Shown in pieces: positions 1-64,000 of a DNA stretch of 64,000 nt. The DNA is taken from the NCBI GenBank assembly GCA_051294905.1, contig CM119371.1, positions 22,694,001 through 22,758,000 on the forward strand. Direction: 5' to 3'. The notes beneath the pieces are model-generated. The model did no database searches. It saw only the letters and a program-made list of their open reading frames with translations, and was not told where the DNA came from. Position 1 is the stretch's first letter; each line of letters starts with the position of its first letter. The DNA comes from Botryllus schlosseri. Lineage: Eukaryota. Position numbers and translations under genes: made by a program.

Positions 1-836
1 TAAAGCCTGGCGTAAGATACTCCCTCATCGGCCATATACGCTTTATTCAATGATTTCTTCTGTCACAGGCACACATAAAACAAGGATACCTCGTAGTTCT
101 GGACAATTGAACCAGTAGCATAATTATGAGTTCAAAATCAACGGAAACTTAACATGTTAAAGTAGTTTGAGTACTATATACCACATTGGAAAGAAAAAGT
201 TTCATATTCTCGTAAGACCCCTTGATGCCAGTTGTACCAGCTAGAACAGCGTTTCACAACCTTTTTGGACATGCGCCCCCCTTGGCGATGGTCAAAAAAT
301 CCCCCCCGCACTTATCGTGATTTCGAAAAGAGCACGTCATCTAATACAGAGGTAGGCAACCTTTTTGCTTATCATGGCGTATTTCGATTACTTATCAAGC
401 AGATAGGAATCAATACACAAAATTGATGATTGCAAAAGCGCGCATCCAATCACTATTTGCCCTTTTCCTCTTATATGCAACACTGGGGCAGGGGGTTTGG
501 GCAACGCATTGACTTGCTCTCTTCGCGACACTATGCGGACTATAATGGCGTTCTGGGCTGTTTCGATGCATTTCCCTATCTATGTTCGCAAATCGTTACT
601 GGTGTAACCGACCAAGCGTTGGAAGGAATTTCAATTCGTAGGCACATAGGATAACACACTGTCCAGTGTCGCGCTAAGATTATAAAACCGTCAACAAAGA
701 ACGTGCATCATTTACTAATCCAATTCAGAAAGGAGACGGCTATTCTCGGCGTGAGGCATGCGCGCCTCCAAATCGATGAGTTTAAAAAGTCACGTTTCCT
801 TATCCTCTGGCGTCGCTTAGATATTCGTCTCATTAG

Positions 837-1653
837 TAGGGCAGTTTTTTTTTTACCTAAAAAAACTAAATTTTGACCAAATTTTGACCTAGCGTATGCA
901 AATTAGATGTTTTCCCACATAATGTTAAAATTGCACCACTTATCTTCATTTCTGGTTTGAACTGACTGTCCTAACGAAGTAGTTTGGCCTGAAAAAACGT
1001 TTTTGGCTTAGAAACAGGCAACTTTTTACATGAATTTTTTTTTAACGAAATCTGGCCCTATGAAGAATTCCAGTGGTTACAATATGTATTATGGTAGAAA
1101 TAATTAAAATATTTTGTAGTACAACGAGAGATGCTTTCCTGGATTCTTGGGTAGAAAGTGCACGTCCTTAATAAGAAGCTTGTCAAGGACGTTCAACAGC
1201 AGCAGTTGTTGGCCGACAACACTCAAGTTGTGCGTACACTGCTGGTCCTGGTGACACACCGGGTTGCTTCATTCTGACAATGTTGTCTACATCACAATTT
1301 TTCATCATGCGCTTCTTAATATAAGAATGATGCAATGCACAAGAAGTCTTTCTTCAGTTAGGATATTGCGGTACGTTGACCATAACACCATGTCTACCTA
1401 TTATTTTTTTTTACCGTTTATGATTCACAATGAGCAGACGATCAGCCGTTTACAACGGTAGTCCTATAAAATAGGCTAAAAGTGGTAAAATATCAAATTA
1501 TAAGTTCACCGACATTGCTAAATCTACGGTACAAACAAAATGCAGACGTCAAAAATTTATTGATTTAATGAAAAATTTTGACAAATTTTGACCTAACGCT
1601 ACAATTTTGACAAAATTTTGACAAATTTTGACATGTCAAAAAAACCCGCCCTA
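837..1653. mobile_element. Non-autonomous hAT element (TAGGG termini)
   Basis: TIRs tagggcagttttttt / aaaaaaacccgcccta; TSD ctcattag/ctcattac; ttttgac subterminal repeats. A partial second copy lies at ~13170-13590. Confidence 0.85.
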
Positions 1654-1815
1654 CTCATTACTATAATTACGTAAATTTCTCAGCTCACATAAGAATCAAT
1701 CCCGTTTTGTGACATACATGGTGATCATGGCGATTTTTCGAACCACGCAATTGGCCATCGGATTTCAGCTGATAAAAAAATGCGGGTATGACGAATGTCC
1801 ATTTATAGTAATTAC

Positions 1816-2311
1816 TAGGGCGAGTTTTTGCAACTTTTGTAACTTTTTTTTACAGCTAAATACTCGGAAATTGTGTAGAATGCTATTTTAAGCTGTTGAA
1901 GGAATCTTATAGTGCAAATTGTTGCAACTTTTGTCCATTTTATTTCATTCAACTTTTTCGATTTTTCATGAAACATTTTGCAAGTTTTTTTGATTTTTCA
2001 TGCAACCAACGTTTTACTGGAAATATCTAGCAGTATATGTAAATAGATCGCTTGATTGTAGGACTAAAATACCGTAAATCAGCACTGAAGTAACGCACTA
2101 ACGGGTATTTCGGGAGCTGAACCGGAAAGTTGACCTTTATTTTTTTAGTCAAGCAACGGAGAATGTGGATGGAAAACGGTTTTTCAGGAGTGGAACTGGA
2201 GAGTTGACCTTTATGTTTAGTCAACCGACCAAAATGTGATCTTGTAGTGCAACTTTTGTGAAAAATAAATGCAACTTTCCACGGATTTCACTGCAACAAA
2301 ATCTTGCCCTA
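1816..2311. mobile_element. hAT MITE
   Basis: TIRs tagggcgag / cttgcccta; perfect 8-bp TSD gtaattac; tgcaac subterminal repeats. Confidence 0.9.
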
Positions 2312-2686
2312 GTAATTACAGAGCAGCGCGGCATATCCAGACTACCCAGGTTTGGCGCCTATGTTTGAACTTGAATAATTAGAAAAGGTGGTGCCAAAGA
2401 TGCAGCAATTCTTCATTTCGTGAACGATTACCGTAAAATTATATGAATTCACCGTTACTAGAAGCATAGCATCTTATGAAATACATCGGGCCCGTAGCTA
2501 CTTCCAAACAACCGGCTCCAGCTCCGGATTCACTTAAATTTTATTTAGATCTCCGGCTTCGCTGAAAATGCGCGGATCTGGGGCTTGCTCCGGCTCCGGC
2601 TCGATATCCCGGCCAGAACCAGGTTTGCATACTAACAACTCAAATCCGCTTCAAAATAAATATATGGAATCACATGCTCGAAATAT

Positions 2687-3355
2687 TTATGGTCTGCTGA
2701 AACCGAACATTTCAAAATCGTTCCGGTAACTGTTATATATGTCTTCGATGGTTCCAAGAGGAACTGAAGCCATGTATTTTTCCAATTTCTCTATGTCTGT
2801 TTGCTCTGATGCAGCGTAATTGCTCGGGAATGACATGTTCTCCATTCGCAGCATCTTCATGAACTCAGTCATGTCATTGTTAATAGTTTCGACATGCGCG
2901 ATGAAGTCGTACCGTATCGTGCACGGTAGACATAAGTCGTAATATAACTTCCAATGTCGATCTCTGTCCCTATCCATGGCTGCGTATTTCAGAAACTCAG
3001 CGAATGTCGCCAACTTCGTACCCCGGCCTTCCGCCGATACATTTGAGTGAATCTTTCGCGACATATCCGCGAAGTCCCTGCTCCAAGGATACTCCTTTTC
3101 GAGTTTATTTCGATACGCCGACAAGAGTCTGTAAACCGGATCGCGTACTATGATCAGTCTCTTGTAATTTCGTAACCGTTCCGCGATTCCTGTCGCGTTT
3201 CGCAAGCGCCTCAGGTCTAATTTGGCGTCGGCTAATCGGTGCGCAAGCTCTGACTTGACTTCTCTCGGGTTTGTAGTATTCACTAACTTTTCCGTGGTAA
3301 GTAGTACCTTCTTCATGCTGGAGCTAGCGCATTTCGGTATCTCGCAGAGAATGAA
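2687..3355 (-). CDS. Carbohydrate sulfotransferase (HNK-1ST/CHST8-14 family, Sulfotransfer_2), last coding exon; model complement(join(2687..3355,5776..5967,8600..8683)), ~314 aa
   Basis: 5'PSB-like motif CEIPKCASSSMKKVL, 3'PB motif IVRDPVYRLLSAYRNK, HW..YYDLCLPCTIRYDFIAHVET and C-terminal Y..DFEMFGFSRP*. Strong acceptor tcttttcgttttcag|TTC at 3356/3355, so the first 40 aa of track ORF 2687..3475 are probably intronic. Confidence 0.93.
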   Translation of the reverse strand, partial: FILCEIPKCASSSMKKVLLTTEKLVNTTNPREVKSELAHRLADAKLDLRRLRNATGIAERLRNYKRLIIVRDPVYRLLSAYRNKLEKEYPWSRDFADMSRKIHSNVSAEGRGTKLATFAEFLKYAAMDRDRDRHWKLYYDLCLPCTIRYDFIAHVETINNDMTEFMKMLRMENMSFPSNYAASEQTDIEKLEKYMASVPLGTIEDIYNSYRNDFEMFGFSRP

Positions 3356-4583
3356 CTGAAAACGAAAAGATGCAGTGTCAAGTTTCGGTTCAAAAATAAT
3401 CTGTCTACGACGTAGTAGCGCTATATGCAGGTTCGTTCGAATCACCTCTAATGGTATAAAAGTCTTGTGCTCCATGGGCCCTGTTCCAAACTAATCGTAC
3501 GAGAAAGCACTGATGTCGATAACTATTCTTCATGCGATCTGTCATATATATATATTTCCAGAACTCATTTCAAACCAATGAGGCATAGAGAATTGCAACG
3601 TATTAAACAACTTTTGCGATGAGAGTTTGGAGAATACGTAACAATTTTGTTAGCTTAACGCTGATGGGAAATTACATAAATCGTGTCAACGCCGTGGCGG
3701 CCCAGATTGATGCGGATTGCGTTGCCGTCAACATATCATCATCAGATGTAGTCAGGGTAGTCTGGATTGGTACTCAAGGATAAGTAACACCCTTTATTTC
3801 TAATCAATTGCAACTAGAAGTAGCGATATAATAGAATATGTCGCAACTAATGCAAGTAGAAGTTTGAAGGTAGAGGTCTAGAATGTATTGGATGAGTAGT
3901 TCAAAAAGAAGGTTTGGTCCAATCATCGCATACTTTTAGTAAAGTCGATAAGTGGTGGCATCTTGAAATTGAAAGTTGCATAATCGCGAATAACACAAAA
4001 CGACTGAACGCAATGTAAAGGTAGCCTTAGTCAAAGTTCACAATTGGTTCAAGCTTTGACGATATATTCAATTCATATGACACAGAGATCATTTCACTGG
4101 AAGGCCATGACAATTTCACTCGTAAAAGCGATGTCAACATATCGTAAAACTACTGTCTTAAATCCCAAAGGAGGTCGTTGTTGTTTACTAAACAAACGAT
4201 TTGGACCAAGAGCGGTGAAATTCACCATATAAAGCAGGGTTCTTAAATCATGGTTCACTAATGGTATACTATGGGGTCGCAACGCCACCAGAGCGACTCT
4301 TGAATACAAATGCAACTAATCTTGAATTTTTGCAACAAAAACATTTCTTCGGCGCTTCGCACGATTTCCTGTGGATAGTTTGTACATATCCTGCGTCATT
4401 GTGTTAGGTACTATAACCAATAAGCGAGACACGTAGACAAGTCGTTGCTACAATATGGCTTGATCATGAAAATGTGCCGAACTTTGCATTATCAAATTGG
4501 TTTGGATTCATGATTTTCCGACATTAGTTCTCTGTAAAACACCGTCGGAGACCGATAAGATGCTTAAGTATAGGGATGTACAA

Positions 4584-5145
4584 TAGGGGTGTTCAAAAAT
4601 GACCTTTTTTTTCTCAACTCGTAGTGGCTACCTGATAAAATTGTTAGGTTACCTAATTCAAGCCTACACACCAAATTTGGTTCAATTCCAGCCAGTAGCC
4701 GCATTGCTGCAGGAGAAGAAAGTTTCTATTTATTGTCTAAAAGTATATAACAAAAAAGTGCTGTCGAAAAATTTGGATTTGAATAAAATAGTAGTTAGGG
4801 TGGGCACCACTAAAATATATAATTAAAGAATTGGTCACCGTAAAAACAATTCTAGTCATAATACAAATTTTGTGACGGCAATAACTCCGCTTCCGCTGGT
4901 TGCAATTCAATCAAATTTGGTGAACATCGTTTCTATAGACAACCTAACACTTTCATAGGGTGAACAGAAAATTTTTTCTTTGATTTATTTTTATATAATG
5001 AATAGAAACTTTCTTCTCCTGTAGCAATGCGGCTACTGGCTGGAATTTAACCAAACTTGGTGTGTAGGCTTGAATTAGGTAACCTAACAATTTTATCAAG
5101 TAGCCAGTACGATTGGAGAAAAAAAGTCATTTCTAAACACCCCTA
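4584..5145. mobile_element. Long-TIR hAT MITE within the sulfotransferase intron
   Basis: taggggtgtt...aacaccccta with long internal inverted arms; perfect TSD atgtacaa. Confidence 0.9.
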
Positions 5146-5775
5146 ATGTACAACGACCGGGTGAAGGACTACGAGCCACAGATATTTCGAGGCCAACCCC
5201 TTCGATGTCGAGACTGATGAAGGCAAGGTGTTTAGGCATACATACGGCTGTGCACAATGCGGTGCCAAAATGATCGTTGTCGATGAAATTTTGACCAAAA
5301 ATGACCGTGGGTCGTCGGCTGGAACATTCCATATTGATATGTCCGGTCGTCGAAATGATCAGGGACCGAATATTCCAGTCCTTGTAATCCCAGTATGGGT
5401 AAGAACCTCTGTTATAAACGTAGGAAACAAATCCACCGGGTAACAACGTAAGCGGTCTTGCTTCAGTAACTATTCATTAAAGGTGGAAGTAGCCACAAAG
5501 CATCCAGCGTCAGCAGAGGTGGCAAGTAACGAAATACATCTTCTCTTCGAAGTACTGCAAGTAGATTTTGCCTACTTACGCTACGTTCCCTAATGGTCAT
5601 GTATATAAACTACTTCTGGTACTACTACGTCACAGTTTTCGGTTTATTAGGCAAAACTCTGCCGAGAATACTTATCTTACCGTATATTTATTATAAAAAA
5701 GTGAATAAGGGTAGAATAAGGTCTGAGTTAAATAAAAAAAACAGTAAAAAACGATTCGATCCGACTGGCACTCAC

Positions 5776-5967
5776 CCGATGTTTGTCAGAGTACAGCAGT
5801 TTGACTTTCGGCTCTAATTTCATGACGTCAAAATCGTCGTCGATGTTGCCTAACTTTTGTCGCTGACATTCTTCACGAAGAAGTGATTGACGCTTTCTTT
5901 GTAACTCCATAAACCCGACTTCGAAATTATTTCGGCGTCTGTCGACGTGTCTGGTGCTCCACGTGTT
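5776..5967 (-). CDS. Sulfotransferase exon 2 (stem region)
   Basis: Acceptor gctaacag|AAC, donor CGG|gtgagt, phase 0-0. Encodes NTWSTRHVDRRRNNFEVGFMELQRKRQSLLREECQRQK...KLLYSDKHR, which joins to FILCEIPK to give the family motif LLYSDKHRFILCEIPK. Confidence 0.88.
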
Positions 5968-8461
5968 CTGTTAGCAATACATTTTGATTCAAGTGATACT
6001 GTAACCTTTTCGAAATACTTCATGGGATTTAACACTGTTGAGGCTTCATGAAGCCATCAATCCTAACACCTGAATTTCATAGGTAATGCATGAAATCTTT
6101 CGATCAATCCACGTCTTTAAACCTGCGTTTGAACAACTCGTCGAGTTCGTTTATTGAAAATATCGCTTAAAGTACAATTAAATGAGCGTGTTCTCAGAGG
6201 TGCCGTGGACACGGACAAAAAATTAGTAATCAGGCTTACATGACGATTAATATTGTAGTTTCATTTGCAGCAATGCTGTTACCGTTTCTGCGTATATCGA
6301 GAATTCGGTAATTTGTTGGACCATACCATGGCCTGTAATACTCCAACAGTACGCAATGACGGAACTCCGTGGATATGTGAGCATGCGACACTTCAGCAAG
6401 TGTCCAACCCGTGGGCCATGGCCCCCAGCGGGCCATGACGAAATATGATATAATATATCTTCCGAAGTCTACTTCACTATAACAAATGAAATAAATTGAA
6501 ATTGAAGCTGCAAGAAGAGACAGCAACCCAGCAGGTTATGATCCGATCAACAAATCCTGTCTCACATCGCATAGACAAGGTAAATCATTGCTCCCAAATG
6601 AAGCGACAAGAAGAACCTGCCCAGCTTTAATCACGCCTGTTCTTTCAGTATTCAGTGTCTACACCACCTTTCAGAACACTGCAAAACTTCACGCGGATCG
6701 CAGAATTATTTCTGCGGGTTGCAGGTTGCACGGCACTGGTGTTGCCGATGACGCACATCCTTGGGTGAATTTCGATGTGTTCAGCCGATTCAGGTTTAGA
6801 ACTAGGTGAAACCTTTCTTAGCGAACGCATAGTGTTGAAAGTACTCGTACAATTAATTAATCTTTGTCTACATTAGAACATGCTGCTTCATAAAAGTGGC
6901 ATAGCCTACTACAAAAATGTGGGTTAATTGGGTGTACGAGTATCGTGGTTATACTCTGACGTTTTAAGCCATTTCAGTTAAATCTTTGTATCTTAGATTC
7001 AAATGACACTTTATACAAAGCATATGCCAATATATATGATATGGCCTTATAAAGAAATGTATCACTTCTATATAACTTTGCGGCCGTCTAAAAGGCCCGC
7101 CGAATAACATCGAGAAGAGTGTAACATCAGGCCTTCGGCATCTATTGGCGCTAATTTTGGCATCTCCCTCTCTGTTCATTACATCGCAGTGTGTCTTGTA
7201 TATGGCATGGTAGATCGTGTGTCTCTTGATCGGAAAAATATAATCTGACGGTTATTCATTATTATTATTAATGACACAGAATACCGGACCGATCAGGAAT
7301 TATCACTGACTCAAAAGTAACAAATACAGTTAAGATATAGCCTACTATCTGGTCAACCGAAATTCAAAATCAAGCATCAATATATGATGTAAATATAATG
7401 TATGGTATGACACAATGATGACTAATAAATAAAATATGAAATACCGTTAGTTTTATTGCTGCTGCTGTGGCTTCATATCACTCAAGAGGTGCTCCGCAAC
7501 CACTTAGCCTTTTTCACCCCACTAGTTTGTGAGCCCGTGCGTTATATCGTCGCAACCACACAGTAGGGCGAAGATGAGACTGATATCGTTCGTTGTACGC
7601 ATAATTCAATAACAATTGATCACATACCCAATTCCTTATGACTTCGCGAGCAAGTGTTCTCTTGTTTTTGTGTTCTATACTATCGCGTTGATGAGCAGGT
7701 TTATCCCTCCAATTCTTCGATAACAAAAATTAATAGCTTTAGTGGATGTGTTTACGTAAAGAGCATATGGATGCAATATATGATAAGATATCAGTAACTT
7801 CAATATTTAGTGACTACCTCCTGTGTGTGCAAGGTTTGTCGAAGACATTTCACACACCCGTTTCTGAGATTTGACGGGTGGTTTGGATACTTGAAACGAA
7901 ATATGTTTAGTTTTGATGATAAACCCGATAAAATTGAGTAACTTCCTTTGCGGAGGGACCCAGTATCTGAGCATCAATGATTCACAAAACACCGACAATG
8001 AAAATTTAAGAGGATTAGCAACTCAACAGCGCTATCTCGCGAAGGGCTAACGCTAAGCAATCACCATGAAATTATCACAGCTGCTACGTGTCGTTATGTT
8101 GTGAAGAAAATATCACAATTTGTAGTCCTAGCTCACTGAATTTAAATTTGACGAGAGAAGTAGTTACGAGTACGACTGCAAATTCGTTCGAAATCGTAGG
8201 AATTATCAGTTTCTTTTGAAGCTATATAAGGAATATTTACGATGGAGTAAACTGCTATGGAATATTTTCGCAGTAAACCAAAATACTGTAAATCAGAAAT
8301 GTTGCAATTCTTAGGTAAGTTTTGTGGAGATAAGGTGGTGACGTAAAAACAGTGGTACCATGTTAATATCTCAAACAGAATAAAAAAGTGAACATTATTA
8401 CATTTTCTTAGGTTTTACAGTTGCTAATCCCCATTAACAACGAAACTGATAAGTCTTTAGG

Positions 8462-8492
8462 CAGGGATATCTAGAACTTCTAGATATCCCTG
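8462..8492. mobile_element. 31-bp TIR-only hairpin micro-element
   Basis: cagggatatctagaacttctagatatccctg flanked by tctttagg/tcttcagg (8-bp TSD, 1 mismatch). Confidence 0.75.
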
Positions 8493-8599
8493 TCTTCAGG
8501 TATAAACATTCCAGTCAATGGACAGATATATTGGCAACACTCAATAAGCGTATCTACGTAATAAATATGATATTAATTTTCATGATGAATGATACTTAC

Positions 8600-8683
8600 C
8601 GGTTGTCGGCATGATATAAATATACAGAATACAATCAACGCACCAATTAGAGAACGCGAAAGTGTCCTGATAGGCTTATTCAT
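8600..8683 (-). CDS. Sulfotransferase first coding exon (type II membrane signal anchor)
   Basis: MNKPIRTLSRSLIGALIVFCIFISCRQP|gtaagt: basic N-terminus, hydrophobic stretch and a perfect phase-0 donor matching the exon 2 acceptor. Confidence 0.8.
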
Positions 8684-9313
8684 TTTACTATTTAAAGTAT
8701 ATATTTTATCTGTAATATAAAAAAGCAAGTCATTTTTAACCTGCGTGAGTATAACTGGTAATTGGATATTAGAATAAATTCTTCGTGCTCCGAGTGGACT
8801 CTACGAGCTTATTAAACCGGTAACATAATTTGCTACAACAGTTGGGCCTGATCCTAAACATGACGTGTCATCCCTTTTATTAACACAATACGATTGTTTT
8901 TCGAAAAAAAAACATGTTCTAAAATTTGATATCTTACGTGGTTAATGGCCTTCTGATACCAAAAATATTTAATTGCGGTGATACTGATATTCGAAATTCA
9001 TTACAAACCGAATCCACAATATTCAGGTAGACAGTATCCCCTGTCAGATCCTTGTTGGTTGGACACCAAAATAGCACATTAAATGAGAAAAGGCTTCACG
9101 GCTAGTGGTGCACTACAGATTAGTGGTTACAATTCATGTATTGGTCACCCTATATATAAGGGAGGGGGGTGACGAAGTGCTGTGTCGGTCCCGGAAACAA
9201 GATATGTTTTAAAGCTCTTTTAAAGAATGGTGTAAACAATTTTTATTGAAATATATCAAATAAAACATTTCATAACCTGTATACTATGTCATAATTGTTT
9301 AAATACTTTAGAA

Positions 9314-9520
9314 CAGGACTGGCCAACCTTTTCAGCCAAAGGGCCACATTCGATTGACGAAATATTGCGCGGGCCACTAGTCGCGCAAAGCGCGAAAATT
9401 TTTTGAGGTTTATAGGTCAATAATATTGTCACTTGACTATATTGCGGGCCCGTTGTATATCGCTGGGCTCAGTTTTCGAGGACTGGGCTATTCGGTGCAT
9501 TGACATATCGTTATCGAAAG
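9314..9520. mobile_element. hAT MITE left arm (related copies begin at ~50972 and ~61945)
   Basis: caggactggccaaccttttcagccaaagggccacattcgattgacgaaatattgc recurs nearly identically at ~50972-51165. The right end was not defined. Confidence 0.7.
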
Positions 9521-10138
9521 CTGCGTCCAACATGCGTCAATAATTTCGTGCCTAGGTTTCATAGTCGACGGTCTTACTGCGATCGGTCATATTATATAAC
9601 GTTCATCAGAGGTTGAGGTCACATCAGTAAACAGTATCATCCTCTATGATAGATGAAGATATATTTTGAAGATTTAATTATGCGGCTCTCAAATTCAAAA
9701 TGTATTTAAGTAATCATTTTGACCAAAAAGCTTCAAAGCATCTTGCAAATTGGGCCCGCATTCTCAAAAGTGGCGTCCCTTTCTTCGAATTCGACACGCT
9801 TTGCGCCCCGGGTAAAATACCCAGTTCAAATCATTTCGTGGAAAATAATCCGACGTAGCATGACGGGAGTATTTTAACGGGTAATATGCGATATAAAGGT
9901 ATGCGCAATGAATTTTACATGAATGATAACAAGCCACTGTGGACACATGGACACATGTTGCAAACATTGTTGGCATATATTTCACACGCAGCTCGATGAA
10001 AAATTTCGAGATTAGACAGATTTTGTCGATTGTGGAAATGTTTCATGCTAATGTTGTTCTGGATAAAGATATTCTTCGGTCCGTTTAGCACAAGGGTTAG
10101 GAGACTCCTTCTTCAAATGAACCATGTTGGGTCTAGAG

Positions 10139-10908
10139 CAGAGGTGGGCAACCTTTTTGCTAATCACGGCCGCATTTCGATTACTTATGTAGCCTACGGC
10201 CGCATTCGAGGGCATAGCCGTAATGAACTAATTAATCGGTAAATACCTATGTTAAACTGTCCATGTCCATTTCCGGTAAACTTCGGACTATTCTACTTTT
10301 CATATCTGCCTGTTATACGCACCGGAATCGTTAGTGGTAATATTATGAGCAGTTACTGAGCTATGTTATGGTCGCGCGAAGCGCGAAGATATCTCAGATC
10401 ACGAATGGTGCCGTCATTAATGGTAGCATTGTCACATATTGCTATCAAATATTTATCCTTCCCAGCCCATGTGATCAGATTCACCGGTAGAGATGATAGT
10501 GGGAATATTCTCAAAAATTTAGGGCAATAATGATAATGCATCTTGTGGTGGGCCAATTGTTCTTAGTCACATCGTTGCATGCTGTTATTTCTGCTGAATC
10601 GTCGGTATAGTGGAAATATATTGGAATCGCCCAAATGTAAGAGAAACAAATTTCTTTCGTGAGGAGCAAACGATTTCGGTTCCAGCTCAGATTACAAAGG
10701 GCCCTACTATATTAAAATCGAGAAAAGAAGTCGCACGGAATCGCGCGGAGCGAAAGAAAATTATAAAGATTAATAAAAATGTGTCAAAAATTCGAGAGTG
10801 AATTTGTAATTTCAATTTGTATGTCGATGGCCGCCAACACATACTAATTAAATTACGTGTCGAGGGTCGCACACATTCCCTGCTACGGCAGCAGGTTGCC
10901 CACTCCTG
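10139..10908. mobile_element. hAT (Charlie/Buster-type) MITE
   Basis: TIRs cagaggtgggcaacc / ggttgcccactcctg; TSD gtctagag/ctctagag. Confidence 0.9.
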
Positions 10909-11557
10909 CTCTAGAGTTACAATTGTAATTCTCAAGATATCATCAGTCAACAGTAACGTCACTATTAGAGATTCCTAACGTCATGGTAACAAGAGATGTT
11001 TTAAATAAGGGTAATGTTTCAAACATTAATGTTGCAAATTGATTTTTGTTTTACATGCAACCCCATGACTACTACACAGTATTGTTACTTCTGACATGAT
11101 TTCCGGAAACACACAAAATCCGAGGAAAATAGAGTCGATGGAGATGGAGCGTTTCTCGGATCAAATGACAGAAACGATACGGCATTCTTCATGAGACAGG
11201 CGTTAACCTCGTAATCTCATTACTATAGGCTAAATAACACGGTTCGATGTACATCGAAGACAATCTACCACAGATAGACGTAATTGTCCACGAGTCGTAA
11301 AAACACTGGATTAGCGGGAAACGCAACACCGATTCGAAATAACTGTTCCGTCACCTTCGAACACTATAGATCAGGGGTGTCAAACTCAACTTGCGTCGCG
11401 GGCCGGATTCAAAAGTTTTGATCGCTCGCGGGCCGGTCCAGACAAATGATTCCAATATGTTACCTCCAAATCCATACCCTTGCTATCCACTGGAATGCTT
11501 TATTATCGACGCTATATGCAAAACAGTATTATATATTACATCGCGGATCATGTAGAA

Positions 11558-12434
11558 CAGTGTTTCTCAACCGGGGGTCCGTGAAGCTTTTTCATGGGGT
11601 GCGCGAAGCCCCTAAATTTGTAAAATGCTTGATAACCAAATTTTTATTTTATTTTTTAATAAGGAAAAGCATTGGCCAGTTTCGCTTCGTGATAGCTAAA
11701 ACTTTAGGACTCACAACATTGAAATGGTCGTCTGAGTTGAAATATACGACTGTGCAAACTCATTGTAATTGTCAAATTGTTAATAGCCTGCTGATGCGAA
11801 CATATCGCTGTTTACGGATGTTTTGTTGGTGTTTGTGTAAAAATGAAATGTTGGAGATGTGGTGGTCAGACAAGCAAACATTTCGGATTAGAAGTCGTCA
11901 GTCTCGGCAAATCAGTAAGCAATCGTTGGAAATCGAAATTCCTGAGTTTTTTCCAATATGTCCCGATGAAGGAATTGAAACCTCGCCACGAAATCCATTT
12001 TCTCGTGTGATATAACCACTAAATAACTTCAATATGAGATGCTATATAGAAATGACTATAGGCTGGGCCCACGTGGTATGTTCATTAAAAACCCACACCA
12101 AAAGCTGTCGTCGGAAGCGGTACGCGTTAATAATACATTCGCGACCAATATATCGGCGCTCATTCATATCAAATCGAATACGCAGATTTTCTCGACAATA
12201 AATACAGATGTAAAATTACCTTCGAAATAACAAAATTCCACCAAATTTCTGCATATAGTGGGCTGTTATTTTCAAGAAAGTCATTTTGTGGCTGTTTATC
12301 ACAAGCCAACATTTACTATTTGCACAAGACAGTTGATGGTTGCACGATAATTTAGCTAACTTTGAACCAAAACTTAAGGGGGTCCGTGACAGTCCAAAAG
12401 GGGTCCGCGAAGACATAAACGTTGAGAACCACTG
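11558..12434. mobile_element. hAT MITE (same family as 16504-17948, opposite orientation)
   Basis: TIRs cagtgtttctcaac / gttgagaaccactg; TSD atgtagaa/atgtagtt; inserted into another element that starts at ~11372. Confidence 0.85.
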
Positions 12435-12530
12435 ATGTAGTTTCTATTCGAGCAACACCGTCATTCGCAAACAATGGGGCATTGTCAAACATTCGATGAT
12501 TGGACAATTGAATGCAGATATAAACCACTT

Positions 12531-12925
12531 AACAGTGGCTCTAACGACGATATAAGTTGGAATATTTCCATACTGCCGTTGTATTGATTATGATGCATCA
12601 TTGGCCCTAGGTATTTGTGGAAGGAATGCTAGAGATTGTATAACGCGGGTGCTAGAAATTTGAGCTGTTACTCTGGATACATGCGTTGAGGCCTTTTGGA
12701 TCAGCGCGGGACCTACGTATCGTAGCGTAGGCCCCCGGCCCCGGTCAGCGTAAGTTTAAACAGAAGTGCTATCAAATATATTTCAAGTATATTTTCCGTG
12801 TAGTTCTTTATATTTTACAACGGTTTCGCATTGTAATATTCGCGTCTGTGAATACTATTATTTGGTCCATTTTTCAGAAAACTGTGAACTCAATTTGCAC
12901 TTTTTGCCTTCCCAGAATTTCAGAA
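12531..12925. repeat. Segment duplicated at 25537-26339
   Basis: Direct, readily aligned similarity (aacagtggctctaacga...cagaat). The second copy is interrupted by the 25703-26109 element. Confidence 0.9.
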
Positions 12926-15020
12926 TACAATTATTGACGACAGTGGTCAGTGTATACACTGTACACGTGTACAATTATCAATTTAATTTAAAGTATGATA
13001 CTTATAATACGACTGAGCTGTTTTTTTTTATCTAGCCATACATCGCAATTATGAGCTTTCAGTCAAAATAGCTTCATTGATTATCTCCAAAAGACCAGAA
13101 CCATGGCAAATCCCAAATCAGTGCCCTGCAGAGTTAAGTAATGTTATTATTGATGTTTCGGAAAGCAACTCTGACCTAAACAAACCGAATTTTGACCAAA
13201 TTTTCGACCTAACGTATGCAAATTAGGTGTTTTCCCACATAATGTTAAAATTGTACCACTTATATTCATTTCTGGTTGGAACCGGTTGTCCTAACGAAGT
13301 AGTCTGACCTGGAAAAGCGTTTCTGACTTAGAAACAGGCCACATTTTTAATGAAAAAAAAACAAACAATATTTTAACGAAGTCTGGCCCTATGAAGAATT
13401 CCAGTGGTTACAAGACTTATTATGGTAGTAATATTAAAAAAAAAATTGAAGTACAACGAGAGATACTTTACTACATTCTTTGGTAGAAAGTGCCACGGAC
13501 GTTCGACAGCAGCAGTTGCTGGCTGACAACACTCAAGTTGTGTGTACACTGCTGGTGACACACCATGTTACTTCATTCTGAAAATGTTGTCACCGTAGCA
13601 TGATTTTAATAATAAATAATATGGATAGTGAAATATTTTTAGTGTCGCCCTATACAAGCCTACATCATCATAGGTATTTTGTGTTTATGCCAAAGACTAT
13701 GTACAACACATTGTCGGTTGAGGAAAAGACTTGTCATCGTATAAATGGAAACATTTGGGAGTTTGTTGCTCTACTTTGAAGAATGAAATCGCGCCCAACA
13801 TACTTTACCTCCTACAGATACGATCAAGATGTTTACCTCCTATATACCTGGAATGCAGAACATACGGCGTGGCGGTCGGTTCCGGCCGGTCAGGTAATTT
13901 CACCGTCACGCATTTCGATGATGGGTAAATGAAATAAATGCTTGCATTATCCAGCACATCAAAATTTCAAACTTTTAAAAAGAAGCAGTTCCGCGTAAGT
14001 AATCCCCCATGAGCGCAAATGTCGAACGTACTCATGAAGTCACATGTGGTTGATCTCCACTCTATTCAATGTTAGTAGCAAGTCAATAACATCGCTACCA
14101 ACTTACGAGAAATGTGCAAAGAGCACGCGAAAGTTTCAGGAAAACGGAACCGAAAGTAAGCGAAATCGCTAATCGTGACCGTGATATGCAAGTTACATAT
14201 ATGTTACACCCTGGTCGCAATACTGTGTAAGTTTATATACAAAAGTTCCCTGGATTAGACAATGTCATTTGCTAATGCATCCAATAATGCGAAACATCAA
14301 CGTATGTCTGCTAAGGGAATACATCTACTCATACCCTAATGTTCCTTATAGTGTGGTGAGTCTGTTCAGCGCGGATGTTCCAAAACCTCGTCTTATCCAT
14401 CTCGTAACTGAAAATCGAACCTGCTGATACCCGAAAGATGATTTCAGAAGAATAACGAACCAATTCAACTCGAAAAGTTCACATTTATGGTTATATCTCT
14501 TGTATTCCGCAAAACGCGTATACGCTGGGTGAACGACGCGTCAGTACCGAATCAATTTGAAACTAGAATATTGGCGAAAGGTATTTCGTGGCCTGGGTAA
14601 CCAACTTGCACCAACTTCCTCCTTATTAATGAAATTCATCTCGATATTAAATTATCCAACCTCAAATCCCATTCCCTATTGCCTTTCTAATGGCTCAACA
14701 AATCAATTGCCTTTCTTACCCGCGCAGTGGATCAAAATAGATTCGACCAGCTATTACGGATTCTTCGTATTTACCAATTTGAAAGTCTAATTCATCAGTC
14801 GACAATGCGGACACTTGCATTGGAAGCGAAGCATACCGAATACCAAGTAGTTCATACCGGCCTTATTAAAAATGTCGTGTTTGTTTTGCGAAGACCTCGG
14901 TTCCGTAAGTCGACATGCCATTCAAGTTAACATGACCATGAATCTGCGGCGCGAAAATAAGCGCATTGGATCCTTCTTCAGCGGAAGCGGTGTCAGCATG
15001 TCCATCGTCACCGCATTTAC

Positions 15021-15054
15021 CTGGGATATCTAGAATTATATCTAGATATCCCTG
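15021..15054. mobile_element. 34-bp hairpin micro-element (same family as 8462 and 23201)
   Basis: ctgggatatctagaattatatctagatatccctg; TSD degenerate. Confidence 0.6.
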
Positions 15055-16503
15055 CGTATATACGAATATATTGTCTCGTGACGTAACAGTCGAATGGCAG
15101 CGGAAACGAGCTTTTGAAATGTATTCTGTTGTTAGGTGGCTTAGAACGACGTTATGGTGACGTCACTGTTTTTGCGACCTCAAATGGCATATTTCCAGTT
15201 GCACCTCATCATAAATGCTTTCATATATATTTGTGAATCATAACTTCGACGAAAATCATTTTGACAACGCCACGCACCTCAAAGAATTACCAAAAGAATG
15301 AATACGCGTTGCATTGTGTTACATTCTCTAGACGCGGTGATACGGCCAATCTAGGGGTATATATAGTCTTGGGCCAAGACAAAATATTGAAACGATTATT
15401 GTTGTTAATAAAAATAATACTAGGCGCAGAGAGCGCATAAAGTTAGCAATCGACAAAACTAGCCCCTCGATTATTCGGCTCCAATAATTAAAACGAATAG
15501 TCGAATCTGGTTTGAATAATCGAATCATTGTACCTATAATATATCCCGAGTAATGAGTCCCTTTGTTACTTAGGTGTTACATGAAATTTCAACTCCCTAT
15601 ATACACATCTTTACTGTCTACCAATCCTACACGGGTACCCACATAAATTCCTATTCAAAGTTGGCTTGCAGGAAATCTCGCAATGAACACCTTAGAGAGA
15701 AGCCAACTCAAATTGATATCATGATAATATGGTATGGAGGGTGGAAGAATAGAAATGTCCCAATTCAAAAAAACTTAGGATGAGGTAATCTAAAGGGCAG
15801 TAATTGGGGAGAAGCGATAATAATTATATACTGAGACGGACTGAATTGTTCTCTAATACGCTCCCTTCGATGCAGGATGTCTGGCGGCAAACCAGTTATA
15901 GACGGTTACCGTCTTTTGTACTGATAACTTCTATTGATACACGTGCATCAAGCTATATGTCAACCATATTAACTGCATATAGCCCGCTCAAATTGCAGGT
16001 TGACTACGGAAAAACGAATTTCGTGGATGTCGAAAAGAGCAGACATGTCCAATCTCCCCCCTACACGTTTCACCTAATCTGAGATATACTATTACAGTAC
16101 TATTTCATGGATGGCTTATATCGATACACATGTATCCAGCCCTTTACAAATTATTTCATGTTTGCAAAAACTGTTCCAAGTGTAGGTTGAATATCGAAAA
16201 ACATTTTACGCGGCTAACGGCCTCGGCAGGCATGTTTGATTTTTCAGTAACACGCTTGCGATAAGGCAACATATCATTTGCTGTTATGAGAGTAGTCGTA
16301 AATTATATCCGCCGATAGCTGTGATTCATACCAATTCAATACTAACAAAATCTTGGATATTGATGTTGTACAAGATTGCCACTGTGACTAGTAAGGTCGT
16401 GCAAATATACTCAAAGATTATGTCGTAATTCAGCTGGCTAGTGCATGTAATAATGTGACAGAAACAGCGATGCCATCCGATTTCGATATCATAGGCTTTA
16501 GCT

Positions 16504-17948
16504 CAGTGGTTCTCAACCTTTTTGGCTTCGCGGACCCCTTTTGACCGTCACGGATCCTCGCGGACCCCCTTAAGGTTTAGTTCAATCTTAGCTCTTTTAT
16601 GGTGCAACCTTCATCTGTCTTGTGCAAATATGAACTGCAGGCTTGTGATAAACAGCAAAATCATGATTTTTCTTGAAAATACCATCATACTATTTATTAG
16701 AGATCGGTAGACTTTTATTATTTATTATTTTGCTGCTGTGTTTCTTGAAGCACGTGGTCGTGTCTTGAAAATCTGCGTCTTCGTTTTGATATGAACAAGG
16801 AGTGCCGAAAACCATTTCCGCAAAGATATAGATGGAGGATAATGCAGTATAACGCATAACGCATCCGACGATACTTTTGGTGTGATCACAACATTTATGG
16901 CAAAAAATGAAGAAAAATATATTTTATGGACATGTCACGTCCAGCATCTAGCGCTGTGACGGGCAACATACGGACCACCGCGACGGCATTTTGATCGACC
17001 CGCAGAAAGTTTCTACCGTCAAAGTGAAATCCTAATCTAATAGTATAGACAAATTTTATGCGCCAAATAATGGAACCAAGTTTTCCAACCTGAGAAAGAC
17101 TGTCATGAAACGACTTGTTCTGTTCGGCTTTACATATATATTTAGGAGCAAATATTTTCGACCATGAACAATTGAACATTAACAAGACAAGGCTGCATAC
17201 CAATATAACTGGTGATATAAATTTCAGGGTTGGAGCGTGATGCTTTGATAGCAACGAAACACTCATTGTTCACCAAAAAAAATCAGCTTTGACGATCCGC
17301 AATAAGAATGCGCCAAATCTGATAGCCGAGCTTTAAGAGCAGGTATATCATCGTCCGATTTATGACGAGCGTCAGCCGAAAATAACCGGGTTCATTTCAA
17401 TATGAAGATACTATCCAATTGTATATTGAAGTTCTGTACCTCCAAGAAGCTGTTCAAATAGTGGTTAACTATATATCACAGGATAAAATGGATTTTGTGG
17501 CGAGGTTTCAATCCCTGCATTGGGACAAATTAAAGAAATACTTCGGATATTTTTATTTCAAACGACTGTTCAGTGTTCACTAATTTGATGAGACTGACAA
17601 CTTCAAATCGAGAAGACATTACGAAGTCACCCTGATTGACGTTACCATCTCCATATTTTTATTTTGTCAATAAACCGCAACAAAACGTCTCTAAACAACA
17701 ATATGTTTGTATCAGCAGGTTATCAAAAAATTGGCAATGAAAATGAATTTCCACACTACGATAGTTCATGTCGGACGATTATTATGATGATATGAGTCAT
17801 GAGGTTTTAGCAGTCGTGGTGCGAAACTGCCTCATGCTTTCTCAAATTAAAAAATAAAATAAGAATTACGTTATCAACCATTTCTGAAATTCAGAGGTCT
17901 CGCGGACCCCCTGAAATTGCTTCGCGGACCCCCGGTTGAGAACCGCTG
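16504..17948. mobile_element. Non-autonomous hAT element
   Basis: TIRs cagtggttctcaacc / ggttgagaaccgctg; perfect TSD ctttagct; cgcggacccc subterminal repeats. A partial third copy starts at ~49290. Confidence 0.92.
17363..17458 (+). mobile_element. 5'-truncated Penelope-like 3' repeat fragment nested in the hAT element
   Basis: Near-identical to 23858-23950 (tgacgag.gtcagccgaaaata...ccaagaagct.ttcaa). Confidence 0.75.
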
Positions 17949-19176
17949 CTTTAGCTGTTCCCATCCATGATATGGGCAGATCATATTAGTATATTGACAC
18001 CAAAACTTGCAATGTTTCATATTGGTATGAATAGAAACATTACCGTATTGCACAGAAACGACGAAAGCGTGTCACCTATATAATGAGACAATTTGTTAGG
18101 ATTGTGTTAGGCCGTTGCAAATTAGTTATTTATATCTATAAAATGTTATATAGACAACAATATGTGCTATGAAAACACAAACACGAAAGTGAGTGGCTGA
18201 AAAGTGGCTGCCACGTGCGCCTCATCGACACGAGGTATGAGTCATCATACGCAAACCACCAACTTCCAGCGCGAGTGAGCAGTATATCAGAAGTCATATC
18301 TACAAAACTACATGCCGGATGCAAGTCATTCAGAGCTCTTTGGAGAGATAACATCGCCCTGAAGTCATTCAAGCAATCATCAGGACATATTACGGTGTAA
18401 AAATGACGTCACAGCCAATTGAATTACCGTCTTCTGTCCTGGGGAGAAAGCGGAACACATGGTGGTATAAATCATGACCTATGGTCTTTGAATCAATATA
18501 ATTAGCTAAGCTGGTTGTGCATTGAAATATGGCATCCGGCAATGTTTTGGTGGTCGGTTCAAGTCCCGTGGTTCCGAGTTTATGAACATCTTCGTGTACC
18601 CGTTCAAATTTTGGCATTGAGGCCTGCTGTTCCAGGAAGGTTAACTTTTGCAAACTTGGTGCAACTCGCTTCTTCCTTTACATACTCATCAGTTAGTAAC
18701 TTTTTCTGATATATAGTCATTTTCTTTACTGCTTCACTCCTCTGACATACTACAATTAATCCATAAATTCATGCTGATACAACAATCGGCATAAGTCACA
18801 CAAGATCAACACCATATACATTTGCAAATACCCTATAACCAGTCCGCTGCAGTCCCTGTTACTTCAAATCATGTCAAAGTCAATGGGAAGTGAAATACCT
18901 TCACGGATACGTCTATAGGTGTGGTTAGAGATGGTTCAAGTGTTTTTGTTCTACATCTCACAAATACTTATTTATTTATCTTCTCTATTATTCTGAAAAA
19001 CTTCTTTGTCCACTAATCGCGAAACTTGGACGCGTTTTTTCCTATTCACAGTGTGTTTTAGGCCATGAGCAGTATGATTCAGTTGATACATTGTATATAT
19101 TCTATAATTGCTTATGGTGAGTATTGACATGGAGGTATATCCTAATGACATTTATTACTGTGCGATTACATTAACG

Positions 19177-19745
19177 CAGTGGCTCCAAACCTTTTTGTCT
19201 TCATTCCCCACTTCAGATTTATTCCGAGTGTTCATTCCCACTACCCAAAACTCATATACCCTTAAGAATGGCCCTGTCGATGGTGAGTGATACCTGCTTA
19301 TATAGCCACAGGGCTCTTTAAAATAAGGTAACAACATTTTGAGATCCCAAAAAGAAGACACCTTTTATAAATTCTGAAAGCTCCAAGAAAACTGGTGACT
19401 TTGAAAATCCTTCGACCAATAGTATGGTGCTGACTAAAAATAAGTCATCACTTCGACTCGGCTCGCGTTTTTGTACGAAACTCTGATGTTCGCCGCGTCG
19501 GAGTCGCATTTTTCGTGGCATTTAAATCGTTTTTAGAGAAAAAGGGCAAATTCCGCAAAAATAGGACATTTAGCGCTTTCAATTAATAAATTTCGATACA
19601 TACATTCCAAAGCAGTTAACTGGTAACGGTAGTCGCTCATGTGTTTCCGTAAATGTGTAGACTATCCTGTATAAGTGTACATAATATTCAACAAATGCGT
19701 CTATTCCCCACCAGTGGGGAATTCCCCACCGGTTGGGAACCACTG
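19177..19745. mobile_element. hAT MITE
   Basis: TIRs cagtggctccaaacc / ggttgggaaccactg; TSD cattaacg/catcaacg. Confidence 0.85.
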
Positions 19746-20009
19746 CATCAACGGTAATTAATACACAATCTAAATTGCTTTGAAGATTCGATTGCATCAC
19801 TGCAATCAGTAGAAAATACGACATGATACCGATACAGTGGAAAGATGAGTAGCATTAGAAACGGTTTCGTGAACTCAATTCAACATCCACGTAGTTCTAC
19901 GTATAGCAATATAAAATGGAAAAATCAGGTAACGCTCATCGACCGAGAGTTGAATAACTATATCCGAAAATGAAAGCCCAACGGAAATGTTAAGGTATAG
20001 AAGCTTTTT

Positions 20010-20125
20010 TGTTTGTGGTATTGATGGTGTTTATGGTATTCATGGTGTTTTAGGCTTTAATCAGACACCGCTTATCCGGAACACGTCACGCGGAGGAGCC
20101 TAGATAATCTTTCCAAGCTAGGAAT
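20010..20125 (-). mobile_element. 3' fragment of a tRNA-derived SINE family
   Basis: Shares ggaggagcctagataa and ggtattcatggtgttt with the 46555-46836 SINE. Confidence 0.55.
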
Positions 20126-23100
20126 TATGGAGTCAACTTCTGCATCGATCCAGCACCCCATTGGTGTTGCTCATAAATCGTATAAAAAACAAAATAGCTC
20201 CATAGATTATCTCCAGAACCATAGCAAATTTGAAGACACAAATCCATGGATCTATTCGTGACCGGTGTATTGCAAACTCCCCCCAACCTGTCTAACTGGG
20301 TTTGCATGACCGGATGTTGTAACATTTTCGTTCCTATATCGCCTCCAATCGGCCCCTTCGGTATTTCCACCCTATTGTTTATCCAATTCGCCCACTGGGG
20401 GTGGTATCGCGCACGTTGGGACCAACTGGGTTATATAGTGAAATAGTTTTAGTGTCGCCTTATACAAGCCCTACATCACAAGTGTTATTGTGTGTTTATG
20501 TCACTATACGTACAGTACCATGCCAAATAGCGAAGAAGACTAGCCGTCGCATAAATGCAAATATTCGGGAATTTGTCGCCCTATATAAGCCCTACGTCAT
20601 CATTGTTATTTTGTATTTATGTGAAACACTATGTACAGTACATTGCCAAATAGCGAAAAAGACTGGGAATCGCATAAATGCATATATTTGAGAGTTGGTT
20701 GCCCTTTAAAGAAAGAATTTGCGTCAGACATGCTTCATCTCCTACAGAAACCAGTAGCACGTTTACTGCCTATGTATACCCGCAATACAAAACATACGGC
20801 TTGGCGGCCGGTACCGGCCAGTCGGGTAATTTCATCGGCCCGCGAATCGATGATCAGTAAACAAAATTGATGTTCGTATTATCCAACATACCGCGATCAA
20901 AATTTGAAACTTTTAATAACAGACAATTCCACGTAAATAATTCCCCCTGACCGCAAATGTAGAACATACTCATGAAGCCACATTGCATCTGCTCTCCACT
21001 ATAGTCAGTATTAGTAACAGGACTGTTGAAAAAAATTCTGGTAAATTTACTAGCCTCAGGATGGACAGCAGTTTTACCTGCTCTAGTAACCTTGATATTA
21101 AACATTATTGATATTTATATATTCTTTGCATCAGCATTGATAACCAGAATTCGTGCTCGGGAAAGTTTCCAGAGAAAAATAACGGAAAGTTGGCTATTCA
21201 CAGAGTCGGAATCGTCAACGTTAAACCGTCATATGCAAATTACATGGTGCTGCTCGAAGATTATAATGCAACTATGATTAGCCATACAGCTATATAAGTT
21301 TTGATGCCAAATCCTCCCAGCATTATAAAATGTTATTTGCCGTATTCTATCCATTATTAAATGTACACTTTCAAGGTATCTCTGCATAGGTAAGAGATTT
21401 CTTCACCCACTTATAATTGTAGTGTGGTGAGTTTGTTCAGTACGGACGTTCAATAACCTCGTCTTATTCCGTAACTGAAAATTGAATCTGTTGAATCCCG
21501 AGTGATGGTTCAAGAAAAGCGAACAAAACCAAACTGAAAAAGTCCCCGTTCATGGTTACATCTTTAGTCTTCCGCAAACGCATATACGCAGGCCAAGGAC
21601 GCATCACGACAAAATCATTTGGAATCAAGATTACGATGAATCTTGATGCACGTACCGTCCTGTTCCTCGAATAACTTAACCTTCTCGCATATGTCTGATT
21701 ATGAATATAATTTCCTTCGATGTTATATTGTCGAACATCAGACTCATTTCCCATTGCCTTTCTAATGATCCAATCAATCTACGCGAGAATGCGAATCGCC
21801 CTTTCAACCCGCGCTGGCCGCGCAACAGGTCAAAAGATGATACAAAACCGGCTTTCGGCGGCTATGGATTCCCTTTTTGTATCATCTTCAAATCCTTATT
21901 CAAAGTTACCGTTAGGGACAGTGTCATTGGAAGCGAAGCATACAGAATTGCCGCTGATCCTTCTGTTGAATGAATTTCAAGTCAACGTAACGATGAATAT
22001 GTTATAGTATCAAATGCGAATCTTCATTGAAATTGGTGTCAAGATGCCCATGTCAACCTCGATTATATACATTGTAACCGCATTTACTGGCAGCTTACAC
22101 TATGACTGCTGGTATGTGAATGAATATAACGAATTATTGTTATTGACTGTATGCAACAAATATTGTATTTGGAAGTAACTTTGTCATACTTTGTTTGATT
22201 GCGCTGACGAGCTATTGGGTTATGCAGCAATCGTCAGTGGTTTTAAAACGACATTATTGTGAATTATAATGTCACTGTTATGGCTGTTACGACCGGACTG
22301 ATTCGATTCATAGCGTTCAAGTTGAAATATGAAACTCTAATGCGACCTCAAATGACATAGCCTATTGCCTGTTGCACTCCGCCAGAAATGATTTCCCATA
22401 GATTTGTGATCTGTGAAGCATTGTGATATAACACCATGGTTTGATCAGCGTGTAAAATAATTATTATTTTCGTAGCAATATGTAGCCTTATGTGAGATGT
22501 TGCGCATGCTCCGATACGGCCTATCTAGGTCTCGCGACTATGCTGATGGTAAACATGGAAACTATAATTGACGCTGATAATATATTTTATATATATATTA
22601 TATTATATATATATATATATTGCTAGTCGCAGGGGTCGCATATATTCGGCATTAGATGAAACTGGCACGCGTTATTATTCCCGAACAATTAAAATACATA
22701 GTGCATTCGGGTTTGAGTACTCGAATTATAGTATGTATTCCCGGTTATAGTCACTTTGTTACATAAACTTTAGAACTGAGTTGTTATATGTCATTTGAAC
22801 TGCCTATCTCTACCTCTTTATTTCCTACCAAGCGCGTACGCGTACCCACAAAACATTTTGTCGAAGTTTTCCAGCACAAAATCTCGAAATCTACGTATGA
22901 CAGTGATAACAAGACATGTAGGAAGTACAGGAGTATCCAAACTCAGGGTGAATTAGGATGAGGGAGTCAATAGGGAAAACTTTGACGTACGGCGAAGCAA
23001 TAATGAATATCCTTGTCCGTCTCTTATCTCAGACGTGACGCGACCCCCTCTATATCCTAATAATATATGTAACTGTCACTTGTCAGTTATTTTTCACGAT

Positions 23101-23200
23101 ATATCGTTGTTAATGCTTCACTAGCCTGACACAATCCCCAAAATCACACTGACGCAAAAATCGACACAAACTACAGAAGATCCACGCAGTACACCTTCGC

Positions 23201-23228
23201 CAGGGATATCTAGTTTTAGATATCCCTG
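23201..23228. mobile_element. 28-bp TIR-only hairpin micro-element
   Basis: cagggatatctagttttagatatccctg; TSD accttcgc/acgttcgc. The paralogous site at ~34721 has a single acctgcgc and no insert. Confidence 0.8.
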
Positions 23229-23515
23229 ACGTTCGCAAATACGAGCCCACCAATCCGTCGTATTTGCTCCTTTAAATATCGCCAATAGACAATTAATTAC
23301 CACCACTCGAAGTTCTACGTGTGGATTAAGTTGGTTGAAAGGTTTTTTGCAAATACTCCTATTTATTTATCTTATTAATTATCCAGAAGATCTTCTTTGT
23401 TCGCCAAGCTCGAAGCTCGTAGCTGCCTAATCATTAGCATGATCAGTTGTGTGAGCAGTATATGATTCCGTAAATACATTTTATGTAAGCAATTTCCTGA
23501 TGGTGACGAATTACA

Positions 23516-23950
23516 CTCATCCACTTAGGATTGATGCTGATCGATCAAAGGCCATTAATTCTGCCATCGGCAAACATCTGTTGGATAATCCGATTTGTGC
23601 GAATAATTATCGAGACGACCGATTTCGAATCGTAGGTCGAGGTCGTTCACAATTCCATTTGTGTGCCTTGGAATCAACTTTTATCAAAATACACCAACCA
23701 AAACTCTGTCAACAAAAGGAGTTCGTGTATCACCTAAAAATAGTACATTGAACGTTCTCTCATTCGAAATTTCATGCTGGTGACGTCATATTTTGTGATA
23801 CGATTGTTGATATACAATGTTCTTTCCAATTCTCTACTAGTTGCTGACGATTACCCCTGACGAGTGTCAGCCGAAAATATTCGGGTTCATTTCAATATGA
23901 ATATACTATTTAATTGTATATTGAAGTTCTGTTCCTCCAAGAAGCTCTTC
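23516..23950 (+). mobile_element. 5'-truncated Penelope-like retroelement (GIY-YIG endonuclease C-terminus plus 3' repeat)
   Basis: SAIGKHLLDNPICANNYRDDRFRIVGRGRSQFHLCALESTFIKIHQPKLCQQKE is typical of Penelope-like endonuclease tails. 7-bp TSD aattaca; empty site gataaattacatggtggc at ~34994. Confidence 0.85.
23853..23886 (+). ncRNA. Minimal type I hammerhead ribozyme
   Basis: accc-CTGACGA-G tgtcagc C-GAAA-atat-TC-gggt: complete core, stem I accc/gggt, palindromic stem III loop. Confidence 0.7.
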
Positions 23951-25702
23951 AATTACATGGTGGCACTTCCTGATGACTTATATTACCGTGTACTATTCTA
24001 GTTTTGTTGTTATTAAAGAAAATAAATTTCAACTCTTTATTATTGGAGACTGATTTTCATATCTCGATAATATATTCAAAGCTAGCTTATCACTATGCCT
24101 CGCCGATCTACTCAGAGACCTACTGTATATATATTGCAATTGCCTTCAACGATGCACTCAATTTATTCAATATTTCTATCAGTTCAAAACACAGCATAAT
24201 AGCGATCCAATTTAAAGATGGATAGGCTTCGGAACGAATTGGCTAACACAATGAAACATCCACTTATAGCTCTACGAATAGCAATAGAAAATGGAAAAAA
24301 TCAGGTAACCCATATTAAACGAGAGTTGAAAACAGTAGCCAAAAATGAAAGCCCAATATAGATGAAAGGGCATGCTTTGCTGAGCGGCGCAGGAGAGGCA
24401 AGGGTGTATGCAAGCATCATCTTGAATTTATTGTTTCTGTATTAGTCAGATGTATAACATAAGCGCATCAGTTTATTATATAAGTTACATAGCTAGCGTC
24501 CCGGCACGTCCAGGCATCCATTATTATCTAAGAACCTCAATATCAAGTCATCTCCATTGATCACGATACGTGTCAACAGTCACAAAAGATACAGAGAGAC
24601 TTGATGTTCATATAGATTTGCTTGATTTAGCATATATTGCCGTATATGCCAATATTGCTACATACCAGCACTGCGCGGGCCTTGTCAGGTGTATCAAATT
24701 AAAAATCTGCTTCAGCGACCCTAAAAATCACTAATTCGCAGCGGCGAAATTCTATATTGATTGCAGCAGAAAATTGGTATGGTGATCCCATTTTCGAGTT
24801 TTAACATAGTATCGACAAACGTCTATTACTATTGCCTGAAACGTCTCCGGATTTACCGTTGGCCGTGTGTCCATATAAGCCTCGGGTGAATGGATCTGTG
24901 AATTTGCAATGTCACATAACGTGCAGTATGCTACCCAGCATAGACAGAGCATTTAAGTAGCTCGTGGGTTAGTGGATATGTTTTCACAGAGTCCAATGAT
25001 GTAAACAGTGTTTGTCTTGTCGAAGGAGTTGCTACATAAATTGTGGTTAGTGAAAGGGTATTGCTTCATTGTGTGTTTACCATGCCATGAGTTGTTTGAT
25101 AGTTTATTTTGGCAACAGATCAAAACTAGACTATTCAGTTTAAATGCTGCAACGTCCAAACCTTTAAATCGCAATCATTAGTGTAGTAGGCCTATCACAG
25201 CATCCGATACATGCCTTCTGTTGCAAGGCACGATAGCGAAAATGAGACTTTTGTGAAGCCGCGATCAATACCCAATCAATAGTACAATGATGTAAATAAG
25301 ATCTAAAAAGATGGAAAACTATTCTTCAAAAAGTATTGGAATGGACGTTTCGCGAAAGTCGTATCCGCGTAAGGTCGATTTGACATCCTTATATCCGATC
25401 ATTATATCGCACTGTATCTCTCGTATGAACTTGTACATTGTGTTTTCATGCAGAACAACGCCGTAGATCGATTTGTTGCCTGACTGTAATCCGTCCCTGG
25501 GGGGCGATATCGCCCACGTTGGGAACCACTGCTTTAAACAGTGGCTCTAACGAAGATATAATTTGGAATATTTCCATACTGCCGCTGTATTAATTATGAT
25601 GTCTCATTGGCCCTACGTATTTGTGGAAGGAATACTAGAGATTGAATAACGCGGCTGCTAGAAATTTGGTCTGTTTCTCTGGAGACATGCGTTGAGACCT
25701 TT

Positions 25703-26109
25703 GGTTCTATACCGATACCGAGAAAACCATTACCGAGAACGGACATTACCGAGAATGCCATTACTGAGAATGGAAGTCACCGAGAATGAACATCACCGAG
25801 AAGGGTCATTACCGAGAATAGACACCACCGAGAATGGACATTACCAAGAATGGCCAATGTCAAGAATATAGCTTACTGGGACTGATGTTGTCGAGAAATT
25901 TATACCTGAGCATCGATACCGAATGCGGCAACGCCGTGATGCACTCACACGACCTGTGCATATGCATAACATGTCTGCATCGCATACATTGCATTCTCGA
26001 TACTGTCCATGCTCAGTGGTGTCCATTCTCGGTAATGTCCATTCTCGGTGGTGTCCTTTCTCGGTAATGGCATTCTCATTAATGGTTTTCACGGTATTGA
26101 CCGGACACC
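25703..26109. mobile_element. Foldback/Mutator-like non-autonomous element
   Basis: GG...CC termini; long inverted arms built from ~16-bp repeats (accgagaatggacatt); 9-bp TSD gagaccttt/gaggccttt; empty site at ~12688. Confidence 0.85.
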
Positions 26110-26339
26110 GAGGCCTTTTGGGTCAGCGCGGGGCCTACGTATCGTAACGTAGGCCCCGGTCAGCGCAAGGTAAACATAAGTGCTACCAAATATATTTGAA
26201 TTATATTTTCTGTGTAGCTCATTATATTTTACAACGGTTTCGCATTGTCATATCCGCATCCGTGAATACTATTATTTGGTCTATTTTTCCAAAAACTGTG
26301 AACTCAATTTGCACTCTTTGCCTTCTCAGAATGTCAGAG

Positions 26340-26530
26340 TTTGTTGCATACAATTCCGTACGCTCCACTTTACTTGATTCATCTGTACTTTTCGTGCGAC
26401 ACCGCACATGCAATGAGGTCAGCGATCAGGAGCCAAGATAAACCTCCGACACATAGAAGTAGCTCCGAACCGGGATTCGAACCACTGCGATTGGTCCCGA
26501 TGCGCTGTTGCTTAACCAACACGAACATGC
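26340..26530 (-). mobile_element. tRNA-derived SINE (degenerate)
   Basis: B box GGTTCGAATCCC on the minus strand, followed by GGAGGTTTATCTTGGCTCCT shared with the 46.7-kb copy. Confidence 0.65.
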
Positions 26531-27444
26531 GTTTACTTTGAAGTCTGTTTAGTGTTTACTCCCGTTCCGCGATTGCGCAGTACGTGCGTCGTATGCGCAA
26601 TCCAGATTCAAAATAATGCCAACGTAGATAAGTATGCCGTAACAAATGTAGTTACGAATCACTGTGCGGATGCATGCTGGCGTCTATCGATCAGCGAAAT
26701 TGAAATTGACATTGTCTCACTAATTTGAGACAAGAAGCATTATATTATACTGTTACCAGGTAGATGGTTTCTAACCTGTATAATACTTCACTAGCAGAAA
26801 ATCGTACTTCGAAGCAACAATATGAACAAACCAGGGCGCGCTTATAACATTAGCTATGTTAGGATGGTGAATTCAGTGGCGTGATTTTAAAGTAGCTCCT
26901 CTTCTGCTGGGTCAAGGTTCTATTCAGATATCGGTGATTACTTCATGAATGTAATCGATTGCGATTACGATTACTTCGGAATCACGCGATTACGATTACG
27001 ATTACAGCAAAATCAGGAAGTAGTCGATTACGATTACGATAACATTGGAAAAGCAATCTCGATTACTCACGATTACATTTATTTTGCTTCTTAGAACTGA
27101 TCTTAGAAGATCTATTGGAAGAAAATATAAGGATTCCGATGAAAAGGCCTAATGAGATAACAACTTTCTTTGAGAATGATGCGTCATTTTCTTGTTACGT
27201 CATAATGTACCCATTGCCCAACCTTATAGGGAACGATTTATCCCACCCAACGATTTGCATTCATGCCAGGTCCGTAACTGCCACACCCAAACTCCCCAAT
27301 AGGGTGGTACATCAGCTCTGTGGTTGACCTATGTTAATTACGTTTCAGTTGTACAGGAGATTCTTCGAGCAGAGAATTCGAGTGGAGAACAAGCGACAGG
27401 TTACTACACATTTCTGCGTCAAAAAGCGTGCTGAACCTATTTGC

Positions 27445-28425
27445 TAGGGATGGTGTGAACGTGAGGTTCACGTTCGTGTTCTGTGTGTGAACCTCGGAAA
27501 TTTAGAGGTTCGCGTTCACAACAGAACCTTGGTAGGTTCTGCACTGTGAACCTTTTTGGTAAATTGTAATTTGCACTTAATTATAGGATCTTTGGTTCAA
27601 GTTTATTGCATTTCAACTGTGGGTCACTCTATGCATGGCGCTGGCAGCATAAAAATCAACACTGAACGAGCATGCAGCATGACAACCTTAAAAGTTTTAC
27701 TTGCATTTCTGTTACCAAAAATTTCTCGAAATATCCAGCTTTCCGTTTGTGAATATTTAGTGACTCTCTGCTGTGAGCTTGACCCGCAATCACACAACAT
27801 CACGAGCGATATACGTAGTCAGCGAATGATGCTTATTCAACCAATCAATGACATTGATATCGTTTTCTGATGTAAAAAATCGAGCGGGCGTATGGGGTCA
27901 ATCTCGACTTCATATCTTTACTGTATCATTAAAATCAAATCCGTGCGATTAAGGTGCTGGCTACTGCTATATAACTTGTTGTTTATGGTATCGGTAGCGA
28001 GTATAGAAACCCGTTTTACACTCTGCTCAATATCAATGTAGCAATACTCAGATTCCGAACACATTGTCCGGTCTGGCTAAGACCATTAAGGCGTAAGCTT
28101 ATATTTCCTGGTAAGTCCTCGTCGAAATTGTTGGCAAAACGACGAAATGTATTGATTTTATGAGATTATTATATCCTTTGATAACCGCGGTTGATACATT
28201 CAGCGACGTTTAAAACGCCAATTTGTACTTCAGCAATGCGACATTATGTGGCCCGAGTCTTCGCTAGGTATCGTGTACAATAATATAGGCTATCACTTCA
28301 TTGAAAGATAGGGTTGGAATTAGCAATATGACGTCACGAGGTTCACGTTCGTGTTCACACAGAACCTTTCAAAAAGGTTCGCGTTCACACGAACCCGAAC
28401 CTTTCAGAGGTTCACACCATCCCTA
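27445..28425. mobile_element. hAT-type element with gaacc/ggttc subterminal repeats
   Basis: TIRs tagggatggtgtgaac / gttcacaccatcccta; imperfect TSD ctatttgc/gtatttgc. Confidence 0.85.
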
Positions 28426-31103
28426 CAGTATTTGCTGTCACAGTGCACCAAGATGTACCGGTACCTGTAATATACATCTGTGACTCCTTGACCCAGCTCG
28501 ATGAAAAGTAACTGCTTACCCAGTTTCCAACCAATGCGTAGGTTAAAATAAACCAGGCAATACATAATATTTCCACATATAGACATGCAATCGCTGTTAC
28601 TTTCGGTATTGGTACTGCCGCCACCGTTTTGTTTCTGTTGATGCCAAGTACCGGTCCGGGTGCTGCTTACAGCAGAATGCGTTGTTGCAGTTGAGCTTCA
28701 AGATTTAAAATGGCCTCAAATTATTCTAATTTCAATAAAGAAACGATTACAGATGCTGAGCACGCAATACGGGGATAAACTGGAGTGGTGACATAGAGAC
28801 CACGATCAGTAACTGCTTAGACCTCGCTCGCAACTCGCGCCTAAGTTGAAATCTCATGTGACCCGTGGGCCGAAAAGGTTGGCAACACCTGGGCTACATA
28901 GAAACCGTAAATTCTACAATACTCCCGTAACTTCCTCAATGTGACGACCTGTCGTTGCGATGTAACAACCCTAACTGCGACGCTAAACTGAAAATTACTG
29001 ACGTAAACACAGTATAATGGGTTACTGTTATGTTGAATCCGTTTGGCTAGAGTGGCTTGTTTGTGCTTCGAACTAATTGTAATGCAGACTTGCTATTTAT
29101 TATTTGTCGTTGCGAGCTATTATATAAGGGCCAAACAACCTGAAGCCATTTAATGAGCGATTAAAAGTTGTAAAATGGATTGTAATGAACTATTCGCTAG
29201 AGTGCGAACACAATGAAAGTTAGTATGTTTTCATTGTTGTCTTATCGGGGGACAATGTTACGACAAAATATGAAAAGACATGTCTTAAACGCCCTAAGCA
29301 ACAACTTTTCACAACCCTCAAAATCTTAAATTACTAATTTCCTCAATTCAAAGTATCACAAGAATAGCGGTACAGAGGTAAGATGACCTGACGAAATCTA
29401 CCAATCCAATATTCGCTCAAGCATATAGCAGTTATCAAATAAAATGACCGAATGCATTGAAATGAAGCGTTATGTTAAATGTGTTAAATGGATAGCTACA
29501 TGACAATGTTTTAGACGCGGGGCATAACTCGAATCAGCAGTACAATTTGGTTGCCATTCTTGCTCCATCGACTTCACGTGCCGAAGGTGTAGTATGAGTG
29601 GTTGAGTTGCAACGGCCAACATGTATAGAGCGGAAAAATACATTCATTTACTAAAGTAACTGATATCTATGTTCGTCGATACCTACATTCAATTATAGAT
29701 ATGCAGTAGCTGAAGAGTGCTAATGTGGTAAGAAACAAGTCACAAACTGAATCAGCTAACCTTTTAAATTTATATATTAGTCAATCGGACTCTAATGGGG
29801 TCAGCGCTGCACCAACCACGAGCCTTATCACGCGTCAACGTATCACAGATACGGTTGGCCAGAAGGTTGCGTGACACTGTGAGGTGGGGAGGAGAATTGA
29901 ACAATAGCAGAAATCAATAACGGAAATACACCACAGCCACGCGTCTTCTGCATTGCAAAACAAGCTTGGCCTAAATTGCAAATGTAAGTTCTGCTAACTA
30001 CCCAACAAGCCATGTCGATGCGTGCATATCACTGTTTGCAGTTGAGTTGAAAATCGAAGCTTTTACTGCTGTACCATACTTGGGATTACGACCACCTGTA
30101 CAACGCTATATTTTACGATGCATATCGTAATTTATCAAGTAAATAAATATAGCGCAGGGTTTCCGATTCTTGTCACGCACGACAATATTACTGAAACAAT
30201 ATCAACGTTTAAACGGATATCTATTACATAAAATGGTTATGACTACGTCCACCTTTACCACATTGAACTGCGCGGCTGTTGTCGTGCTGTATTTTCCCAA
30301 GTACTTCCATAGAGGACGGTTTCCTATTCTACCTCGGGATAGTGTCACGTATAACAATATTAATAAAACACTTCAACATTTAAACATATATCTATTAGAT
30401 AACACACATCAGAGTACATTCGTTCACTATACTATATGCTGCGCTTCTGCCAACGTACAGTAATTTCCCATACATTGCGACATATTAGTATCTGGATTCT
30501 CCACCTTGTCACCTGCGCACCGGTCAGGGCCTCACTGTGCTATTGCATTACGGGTTATCGTTGACTATATCAAGCGCTGAATGTTTGCATGTACACGCGG
30601 ATGTCTTCGCAATGGTATCAATTAAACTGCCAACGGTGATATGCAAGGCCGAAACAGCACTTCGTCACCGCACCGTTCAGTGCGGATGTTCAATAGCCTC
30701 GTCACATCCCGTAAATGAAAATCCAATAAGTTGACACTCTAATGATGGATTACTAATAATAACGAACGAAACTCGAAGAGTCTGCACTTATAGTTACATC
30801 TATTCAACAAAACGCATATAAGAGTGGCCAACGCCACACGCCGACCAAATCAATTGGATCCTATAGAATAATGATAAATCATAACGCATTGCACCGTGCC
30901 GATTTCCTGGCCGGCGTAACCACCTTCACCCATCTTTCTCCATATTATTGAAATTCATGCCGATATTAAATTGTCCAACCTCTAATTCCATTCCTTCGTT
31001 GCCTTTCTATCGACTCAATCAGTCTGTGCGGGAACGCGAATTGCCGTTCTGACCCGCGTCGCGGGTCAAAATAGATTCGACAAGCTGATTTGAAAGTCTA
31101 ACG

Positions 31104-33383
31104 CAGTGATTGCCAAGCGCGGCCCCCAGGTAGCCTTCTTGCGGCCCCCCAAAATATATTAAGAAATCGATTTATATAAAATTTTTATTTATAAAATACT
31201 ATTGCTTGGCTTGGCCTCTTTAGTTTTAATTATAGAATTGCAGGAAAGTTGTGAGTATAGACTGTTAACGTTACGTCACTGCTGTTTCAATGCAATGTGC
31301 CCTAACTTTCCAGTTGAACGAGCAGTAGCTATAGATATAAATAGGTATTGATAACTTTCAAAACCGGAGAAAAATCCTGAAAAAATGATAAATTTTTCCC
31401 ACTTCGTGGTCGCTTGACTAAAAATGAAAAAGAGGCTCAACTCCCGGAAAATACAGTTTTTCTTTCACATTAACAGGTCCAGTTCCCGAAATAGCCGCCG
31501 TAGCGTTCCTACAGTGCTGACTTAATGCATATCAGTCGAATTTGGCCCTATATGTAACCAAAATTCTCAAAAAAGAAGAGATTTGGGCGTCCTCCGAGGA
31601 CACTTTAAAAAAAATAAAAAAAGAGGACAAATCATCTTAAAAGAGGACGTATGGTAACCCTATGATAAGTAGATGTGCAACACGTGACTCACGGTTGAAT
31701 GCGCCGAGATGCATACTGCTTAGCCGGCTAAAAGCAGCATAATTGATAGTCCTATAGTCAGGGCTGTAACTGCCGCACCCCAAATCCCCCAATTGAGGGG
31801 GGCCGAGCTCGAAGGAGGCCCAAAATTATTTCGTGGATTAGCATAAATTATAGAGTATTTTTTGAAAATTTATGCAAGTTTTTCAAAAAATTTTCGCGAT
31901 TTCAATTCGCCACTTATCTTGATTATTGGGTACTCTTCCCCAAGAAAAAATACGCAAGATTTATAGAAATGGGCATATCAGCGTTGGCCATGACCGCACC
32001 ACAACGCACCAAGACATATAAAGTTTTAGGCCATGTAACATGTGACTCCAAGAAGTGTGTCAGAACGATCGGCAGCGATAAAGCCATTGGCCGTAAAGGC
32101 CGTCAGCTTTTATGCTGACCAAAAACTTCGTTGTATATACAAAATACATATAGCTTTAATTGTCCATATAAGCAACTAAATGACTGGTGCCGAATGTTCT
32201 TGTCTTGGCAATCTGAACCTCACAAGACAATTACCATACCGCAGGAAAGAACATTGTATGTCAGTTAAGAAATACCAATCTGAAATCGTGTGATCTTTCA
32301 GTTTAGTAGGTTTGGGCAATTCTACATTTTTTGATATAGCAGACAGGAGGTCACGAAATAACATCATGTAAAGAAGTCATACCTAGGGTCCGCCCTCCCG
32401 AAGATGTCTAATTTCACGGGGTCTGCAGTCTCAAAGACACCTCCCACTCAGCTCTACCGGTAAATCTGATTACGTGGGCGAGAGAGAGAGAGAGAGATGG
32501 TATTCTTTATCGCCTGCACCATCGAGATGCTTTGACAACGGAGATGCGATACGGCCTTTATAGTAAGGTCATCTAGTCTGCACCCCCGTTTTTTTCCCCT
32601 CCAAGCTATCAGTGATTGCCGAGCGCCTAGCAGGATAGCCGCGGATACCAGTTTTCAAGTGTTTGGTCTGACCCGGCCAGAACCCACGACCTACCGATCG
32701 AGAGGCCGGACGCACAACCATTACACTATCTCGCTCGGTGAAGTGGACAAAGAGGCAAAGAGGACAACCATGCAATTCCTGATCTTATTCACCGATTTTA
32801 TCATGAATTATCGAAATATTCGCACGTCGCGCTGTCTCACTAAACAGTACAACTTTAATTTCGTGGCAAAAGCGAACAACGTGATGCGGGGTTAGTTTAT
32901 CACCCTATGGGAGCCCGGGGTCCTGACGAAGTGCTTTTACGTTCCTGACAACGGGTACCCCCTGCCAACGTATACCCCCGGAGATGTTTAATTAGGCTAC
33001 TATTGAGGGGGCCTGTACCTTTTCAGACACACCTCACTCAGCTCTACCGGTAAATCAGATTACGTGAACAGAGACAGGATGAAAATTAATAGCAATAGCC
33101 TACATGCAATTCCCGATCATATTGACTGATTCAGTCATGAAAATAAAGAAGTTTCTCGCGCTTCGCGCGTTGAGGCGAGAAAAGCTGATTCACTCAACGG
33201 ACACCCAATGGAGCAGATAAGTAGCGGTAAACAGTGTACAGTTTTGAAATCTCGCCAGGGCTACTCCGAAATAGCCATGATGACTGTTTGGGTCCGCCTC
33301 ATAGCCGTAGTATTAGTGCGGCCCCGACCGTACTCTGAAATTCTAAATTTAGCCCTCACTCCGAAAAAGTTTGGAAACCACTG
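31104..33383. mobile_element. Composite hAT element with nested MITE pieces and a SINE
   Basis: cagtgattgccaa / ttggaaaccactg; perfect TSD gtctaacg. Confidence 0.85.
32479..32739 (-). mobile_element. tRNA-derived SINE, central region resembling the Meta-SINE domain
   Basis: A-box-like TAGTGTAATGG, partial B box, GGGTCAGACCAAACACTTGAAAACTGGTATCCGCGGCTATCCTGCTAGGCGCTCGGCA core and a (CT)n tail. The domain assignment is from recalled consensus, not a search. Confidence 0.7.
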
Positions 33384-35668
33384 GTCTAACGCATCAGTCC
33401 ACAATGCGGACGCTTGCATTGGAAGCGAAGCATGCCGAATATAAATTAAGTTATTAAGAATGACGTGTTTGATGTCGGCTCTTTTCGTCGAAGTGACATT
33501 TTCAAGTCAACGTAACCGTGAATCCGTTGCGCGAAAATGCGCGCATTTGGTTCCTTCGTCATCGAAAGTGGTGTAAATATGTTCATTGTTCATCTTGACC
33601 GCGATTATCTATATTTCAATCGCATTTACCCGAGATATACACCTGCGTATTTATACCAACATATTGTCTGACTACGTAACTGTCGAATGGGAGCAGAAAT
33701 GAGCTGTTGAAATATATTCCAATCGTATGTGGCTTCAATGGAGACGTCACAGTTATCGTCACAGTTTTCTGCGACCTCAAATGTCATATTTCCATAATAT
33801 TTCCACTCGCACTTCACTATAAATGCTTTCGAGTATATTTGTGAACCATAATTGCGACTCAAGTCATGGTGATAACGTCATGCGCCTGAACGAATTATCA
33901 TATTCGTGAATATGAGTTGCATTGTGTTACGTGTTATTGATACTTTGATACGACTTGTCATTTCGTCATTACAATTTTGAGCGCAAGACGGGTTTTCATT
34001 AAATGTTGACCGATCGACGAAGCGTATGCTTGATAATCGTCTCAAGAGTCTGTTTTAGCAGCTAATTTGAATTGACGTGCGAACTCTGTACGGTCATTTG
34101 CGCGAGTTTTCGAGCGAATCAATTCGGGGATGTGCAGCGTTATCCGTTCAAACAATCCCTGTGATGTACGTCCCACATACCCACTATCACAGTGACAATT
34201 GTATTCGTAGACGAGGTGACGTTACTTGCACTAAAGGCAGGAAGTACATACTTTCGAGAGTTCGGCATAAGAGGTTAATTTGAAAACGCGACATACGTAT
34301 TAACACTAAATTAATAACGGTGAACTGTCGATTTGATAAACCTTTCAAAGCTATTAGACACGTTCCCTAGCAAAGTGTAAAAATACCGGTCATTGTTCCG
34401 ATCGTTTTAAAACCCTTGAGATGGAGCATTTCAATGTATGCTATCGATAGCCATTTTGAGATACTATGTTGGATCTCATTCAGTCAATCCGAGAATAGGA
34501 AGTATTAAGGAACATCCTAACTCATGGTAAACTAGGATGAGGGAATAATGCATATGTTCTTCCGCCTCTTATTCCAGACCTGGCGAGACCACTTACTATC
34601 CTAATATTATATGCAACTGTCACTTGTCACTTATTCTTCGGGATACATGGTCCTCGCTGATTCACTACGTTGACATAATCCGCATAATTATACCGACGCT
34701 ACAGCAGCTCCACGCCGTATACCTGCGCAAACACCCTCTTACTAATCCGATGGATTTGTTCCTTTAAATTATGTCAACAGACAATTAAATACCCCCACTC
34801 GAACGTCCACGTCTGAATAAAGTTGGCCTAAGTGTTTTTGTAAATACTCCTATTGATTCAATTTCTTAATTATCCAGAAGATCCTCTTTGTTCGCCAAGC
34901 TCGAAGCTCGTAGGTACTTTATCCTCTGCATGATAAGTTGCGCAATCATTCTTATTCCGTAAATACATTTTATATAATCTAATTCCTGATAGCGATAAAT
35001 TACATGGTGGCATATCATAATAACATTTATTACCGTACGATTTCAGTTTTGTTGTAAGTAAAGAAAATAAATTTCAAGACTTGGTTATTTGTGACAGATT
35101 TTCATGATTCGACAATATTTTCAAAGTTAGCTGATCACTCTGTCTCGCCCCGCTATCCTCAAATACCTCCGATATAGAGCTACCATGCAAAATTCATTAT
35201 TGGTAACAAATACAATAAAGCAATTGCCTTCAACGATTCACTCAATTTATTTATTATTGCTACAGTTCAAAGCGCAACATGATAGCGATGCGATGCAAAG
35301 ATGGGTATGGGTAGGCTGCGAAAAGAATTGGTGAACGCAATAAAACACCCAATTAACTCTTCGAATAGAAATAGAAAATCTAAAATCAGGTAGCGCATAT
35401 CGAACCAGAGGTGAAGAACTATAGCCCAAAATGAAAGCCCAATTGAAATGAAAAGACGTGCGTCGATTGCTGGTGAAGAAGTCTATATATCACAAGGGAA
35501 TGCAATGCATGCGTCGTCTTGAATTTTATGCTTCTGGATTAGTCAGATGTATAAAACAGAGTGCCGGGACTAACTTACATTCATAGCGTCCCGGCACTTT
35601 CATGCGTCCATTATGATCTATGTGCCTATATATCAATTCATCCATATTGAATTAGTATACGTGTCAAC

Positions 35669-37073
35669 CAGAGTTGGATCAATTGTAATTTGTAATTGTA
35701 ATTGAATGTAAATAATTACATTGTTCAATGTAATTGTAATGTAATTGTAATTGAAGCATTTTTATTTTGTGTAATTGTAATTGTAATTGTAATTTGACAA
35801 AAATTTTGCTCAATTACAATTTTAATTACATTTAATTGCTATTGAGAGCTGACAAGCACAACATAAAATAATTGACTTATAATGCATTCTCTTTAAATGT
35901 CGACAAAGAATTTGATGGATCCATTCGCGGAAGCCCTTGACTGCGCCCTTGCAGGCGAAGTTTTTTATTTTTACCGCTATGCTGGCCTCGGCTGCCATTG
36001 TATACAATTATTAGATTACTAACCAACGGATGGATTCGCAACACGTGACTCACGATTGAATACGCCGAGAAGCGAACTGCTGCGCCGACTAAAACCAGCA
36101 GAATTGATAGTCCAATTGCTGGCGATCCAAGCGTCAAAATTTGATATGTATGGTCCTAATCGCACTGATTCCGCAATAAAAGTATATTTCCAGGCAATAG
36201 TACCATCCCAAAATAGTCGTGAAAGTCTGGGAATCGGCATTGTTCTGAACAATCGCTGGACGTAATTGGTCATTGTTGTGGTCATGCTGCTTCGGCGCTC
36301 TCACTTTTCAGAACAGTCGGCCTTGAACGGCTATTTTGGAGCAGTTACATTGCCCTGACGAGATTTTAATTTGTATTTTCGGAATTAGTGCATCAATAGC
36401 TTACGATAAAGACCAGATGCATCAAATTTGGACGCTTGGATCGCTAGCTCTAGGACTACAAAGTTTGCTGCTTTTAGCCGGCTCTGCAGTACGTTTGTCG
36501 GTGCATTCATCCGTGACTCACATCTTGCGCATCTATCCGTGGGTTAGCAATCTACAATACGATTTCAGATCACGATGCTGCATCGTTACTTCGTCTGGCT
36601 AACTAACCAGACCACTGGATATTATATAACGTCTTATCTGACAAAGCACGGTTTTGTTTTTACTCTCCATCCTAATTCCTACGTTCGTCGATAAAAATAT
36701 TAATATTTTTTTAATTATATACTATTTACGCAAATCCAACACGTGCATATATTATAATATTTTTTTCAACGACATACTGCATACTGGAATAGTTCGAAAA
36801 CGTTTTTTTTTATTAATTAACGGGTATTTGCGCATCATGAATGAAACATGAATACTTGAATTGTTGTTAATTACGACGCTACGGTTGTCAAGGAGCACGG
36901 TTGAATTTATGATTATTCAATTACATGTTCAACAGCAGCAATTGCAATTGTAATTGTAATGTAATTGAAGCATGCAAGGAGTAATTGTAATTGTAATGTA
37001 ATTGAAACATGCATGAAAGTAATTGTAATTGTAATTGTAATTGAACTGAAATATTGTAATTGATCCAACTCTG
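35669..37073. mobile_element. hAT-type element with (aattgt)n arms and an internal inverted-repeat element at ~36012-36554
   Basis: TIRs cagagttggatcaatt / aattgatccaactctg; perfect TSD gtgtcaac; empty site at ~24570. Confidence 0.92.
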
Positions 37074-38754
37074 GTGTCAACAGACATACAAGATACAAAG
37101 AGGCCTGATATTGATACAGATAAGCTTGATTTGGCATATATTGCCATATATGCTGAGATGCCATACACCAGAACTACCCCGGGATGTCAGGTGTTTCAAA
37201 TTGACAATCTGCTTCTGGGATGCGAACTGATGCCGTGTAGGAGCAAAATGTACAGGCGCTTCTACTTTCAGATTTTTACATATAGTTACGATGATCGAAT
37301 ATTACAATTATCTGCAACGTCTCCGGGTTTAGCGTTGTCCCTCGTCTGGATATAAGCCTCGTATGTATGGATCTGTGAATTGGCAATGTGATATAAAGTG
37401 ATGTATACTGCCGAATATGAACAGAGCTTTTATGTGGCTTGTGTATTAGTGGGGAGCCGCCTTAATTTATTTGACGGGTGTTGGGCTCCCATGCGTATGT
37501 TCAGCTATTTTCGTGAAAAAGAGGAAAATCAGGCTTTTACCGTTTAATACATCAATTGTATCTTGCGTGTCGCATTGTACATCGTGTATCTTATGGAGAT
37601 AAAATACTTACCACAATAATTAATTGATAGGCTTAAATTGGTCCAAAAAATAAAATGAACTGATTCGTTTATTTGGTGTAAATAAACAGCAAATTCGAGT
37701 ATTATATTTCGATCAATACATACAGTATACACACTGAAGTCATGACGCATTGGGAGCAAGAATCGTGGCATTGCGCCATGGGCGTTGCCCGGTGGTCTGA
37801 ATTACCAACACTTGACGTTTGCCGCAATCACGTCGATGTTGTTTGTGTTATGGAAGGAGTTGTTACTTAAACTGTGTCAAATCACAGGACATTGCTTCAT
37901 TGTGTGTTTAATATGCCATGACTTGTTTGATAGTTGATTTTGGTAACAGAGCAAACTATAGACTATAGTTTCAATGTTCTTACGCAACGTCTAAACCTTG
38001 AAACCGCAATGAGTCGTATCACAGCACCCGATACATGCAATTTGTCGCAGGGCACGTTCGCGCAAATGAGATTTTGTGAAGCCGTGATCAATACCCCATC
38101 AATAATCCAATGATATAAATACGATCGAAAAGAGATCGAAAACGATTCGTCAAAAAGTATTGAAATATACGTTTCGCGAATGTCGATGTTACATTTAGAG
38201 ACCACGTATGGTCGATTTGGCATCCTCTTATCCATCCATTATATCGCATTGTTTGTCAAGTATCAAATTGTAAATTGTGTTTTTGTTCAGATAACATAAC
38301 TACGCCGATAATCGATTGATTTTCTAACCGTAATCCGTCTAGAAAGCAAAATTTATTGATTCATAATTATACTACATGTCAACAAAACTGATGGTAGTGC
38401 TCCAATAATAAAAAATGTATGACCCTAATAAAGACCTACCATTTTAAATTAGGCCGTAGTGATTGGCTGACGGCACTATGGTTGTGGGTTTAAAAAGCTT
38501 CACCCCATTAGAAGGGGGAAACGGATTCGGAATCTGATTTGAACAAGAATTATATCGGGGCATCACGCGTTGATTGTGCAAGTATAAGTCACATTTGAAA
38601 TATAGACTTGAATTCGTTCGTCAGAAATTTTACAGGCGGTGGTGGACAAAGTTGTAAAAAATGTATACACAGTAGCGGCTTTTATATTTTGATCCAGAGC
38701 CTGTTTTCAGAAAATATCATAATATGAGGCTACGGCGCGCGGGTTCGTCGATCT

Positions 38755-40317
38755 CAGTGGTCGGAAACGTTTTTTGTCCGAAGAGCCATATTGGCCCAAT
38801 TTTTTCCATTTCAACTCCCAAAGAGCCATACACGTCTATCAATTGTTGCGTCACAATTGAAAATTTGGTGGTAACACTTATTCGAACTCACTATTTAGGA
38901 TTCGCTGGGTGCGTCCCATCTTCTCTGTAAAAACTCGTACTAATCATGCTGGTTTCCTTTTTTAAGCATGAGAAACTTGAGTTACGAGAACGTAGGTTCG
39001 CTGTGATGCTCTTTTTAAATGCGAGAACCCATGGTCACATGCTTAGGTGGAGCCAATGGTCACTACAGCAGTATATATGCCTATACCCATACCCACTCTA
39101 AGCTGTAATACATCAGTGACGTCGGGTCAGGGGTGGAAAGTGAGGCAGCAGTAGGCTACTTCAAGCTGTGGTCAGGTTGAGTGAACGAAAATTGTGAAAC
39201 CTTCAATTGCTATTGGTATTTTCTATCGATGTTCATGAATGACAAGATTTTGAATTTTTTTCCCAAAATCAAACAATTTTCATATATGTTATTCGGAAAT
39301 AAAGCGCGAAACGAGAGGTAAGGCAAAGACGGGCCAAGCCTAACCATTGATAGCATATTTCATCGTAAATAGCTTAGAATTTATTATAACTGATATTAAT
39401 CGAATCTAACTGTAGCACTGATCGGATTATCAATTCTCATATAGTATTCGGCGGTAACACATAAATTTGAGCTTCACGCCTACATTTGATCGCCGGTACT
39501 ACAGAGCTACTTACCAATCGAGAACGTGGATAGCTATGACATTGTTTGTGATTTTAGTGTGTGTATCGTCCAAGTTGATTAATTTCGCGCCGTAGATCAG
39601 AAGGATAATGTGTATTTGAAAACAGCGCTGTCATATGGACGTCGCCGTGTCTGCTATTCTCTATTGTCAATCAACGTATCGTACAATCCAAGATTTCAAG
39701 TCGGGTGAGGATTTTGAAAAGAGGGGGTCCGAGCCCCTAAACCGGAAGACGCCACTGTCTTAACCCCTCAAAGACATGTTTATAATGCCACGAGAATAAT
39801 TATTCTGGCCGTGAGGAAAATTTACTAACAAGTCACCACAATATTGACAAATTCAGTACAAAAAATAAATATTGGGCAAAGGACCAGACGTGTGGAACAG
39901 TATCCCGCCGGCCATCCGACAGTCGACGAGCATGTCCATGCACATTCAAGTCGAAATACAAGCAATTACTAATAAATAAATACAGTCCATCCTCAAGATT
40001 ACCGGACCACGACTGACCTATCGATCTCGCTTTCCATGACATGCCGCCCTATTCTTGTCGCTTTCTTTTTCTATACTGTCTTCTTTACTTTCATTCAGTG
40101 TGCATGCCTCCTCTTTACATCGCCTAGGCCAAGGTGGGTGTCTGATACCATAGACAAATCCAAGTCGCTTCGACATCTTCCCGTCTATCGCATTTTTTGT
40201 GGCGTATTGAACTGATAAAATTGACAATAAACCAATGATGATGATGATGATGAGGAGCCATATCTTATACCCAAAAGAGCCATATATGGCTCGCGAGCCA
40301 TAGGTTCCCGACCACTG
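38755..40317. mobile_element. hAT element with nested insertions
   Basis: cagtggtcggaaac / gttcccgaccactg; gagccata repeats; TSD gtcgatct/gtctatct. Confidence 0.85.
40010..40220 (-). mobile_element. Possible degenerate RTE-type LINE 3' fragment
   Basis: Track ORF peptide (..KRLGFVYGIRHPPWPRR..DSI..DKNRAA) loosely follows the RTE C-terminal pattern. Confidence 0.35.
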
Positions 40318-43300
40318 GTCTATCTAATGCGAGACGTCATGTTCTCTGTAGGGTCCGGAATAGAGATTCGTCATTATGTCGTCCTGAAATTTGTTCCTCA
40401 TCAAAACACATCCAGAGTTGTAACGTAAGCCAATCGAGGTCCTGAATAGCGTAGGAGCATCGGTCGTTCTTCGGTAAGAGATCGCGTAAGTACAGTGTCA
40501 CTGGATCGTCCGTTCAAAAGGCAAGCACTCATCAGAATACGGTTTCCTATAAAAGGCAGAGTTACACGCAATTGGCGCCAAAGATTATTAGGGATCATGA
40601 TTGGCGGTGAATTGGCCTACCGATCCGCTATAACGCCATCCCCTGTTAGAAGGTCATTAACACGATAACCGATAGGGAAATCGTGAACCGTATACTACAT
40701 TAACAGTTTGCGCGATTGGGAAATTTATTAAAATATGTTTCGTCGTTATGGTAGATTTGAATTTAATTCTACTCCCGGGAAATCAAAGCAATTCTGATAT
40801 TAGTTAGGAACATGCAACAATAAAAGAACTCACCTGGTGATAAGCATACTATCCTTAACCTCCAGTAATATGCCATATGCATGTTGGACGATGGAGGTCT
40901 TATGAGTCAGTTAAATGATAGATCTGAAAGCAAGGGAAATTACGTGAGCCCGACGAAAACGTCCCAATGAGAACACACCCTTCGTGAAACAGCTCAGAAT
41001 GTCTCCGTCAAAGTATAACTCCCTCTCTCTCTCTCTTGGAGGATCACAATACTTGTACTTGAAAACTGCAAATAGCGAAAAGTAATTCAGTAAGACACGA
41101 AATATGACGACGTAGAAGTATTAGTACCGGTAAATTAGATTTACTTGAGTAAGTGCTGCAAGGGTACGAACACTACTTGGTTATTTCGAAAACGCTGTAG
41201 CACTTCGTTAACCTATACTTACCAGGTTATAGGAAATTAATTCAACACGAAACTAAACCAGCATGCTTCCCGTGGGGGCTACAGTAATGGTAGTATATGC
41301 CCCTACATTGGTCATTCCCCGAACACGAATATCGTTTATTAAATCCACGCGTACAGTGGTATGGTATATTTTAACCGACTGATTCCATACGTCACTTACA
41401 GACAAAATTAAAGCAAGTATAGGGACAACGTAGCAGCAAGTTGCAAGCTATGGAAAATGTGTAGTATCCTACGCCATGATTGTTACAATAACTCCCTTTA
41501 ATCAGCATAAATTCGTGACCGATGTTTTTAAATCAAAATAATTGACATGCCCAGGAGCTGAGTTACAACCCTAGCATATATGCCCAATAATGGCCATATA
41601 TCTCAAAGGTTACGTCAGCAAAAGGTATCTTAGGATACTATTCAAGCGTATTCTAACAGCGCTGACTAGATACAAGCTTACATATAACAACGGGTTTATA
41701 AGTATCGACACGATAAGAATATATGGTATATATATTATATATATTGCTCTTCACTCCTTGGTATATATTGAACTAATATACACACCTATTACATTGAAGA
41801 TGAGGCAATTTCATTCCCTGTGGTTGATTTTCGGATCAACTTCAACTATATCTCGTACCGACATAGGCTGTGTCTCTACACGGGGCCTACGATAACGTAA
41901 GTTATCTTACAGTAATACACAACATTAGGATTTGCCATCATATAATTGGTCACCATGAGGAATTTGATTACATGAGGTGCGTGTGCGAAGTCACACTGTA
42001 CTGCTTACGCAGCAAATTGTACAAATGATAAAGCGCCAACATGCTTGACTAAAGATCGATTACTACCAATGATATACAAGCTAATTAGTAAAAACTACAT
42101 CGGAATAATAGAGTAATATAAAAATTTGTGCGGGACTAAAATATTACGGCCAAAGAAGATATCCTAGATCACTGACAATATAAATGTAAGTTTTTGTAAC
42201 ATATGGTTTAAACAATACAACAAAACCACCTCGCTCTCTAACAATACTAGGATGTTTGGATGTCCATTGTAGGGATTTGAAGACTTGAATAAAACGGTGG
42301 GAATAGTTCCGAAGGTATATTGTGTTGAGCTGTTACTCCTTTTGTCGATCTGCCGCAGGCCCGTAGTATATATAGATTATATGCCGATCGAGTGCGGTTT
42401 GACAGCGTAGTGGTTGACTAAATACAAGCAGCAGATATCACGAAAACGTTCCAAATAGTATAGGCCTATGGATTATTAGGACAAGACGTTTTATCAGGCC
42501 ACCTTTGGATTAGGCTAGTAGTCAGATCGAGGATGAGATGATATTTGTTATTGCTTGCACACAAAATTAAGTCCTATAGCATCATTCAACCTTATTTTCA
42601 GTGATGGTTGAGAACCACTGACATATACAGATACTGTTGTATAAGCACACATGCACAGGTGCTGTATATGCATTACATATATATACTTGTATTTATTAGG
42701 TCCTAAAGATAGTAACAGAGATGTTGCGAACGTTCTGTTCATCTTCGGGTTTTGAATGCGAACCTGGATCACCTTCGTTATTTATAAGAACTATAGTAGC
42801 TTATTCGCTATGAATATTTTTAGGAAATGTGAGAAAATCGCAGAAATCATAAGAATATTGATCAGATCTCATTGACGCTGGGTTCCTGAACTCGATGCAT
42901 CAGGGAGGCAGCAATAAATGAAATTCAACAGAAAACTGAGATGAAAATTGTATCACCAAAAACTATGATGATTCTAAAGAATGTCACGCCCCTGCGGTTT
43001 AAAATCATAAAGTGCCTCGTTTTTACTTCTTCTAGGTGCTTCAGTCAAAAACCGTCGAAATCAAGATCATGAACTTTATATCGTCACGCGCGATAGGAAA
43101 ACCAACCAAGTCCAACGCAACCGACCATATTCTTAAGTCAAGCGTTATGTAATCGTCCTGAGCAGCACAACAAAATTAGGTGGACATGAGAGTCCCTTAT
43201 ATAAAACGAAACCTAACTCCAGATCGACAAAAAAGGTACTAAGACATCATGATAGGGCATATCGATTGCGCCACTTACACCATGCCAGAGTATTCTGATA

Positions 43301-43955
43301 AATATTCTGATGAATTTGTGATCAAAATAATATTCCAAAGTCATGTGTTCGCGTTCAAGTTTGTGTTTCTGGGGATCTGTTCCAGTTGCGTAGCCTGAAA
43401 AACAATTTGGACGTAGACAGATATTCGATGAGTTCCAGACCCCAACCCGAAAAAATAAAAATTATTGTCATATAATAAAAAAAATACGGTCATGGGCCTG
43501 TACTGGGCGATCAAAATATATTGTGCGTATGCTCTTTATACATAGATTTCACAGAAACATATGAATATACCCTTTTTGCGCCAATCAAGTTACGCGATTG
43601 ACGAACAAGGTGGTTTAGGTTATGGCGAATACAATACTAACATGTTGATGTCTATTAGCATATTGGCCCGAAATCTTATGAAATATTAACGTGACCACTG
43701 CCTATTGTTCTTAACTAAATTTGTGGGAGCACATGAGTCATTTTATCACCTGGCTTCGTCAACACGCCTCGAATTAAAATTGGAATCTCTCGAGGGTTTG
43801 CACAATCACTATTAGCCTGACGACTAGAGTAGAAGGGAAAATAACGCTTTAAACTAATCTTAGCACAGAGACCTTCAATTTGGCGTAGTGATATCCGGAC
43901 AAGTCAATAGTCACTTCAATTACGAGGAGAGAAGCCGATTCAACTATACGGCTCC

Positions 43956-44041
43956 ATGGCTGATGGTGGATCGCCAAACGTCATCTCTTTAAACGGGATG
44001 AATGCTGAAAAAGTAGTTATCGTGCAGGGAAACAATGGCAG
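43956..44041 (+). CDS. Kinase gene, candidate first coding exon
   Basis: ATG in tccATGg context with an upstream in-frame stop; MADGGSPNVISLNGMNAEKVVIVQGNNG; donor ag|gtgagt. Confidence 0.6.
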
Positions 44042-44109
44042 GTGAGTTATATAGCATAAATGAAGCGCAAATAATTATATTACCTAACTGTTACAAACCC
44101 TATTATCAG

Positions 44110-44165
44110 ACCAAACCAAGTAAACAAGAACAGAAGGAACAACAACAGGGCAAAGGGGAATAAAG
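44110..44165 (+). CDS. Kinase gene, candidate exon 2
   Basis: 68-nt intron, acceptor tattatcag|; in frame RPNQVNKNRRNNNRAKGNK. The donor is ambiguous (44165 or 44170). Confidence 0.5.
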
Positions 44166-44320
44166 GTCAAGTAACGAAGTTAAATCTCTCCCTACCATGA
44201 TTTAGATAAGTGGTTCGTAAACATTTTAGCGCGAGACGCAAATCTGAATTTTATTGACATGTTTTGACCCAAGCTTCTCACATCTAAGCAAATATCGCAT
44301 TTCTAATGTGTGTGCTCTAG

Positions 44321-44356
44321 GGGAGGATGTAGGAAACAGAGTAGCTGCTGACAACA
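44321..44356 (+). CDS. Kinase gene, candidate exon 3
   Basis: ctaat branch-like site, gctctag| acceptor, GEDVGNRVAADN, donor |gtttgt (alternative donor near 44412). Confidence 0.4.
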
Positions 44357-44972
44357 GTTTGTACGCATCACACTTCTATGGATTCACTTCAAAAAACCAT
44401 TGCTACAGTGAGGTAGATGTCACATGATATTTCTCATTGATATTAATACTAATGCACAATTCTTGTAGTGTGATCTATGACCCTGTGCGCACATAAATGA
44501 CACCCGAACTTTGTCTATTATATATAATTATTAGATAGTGTAACGCGACGGTCTGCACATTTTCATGATAAATCCATATTGTCGTGACAACTTTTCTGTG
44601 CTTGTCGTTAAGTTGCTATAGTACCCAACGCAATGGCCTTGGATATGCAATTGTGCAGCAGTTTCCCACGCAAAGAAAATGTCTCGGGAATTCAGCAATT
44701 ATTACCTACATATTTTAAGCCATCGCTTTGGTGGGGCCAGCGCTGATAAACGGCCAATTGATTCCGTTGTAAAAATTCAATCTCAGATCCAAGTTATGCG
44801 AGATTGGAATCGGACGGTCGGCCTGTATACGAAATCAGCGATGGGAGTAGATCAACATCAACTGCAAAGGGTATACGTTCGCCTATTAAATCAGGTGATA
44901 TTGATATGTCGTGAATACGTATTCCACTAATTGAATATATAGCATATGTCAGTATGGAATTTATTTCTGTAG

Positions 44973-45032
44973 CAGATCCCATATGTCGTGAAATGACACG
45001 AATGGACAAGGAGACCCTCGAACCAGAAGCAG
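44973..45032 (+). CDS. Kinase gene, candidate exon 4
   Basis: ttatttctgtag|cag NAGNAG acceptor, DPICREMTRMDKETLEPEA, donor cag|gtgact; phase 1-1, compatible with the kinase exon. Confidence 0.5.
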
Positions 45033-46554
45033 GTGACTACATGGATATGATAGATAGAGGATAATAAAATACCGCTTGATTCGTAATGTAGTGTAATCAG
45101 GCATTTTTACTTAAGTATGCACTATTAGGGAACGGAGATATACCAAGTATAGTGATGGTGCGTACGTTCCGCTCATGTTTCCGCAATGCGAATGCGAATC
45201 TCGGTAATTCGGATTCTCTCGCTTACAAACGAACTTGTTATTGAAATGAAAGTAACTTCCGGTAATGTCAACATCTGTGCTCAAAATTCTTTTAGAGCAA
45301 AAATAACTTCCAACATAATCTAATATAATCATCCAAGCGTTCAATATTACACTGGTTTTCGATAATTTTACTTGAAAAGATTTTGTTTTTCTGGATTATA
45401 AGATAACTCGTTTCGATCATCACCATGTGCTTGGTGATGAACTGGGCCGGATAGAGATCATTACAATATATTCCGCTGCAATGGCGTAGTAAGCTTTACG
45501 TTGCATATGATATTAATGGTATACGTTGTGAAACATTGTTCATGAGATCAACGACCCTCCTTGAATCTTTATTATTTGGAATGAGGGCTTATATGCCTAC
45601 TGGATCAAATAAATGACCTCAGACACCTAGGAACATCCTATGATAACACGTCCGCTAAAGTAATATCGATATGACTAATGTTACGAATGGCACCAGTTGG
45701 ATTTTAATTTTTGAGTTTTGACTATACCACTGGGGCACGGAATGAAATGCTAATATAGTTGTAGGAATTCGACACAATTATTCCGAAATCTTTCAAATCA
45801 AATTTTTGCCGTCGCGTTCCAGAGTTCAATGCAAATAAAGCACGTTAACTCGCATGAATAAATGGTCAGAGGAGGTAACGAAGCTCGATTTTGTTATAAC
45901 TCTGATATCTTGACATAAATTTCAGATGACTCAAAATGACTCCTGTGTTGAGAGAAACAAAATTGATGAGTGGCAATCTTGAATCAATTCATAAACAACT
46001 GCTTATAGATAAGAATTCCAAGGCATTTCTTCCACTGTATCGAGCTGTAGCAATCGTTTGATGTTGATATTCGTGTTCTCCTACCATTGATTAAATCTTC
46101 GCCGTTTTAATGCGACGATTGCATTGGTTGGCTGCATCGGAAAAACTTACAGGCACCTTGTCGACAAACTCACATCATCATAGAAAACTGACGTATACAC
46201 GCGAAACACTGAAACACGTGACCGCGTTGTTGGGCAACCGAATAAGGTTTGATATTTTGTTTGTTTCGTGAGCAAATATGGTAAAATCCATAGCTGGAAA
46301 TCAGAGTGCAGAAACGTATGAAAGCTAGTCCAAATAAATGCTAGTGTCTGTTTCTGTCATGAATATTGGAATTGGTCAGGGCGCTGGGACTCCCCAAAAT
46401 AGCCCGAACATTCGAAAATATAGGAATTAGAGCGGTGCAATACAATGACAAATTGCTCCAATAGTCCAGATAAATGCAGAGTGTTAACCTCTACAGCGAT
46501 TTCCTGAAGCTACAGTGCCCCAGATACGGAATCAATAACCCGCTCCGCCCCTGC

Positions 46555-46836
46555 TTTGTTTGTTATGTTTGGGGTATTCATGGTGTTTGTCGATTGCTAT
46601 GGTCATTTACACTAGGCCAATATTCTCCATTTTCATTCCGTAACTGCCGACTTGCAGCACGGCCCACTTCTAGGCTTTTTGTAAGACACCGTTTACGCGC
46701 ATGAGATGGCCTGGAGGAGCCTAGATAAACCTCCAATACTTAGGTAGGAATCCGGAGACGACCCCGTTTGGACTCGAACGCGCAACCTATTGGTGATGTA
46801 GCTGCGGATTGTACCACTATACGCTACCACTCAACC
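46555..46836 (-). mobile_element. tRNA-derived SINE
   Basis: A box TAGCGTATAGTGG and B box GTTCGAGTCC on the minus strand; body shared with the 26.4-kb and 20.1-kb copies; AC-rich tail. Confidence 0.7.
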
Positions 46837-47578
46837 CTGCGCCCCAGTGATTAAATATTAAATTGCGTGAAAGAGTTTCCCCACATTCCTAGCCAATAAG
46901 GAAATTTTCATCTATACTCGCAGACAATACAATTATTTATATTTACCGAATCGGCGAGGAAGTCGCTTTCTTGTGAAATAAGTTCTTCTAAATTCCATGG
47001 CATTTCTATATCTGTTTACGTGAGAAACGGAAATTGCTAGAGGTGTCCGGTAGCCCAATCATTCAGTCACATGTTTCGTATCCATTCGTGGATTAGCAAT
47101 CTATTTTCTAACACGCCTTAAAGAAATATCAGTATGACGTCATTTGAATGGTGGACGTGATATCTGGGAATGGTAAAAATAACCCTTCCGAGCTCATAAC
47201 GGTATGTGTATTTCTGAGAGTCCATGAGCTTTTATTATTTGTTGACTCTTAGTTCGTAGCCGTTTCCCAGACAACATCCAGGTGTTAAGAATATGATTGG
47301 GCGCGAATATGTTGAAATGATTCATATTTTTACAAACTAATAAGACGGTTGCTTATATGCGTATCACGGTACCCTCTTGCCTATTACAAACGGAATAGTC
47401 ACTTCTACCATCGAAAAGTTTCTTTTGGTTCTGGGTTTCATCTGAAAGCAAGCCGAAGACGTTGGGGATGTGGCAACAATAACATTAACTAAATTTTTAA
47501 TAACATTAGTTGATTAAATTTAATTAGTAAATATACACATACAAATGCAACTGAATATCGATTTAATGTTTTGATTAG

Positions 47579-48418
47579 GTTGGGTCCAGCTGTCAGACAC
47601 AATCAAGATACAGATGAACAACCCTATTAAAAAGGGCGCAATGATCTTCAGAGGGAAGAAAAAATTCTTGAATGGATGGCGTGACATGGCGATCAAATTG
47701 ATTTCTGAAAACGAAGCAAATTTTAAAGAAGTGGAATTCCTATTGAAGCTCGGACAACATTCGAATGTGATTCTCGTTTATGACGCGGGCGTTTATCCTC
47801 AGAACTTGACACCTTATATATACATTGTCATGGAATTTTGTCCCCAAACGCTGAAAGATTACATCGACGGATGCAAAGGAAAAAAATTTGACTTCGTAAG
47901 AAATTGGTCTTACGCGAAACAACTCGTGGAGGGTGTTGCGTATATTCACAAGCAAAATATCTTACATCGCGATATCAAACTGGAAAATATACTTCTGACG
48001 AAGTGTGGTGAATATCTTCGGGTCGCGGATTTCGGTATTAGCAAGCAGATGAAGGAAGATCAATCCGTAGCCAACATCACCTCGCGGGGAATGGGAAGTG
48101 AAGGATTCCAAGCACCGGAAATGTTACAAAAGTATCCCACGGCCTCTTTTTACTCAGATGCTTATTCAATAGGCATCGTCCTCAGCCTTCTTTTTTCTAA
48201 CGGATATCACCCTTTTGGTCCCGATCAAAACAGATGGCGTACGAATATAATCGACCACAAAGGACTTGACCTTTCCCATATTGTTGTTTTCGAGAAACCA
48301 TACACCACAAAGAGAACGGAATTGATTACACTTATCAAGCTAATCCTAATTCGCAGCCCGCGTAACCGCCCCCGTCCCGAGGATATGCTGAGCAATCCAT
48401 TCTTCGAGAGGCCATCAG
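47579..48418 (+). CDS. IRE1-like Ser/Thr protein kinase domain, single phase 1-1 exon
   Basis: MAIK, KEVEFL, HRDIKLENILL, ADFGISK, GSEGFQAPEML, SNGYHPFG....R..NI and RP...MLSNPFF follow IRE1 kinase signatures. Acceptor ttgattag|gt, donor tcag|gtgagt. Confidence 0.92.
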
Positions 48419-49984
48419 GTGAGTCATTACGATGCGTAAAGTTCCACGATGGAATGGAATCCTGATGATGCGGGTAAGACATTTGATCTCCAATCGCGGT
48501 CACGGAATATTTGTACACCAGAAATTATGCTGCGGAAATATTAAGTTAGGGAACCACTGGCCTGAAGCAATCTGGGGATTTCTCTTTCGTGTTTAAAAAT
48601 TTCGTTAGTGAACTGAAACATAGATATTTCTGGTTTGTTGTCCACTTATAATATGCCCCAGCAATTAAGGTACGGGCCATATTTGCGAAAAGGCCTATGT
48701 GATTTTCTCACGCGGAGGGGTGATGGGTCGTTTCTGCATGCTTCAAAAAAATCATGACAACGTAATCGTGACGTTCTTACAACATCCGCTTCATTTATTC
48801 ATCCAAACCGGATTGGACTGCTCAGGGTGTGCCACGAGATAATGAGCTAAAATTGTTGTCGTGGACATAAAACAAGAGGCTCTCCGCGCTTAAATTATGA
48901 GGCGGTCTCAAATTAATGTTGAAAGTGTAGAAACATTTTGGCAGCGGTCCTTTCCCCCAGCAACCTTTACATTCGAACTGCAGTGTACAGATTTTCACAA
49001 AAAGTATATACATCTATACTTGTCTCTGTGATGTTATGGTGACTCTACACTTCTTAACCCTTAGCGAAATTTCTGGCACGGCTTTATTCAGTCTTGCGAT
49101 TTCTCGGCCCGGTCACGGAATAAACTAAATTTTAGATAATTGTCATTTGGTATGAGCGTGGAAGAATAATGTCTTACGATATCAAGGAGGTTTAGGTACA
49201 TCGAGTATCGGCGTATGTTACTGATGTACAACGACTGCTGAAGATGAATTGGTGCCGGTAACATGCTTTGCACACAAATATACCATAGGCCAGAGGTTAT
49301 TAACCTTTTTTGTCATCGCGGACCCCCCCCCCCCAAGGACCCCCCTCTCCAACATGTTTCAGTTCAAATTTACCTCAAATATAGTAAAACCTGCATTTGT
49401 CTTGTGTGAATATCAACTGTAGGGTACAGATAAAGATCAACAAAATGAATTTTCTTGATAATAACATGCTATTTATGGAAAATTGCGAAGACATTCTGCA
49501 GCGAATTCTGTAGCTGCAATTCTTGAAATACGTGGTCGTGCTTGAAATCCACGTCGTCGATTTGATTCGAACGAATCTAATAGTTAACCGCAACGCATCA
49601 GACGACAATTTTGGGTATGATATGGCACCAAAATTGAGAAACAGAACATAAAACGTCCAGCCTAGGCATTTATATCTAGCAGCTCATATTGAAGTTACTC
49701 AGGAATAGCGGTTACAAGAGAAAATTGAATTTTGCAAACAATTTTTGTGAAAACCCCAACGAATCATCTGTAGGCAGCAATTTGTTGGCATCGGAAAGCT
49801 ATTGGCTAATACAAGGGTTCTCAACTTCCCATGTATAACGGGCTGCATTTCAACAACTATAGATGCTGCGGGCAGCAGAACAATGTCACTTTACTTTATG
49901 TACGTACAAGTCGCATTACTGTAACTGTTTTCGTAATAGAGGCCTTTATCACATTGATCTCTACACCTCTCATGCAAAATAAAG

Positions 49985-52220
49985 TGATATGAGAATTCTG
50001 GCGATTCGGGATCATTTCTGTGCAAACCAATCAACTATTTCTCCTTTCCTACCATGGCTGGAGCCCTGCACCAATAGTTACAGAAATCATCTTCGTCAAG
50101 TTGATGTTTTTCGCTGGCCTCCTCCCCACGTTTGCCCTGCCAAACAACCCCTCTGCAAATATGTCCAGTAAAATAGAATGCACCCATGCAAGGTCTGTGA
50201 AGTCAGCGGATTCATCCGATGCTAGGATAAAGTAGCTTCGAGGGCGACATGTTTCAGAAACTGCGATAAAAGATCGACTGACATTGCTGTTACTCTTTGG
50301 GACACGGTTTAATCAGACAACTGTACTTCGACATCTGTCACGTATTGTTGTACTTGCTGCAAGGTATGGAAACAGCGAAAATTCGCGCAGTGTGCTAAGG
50401 TTCTATTAAAATCACACCTTCTCTATCAGTTTTATTGGCTTTAGCGAGATTCCAAGCAATTTTTAAAAATTTAAAAATTTTTTAACAATGACTCGAAGTA
50501 TGGATTACAGGACTTGGTACATAGCTAGCAACGTTTTTTTTTAATATCTCGCGAATATGTATTTTTTACCTCCGGATGGAATTGTCGTGGTATCATTTTA
50601 AGCTTCTAAGCTTCGTTACGACAACTGTTCTTCGACAAATACCCATCGCTTTTCCATTTACATCTGAGAAAACAAATTCATTGTTCCACGCAAAGTTACA
50701 GACCCAGTTTCGTCGTTTAATGTACCTTTCCTTGTTCTTGTTTCTGTTCAAAACAGTTGCGGTGAGTGAAACACGCTTCAAAAGTGCACTACGCAGCGGG
50801 CTTCTCCTAAATCAGAGTCCAGACGAAAACCGATAATCCAAATAGTAACAGTCTAAACTCGAGCATATCGGGAAACCAGAACACATCAAAGAATAAGGAA
50901 TCGTTAAACAAAACGGAGACGTTGCGATAAGAGAGCTATATAGCTAAATTAACATTTAACAATACCGTATTACAGGGGCGGCCAACCTTTTCAGCCAACG
51001 GGTCACATTCGATTGACGAAATATTGCTCGATCCACTAGCAACGCGAAGCGCGAAAAGTTTTCGAGGTTCATAGCTCAATAATATCGTCACTTGACTATA
51101 TTGCGGACCTGCTGTATATCGTTAGGCTCAGTTTGCAAGGACCAGACTATTCGGCGCCTGGACATAAATTTCGATTAACTGCAAAATACGTTGCGGGCCG
51201 CAGAACATTATTACCAAGTATTTGCGCGCTACTAATGAATTTAGGCTACTGTAGCCTATTTACCGGTCGTATACGGGCATTTAGTACATTTTTATGCACT
51301 CTAAAGCATTAATGGACAGCGTTCGTAGGTTTGCAGTTGCTGCTTCTCGTGAGAATATGTATCTTCTAGCGGCGCAAGTAAATCTCTCCATGGGAAATGC
51401 ATTGCATTCGTTCCCAAATCTGTATATGCCATTCAAACCCTTCCACCAGAGAACTGAACTCTCGGTTTCAATGCGGGAGCTAGCAAGTATAAAATTACGG
51501 AAACTTTTTCGTTACAGAGGCCATTATCACTTTGAGTTTTCAGTGATATGAGAAGTCTGGCGTTCGGGGTTATTTCCAAGCAAACCAATCAACCCTTCTC
51601 CTTTCCTTCCATGGCTGGAGCCTTGCACCAATAGTAAAAGAAGTCAGCTTTGTCAAGTTGATGTCTTCGCTGATGCCCTCCCCACATTTGCCCTGTCAGC
51701 ATTTCCTCTGGGAAATATGTTCAGTCTGGTAAAATACACCTAGATAATTAGCTATGCGATGTGTGCGGACTCGGTGGATTCGTCCAATGTTAGGTTGAAG
51801 TAGTTTAGGCGGCAACGTGTTTCGGAATATGCTATAGGAGATCGACTGACATTGCTCTTACTCTTTCGGTAACTGTTGAATCAGACAACTTCGAACTTTA
51901 TCAGGTGATGTTGTTAACTAAAACAGGAAACATTGGATATTTGCACAGTACGTTAAAGTTTTATTGAAGTCATTAGCAGATTTCTTGAGTTCAGCGATAT
52001 TCCAAGATATTTTGAACAATGCGTCTGTGAGTTCTTCGGCAATTTTAACAAAGACTCGAAGTATGAATTGCTGGACTTGACACCTAGCTACCAACGTTTT
52101 TATAATATCAGGCGATATATATAACCCCGCAAGAAACTGTTGTAGTAGCACACGCTTCTACGCTTCGTTACAACAACTGTTCTTCGACAAATATGACACA
52201 TCGGTTTACCATTCCAATAC
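49985..52220. repeat. Two diverged direct copies (~49985-50660 and ~51540-52220) of a coding-like segment inside the kinase intron
   Basis: Shared blocks ccatggctggagcc.tgcaccaatag, gatcgactgacattgct and acaactgttcttcgacaaata. Confidence 0.8.
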
Positions 52221-53468
52221 CGTGCCAGTAGTAATTGCGGCCATAATGAAGGAAGTCGGGGGCTGCAAAATAATCGTCTGCGGGCCGCATGCGAACCGCA
52301 GGCCGAGGGTTGAGAACCCCTGCATTAGGCGTTCTTTCATTTTCACAAAGGGGTAACAATATTAAAAGTAAGAAATCGAGTGACAACATGTTGCGCGAAG
52401 CCTGTAGAAATTTTTTACTTTTGATAAATCTATCGCAAGTTATTCTGCTTTGTTGTAGTGTACGAAGATCTACCTATATGAAATGCCAATGCGTCGGAAC
52501 TGATATTTTAGTCATCACATCTCAAGTGTTGCGGCACGACTAATCAAATTTTTGGTTGGCCTTGTAAGTTCACAATCTGTGCAATCCATTTTTGATATTA
52601 TTACTAATTTCGGAAATTACCTCGCGGGCCACTCAAAACCTTCTCGCGGGCCACGGGTTGGCCGGCCCTGCCGTATTAGGAGTAATTGCGTTGATACTGG
52701 AAGATGTTTCGAGAACCACTGGGCTAATAGAATGAGTTTGCTCAGTAGAACATTTCATCTCAGACGATCATTCTCTCTATGTGAGTCCTGAAATTTCAAG
52801 TGAACAGTTATGAAACGAAACTGCGTCGTAATATCTCTAATACAAATAAGGTTGTCAACCATTTCGCATATTAGAAGGTTTCGTAGACCCCCTGCAAGAG
52901 CTTCACGTACCCCCAGTGGAGAACCACTGCTATACGCTGAACGTCGTCCGTTGAGCACCAGCATACAAAATGAAGAACGAATTATGCCTACCCTACTTAT
53001 ATTTTCGTAACTACTGACCACCGTGGTATCGTAAGACACAGTCCCTTTTCATCGACTATATGGCATACATAATTGATTTCTCTGTAAAACAATGATTAGA
53101 TTTGATTTTATGACGAATATGACATAAACTGAACATAGGAAAGAGACGTAATGGTCGTTGCATCAACTGACGGTGTTAGAAACGGCGGATTTGTAAACTA
53201 CACTTTCCATTTGCACATCCTGATCATTTCGCGGCGTAGCGCAACGAGCTATTCCCGCGCATGGTCGCTATATTCGATGCAATAATGTGATTGAGAATAT
53301 TACTGTCCTGCATTATATCTAGTCATCAGCAGATAATATTGCATTTTAGAAGACGGATGATAATCACCACTCTTCTTTGATTCAAATAGTATCGTAATTT
53401 ATCATGTTTGATGCTTGATTATTGTGCGAAGCGCAAAAATGTTGTGGCTAGTCGAGAAGTATGTAAAT

Positions 53469-55181
53469 TAGAGACAGGCAACATACGGCCGCGGCCGGAT
53501 CCGGCCCGCGACGTGATTTTGAGCGGCCCGCGGTGAATTTTAGTTCGTACATGATAATGTGACCCGCGGCCACAGTCTGGCGCAATCGCAAACTACTTGC
53601 TTATTACGTCAAATCAGTGCCTGTTATTCTTTATCGTGTGTGTTGAGTAAAGGGCGAGAGTGAAGGTTACGCGCACGTTCGTGAACGCGAAAAGGCTTTC
53701 AATACCGGCCTTTACGCATGTACTCAACCGTATTGAAATGATATCTTGGTAATTTTGGAAAAAAAATCCCAACCCTTGTTCGTATACAATAAATTATACC
53801 ATGCAGGGAGGCGCAACACACCGCCCGCGGTCACAATCTGCTGCAATTCTCCACTACTTGCCCAATACGTCAAATTATAGTGACTGCGGTAGGTTATTCA
53901 TTCTTTTTTTCGGACACAAATAATATTGATTTTATCTCTTCTTTAGTTCATTGTTTCTTTGCGTGCCACATGCAGCCAGAGTTTGAGGAACCTGTTCATA
54001 ACTTTCATCTACCATTATATTACATTAATAAATTCTCTGAATACTGTTTTGGTTTTATGCTTCAAACTTAAAATGTAAATTATATACGATTAATCCATGC
54101 ATAGATAATTATTGTTTAATGTATCGATTCCAGTGGTGGGATCAAGTCACTACCTTCGAGTCGCGAGTCATCTCGAGTCATTGCACATTTTGACTCGAGT
54201 CAAGTCAAGTCAATCGATTTTCGAAGGTGACTCGAGTCGATTCAAGTCACTCGATTTTTGGAGGTGACTCGAGTCAAGTCGAGTCAAGTCAAGTCAAGTC
54301 ACGAGTCAAGTCACAATTCAAGTCAAGTTGATTTTTCGAAGTACGAGGCGATAATTGCGTCATTGCATTTTGATAGCTGTTTGAAAGTTGCCATTTATTT
54401 GTAATCGAGGGACGAATATAGAGTTAAATATATACGCAAAAAAGCCTTCGTATCGCTCACGCACACGTAGAACTGCAAAACTACGTAAGTAACTGTATGT
54501 TTATGGCGTCAATCTCTAATTATATCAGTCAAAATAGAGAATAGGAAACCTGAGAAAGGTAAAACGAATTGATATGATGCAATGTACTAGCTACCTACAC
54601 ATCTGATGGATGAGGAGTAATATAAACTTAATAACTTCATTAAAATCTGATTCAAATCATACAGCATGAGGTTTCGTTAAGGTGGATACCGGTCACAATA
54701 AGCATTATATAGAAAAGATATCTAAACTGTGCCATTAGATTACTTTGCTGTTAGTTTACGAGCTCCGCTCACTTGCGGTCACTTTATTTGTGACCGAGCA
54801 ATGGAGGCTAAGTGAAACGCAATATCATTAAGTGATTACTCGCTTTCGCAGTTCACACCATCGTATCGAGAACAATCCGAATATAAGCAAGATAAGCCAT
54901 TTTTTATCGACACCGTTAATTGATGACTTGAAATTGACTCGTAAATTTTGCTCCGAGTCACGAGTCAATCCACATTTCTGAAACGCCGAGTCAAGTCAAG
55001 TCAAGTCATTTTTGGAAAGTGACTCGAGTCAAGTCAAGTCATTCGAAAAAGTGACTCGAGTCTGACTCGAGTCAAGTCATGACTCGAGTCATCCCAACAC
55101 TGATCGATTCAGGAATCCGGCCCGCCAATTACTTCCTTTCTCCATAGCCGGCCCGCCGACTGAAGAAGTTGCCCGCCCCTG
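53469..55181. mobile_element. hAT (Charlie-like) element
   Basis: cggccc subterminal repeats, right TIR gttgcccgcccctg, perfect TSD atgtaaat. Confidence 0.85.
54131..55102. mobile_element. Nested hAT element with gactcgagtc/caagt repeats
   Basis: cagtggtgggat / atcccaacactg; perfect TSD atcgattc. Confidence 0.92.
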
Positions 55182-55734
55182 ATGTAAATGAACATGTACA
55201 TGCACGCTGCGCAAAGATCTGAAATTTCATGCTAACAGTCAAATAAAACATGAAAATTCCACACACCCAATCAATAAAACAGAGAAGTTGCTGATTTAAA
55301 GCGTAGTCGAGCTGTTATTTGGCATAACTCGTACCACCGTCTTACAATATCCGTACTAAGTGAATTGTAGCAATACAAATGTCCTCAGAAATACGAGAAG
55401 CAATATCCGTCGTGGTGGAATTCATGCTAATTGTACCTTATTTACCTATGGCCCCATACCTGTAATAAGCACTATTTGCTATGTCCCATTTCCTTACTTA
55501 AAATCGAAAATATGCATTCGGTGATCGGCGTGGATTTTTATCTGGGATTGTAGTTTGTAGCAAGAATGAAAATGGGTGGGAAAAGGGACATATCAATGGT
55601 GACGTAACAGGCAAATGAGTAACATGAAGGCAATCTTATAGCAATCCTTATTTTGTCTTCGATTACTTGCGTAAGGATTGAGTTCAAGGAGGCAAAGTGA
55701 GTGTAATTGTGAGCAATCGGATTACAATTTGAAG

Positions 55735-55931
55735 GTGCTGACCACGCAATTCACGGAAGTCGGACTACGGAGTTGACATCTTCGACGGGGAAGAATAAAA
55801 TCATGTACGAAATAGAGGAGCTTTACAGCCTTCGGGACTCGCCTTTGTCGAAGGCACGTCCACCGAATTTAGAAGAAATCATGAAGGCAACGGAGCCGGC
55901 GAACCCCGAGCGGAACAGGAAAAGTCCGTGA
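55735..55931 (+). CDS. Candidate terminal exon encoding an eIF4E-binding (4E-BP/4E-T-like) motif
   Basis: Phase-1 acceptor tttgaag|gt; GADHAIHGSRTTELTSSTGKNKIMYEIEELYSLRDSPLSKARPPNLEEIMKATEPANPERNRKSP*; AATAAA 50 nt after the stop. Confidence 0.65.
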
Positions 55932-55980
55932 ATATTGACTTCCTCACCTTAAGCATATATTTATCAAATGAAGTACCATA

Positions 55981-55986
55981 AATAAA
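55981..55986 (+). promoter_or_regulatory. Polyadenylation signal candidate
   Basis: AATAAA just downstream of the TGA at 55929-55931. Confidence 0.5.
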
Positions 55987-57293
55987 CCTATAATTAGGAC
56001 TTGACCGACCCGAGCACTCGAATTCGAATCGAGTACCGAAAATCGATATGTCCTAATAACGATAAAATACGCTCTTCACACTTAGGTTAGATAACACACA
56101 GTTGAATTGATTTAAGTACCGATTATGATCGCCGTTTCCCAGACCACAAAAAGCCATGATGATGAATCCCGGTTGATAGTAACGTCTAAACTTGGGGCCA
56201 TTATTCATGCTAGAGATTTTCCAAACTTGGCAGTAGTGATTTCTCTTTCACAGTAAATTGATAGTATACCATGACGTTTCTCCAAACCTACCAGTGCATT
56301 CTTATAAAATATGTTACCATACTGACATAGTATAGAGTTTTCGTATAGTAATATCGCACCTTTGTCGTACCAGGCAATACACATTTGAGTTGGCAGAAAT
56401 TCCTTGCCTCAGTGTCATAACAGGGCGCCATAAAATTACGAGGAAATATTTACGTGTCACCGATGACTAGTGGGAAAGCATTGCGTCATGGAGCGTATAA
56501 GCCTAGTATACTACCGACATATCTTAATATAATGAGTTTATATTGGTAGCATAGTAGCAAGTACCATAGACAGAAATTAGGATGATGCATCGAAATATGA
56601 TAAACCTGTGGTTCCAAAGTTGGGTGCTAGAAGCCCCTGGTGGAATTGGTGGTCCAGAATATGGAGAAAGAGGTTATGTACTGAAGAACTCTGTTTGGGA
56701 AATCATTAAATTAATAAGGCCGTGTCGGCTTCATATTCGCTGGTATTTTGAAACCATTGCGTCAATGGTAACACCTTCTTTCAGCGACGACCGCAACGCA
56801 ACGCACGGGCCCACAGAAACAGTGAGCCTTGTGCCTTAAGCCTTCAGGCAGCATTGTTCGCTTTCCCATAAATTATTTTCTGCCCTGCCTAAAGCTTTTG
56901 GACGATTTTTTTAAATTTTTAGGTAAAACCAGAACAGAGTCGATTCATAATTTTGCTGATAAATCTGAATCCGAATTGGTGCCAGATTCGTACTTTTTCA
57001 GATACGCCCGGAGTACGTGGGTGTAAGGTGTGGGATTTATCCAGATACAGGGTCGATATTGGCATAATAGTGTTATTTGTGGTCGGAGCTGGATTGGATC
57101 AAGATTCCTGCTTTTCCTGATATGTCCGCACTCTCCACAATCGTATTGGAGTGGACCAGGGAATTCGTCGATCCGCACAGCACTAGTTCCCACTGTTTGG
57201 CGTTTTATGAAGGGAAATTGCCCATTCAGCCCTCGATGCGTTTGAGGAATTACCGTACGCTTTCGGCCCAATTTGTGTGTGTGTTACACAGTA

Positions 57294-57780
57294 ATATATA
57301 TATATATATATATATATATCGGCTTTCAATTAAATAAAAGGGCAAAAGAAAACAGGAAACAAAGGAACATCAAGATAATCAGTTTTGGGCCCTTATTAAG
57401 CGCCTCCAGCGTGGGCGGTCGTGGGCGTCTTCGAGCGATAGCCCGCGTTGCGCTAGCTCGGTCTCTATTGTTGAGCGCCATGTGGTTCTGTTCCAGCCAC
57501 CTCTGCGCCATGGCTCCGTCGGAATGTGGTTGATGATGGCGGCGGCTGGTTGATCGTCTTGATACCGCACTAGATGACCGATTAATTAAGCGTAAGCGTC
57601 GTTCAGCAGCGAGCAAACGGCATGGGACTGTTTTTGTGAGTTTGCGTAGCGCATTGGTGGATATGTGCTCCGGGTGGTGGATGCCGAGTGCGTAGCGGAG
57701 AAGTGCTATACAATATACAGTGTTTCTTGAATCGTTCGATATCGAAATACTGCATAACACGCCAACCTGAAAGTAAAACT
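57294..57780 (-). mobile_element. RTE-clade LINE 3' end with (TA)n tail
   Basis: LLRYALGIHHPEHISTNAL...RRLRL, then a frameshift to WRRGGWNRTTWRSTIETEL...AHDRPRWRRLI, matching RTE ORF C-termini. Confidence 0.8.
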
Positions 57781-59763
57781 CCGCACGATCAGTGCCAATT
57801 ACAACAGTATAGTGCAGTTTTATTCATTAAACGCGGAACAGAACCGTATTTTCGTATGACCATGAAACGTACAACTGATGTCCCCCTAATTCGGATAAAA
57901 CCGTTTCCTCCGTCAAAAGTGAGCGGAACCACTCCAGTATAGGCGTAGTGGACTTCATGGCATACTTTATTCGTAATGTAAAGCTGTATTAGAGTCTTTC
58001 GTATTCTTGCAATGTGTGTGATAATTAATAGTGCATTGTTTATGTTTTTACAGGGACCTCTTAACCAACAAAAGATCACCCAGGCGCGACAGTTTGTGCA
58101 TTCTATCGCAAATTTCTTTTCATTGACTTGCGTTGCGTCTTTTCCAGAAGCACGGTACAATTTACTGACATTCTCCTATACAACGGACCTGCAACGCATT
58201 CGTCTAATACGTTGTCGGTTTCTTGCAGTTAATTGCAGAAGTTTACGACACAATTAATATGGGGAAATATTTGCTGTCTCATATATTCCATCCATATGTA
58301 CGAGGTGTGACTGTCAAATCTATAAGATGTCGCAAATGTTGGCGCATATTGAGTGCGGGATGTAGGATTAGGAAGATAGTGTCAGTATGAACACGTGATG
58401 GGGTTTTCGGTGATTGAATTCAGTTCGCTGAGTCGGTACGGTATATCTCATTCTTTCTTTTATATCATGTGGTGATCGTCTAATTAACCAGTACAAGTAT
58501 GCAAGTATATGTCATGAGAAAGATGCAAAGAAGTTTATCTCAAGACTAATGAACCGTGCAAGGGATCGCAGAGGAGGAAGCGTTAACAACTTTTCCCAAC
58601 AACAATAATATTTTTAAAGTAGGTTTGGTAACACATGCCAGACTAGTTGTTTTGTACTTACAAAACCTTCGTTGGTATATCATGCTTCGTTGATGGGGTA
58701 TAGGCGAGTGATAATGTGATGACAATGCAATTGTGTCCCATGGTGTTTCCATAGAGAAAGACGATGGCGATGCGCATGGATATTTCCTGACAATAGGCTA
58801 AAATATGATTTGGATCAGGCTGTTCTCCATTTGTTGTGCTTGTTCGTTAGGAGGGAGTGGATATGTAAAACTTGACAGAAAATCAACCGATAGATGCATA
58901 CCCGAAACAGTTTGCAAAACAGTTCTTGCTTATCATAGAACAAATACTGAACAAAACTATAACGATGCACGGCGGTCGTCATAGAGGGTCAGCCACCATG
59001 AGAAATTTGCATCAGTGGAAACGGCCTACCAATAGTTTAATCTTCAGTTTACTAATAAACTGCCATTTCGTCGTTAGACTGATGCAAGTTTGACGAAACT
59101 TATCACTTGCAGTGGAATGAACTGGACTAATGAAGGAATCCTAATCCATAAATAGGTAGCAGAATATGAAATAATTACTATAGTCATATGTATCAAGGTA
59201 ACAACTACTACGCGATAGTAACAAAGAGGACCAAACGTAATATTATCCTTATTCAATCGGTCTACGTGCGTATACAGGGTCGTGGCTCGTGGGCAGCTCC
59301 TGAAAAATCGAACTCGGCTACTGAAATTTGGGCTTTTTATCTTTCTCTGCTAGCTATTTTCTTCCCGTCTTCCACTATCTTTAATGTGGTGAGCTGAGTC
59401 GATATGGGGGTCGCCTAATATTTTACTTACTGGCTGCTGAAATCAATCAATGGCTTGGTTGTGCTCATCATCGTCAACGCAGTCAGAAGAAGGGATGGTT
59501 GGCTTATTTCGACGTTCTAACCTGATATTTCAGTTTATGATTTAAGGTTGCGGGCGCTAATAAGTATATTTACATTATTGACTGCCATGCTACCATTGAA
59601 CACCATCCACTCATGGCGAAGATAATTTACAGCTCTTTCAAAACAAAGAACAGATGAGATAATGTGCCACTTGATTCCTAATGGAAGGCGACATTGAATA
59701 CAACCAAACACAATACCCAATATGTAGTGCTGGAGGATTAGGCTTCGGTCCGAGCAACATCAT

Positions 59764-60028
59764 CATATCGTCGCAGTGGAATCAAAGTATCTTATGTCCA
59801 GTTTTCAAATTTTTAAGCTCCCTTCTTAAAACTTGAAAAAAATCTACTTTTCTAAAATTTTTGTATTTCTTTCGGTCATATCTCAGCCATGCTTATGTCT
59901 GTCTCAGTGTATCAAAGTTAATCGGGGCCAATATATGGCTGAGAGAAGATGAAAATTTCACTCAAAGTTAATTTTCCCAAAATGTGTAAAATGGACATAA
60001 GATACTTTGATTCCACTGCGACGATATG
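59764..60028. mobile_element. MITE with perfect 37-bp TIRs (superfamily unassigned)
   Basis: catatcgtcgcagtggaatcaaagtatcttatgtcca and its exact reverse complement at 59992-60028. Confidence 0.88.
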
Positions 60029-61069
60029 TCTGTGGTTTCCACCTGTATAGTTGATTTGAACTATTTCAGGATGCCGCGATATAATGAGATATTACTATAA
60101 TACGGTCAGGTCGGTTCGTTCGTTTAGCTTGAACCTTTTAGGTGTGGGTTTAAGTATTTAAAACCAGCTGACCGTGTGGTGTCTGGTGCACTGACTACTA
60201 TAGCATATCTGCGTTAAGACTTGAATTCCTTGATGAGACAGCGGAATTATGCGCAACAAAAACTAGATTCAGTGTTGTGACAAAATATAAGGAGCATTAT
60301 TTCGGTGCTCCTTGATTATCCAGAATCATGATGATTTTCGGAATACGGTGCGACTTGGTCCCTGCCTAGTACCACATTTATATTTACTGACTATGTGTGG
60401 CAGTTTACCTTTCCAATATAGCACGACTTGAGTATGCGTTATTGTCACCGGCTTGAACCAACAAGTCCCTTTTGATTTCGTCCTAGCAACTATATACCCG
60501 ATGCCGTACGCTATTAATATATCTGAATCAATCCGAATCCAGTGTATTTTCTGTTCCATAAGTAACAAAAATTTTTCGTTACATACATAACTTGAAGGAT
60601 TAAATTTATTGGCCTTATTAACTTTCCTTGGGTGATATCAACGATAGAACATCTCTTATTTAATCATGTTTATTCAAATATTATAAGATTTCTGAGTCAT
60701 CTCGAAAGGAACGTCAAAAGACACGTCAAAAGACACAATGATTAGCAATAAATATTAAAATCATTGAAATGTTTACGTTTTGTGAAAATCAGGTTCCCAT
60801 GGTTATGTTCTTTCGACAGTTCGTTTTGCGCGACAGTAATATGGGAGTTGTGATACCGATGGATTAAGAAATTACACAATGATCTCTGGCTCCCAAATCT
60901 TCAGTCTATAGGAGCAGATTCTATGCTAGCTCAACACTTTGATACAAGCTCTACCTACCGGACATATGCACAATACATTAATATCGGTCTTTTGCAAAAA
61001 TAGTTGTGGACGTTCAAAATTTGTAGCTCGAACGCTTCATCGGTCCCCACCGGGAGGGTCGGGAGGAAC

Positions 61070-61200
61070 CAGGGCTGTGGAGTCGGTAAATTTTATCACC
61101 CATTCCGGCGCCGACTCCGACTCCACACATTTTCAACATACCGACTCCGACTCCTGAGTCTTTAAACGTACCGACTCCGAATCCGACTCCAACAGTATTA
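61070..61200. mobile_element. hAT MITE arm with (ccgact)n repeats
   Basis: cagggctgtggagtcgg terminus followed by ccgactccgactcc arrays; the other end was not found. Confidence 0.7.
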
Positions 61201-62489
61201 CCAATTTACTTCGAAAGTCATATGCCACACTGTCGGTTGAATGACTATCATACAACCAATACACATATGCAAGCATATGATTTACCGTGGCATGAAAAAT
61301 TGTTTCATTGTGGCACAGCTCGAATTATCCACTATGCAATTAACATGAAATAATGATTTGCTAAATATCCGCTCTTTTTCATATTTTATAAGTTTTTATA
61401 ACATGGACTCTCTAATATCATAATATGGATGAATCATTCAAATATTATATGTATCCAACCCTGTCTAATTAAAATGTAGATAAAAAATCCAAGAGAAGCT
61501 CTTCCACATGTGTATGAGTCAGCAACTAATACAGACATTGAACTTACTGATTTTCTTATTATACACACTATACTGATTACAAGCACACACACTCTTACTA
61601 CTAGTAGACATTGGTCATAATTGAAATTCAATAAGTAATCCAATACCATAGCTTATATGTCTAGTCTAGTATTTAAAGTCTTTCTTGATCATTTGTTCGA
61701 CCCAAACAGCTAAGTTGCACTACAAATATTTTTAATTTTGTCAGGTGGGAAGCATCGTTTGGTTATATTTACATCAATTTTACAATTTAACAAAACCAGC
61801 CAATGCATTTTCTCTGTCACAATATCATGTTATAATTCCAAAAATTGCATCAATTTTGACTGCATCGCGAAAATGCATATTGCGATTTTCTTCCTCTCTG
61901 CAACTGAATTGTAATTTGTAAGTAATGTCTAATTATATCGATATCAGGGGTGGCCAACTTTTTCGGCCAAAGGGACACATGAGATTTACGAACCATTGCG
62001 TGGGCAACTGGAATGTTGATAACCTATTTTTAGTCGTCCGATTGGAACGAAGCGAATTAGGTAACATTACAAACAAGACTTATATTACTATGCTCCAAAA
62101 TTGATAACCGAATTATGTCATGAAACTGTGCAGTGTGCAGTCATGCCCTGGTCGCGCCAAGCGCGAAATTTTTTCATAGGTTATGACTGAATTTTATCAA
62201 TAAGTATATTACTAACATATATTGGGGGTGCATCTGTATACCACTGGTCTCATTTGGCAAGGACAGGATTATTCGACGTTTAAATATAGCAATATCGACG
62301 GTTTCGGTGAACATGCCTCTATCATTTTGTGCAAATGTTTCGTCGTCGAAGATCTCGCTGCGAGTGCACAAGCGAAGCCGCATGTTAGGCGACACGTTAT
62401 CTCGTGATTGCGAATATAGTTCGACTCAATTCTATAAATAACATGTATTTATAATTTTCAGAAAGGGGCCCCAATACTGAATGCAAAAA

Positions 62490-62730
62490 ATCTATGCAGG
62501 TACAATTTGACGTCAGCTAATCGGTGTGCAAGCTCCGTCTTGACTTCTCACGGGTTTGCAGTATTCACCAACTTTTCGGTGGTAAGAAGTACTTTCTTTA
62601 TGCTGAAGGTCCCGCATTTCAGTATTTCGCAAAGAACGAACTGAAAACAAAACGATGCTGTAGTAAGTTTAAAAGGTTCACAAATGTTCGTTTGAATCAC
62701 CTTTAAAGGTTTAAAAATCTTCTTCTGTCT
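62490..62730 (-). pseudogene. Truncated duplicate of the sulfotransferase intron/last-exon junction
   Basis: ttttcag|FVLCEILKCGTFSIKKVLLTTEKLVNTANP*EVKTELAHRLADVKL aligns with ~3215-3470, including intron sequence. AGA>TGA stop at 62548-62550 and IPK>ILK. Confidence 0.88.
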
Positions 62731-64000
62731 CGTAATAAATGAATTACATGCCTCCATCATTCTTTCACCTTGATTACTCGTCTTGTGTTAAAACGAACAA
62801 GTAATGTTGATTGTGTCATAGCCTAACGAGTAGAATTGTGAACCGAATTAGGCGGATAATTGTCCTAATTAACCTGCGTTGTTTAGCCCACGTGCAAATT
62901 TTACTTTTGTTCCGTTCCTGAGAATTTTCGCGTATTAAAGTGATTGTCCGGGTTATCCGAATTTATCAGAATTTACTGTGTTCTATATCTATGTATTGAG
63001 TCTAGCAGAAATTTCCATTCACATATAGTTTTGGGCGTTTGGCTCATTATATATCTGAATACAGTACATTCTGACATGGATGCATGAGAAAGTTACGAGA
63101 GAGACAGTAAAAAAATTAGACGCTTGTTCGACGCCAAATAAGCTTGAGTGACTGCGGTCTTGAAGACTACCATCATATCGGGTCTCCCAGTCTTTACCAT
63201 GCCGATGCAATGTATGTTAGGCAAAAATCATTCCATTTTCGCACTCGAACGCTAGTGACTATTACCTACTGTATTTCACGGTGGGTAAATAAAAGAAATC
63301 TCTCTCTCTCTTTCTCTATTGTGCGTTTCAGATACACTTTACCAAATATTCGATAGTGAGCGCCCAAGAGCATCCTGAAAACAATCTTAAATAAACATGC
63401 TGAGTGACTCATCGTTGTCACCCAAGTCTTATCTCAGATAATTGACATGATCGTCGTGATGGATGGCACAGTGAATCGGCACCGGCACTTATCTGAGCTG
63501 TATTTTGATTACGGCATAGAGATTTTTGACAAAGCGACGAAAGGTATTTTTAGGGAATTATTATAGCGTTAGATTATCCCAGTTGATACAATTGGTGACG
63601 TTTAAAGAGCCACCATGGACTTCAGCAGTTCAGCATTGTGGCTTGAGTCGCCGGAAGTGCAGTTAGAATTAGCAATATGACGTCACAGGATTTTGATCAC
63701 GCTCTCGTTCACATTATAATTTTTATTACTATTGCCGTAACACAATGGCGCATATCGCCTTTTTCAGGCTACGTGCGTCATAGAAACGATTTTTTTTTGT
63801 AATCCCATATTATCTTTGACTTTCGTAATCTTTTAGGAATGATTTCATTTTTTCTCTCAAGTAATCGTCAGTCTTTCTCGCACCAATGCGCCGCATCTAC
63901 GTCTCTGCTGCCTACTCGTGGCACGGTTCACTTTCAGTCTGGGCAATGCACTACCTCAGTAATGAGACCAGCGATGAAGAGCCCAGAGAAACCTTCGTCA

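Follow-up and report, generated by a model that had tools for sequence, protein, structure and literature searches.

A 4E-BP-like exon under purifying selection downstream of a distantly IRE1-like kinase exon: a candidate kinase with an eIF4E-docking tail

Regulators of eIF4E share one short docking helix, and those that are known are scaffolds, repressors and RNA-binding adaptors. MNK1 and MNK2 are eIF4E Ser/Thr kinases and they reach eIF4E indirectly, through eIF4G. The elements that link the 4E-BPs to mTORC1 are Thr37, Thr46, Ser65 and Thr70 together with two docking motifs, the N-terminal RAIP and the C-terminal TOS. The canonical eIF4E-binding motif, Y-x4-L-hydrophobic, and a non-canonical lateral-surface motif of 4E-BP, Pro-Gly-Val-Thr-Ser, in which Val81 is critical, are both defined in the available portion of PMC8558276. 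The vertebrate protein C8ORF88 is a short eIF4E binder that acts via the canonical motif and is described, in the available portion of PMC10670996, as being without the 4E-BP1 phosphorylation sites. A full-text literature search found no kinase bearing a 4E-BP-type eIF4E-docking module. It was predicted from sequence that the stretch analysed here, the window of 64,000 nucleotides, holds such a combination, namely, an IRE1-like kinase joined to an eIF4E-binding module instead of an RNase domain.

The kinase exon lies on the + strand at 47579..48418 and consists of 280 codons plus 1 base. A script found AG at 47577-78 before it and, at its 3' end, the consensus donor CAG/GTGAGT in phase 1 with GT at 48419-20. 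The catalytic HRD..K..N, DFG and APE motifs are all in this exon, its Gly-rich loop is atypical, and it matches Pfam Pkinase with an E of 2.1e-39. Its top solved relatives are IRE1 chains (E 3.6e-23, residues 20-276 covered) with STK11 close behind (E 4.1e-22; 82 vs 85 bits), and it is 31% identical to the kinase of the genome's own IRE1, which is one open frame of 1198 aa on a different contig. The exon thus appears to encode a distantly IRE1-like Ser/Thr kinase; the distant likeness that was predicted stands but the term IRE1-derived rests on about 30% identity and on IRE1 being only slightly ahead of other kinases. As predicted, KEN (Ribonuc_2-5A) is absent from all 115 + strand frames of at least 36 aa in 48419-64000, and of 25 places with a KEN domain across the genome, not one is on the window's contig at less than 6 Mb from it. 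The KEN exons at C3:46480-47822 were considered as part of another kinase, L017, and rejected because they follow a different kinase end just upstream, in phase 0. In relatives from other organisms the domains that come after this kinase are KEN (Ribonuc_2-5A) plus fn3, Kelch and Macro, each in one of the 20 scanned, a variety that favours a fusion here.

On the 5' side, comparison with P0001 and its relatives, with the paralogous loci L008 and L009, and between the two duplicates described below did not reveal the 5' exons of the kinase gene, nor was a luminal or membrane part found for this gene, whose 5' exons were not located. Since they could not be located the exon set of the gene is incomplete. 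The segment 42418-42510 was considered as a 5' exon; it has 4 synonymous and 0 non-synonymous differences, but neither an ATG nor a family match, and was rejected; its coding-like pattern may be due to chance among many frames.

The 4E-BP-like exon, also on the + strand, is at 55735..55931; behind a phase-1 acceptor it runs for 65 codons up to a TGA stop. The script placed AG at 55733-34, the first two exon bases completing a codon (phase 1), the stop at 55929-31 and an upstream in-frame TGA at 55710-12. The AATAAA polyadenylation signal is at 55981..55986 (+ strand), 50 nt past the stop, and is retained in the paralogue. The eIF4E-binding motif YEIEELY, of the Y-x4-L-hydrophobic form, is encoded at 55806..55826 (+ strand) and aligns on 4E-BP1 Tyr54-Met60, and directly before its Tyr there is an in-frame ATG at 55803..55805 (+ strand), the possible start of a 42-aa product. 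A Ser-Pro at 55839..55844 (+ strand) is in the register of 4E-BP1 Ser65-Pro66. The peptide encoded by 55806-55871, the TGA, the AATAAA and the phase-1 donor and acceptor were all confirmed by script to be as claimed in the original prediction. The alignment with 4E-BP1 without gaps and the Ser65 register, which were also part of it, were reproduced against 4E-BP1 residues 43-88, where the motif Tyr falls opposite Tyr54 and the Ser-Pro opposite Ser65-Pro66, whereas no search reproduced the likeness to 4E-T that had been claimed alongside.

Among Pfam families only eIF_4EBP was listed at E <= 1 for the 72-aa frame 55713-55928, which covers profile positions 44-87 of 117 with an E of 6.5e-5. Thus, the proposed profile search of the exon did find a 4E-BP family but the score, 23.2 bits, falls just below the curated cut-off of 24 bits; it was 17.3 bits for the 42-aa frame and 22.0 bits in a whole-genome profile scan. 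The only solved chains that match the frame at E <= 10 are four, three of 4E-BP1 and one of Thor. A third copy of the module, found on contig C5, reaches 39.6 bits (E 5.6e-10), and since this sister copy passes the cut-off and is 54% identical to the window frame (tblastn E 2e-11), homology of the window exon to 4E-BP follows by transitivity. When four family members were aligned, the motif Tyr and Leu were invariant and so was the Ser-Pro in all four, this being the sole classical phosphosite retained. The genome's canonical 4E-BP covers profile positions 6-116 and has 16 invariant columns when aligned with the module. The equivalents of Thr46-Pro and Thr70-Pro are Ser-Thr and Ala-Arg, respectively, so both of these phosphosites are lost, and at the lateral-surface motif the aligned residues are Met-Lys-Ala-Thr-Glu; Pro-Gly-Val-Thr is retained in the canonical 4E-BP of this genome and in a 316-aa relative. 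RAIP and TOS are absent from the module because the frame begins and stops inside the family profile. Judged by these comparisons, the resemblance of the module to 4E-BP exceeds chance. In an atlas look-up the best named cluster, at 0.88 and so under the line of 0.9, has 15% of its members assigned to the family of the yeast eIF4E partner Eap1, which is a lead only. The module with its flanks is found at only 5 places in the genome and that it is part of a repeat family was therefore ruled out.

The two exons recur about 130 kb upstream on the same contig, C1, in the same order and on the same strand with both frames intact. The segmental duplication that contains the upstream copy spans at least 36 kb and therefore co-duplication by itself does not tie the kinase exon to the 4E-BP-like exon. 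The paralogous kinase exon is 89% identical and retains the donor, omega between the two copies is 0.35 with a dS of 0.156, and the catalytic motifs are intact in both kinases, with 6 vs 9 derived changes. When the copies are compared, 55761-55928 shows 6 synonymous differences and 1 non-synonymous difference (omega 0.044, Fisher p 5.6e-4) while omega is above 1 in the alternative frames, so that the 4E-BP-like frame must be translated. The dS of this frame, 0.176, is near the value for the kinase and the divergence of the flanks and this rules out gene conversion. Both copies of the frame stop at the same codon, one with TGA and the other with TAA. Both exons are real and intact, are under purifying selection in two copies and have compatible phases. 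Homology together with selection on the frame bears out the prediction that the short exon is a 4E-BP-type module, and on this evidence we take the 4E-BP-derived module to be real and functional; it would presumably dock on eIF4E.

These comparisons also bear on where the protein begins. The first 9 codons of the 4E-BP-like exon are free to vary and strong constraint holds from 55761 onward, with 1 difference in the 42 nt of 55761-55802 between the C1 copies (P about 0.02-0.07 under neutrality). The match to Pfam and that to 4E-BP1 begin 6 to 11 residues ahead of the Met at 55803, and in both C1 copies this Met is the first in-frame one after the upstream stop. Since constraint and 4E-BP likeness extend 5' of the ATG and there is no earlier ATG, an upstream coding exon seems to be needed. 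The kinase, in turn, seems to need something downstream. Against a fusion, some members of the kinase family end a few codons past the kinase domain without a splice. Here, 15 codons of read-through from the kinase frame lead to a stop, and the paralogue carries a frameshift in this read-through, and it is because the perfect donor is kept in both copies while the read-through tail is frameshifted that a downstream partner is suggested.

The putative intron between the two exons, 48419..55734 on the + strand, is repeat-filled and is 7.3 kb long, and 4.6 kb in the paralogue. The interval is 72-78% identical between the copies with no 90-nt segment at 95% or more. In 48419-64000 no other + strand frame, among the 115 of at least 36 aa, has a Pfam match below E 0.02 and no other + strand frame has a coding-type substitution pattern. 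Joining CAG/GT at 48418/19 to AG/GT at 55734/35 would connect a phase-1 donor with a phase-1 acceptor, in frame in both copies. The acceptor had been called weak and it is, having the poorest pyrimidine share of seven compared (0.44, vs 0.50 in the paralogue and 0.61-0.78 in the others), and a 92-nt indel between the C1 copies lies immediately before it.

Three paralogous kinase exons, L008, L009 and L026, have a TPR-like open frame of 270-313 aa on the same strand 2.3, 8.5 and 4.3 kb downstream, respectively, with a phase-1 donor and a phase-1 acceptor in all three; chance alone would give about 0.03 such pairs. The window pair clusters with L008 and L009 (support 99/99) and L026 is in the other main clade. 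Like its clade, the window has a phase-1 donor and, within 10 kb, a phase-1 acceptor on a same-strand frame, but this frame is not TPR-like, and no TPR-like homologue turned up when the window, the 20 kb beyond it and a 30-kb region surrounding the paralogue were searched. The tail of P0001 was considered as a match to the TPR-like frames and rejected as it gave no blastp match at 1e-3. As the paralogues hold a TPR-like frame at the equivalent place with the same phases, the 4E-BP-like exon has the look of a terminal exon that was swapped in. The TPR-like frames could also be separate neighbour genes, 31 of the 34 not being adjacent to a listed kinase and that of L026 beginning with ATG.

The best single model, to which we give about an even chance, is that the kinase exon is spliced to the 4E-BP-like terminal exon. 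The phase-1 donor at 48418/48419 would be joined to the phase-1 acceptor at 55734/55735, which would yield a soluble kinase of the Ser/Thr type, distantly IRE1-like, whose last coding exon is a 65-codon fragment descended from 4E-BP. Its spliced tail would be disordered and would carry the eIF4E-binding helix YEIEELY, the Ser-Pro turn and a diverged distal segment, followed by the stop and the poly(A) signal, and this 4E-BP piece would replace the TPR-like frame at the equivalent position in the kinase clade. If this is the case, then the tail would compete with eIF4G for the dorsal surface of eIF4E and dock the kinase there. The kinase would thereby be brought to cap-bound eIF4E or the partners of eIF4E, and/or act as a repressor free of mTOR control. 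The splice, the binding to eIF4E and any substrate are what we infer from this arrangement. That an eIF4E-docking cassette was captured as the terminal exon of an expanded family of soluble IRE1-like kinases, replacing a TPR-like tail, we propose tentatively, at a little short of even chances. On contig C5 the related copy lies between a strong phase-1 acceptor and a phase-1 GT, a hint that the module may behave as a symmetric, shuffleable exon.

RNA was looked at in 4 of 24 runs, X1 and X2 being contigs guessed to be RNA and X15 and X16 raw RNA reads, of which about 6 and 13 in 100, respectively, were read. Depth was 0 on both exons in the four runs save for 0.1 in one bin of X2, reads and contigs fell only on repeats (for example, bins 54006-55339), and the joint of 48418 to 55735 was absent among the 15 of 29 joints that were listed. 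Thus, the junction that the original prediction named as its check received no support from these four runs, and the RNA result from them does not decide between the fusion and its rivals. In the protein collection the module found no candidate at 39-126 aa and, at 127-2000 aa, 9 candidates of which none scored and none was a fused form. These blank searches say little because the product of the kinase itself is also missing from the collection, where its best match is 51-54% identical. The 4E-BP motif was seen in 0 of 20 scanned kinase relatives and in 0 of 231 fetched proteins, and a metagenome scan gave 589 pattern matches and no relative. Of the overall prediction, the module and the phases have held up, with a second copy of the pair in addition, and the splice has no RNA support in the four runs.

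The main rival, which we consider rather unlikely, is that the frame is a stand-alone mini 4E-BP, a 42-aa peptide from the ATG at 55803 to the stop at 55929 with its own promoter or a non-coding 5' exon, merely downstream of the kinase and acting as a minimal repressor independent of mTOR. The ATG right before the motif has an A at -3, the C5 copy shares the Met-Tyr, and a purine is at -3 in both the C1 and the C5 lineages. Homology between C1 and C5 DNA is confined to 55794-55929 and since it spans only from 9 nt before the ATG to the stop, a self-contained frame of 42-45 aa fits. The C5 copy is far from any kinase, none being found within 20 kb. In this genome the canonical 4E-BP gene, each of three eIF4E genes and the IRE1 gene consist of one uninterrupted open frame. 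Small translation-factor genes without introns are therefore common here, and this too fits a stand-alone gene, as do the weak acceptor at 55734/55735 and the vertebrate precedent of C8ORF88, described in PMC10670996 as without the phosphosites. On the other hand, just about 75 nt upstream of the ATG can be aligned between the C1 copies without large indels and no promoter-like block common to both is seen there, yet both copies are under selection; constraint and a 4E-BP likeness of the encoded protein extend over the 42 nt that precede the ATG; and neither the four RNA runs nor the protein searches turned up such a product.

It is improbable that the 4E-BP-like exon is instead spliced to a partner other than the kinase exon, either an unrecognised 5' exon in 48.4-55.7 kb or, if the kinase exon is skipped, an exon further upstream in the kinase gene, to give a 4E-BP-like protein without the kinase. 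The apparent need for an upstream coding exon and the incomplete exon set of the kinase gene would suit this explanation, but there is no conserved or coding-like block between the exons in either copy, a phase-1 donor is required and nothing positive speaks for it. That the exon is a non-functional relic, a decaying piece of a duplicated 4E-BP gene open by chance, is very improbable, for although it is truncated relative to the canonical gene, scores just under the Pfam cut-off, has an omega of about 0.9 between the C1 and C5 lineages and shows no expression in the four runs, synonymous changes have far outnumbered non-synonymous ones after the C1 duplication, with a dS that matches the surroundings, and the same-codon stop and poly(A) signal are retained in both copies.

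If the kinase exon is indeed spliced to the 4E-BP-like exon, a kinase would sit directly on eIF4E, giving stress or immune signals a route to cap-dependent translation that bypasses mTOR-4E-BP and eIF4G-MNK, and the locus would be a compact example of exon capture linking signalling with translation. The conservative reading is a lineage-specific, truncated 4E-BP subfamily under selection that has retained the canonical helix and the Ser65-Pro turn and lost the lateral-surface motif and the mTOR handles, and it raises the question of how much of 4E-BP its function needs. The present weight of either is capped because there are only two recent paralogues, in one genome, with no expression seen in the four runs.

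Compared with IRE1 and RNase L, the window is alike in that IRE1 chains are, by a small margin, the best solved matches to its kinase exon, and unlike in having no KEN in any downstream frame. With L008, L009 and L026 it shares a single-exon kinase domain with a phase-1 donor and, 2-9 kb on, a same-strand frame with a phase-1 acceptor; it differs in that a 65-codon 4E-BP fragment stands in place of the TPR-like frame and the acceptor is weaker, the splices being putative in all. The central part of 4E-BP1-3 and Thor is homologous to the module, which has the canonical helix, the Arg-x-Ser-Pro turn and the Pro-Pro..Leu linker, whereas the module is only about 45-55 residues long, is possibly placed at the end of a kinase, and has Met-Lys-Ala-Thr for Pro-Gly-Val-Thr. 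C8ORF88, likened here by its description, is a precedent for a diverged and differently regulated mini 4E-BP, but unlike the window module it is vertebrate, spermatid-restricted and stand-alone with no kinase attached. MNK1 and MNK2 lack a Y-x4-L-hydrophobic motif and are of a different kinase family, and it is only in the fusion model that the window kinase would resemble them as a Ser/Thr kinase placed beside eIF4E by a docking element.

The window (G000:C1:22694001-22758000) belongs to a 495.5-Mb assembly, and on its plus strand the exon at 47579-48418 encodes a complete protein-kinase domain (Pfam Pkinase, E 2.1e-39). An AG at 47577-78 stands before this exon, which ends in CAG/GTGAGT with 1 base of an unfinished codon. 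The 4E-BP-like open frame at 55735-55931 (plus strand) follows an AG at 55733-34, its first two bases finish a codon, and the TGA that ends it is followed by AATAAA at 55981-86; the peptide on which the original prediction was built is encoded by 55806-55871. On direct re-reading, the coordinates, splice phases and translations put forward for both exons were all correct. HRD, DFG and APE are intact in the kinase and its Gly-rich loop is atypical. Calling it IRE1-like holds loosely, as IRE1 is the best match among solved chains, 3 bits ahead of STK11, and identity to the genome's own IRE1 is 31%, while the claimed absence of an RNase domain agrees with our failure to find a KEN domain in the plus-strand frames of 48419-64000. 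KEN domains occur at 25 places in the genome, and its IRE1 is a 1198-aa frame holding both kinase and KEN. Because at least 89 genome places match the single-exon kinase domain at E ≤ 1e-10, many of them in tandem clusters, this kinase family is large and lineage-specific; clusters on contig C3 lie at 16.1-17.6 Mb and 20.0-21.7 Mb.

The 72-aa stop-to-stop frame around the short exon matched only Pfam eIF_4EBP (profile positions 44-87 of 117, E 6.5e-5), so that the predicted family was recovered, but at 23.2 bits it falls narrowly below the cut-off of 24 bits. Against all solved chains it gave four matches at E ≤ 10, which were three 4E-BP1 chains and Thor (E 0.07-0.7). The alignment to residues 43-88 of 4E-BP1 is ungapped, as had been proposed, with the motif Tyr on Tyr54, the Leu on Leu59 and the Ser-Pro on Ser65-Pro66, the register expected for the phosphosite; the likeness to 4E-T, also put forward, was reproduced by no search. 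The frame has the canonical eIF4E-binding motif as defined in PMC8558276 and lacks the non-canonical motif and, apart from the Ser65-Pro66 equivalent, the regulatory sites of 4E-BP. Judged by its sequence, it is a truncated, diverged 4E-BP fragment. A profile scan of the whole genome found five eIF_4EBP-matching places, the window's frame among them. The canonical 4E-BP is intronless and 104 aa long (128 bits, profile positions 6-116). A locus on C5 (G000:C5:6329036-6329263; locus L002, frame 1444-2394, plus strand) has a 316-aa frame, unusually long for a 4E-BP relative, with a 4E-BP-like N-terminus (37.7 bits), the canonical motif and an intact Pro-Gly-Val-Thr lateral motif, followed by a proline-rich tail of ~220 residues. 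A third copy of the truncated module, also on C5 (G000:C5:17830584-17830731, minus strand; L003 1483-1764), scores 39.6 bits, above the cut-off, and shares 54% identity with the window's frame, and a near-twin of that frame, 94% identical, lies 132 kb upstream on C1. In this intron-containing genome the canonical 4E-BP, IRE1 and three eIF4E-family genes (one eIF4E-1-like, one 4EHP-like, one of a third class) each consist of a single open frame without interruption.

The kinase exon also has a paralogue on C1, at 22612161-22612997 (plus strand, 89% identical), and the second 4E-BP-like frame, at C1:22617613-22617798 (plus strand), lies 4.6 kb behind it. Both pairs are within a segmental duplication of at least 36 kb (at least window 25389-61017), and because of that length co-duplication alone does not link the two exons. 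Identity between the duplicates is mostly 84-91% and drops to 72-78% between the two exons, where window 48416-50970 and C1:22612996-22616725 are colinear at 72-78% with both flanks at 84-91%, which points to later homogenisation of the flanks or to faster evolution of the middle. The sequence 3' of the 4E-BP-like exon (window 56162-56697) has a third copy, partial, inverted and 77% identical, that does not include the exon and lies ~1 kb before the window start at G000:C1:22692897-22693427 (minus strand). Elsewhere in the window, a 267-aa open frame at 2690-3490 (minus strand) matches Sulfotransfer_2 (E 2e-40) and is probably an exon or an intronless gene of a carbohydrate sulfotransferase. 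The tandem repeats at 54006-55339 and 52005-52671 (units of 5, 17, 32 and 37 nt, AGTCA-type core) are covered at very high depth by RNA and contigs on the two strands, show many rearranged joints, and are an abundant transcribed repeat family. The stretch at 57341-58674 has a depth of 2-4 in both read orientations in one raw RNA run (X16). Two minus-strand frames, 165 and 128 aa long and neither matching Pfam, overlap this stretch, which may represent either a transcribed element or a gene that has not been annotated.

The best single model, to which we give an even chance, is that the 4E-BP-like exon is the last exon of the kinase gene. The phases of the join match and it is in frame in both copies; the perfect donor of the kinase exon is kept in both, and their read-through tails differ by a frameshift. 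Among the 115 plus-strand frames of at least 36 aa in 48419-64000, the 4E-BP-like one alone has a Pfam match with E below 0.02. Coding seems to start upstream of the ATG at 55803: the 42 nt ahead of it differ at 1 position, against ~5 expected (P 0.02-0.07), the matches to Pfam and 4E-BP1 start 6-11 residues before this Met, and from the upstream stop to this Met both C1 copies are free of in-frame ATGs. Three paralogous kinase exons, L008, L009 and L026, are each followed, 2.3, 8.5 and 4.3 kb downstream respectively, by a TPR-like open frame on their own strand (Pfam TPR_10/TPR_12), with donor and acceptor in phase 1 in all three, whereas ~0.03 such pairs are expected by chance from 89 kinase and 34 TPR-like places. 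A tree of 30 kinase exons places the window pair together with L008 and L009 in one clade (support 99/99) and L026 in the other main clade; no TPR-like homologue was found near the window pair. The simplest reading would be a kinase exon with a terminal exon that was exchanged in the lineage of the window pair. Kinase relatives from elsewhere likewise vary in their C-terminal domains: among 20 scanned, of 150 listed, one each had fn3 with Ribonuc_2-5A, Kelch and Macro, and none had eIF_4EBP. The TPR-like frames may instead be neighbouring genes, as 31 of the 34 have no listed kinase next to them and one starts with ATG, and in some members of the kinase family the frame ends a few codons past the kinase domain. 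The AGTCA-type repeat element of window 54006-55339 and 52005-52671 is also present downstream of L008.

As to the splice itself, depth was zero over both exons, and none of the joints listed ran from one to the other, in four runs, namely two raw RNA runs, read in part, and two contig runs guessed to be RNA. The acceptor, which had been called weak, is indeed the weakest of the seven compared (pyrimidine share 0.44 and 0.50 in the two copies, 0.61-0.78 in the others), and a 92-nt indel between the C1 copies lies directly before it. It is possible, though less likely than the kinase join, that the frame is a mini 4E-BP that stands alone. The Met before the motif Tyr is common to the C1 and C5 copies, whose DNA homology is confined to 55794-55929, as would be expected of a self-contained frame of 42-45 aa; no kinase was found within 20 kb of the C5 copy, and intronless translation-factor genes are common in this genome. 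Against this stands the constraint on the 42 nt before the ATG. In the C5 copy a strong acceptor, in phase 1, lies 17 nt upstream of the Met-Tyr, and a phase-1 GT comes immediately behind the conserved stretch, which is the layout of a symmetric 138-nt cassette exon; this copy is also part of a frame of 82 codons that has an ATG of its own upstream, and a 454-aa BTB-domain frame is 6 kb upstream on the same strand. That the 4E-BP-like exon is spliced to some partner other than the kinase exon is improbable; when the copies were compared, neither a 90-nt stretch at 95% identity or more nor a frame with a coding-type substitution pattern was found between the two exons.

Whatever its partner, the 4E-BP-like module is real and under selection. 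Between the copies, 55761-55928 has 6 synonymous and 1 non-synonymous differences (dS 0.176, dN 0.008, omega 0.044; Fisher p 5.6e-4), with omega >1 in the two other frames, and the kinase exon has dS 0.156, dN 0.055 and omega 0.35. The stop is at the same codon in both C1 copies (TGA in the window, TAA in the paralogue) and the AATAAA is retained. By this pattern the frame is translated in both copies, and the idea of a decaying, non-functional relic can be dismissed as very improbable. Gene conversion was excluded as the cause, dS being equal to that of the surroundings. A comparison of the C1 lineage with the C5 lineage gives an omega of about 0.9, so the module changed fast before settling.

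If the two exons are joined, we infer that the product would be a soluble kinase whose tail, disordered and ~65 residues long, would bind through its helix to the dorsal surface of eIF4E (in this genome a 210-aa frame on C2) at the eIF4G site. Such an architecture would be new; full-text searching of the literature found no kinase joined to a 4E-BP-type module. It is confined to two young paralogues in one genome. Compared with 4E-BP1, the window's frame has lost the equivalents of Thr46-Pro and Thr70-Pro, and the lateral-surface Pro-Gly-Val-Thr of 4E-BP reads Met-Lys-Ala-Thr. That contact is described as adding 2-3 orders of magnitude of affinity, with Val81 the most important residue (PMC8558276), and because the tail lacks it, it should bind eIF4E more weakly than a full 4E-BP does; docking may thus be transient, or the Ser-Pro that has been kept may regulate it. 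For a short 4E-BP relative there is a precedent in C8ORF88, which is described in vertebrates as short and without phosphosites (PMC10670996).
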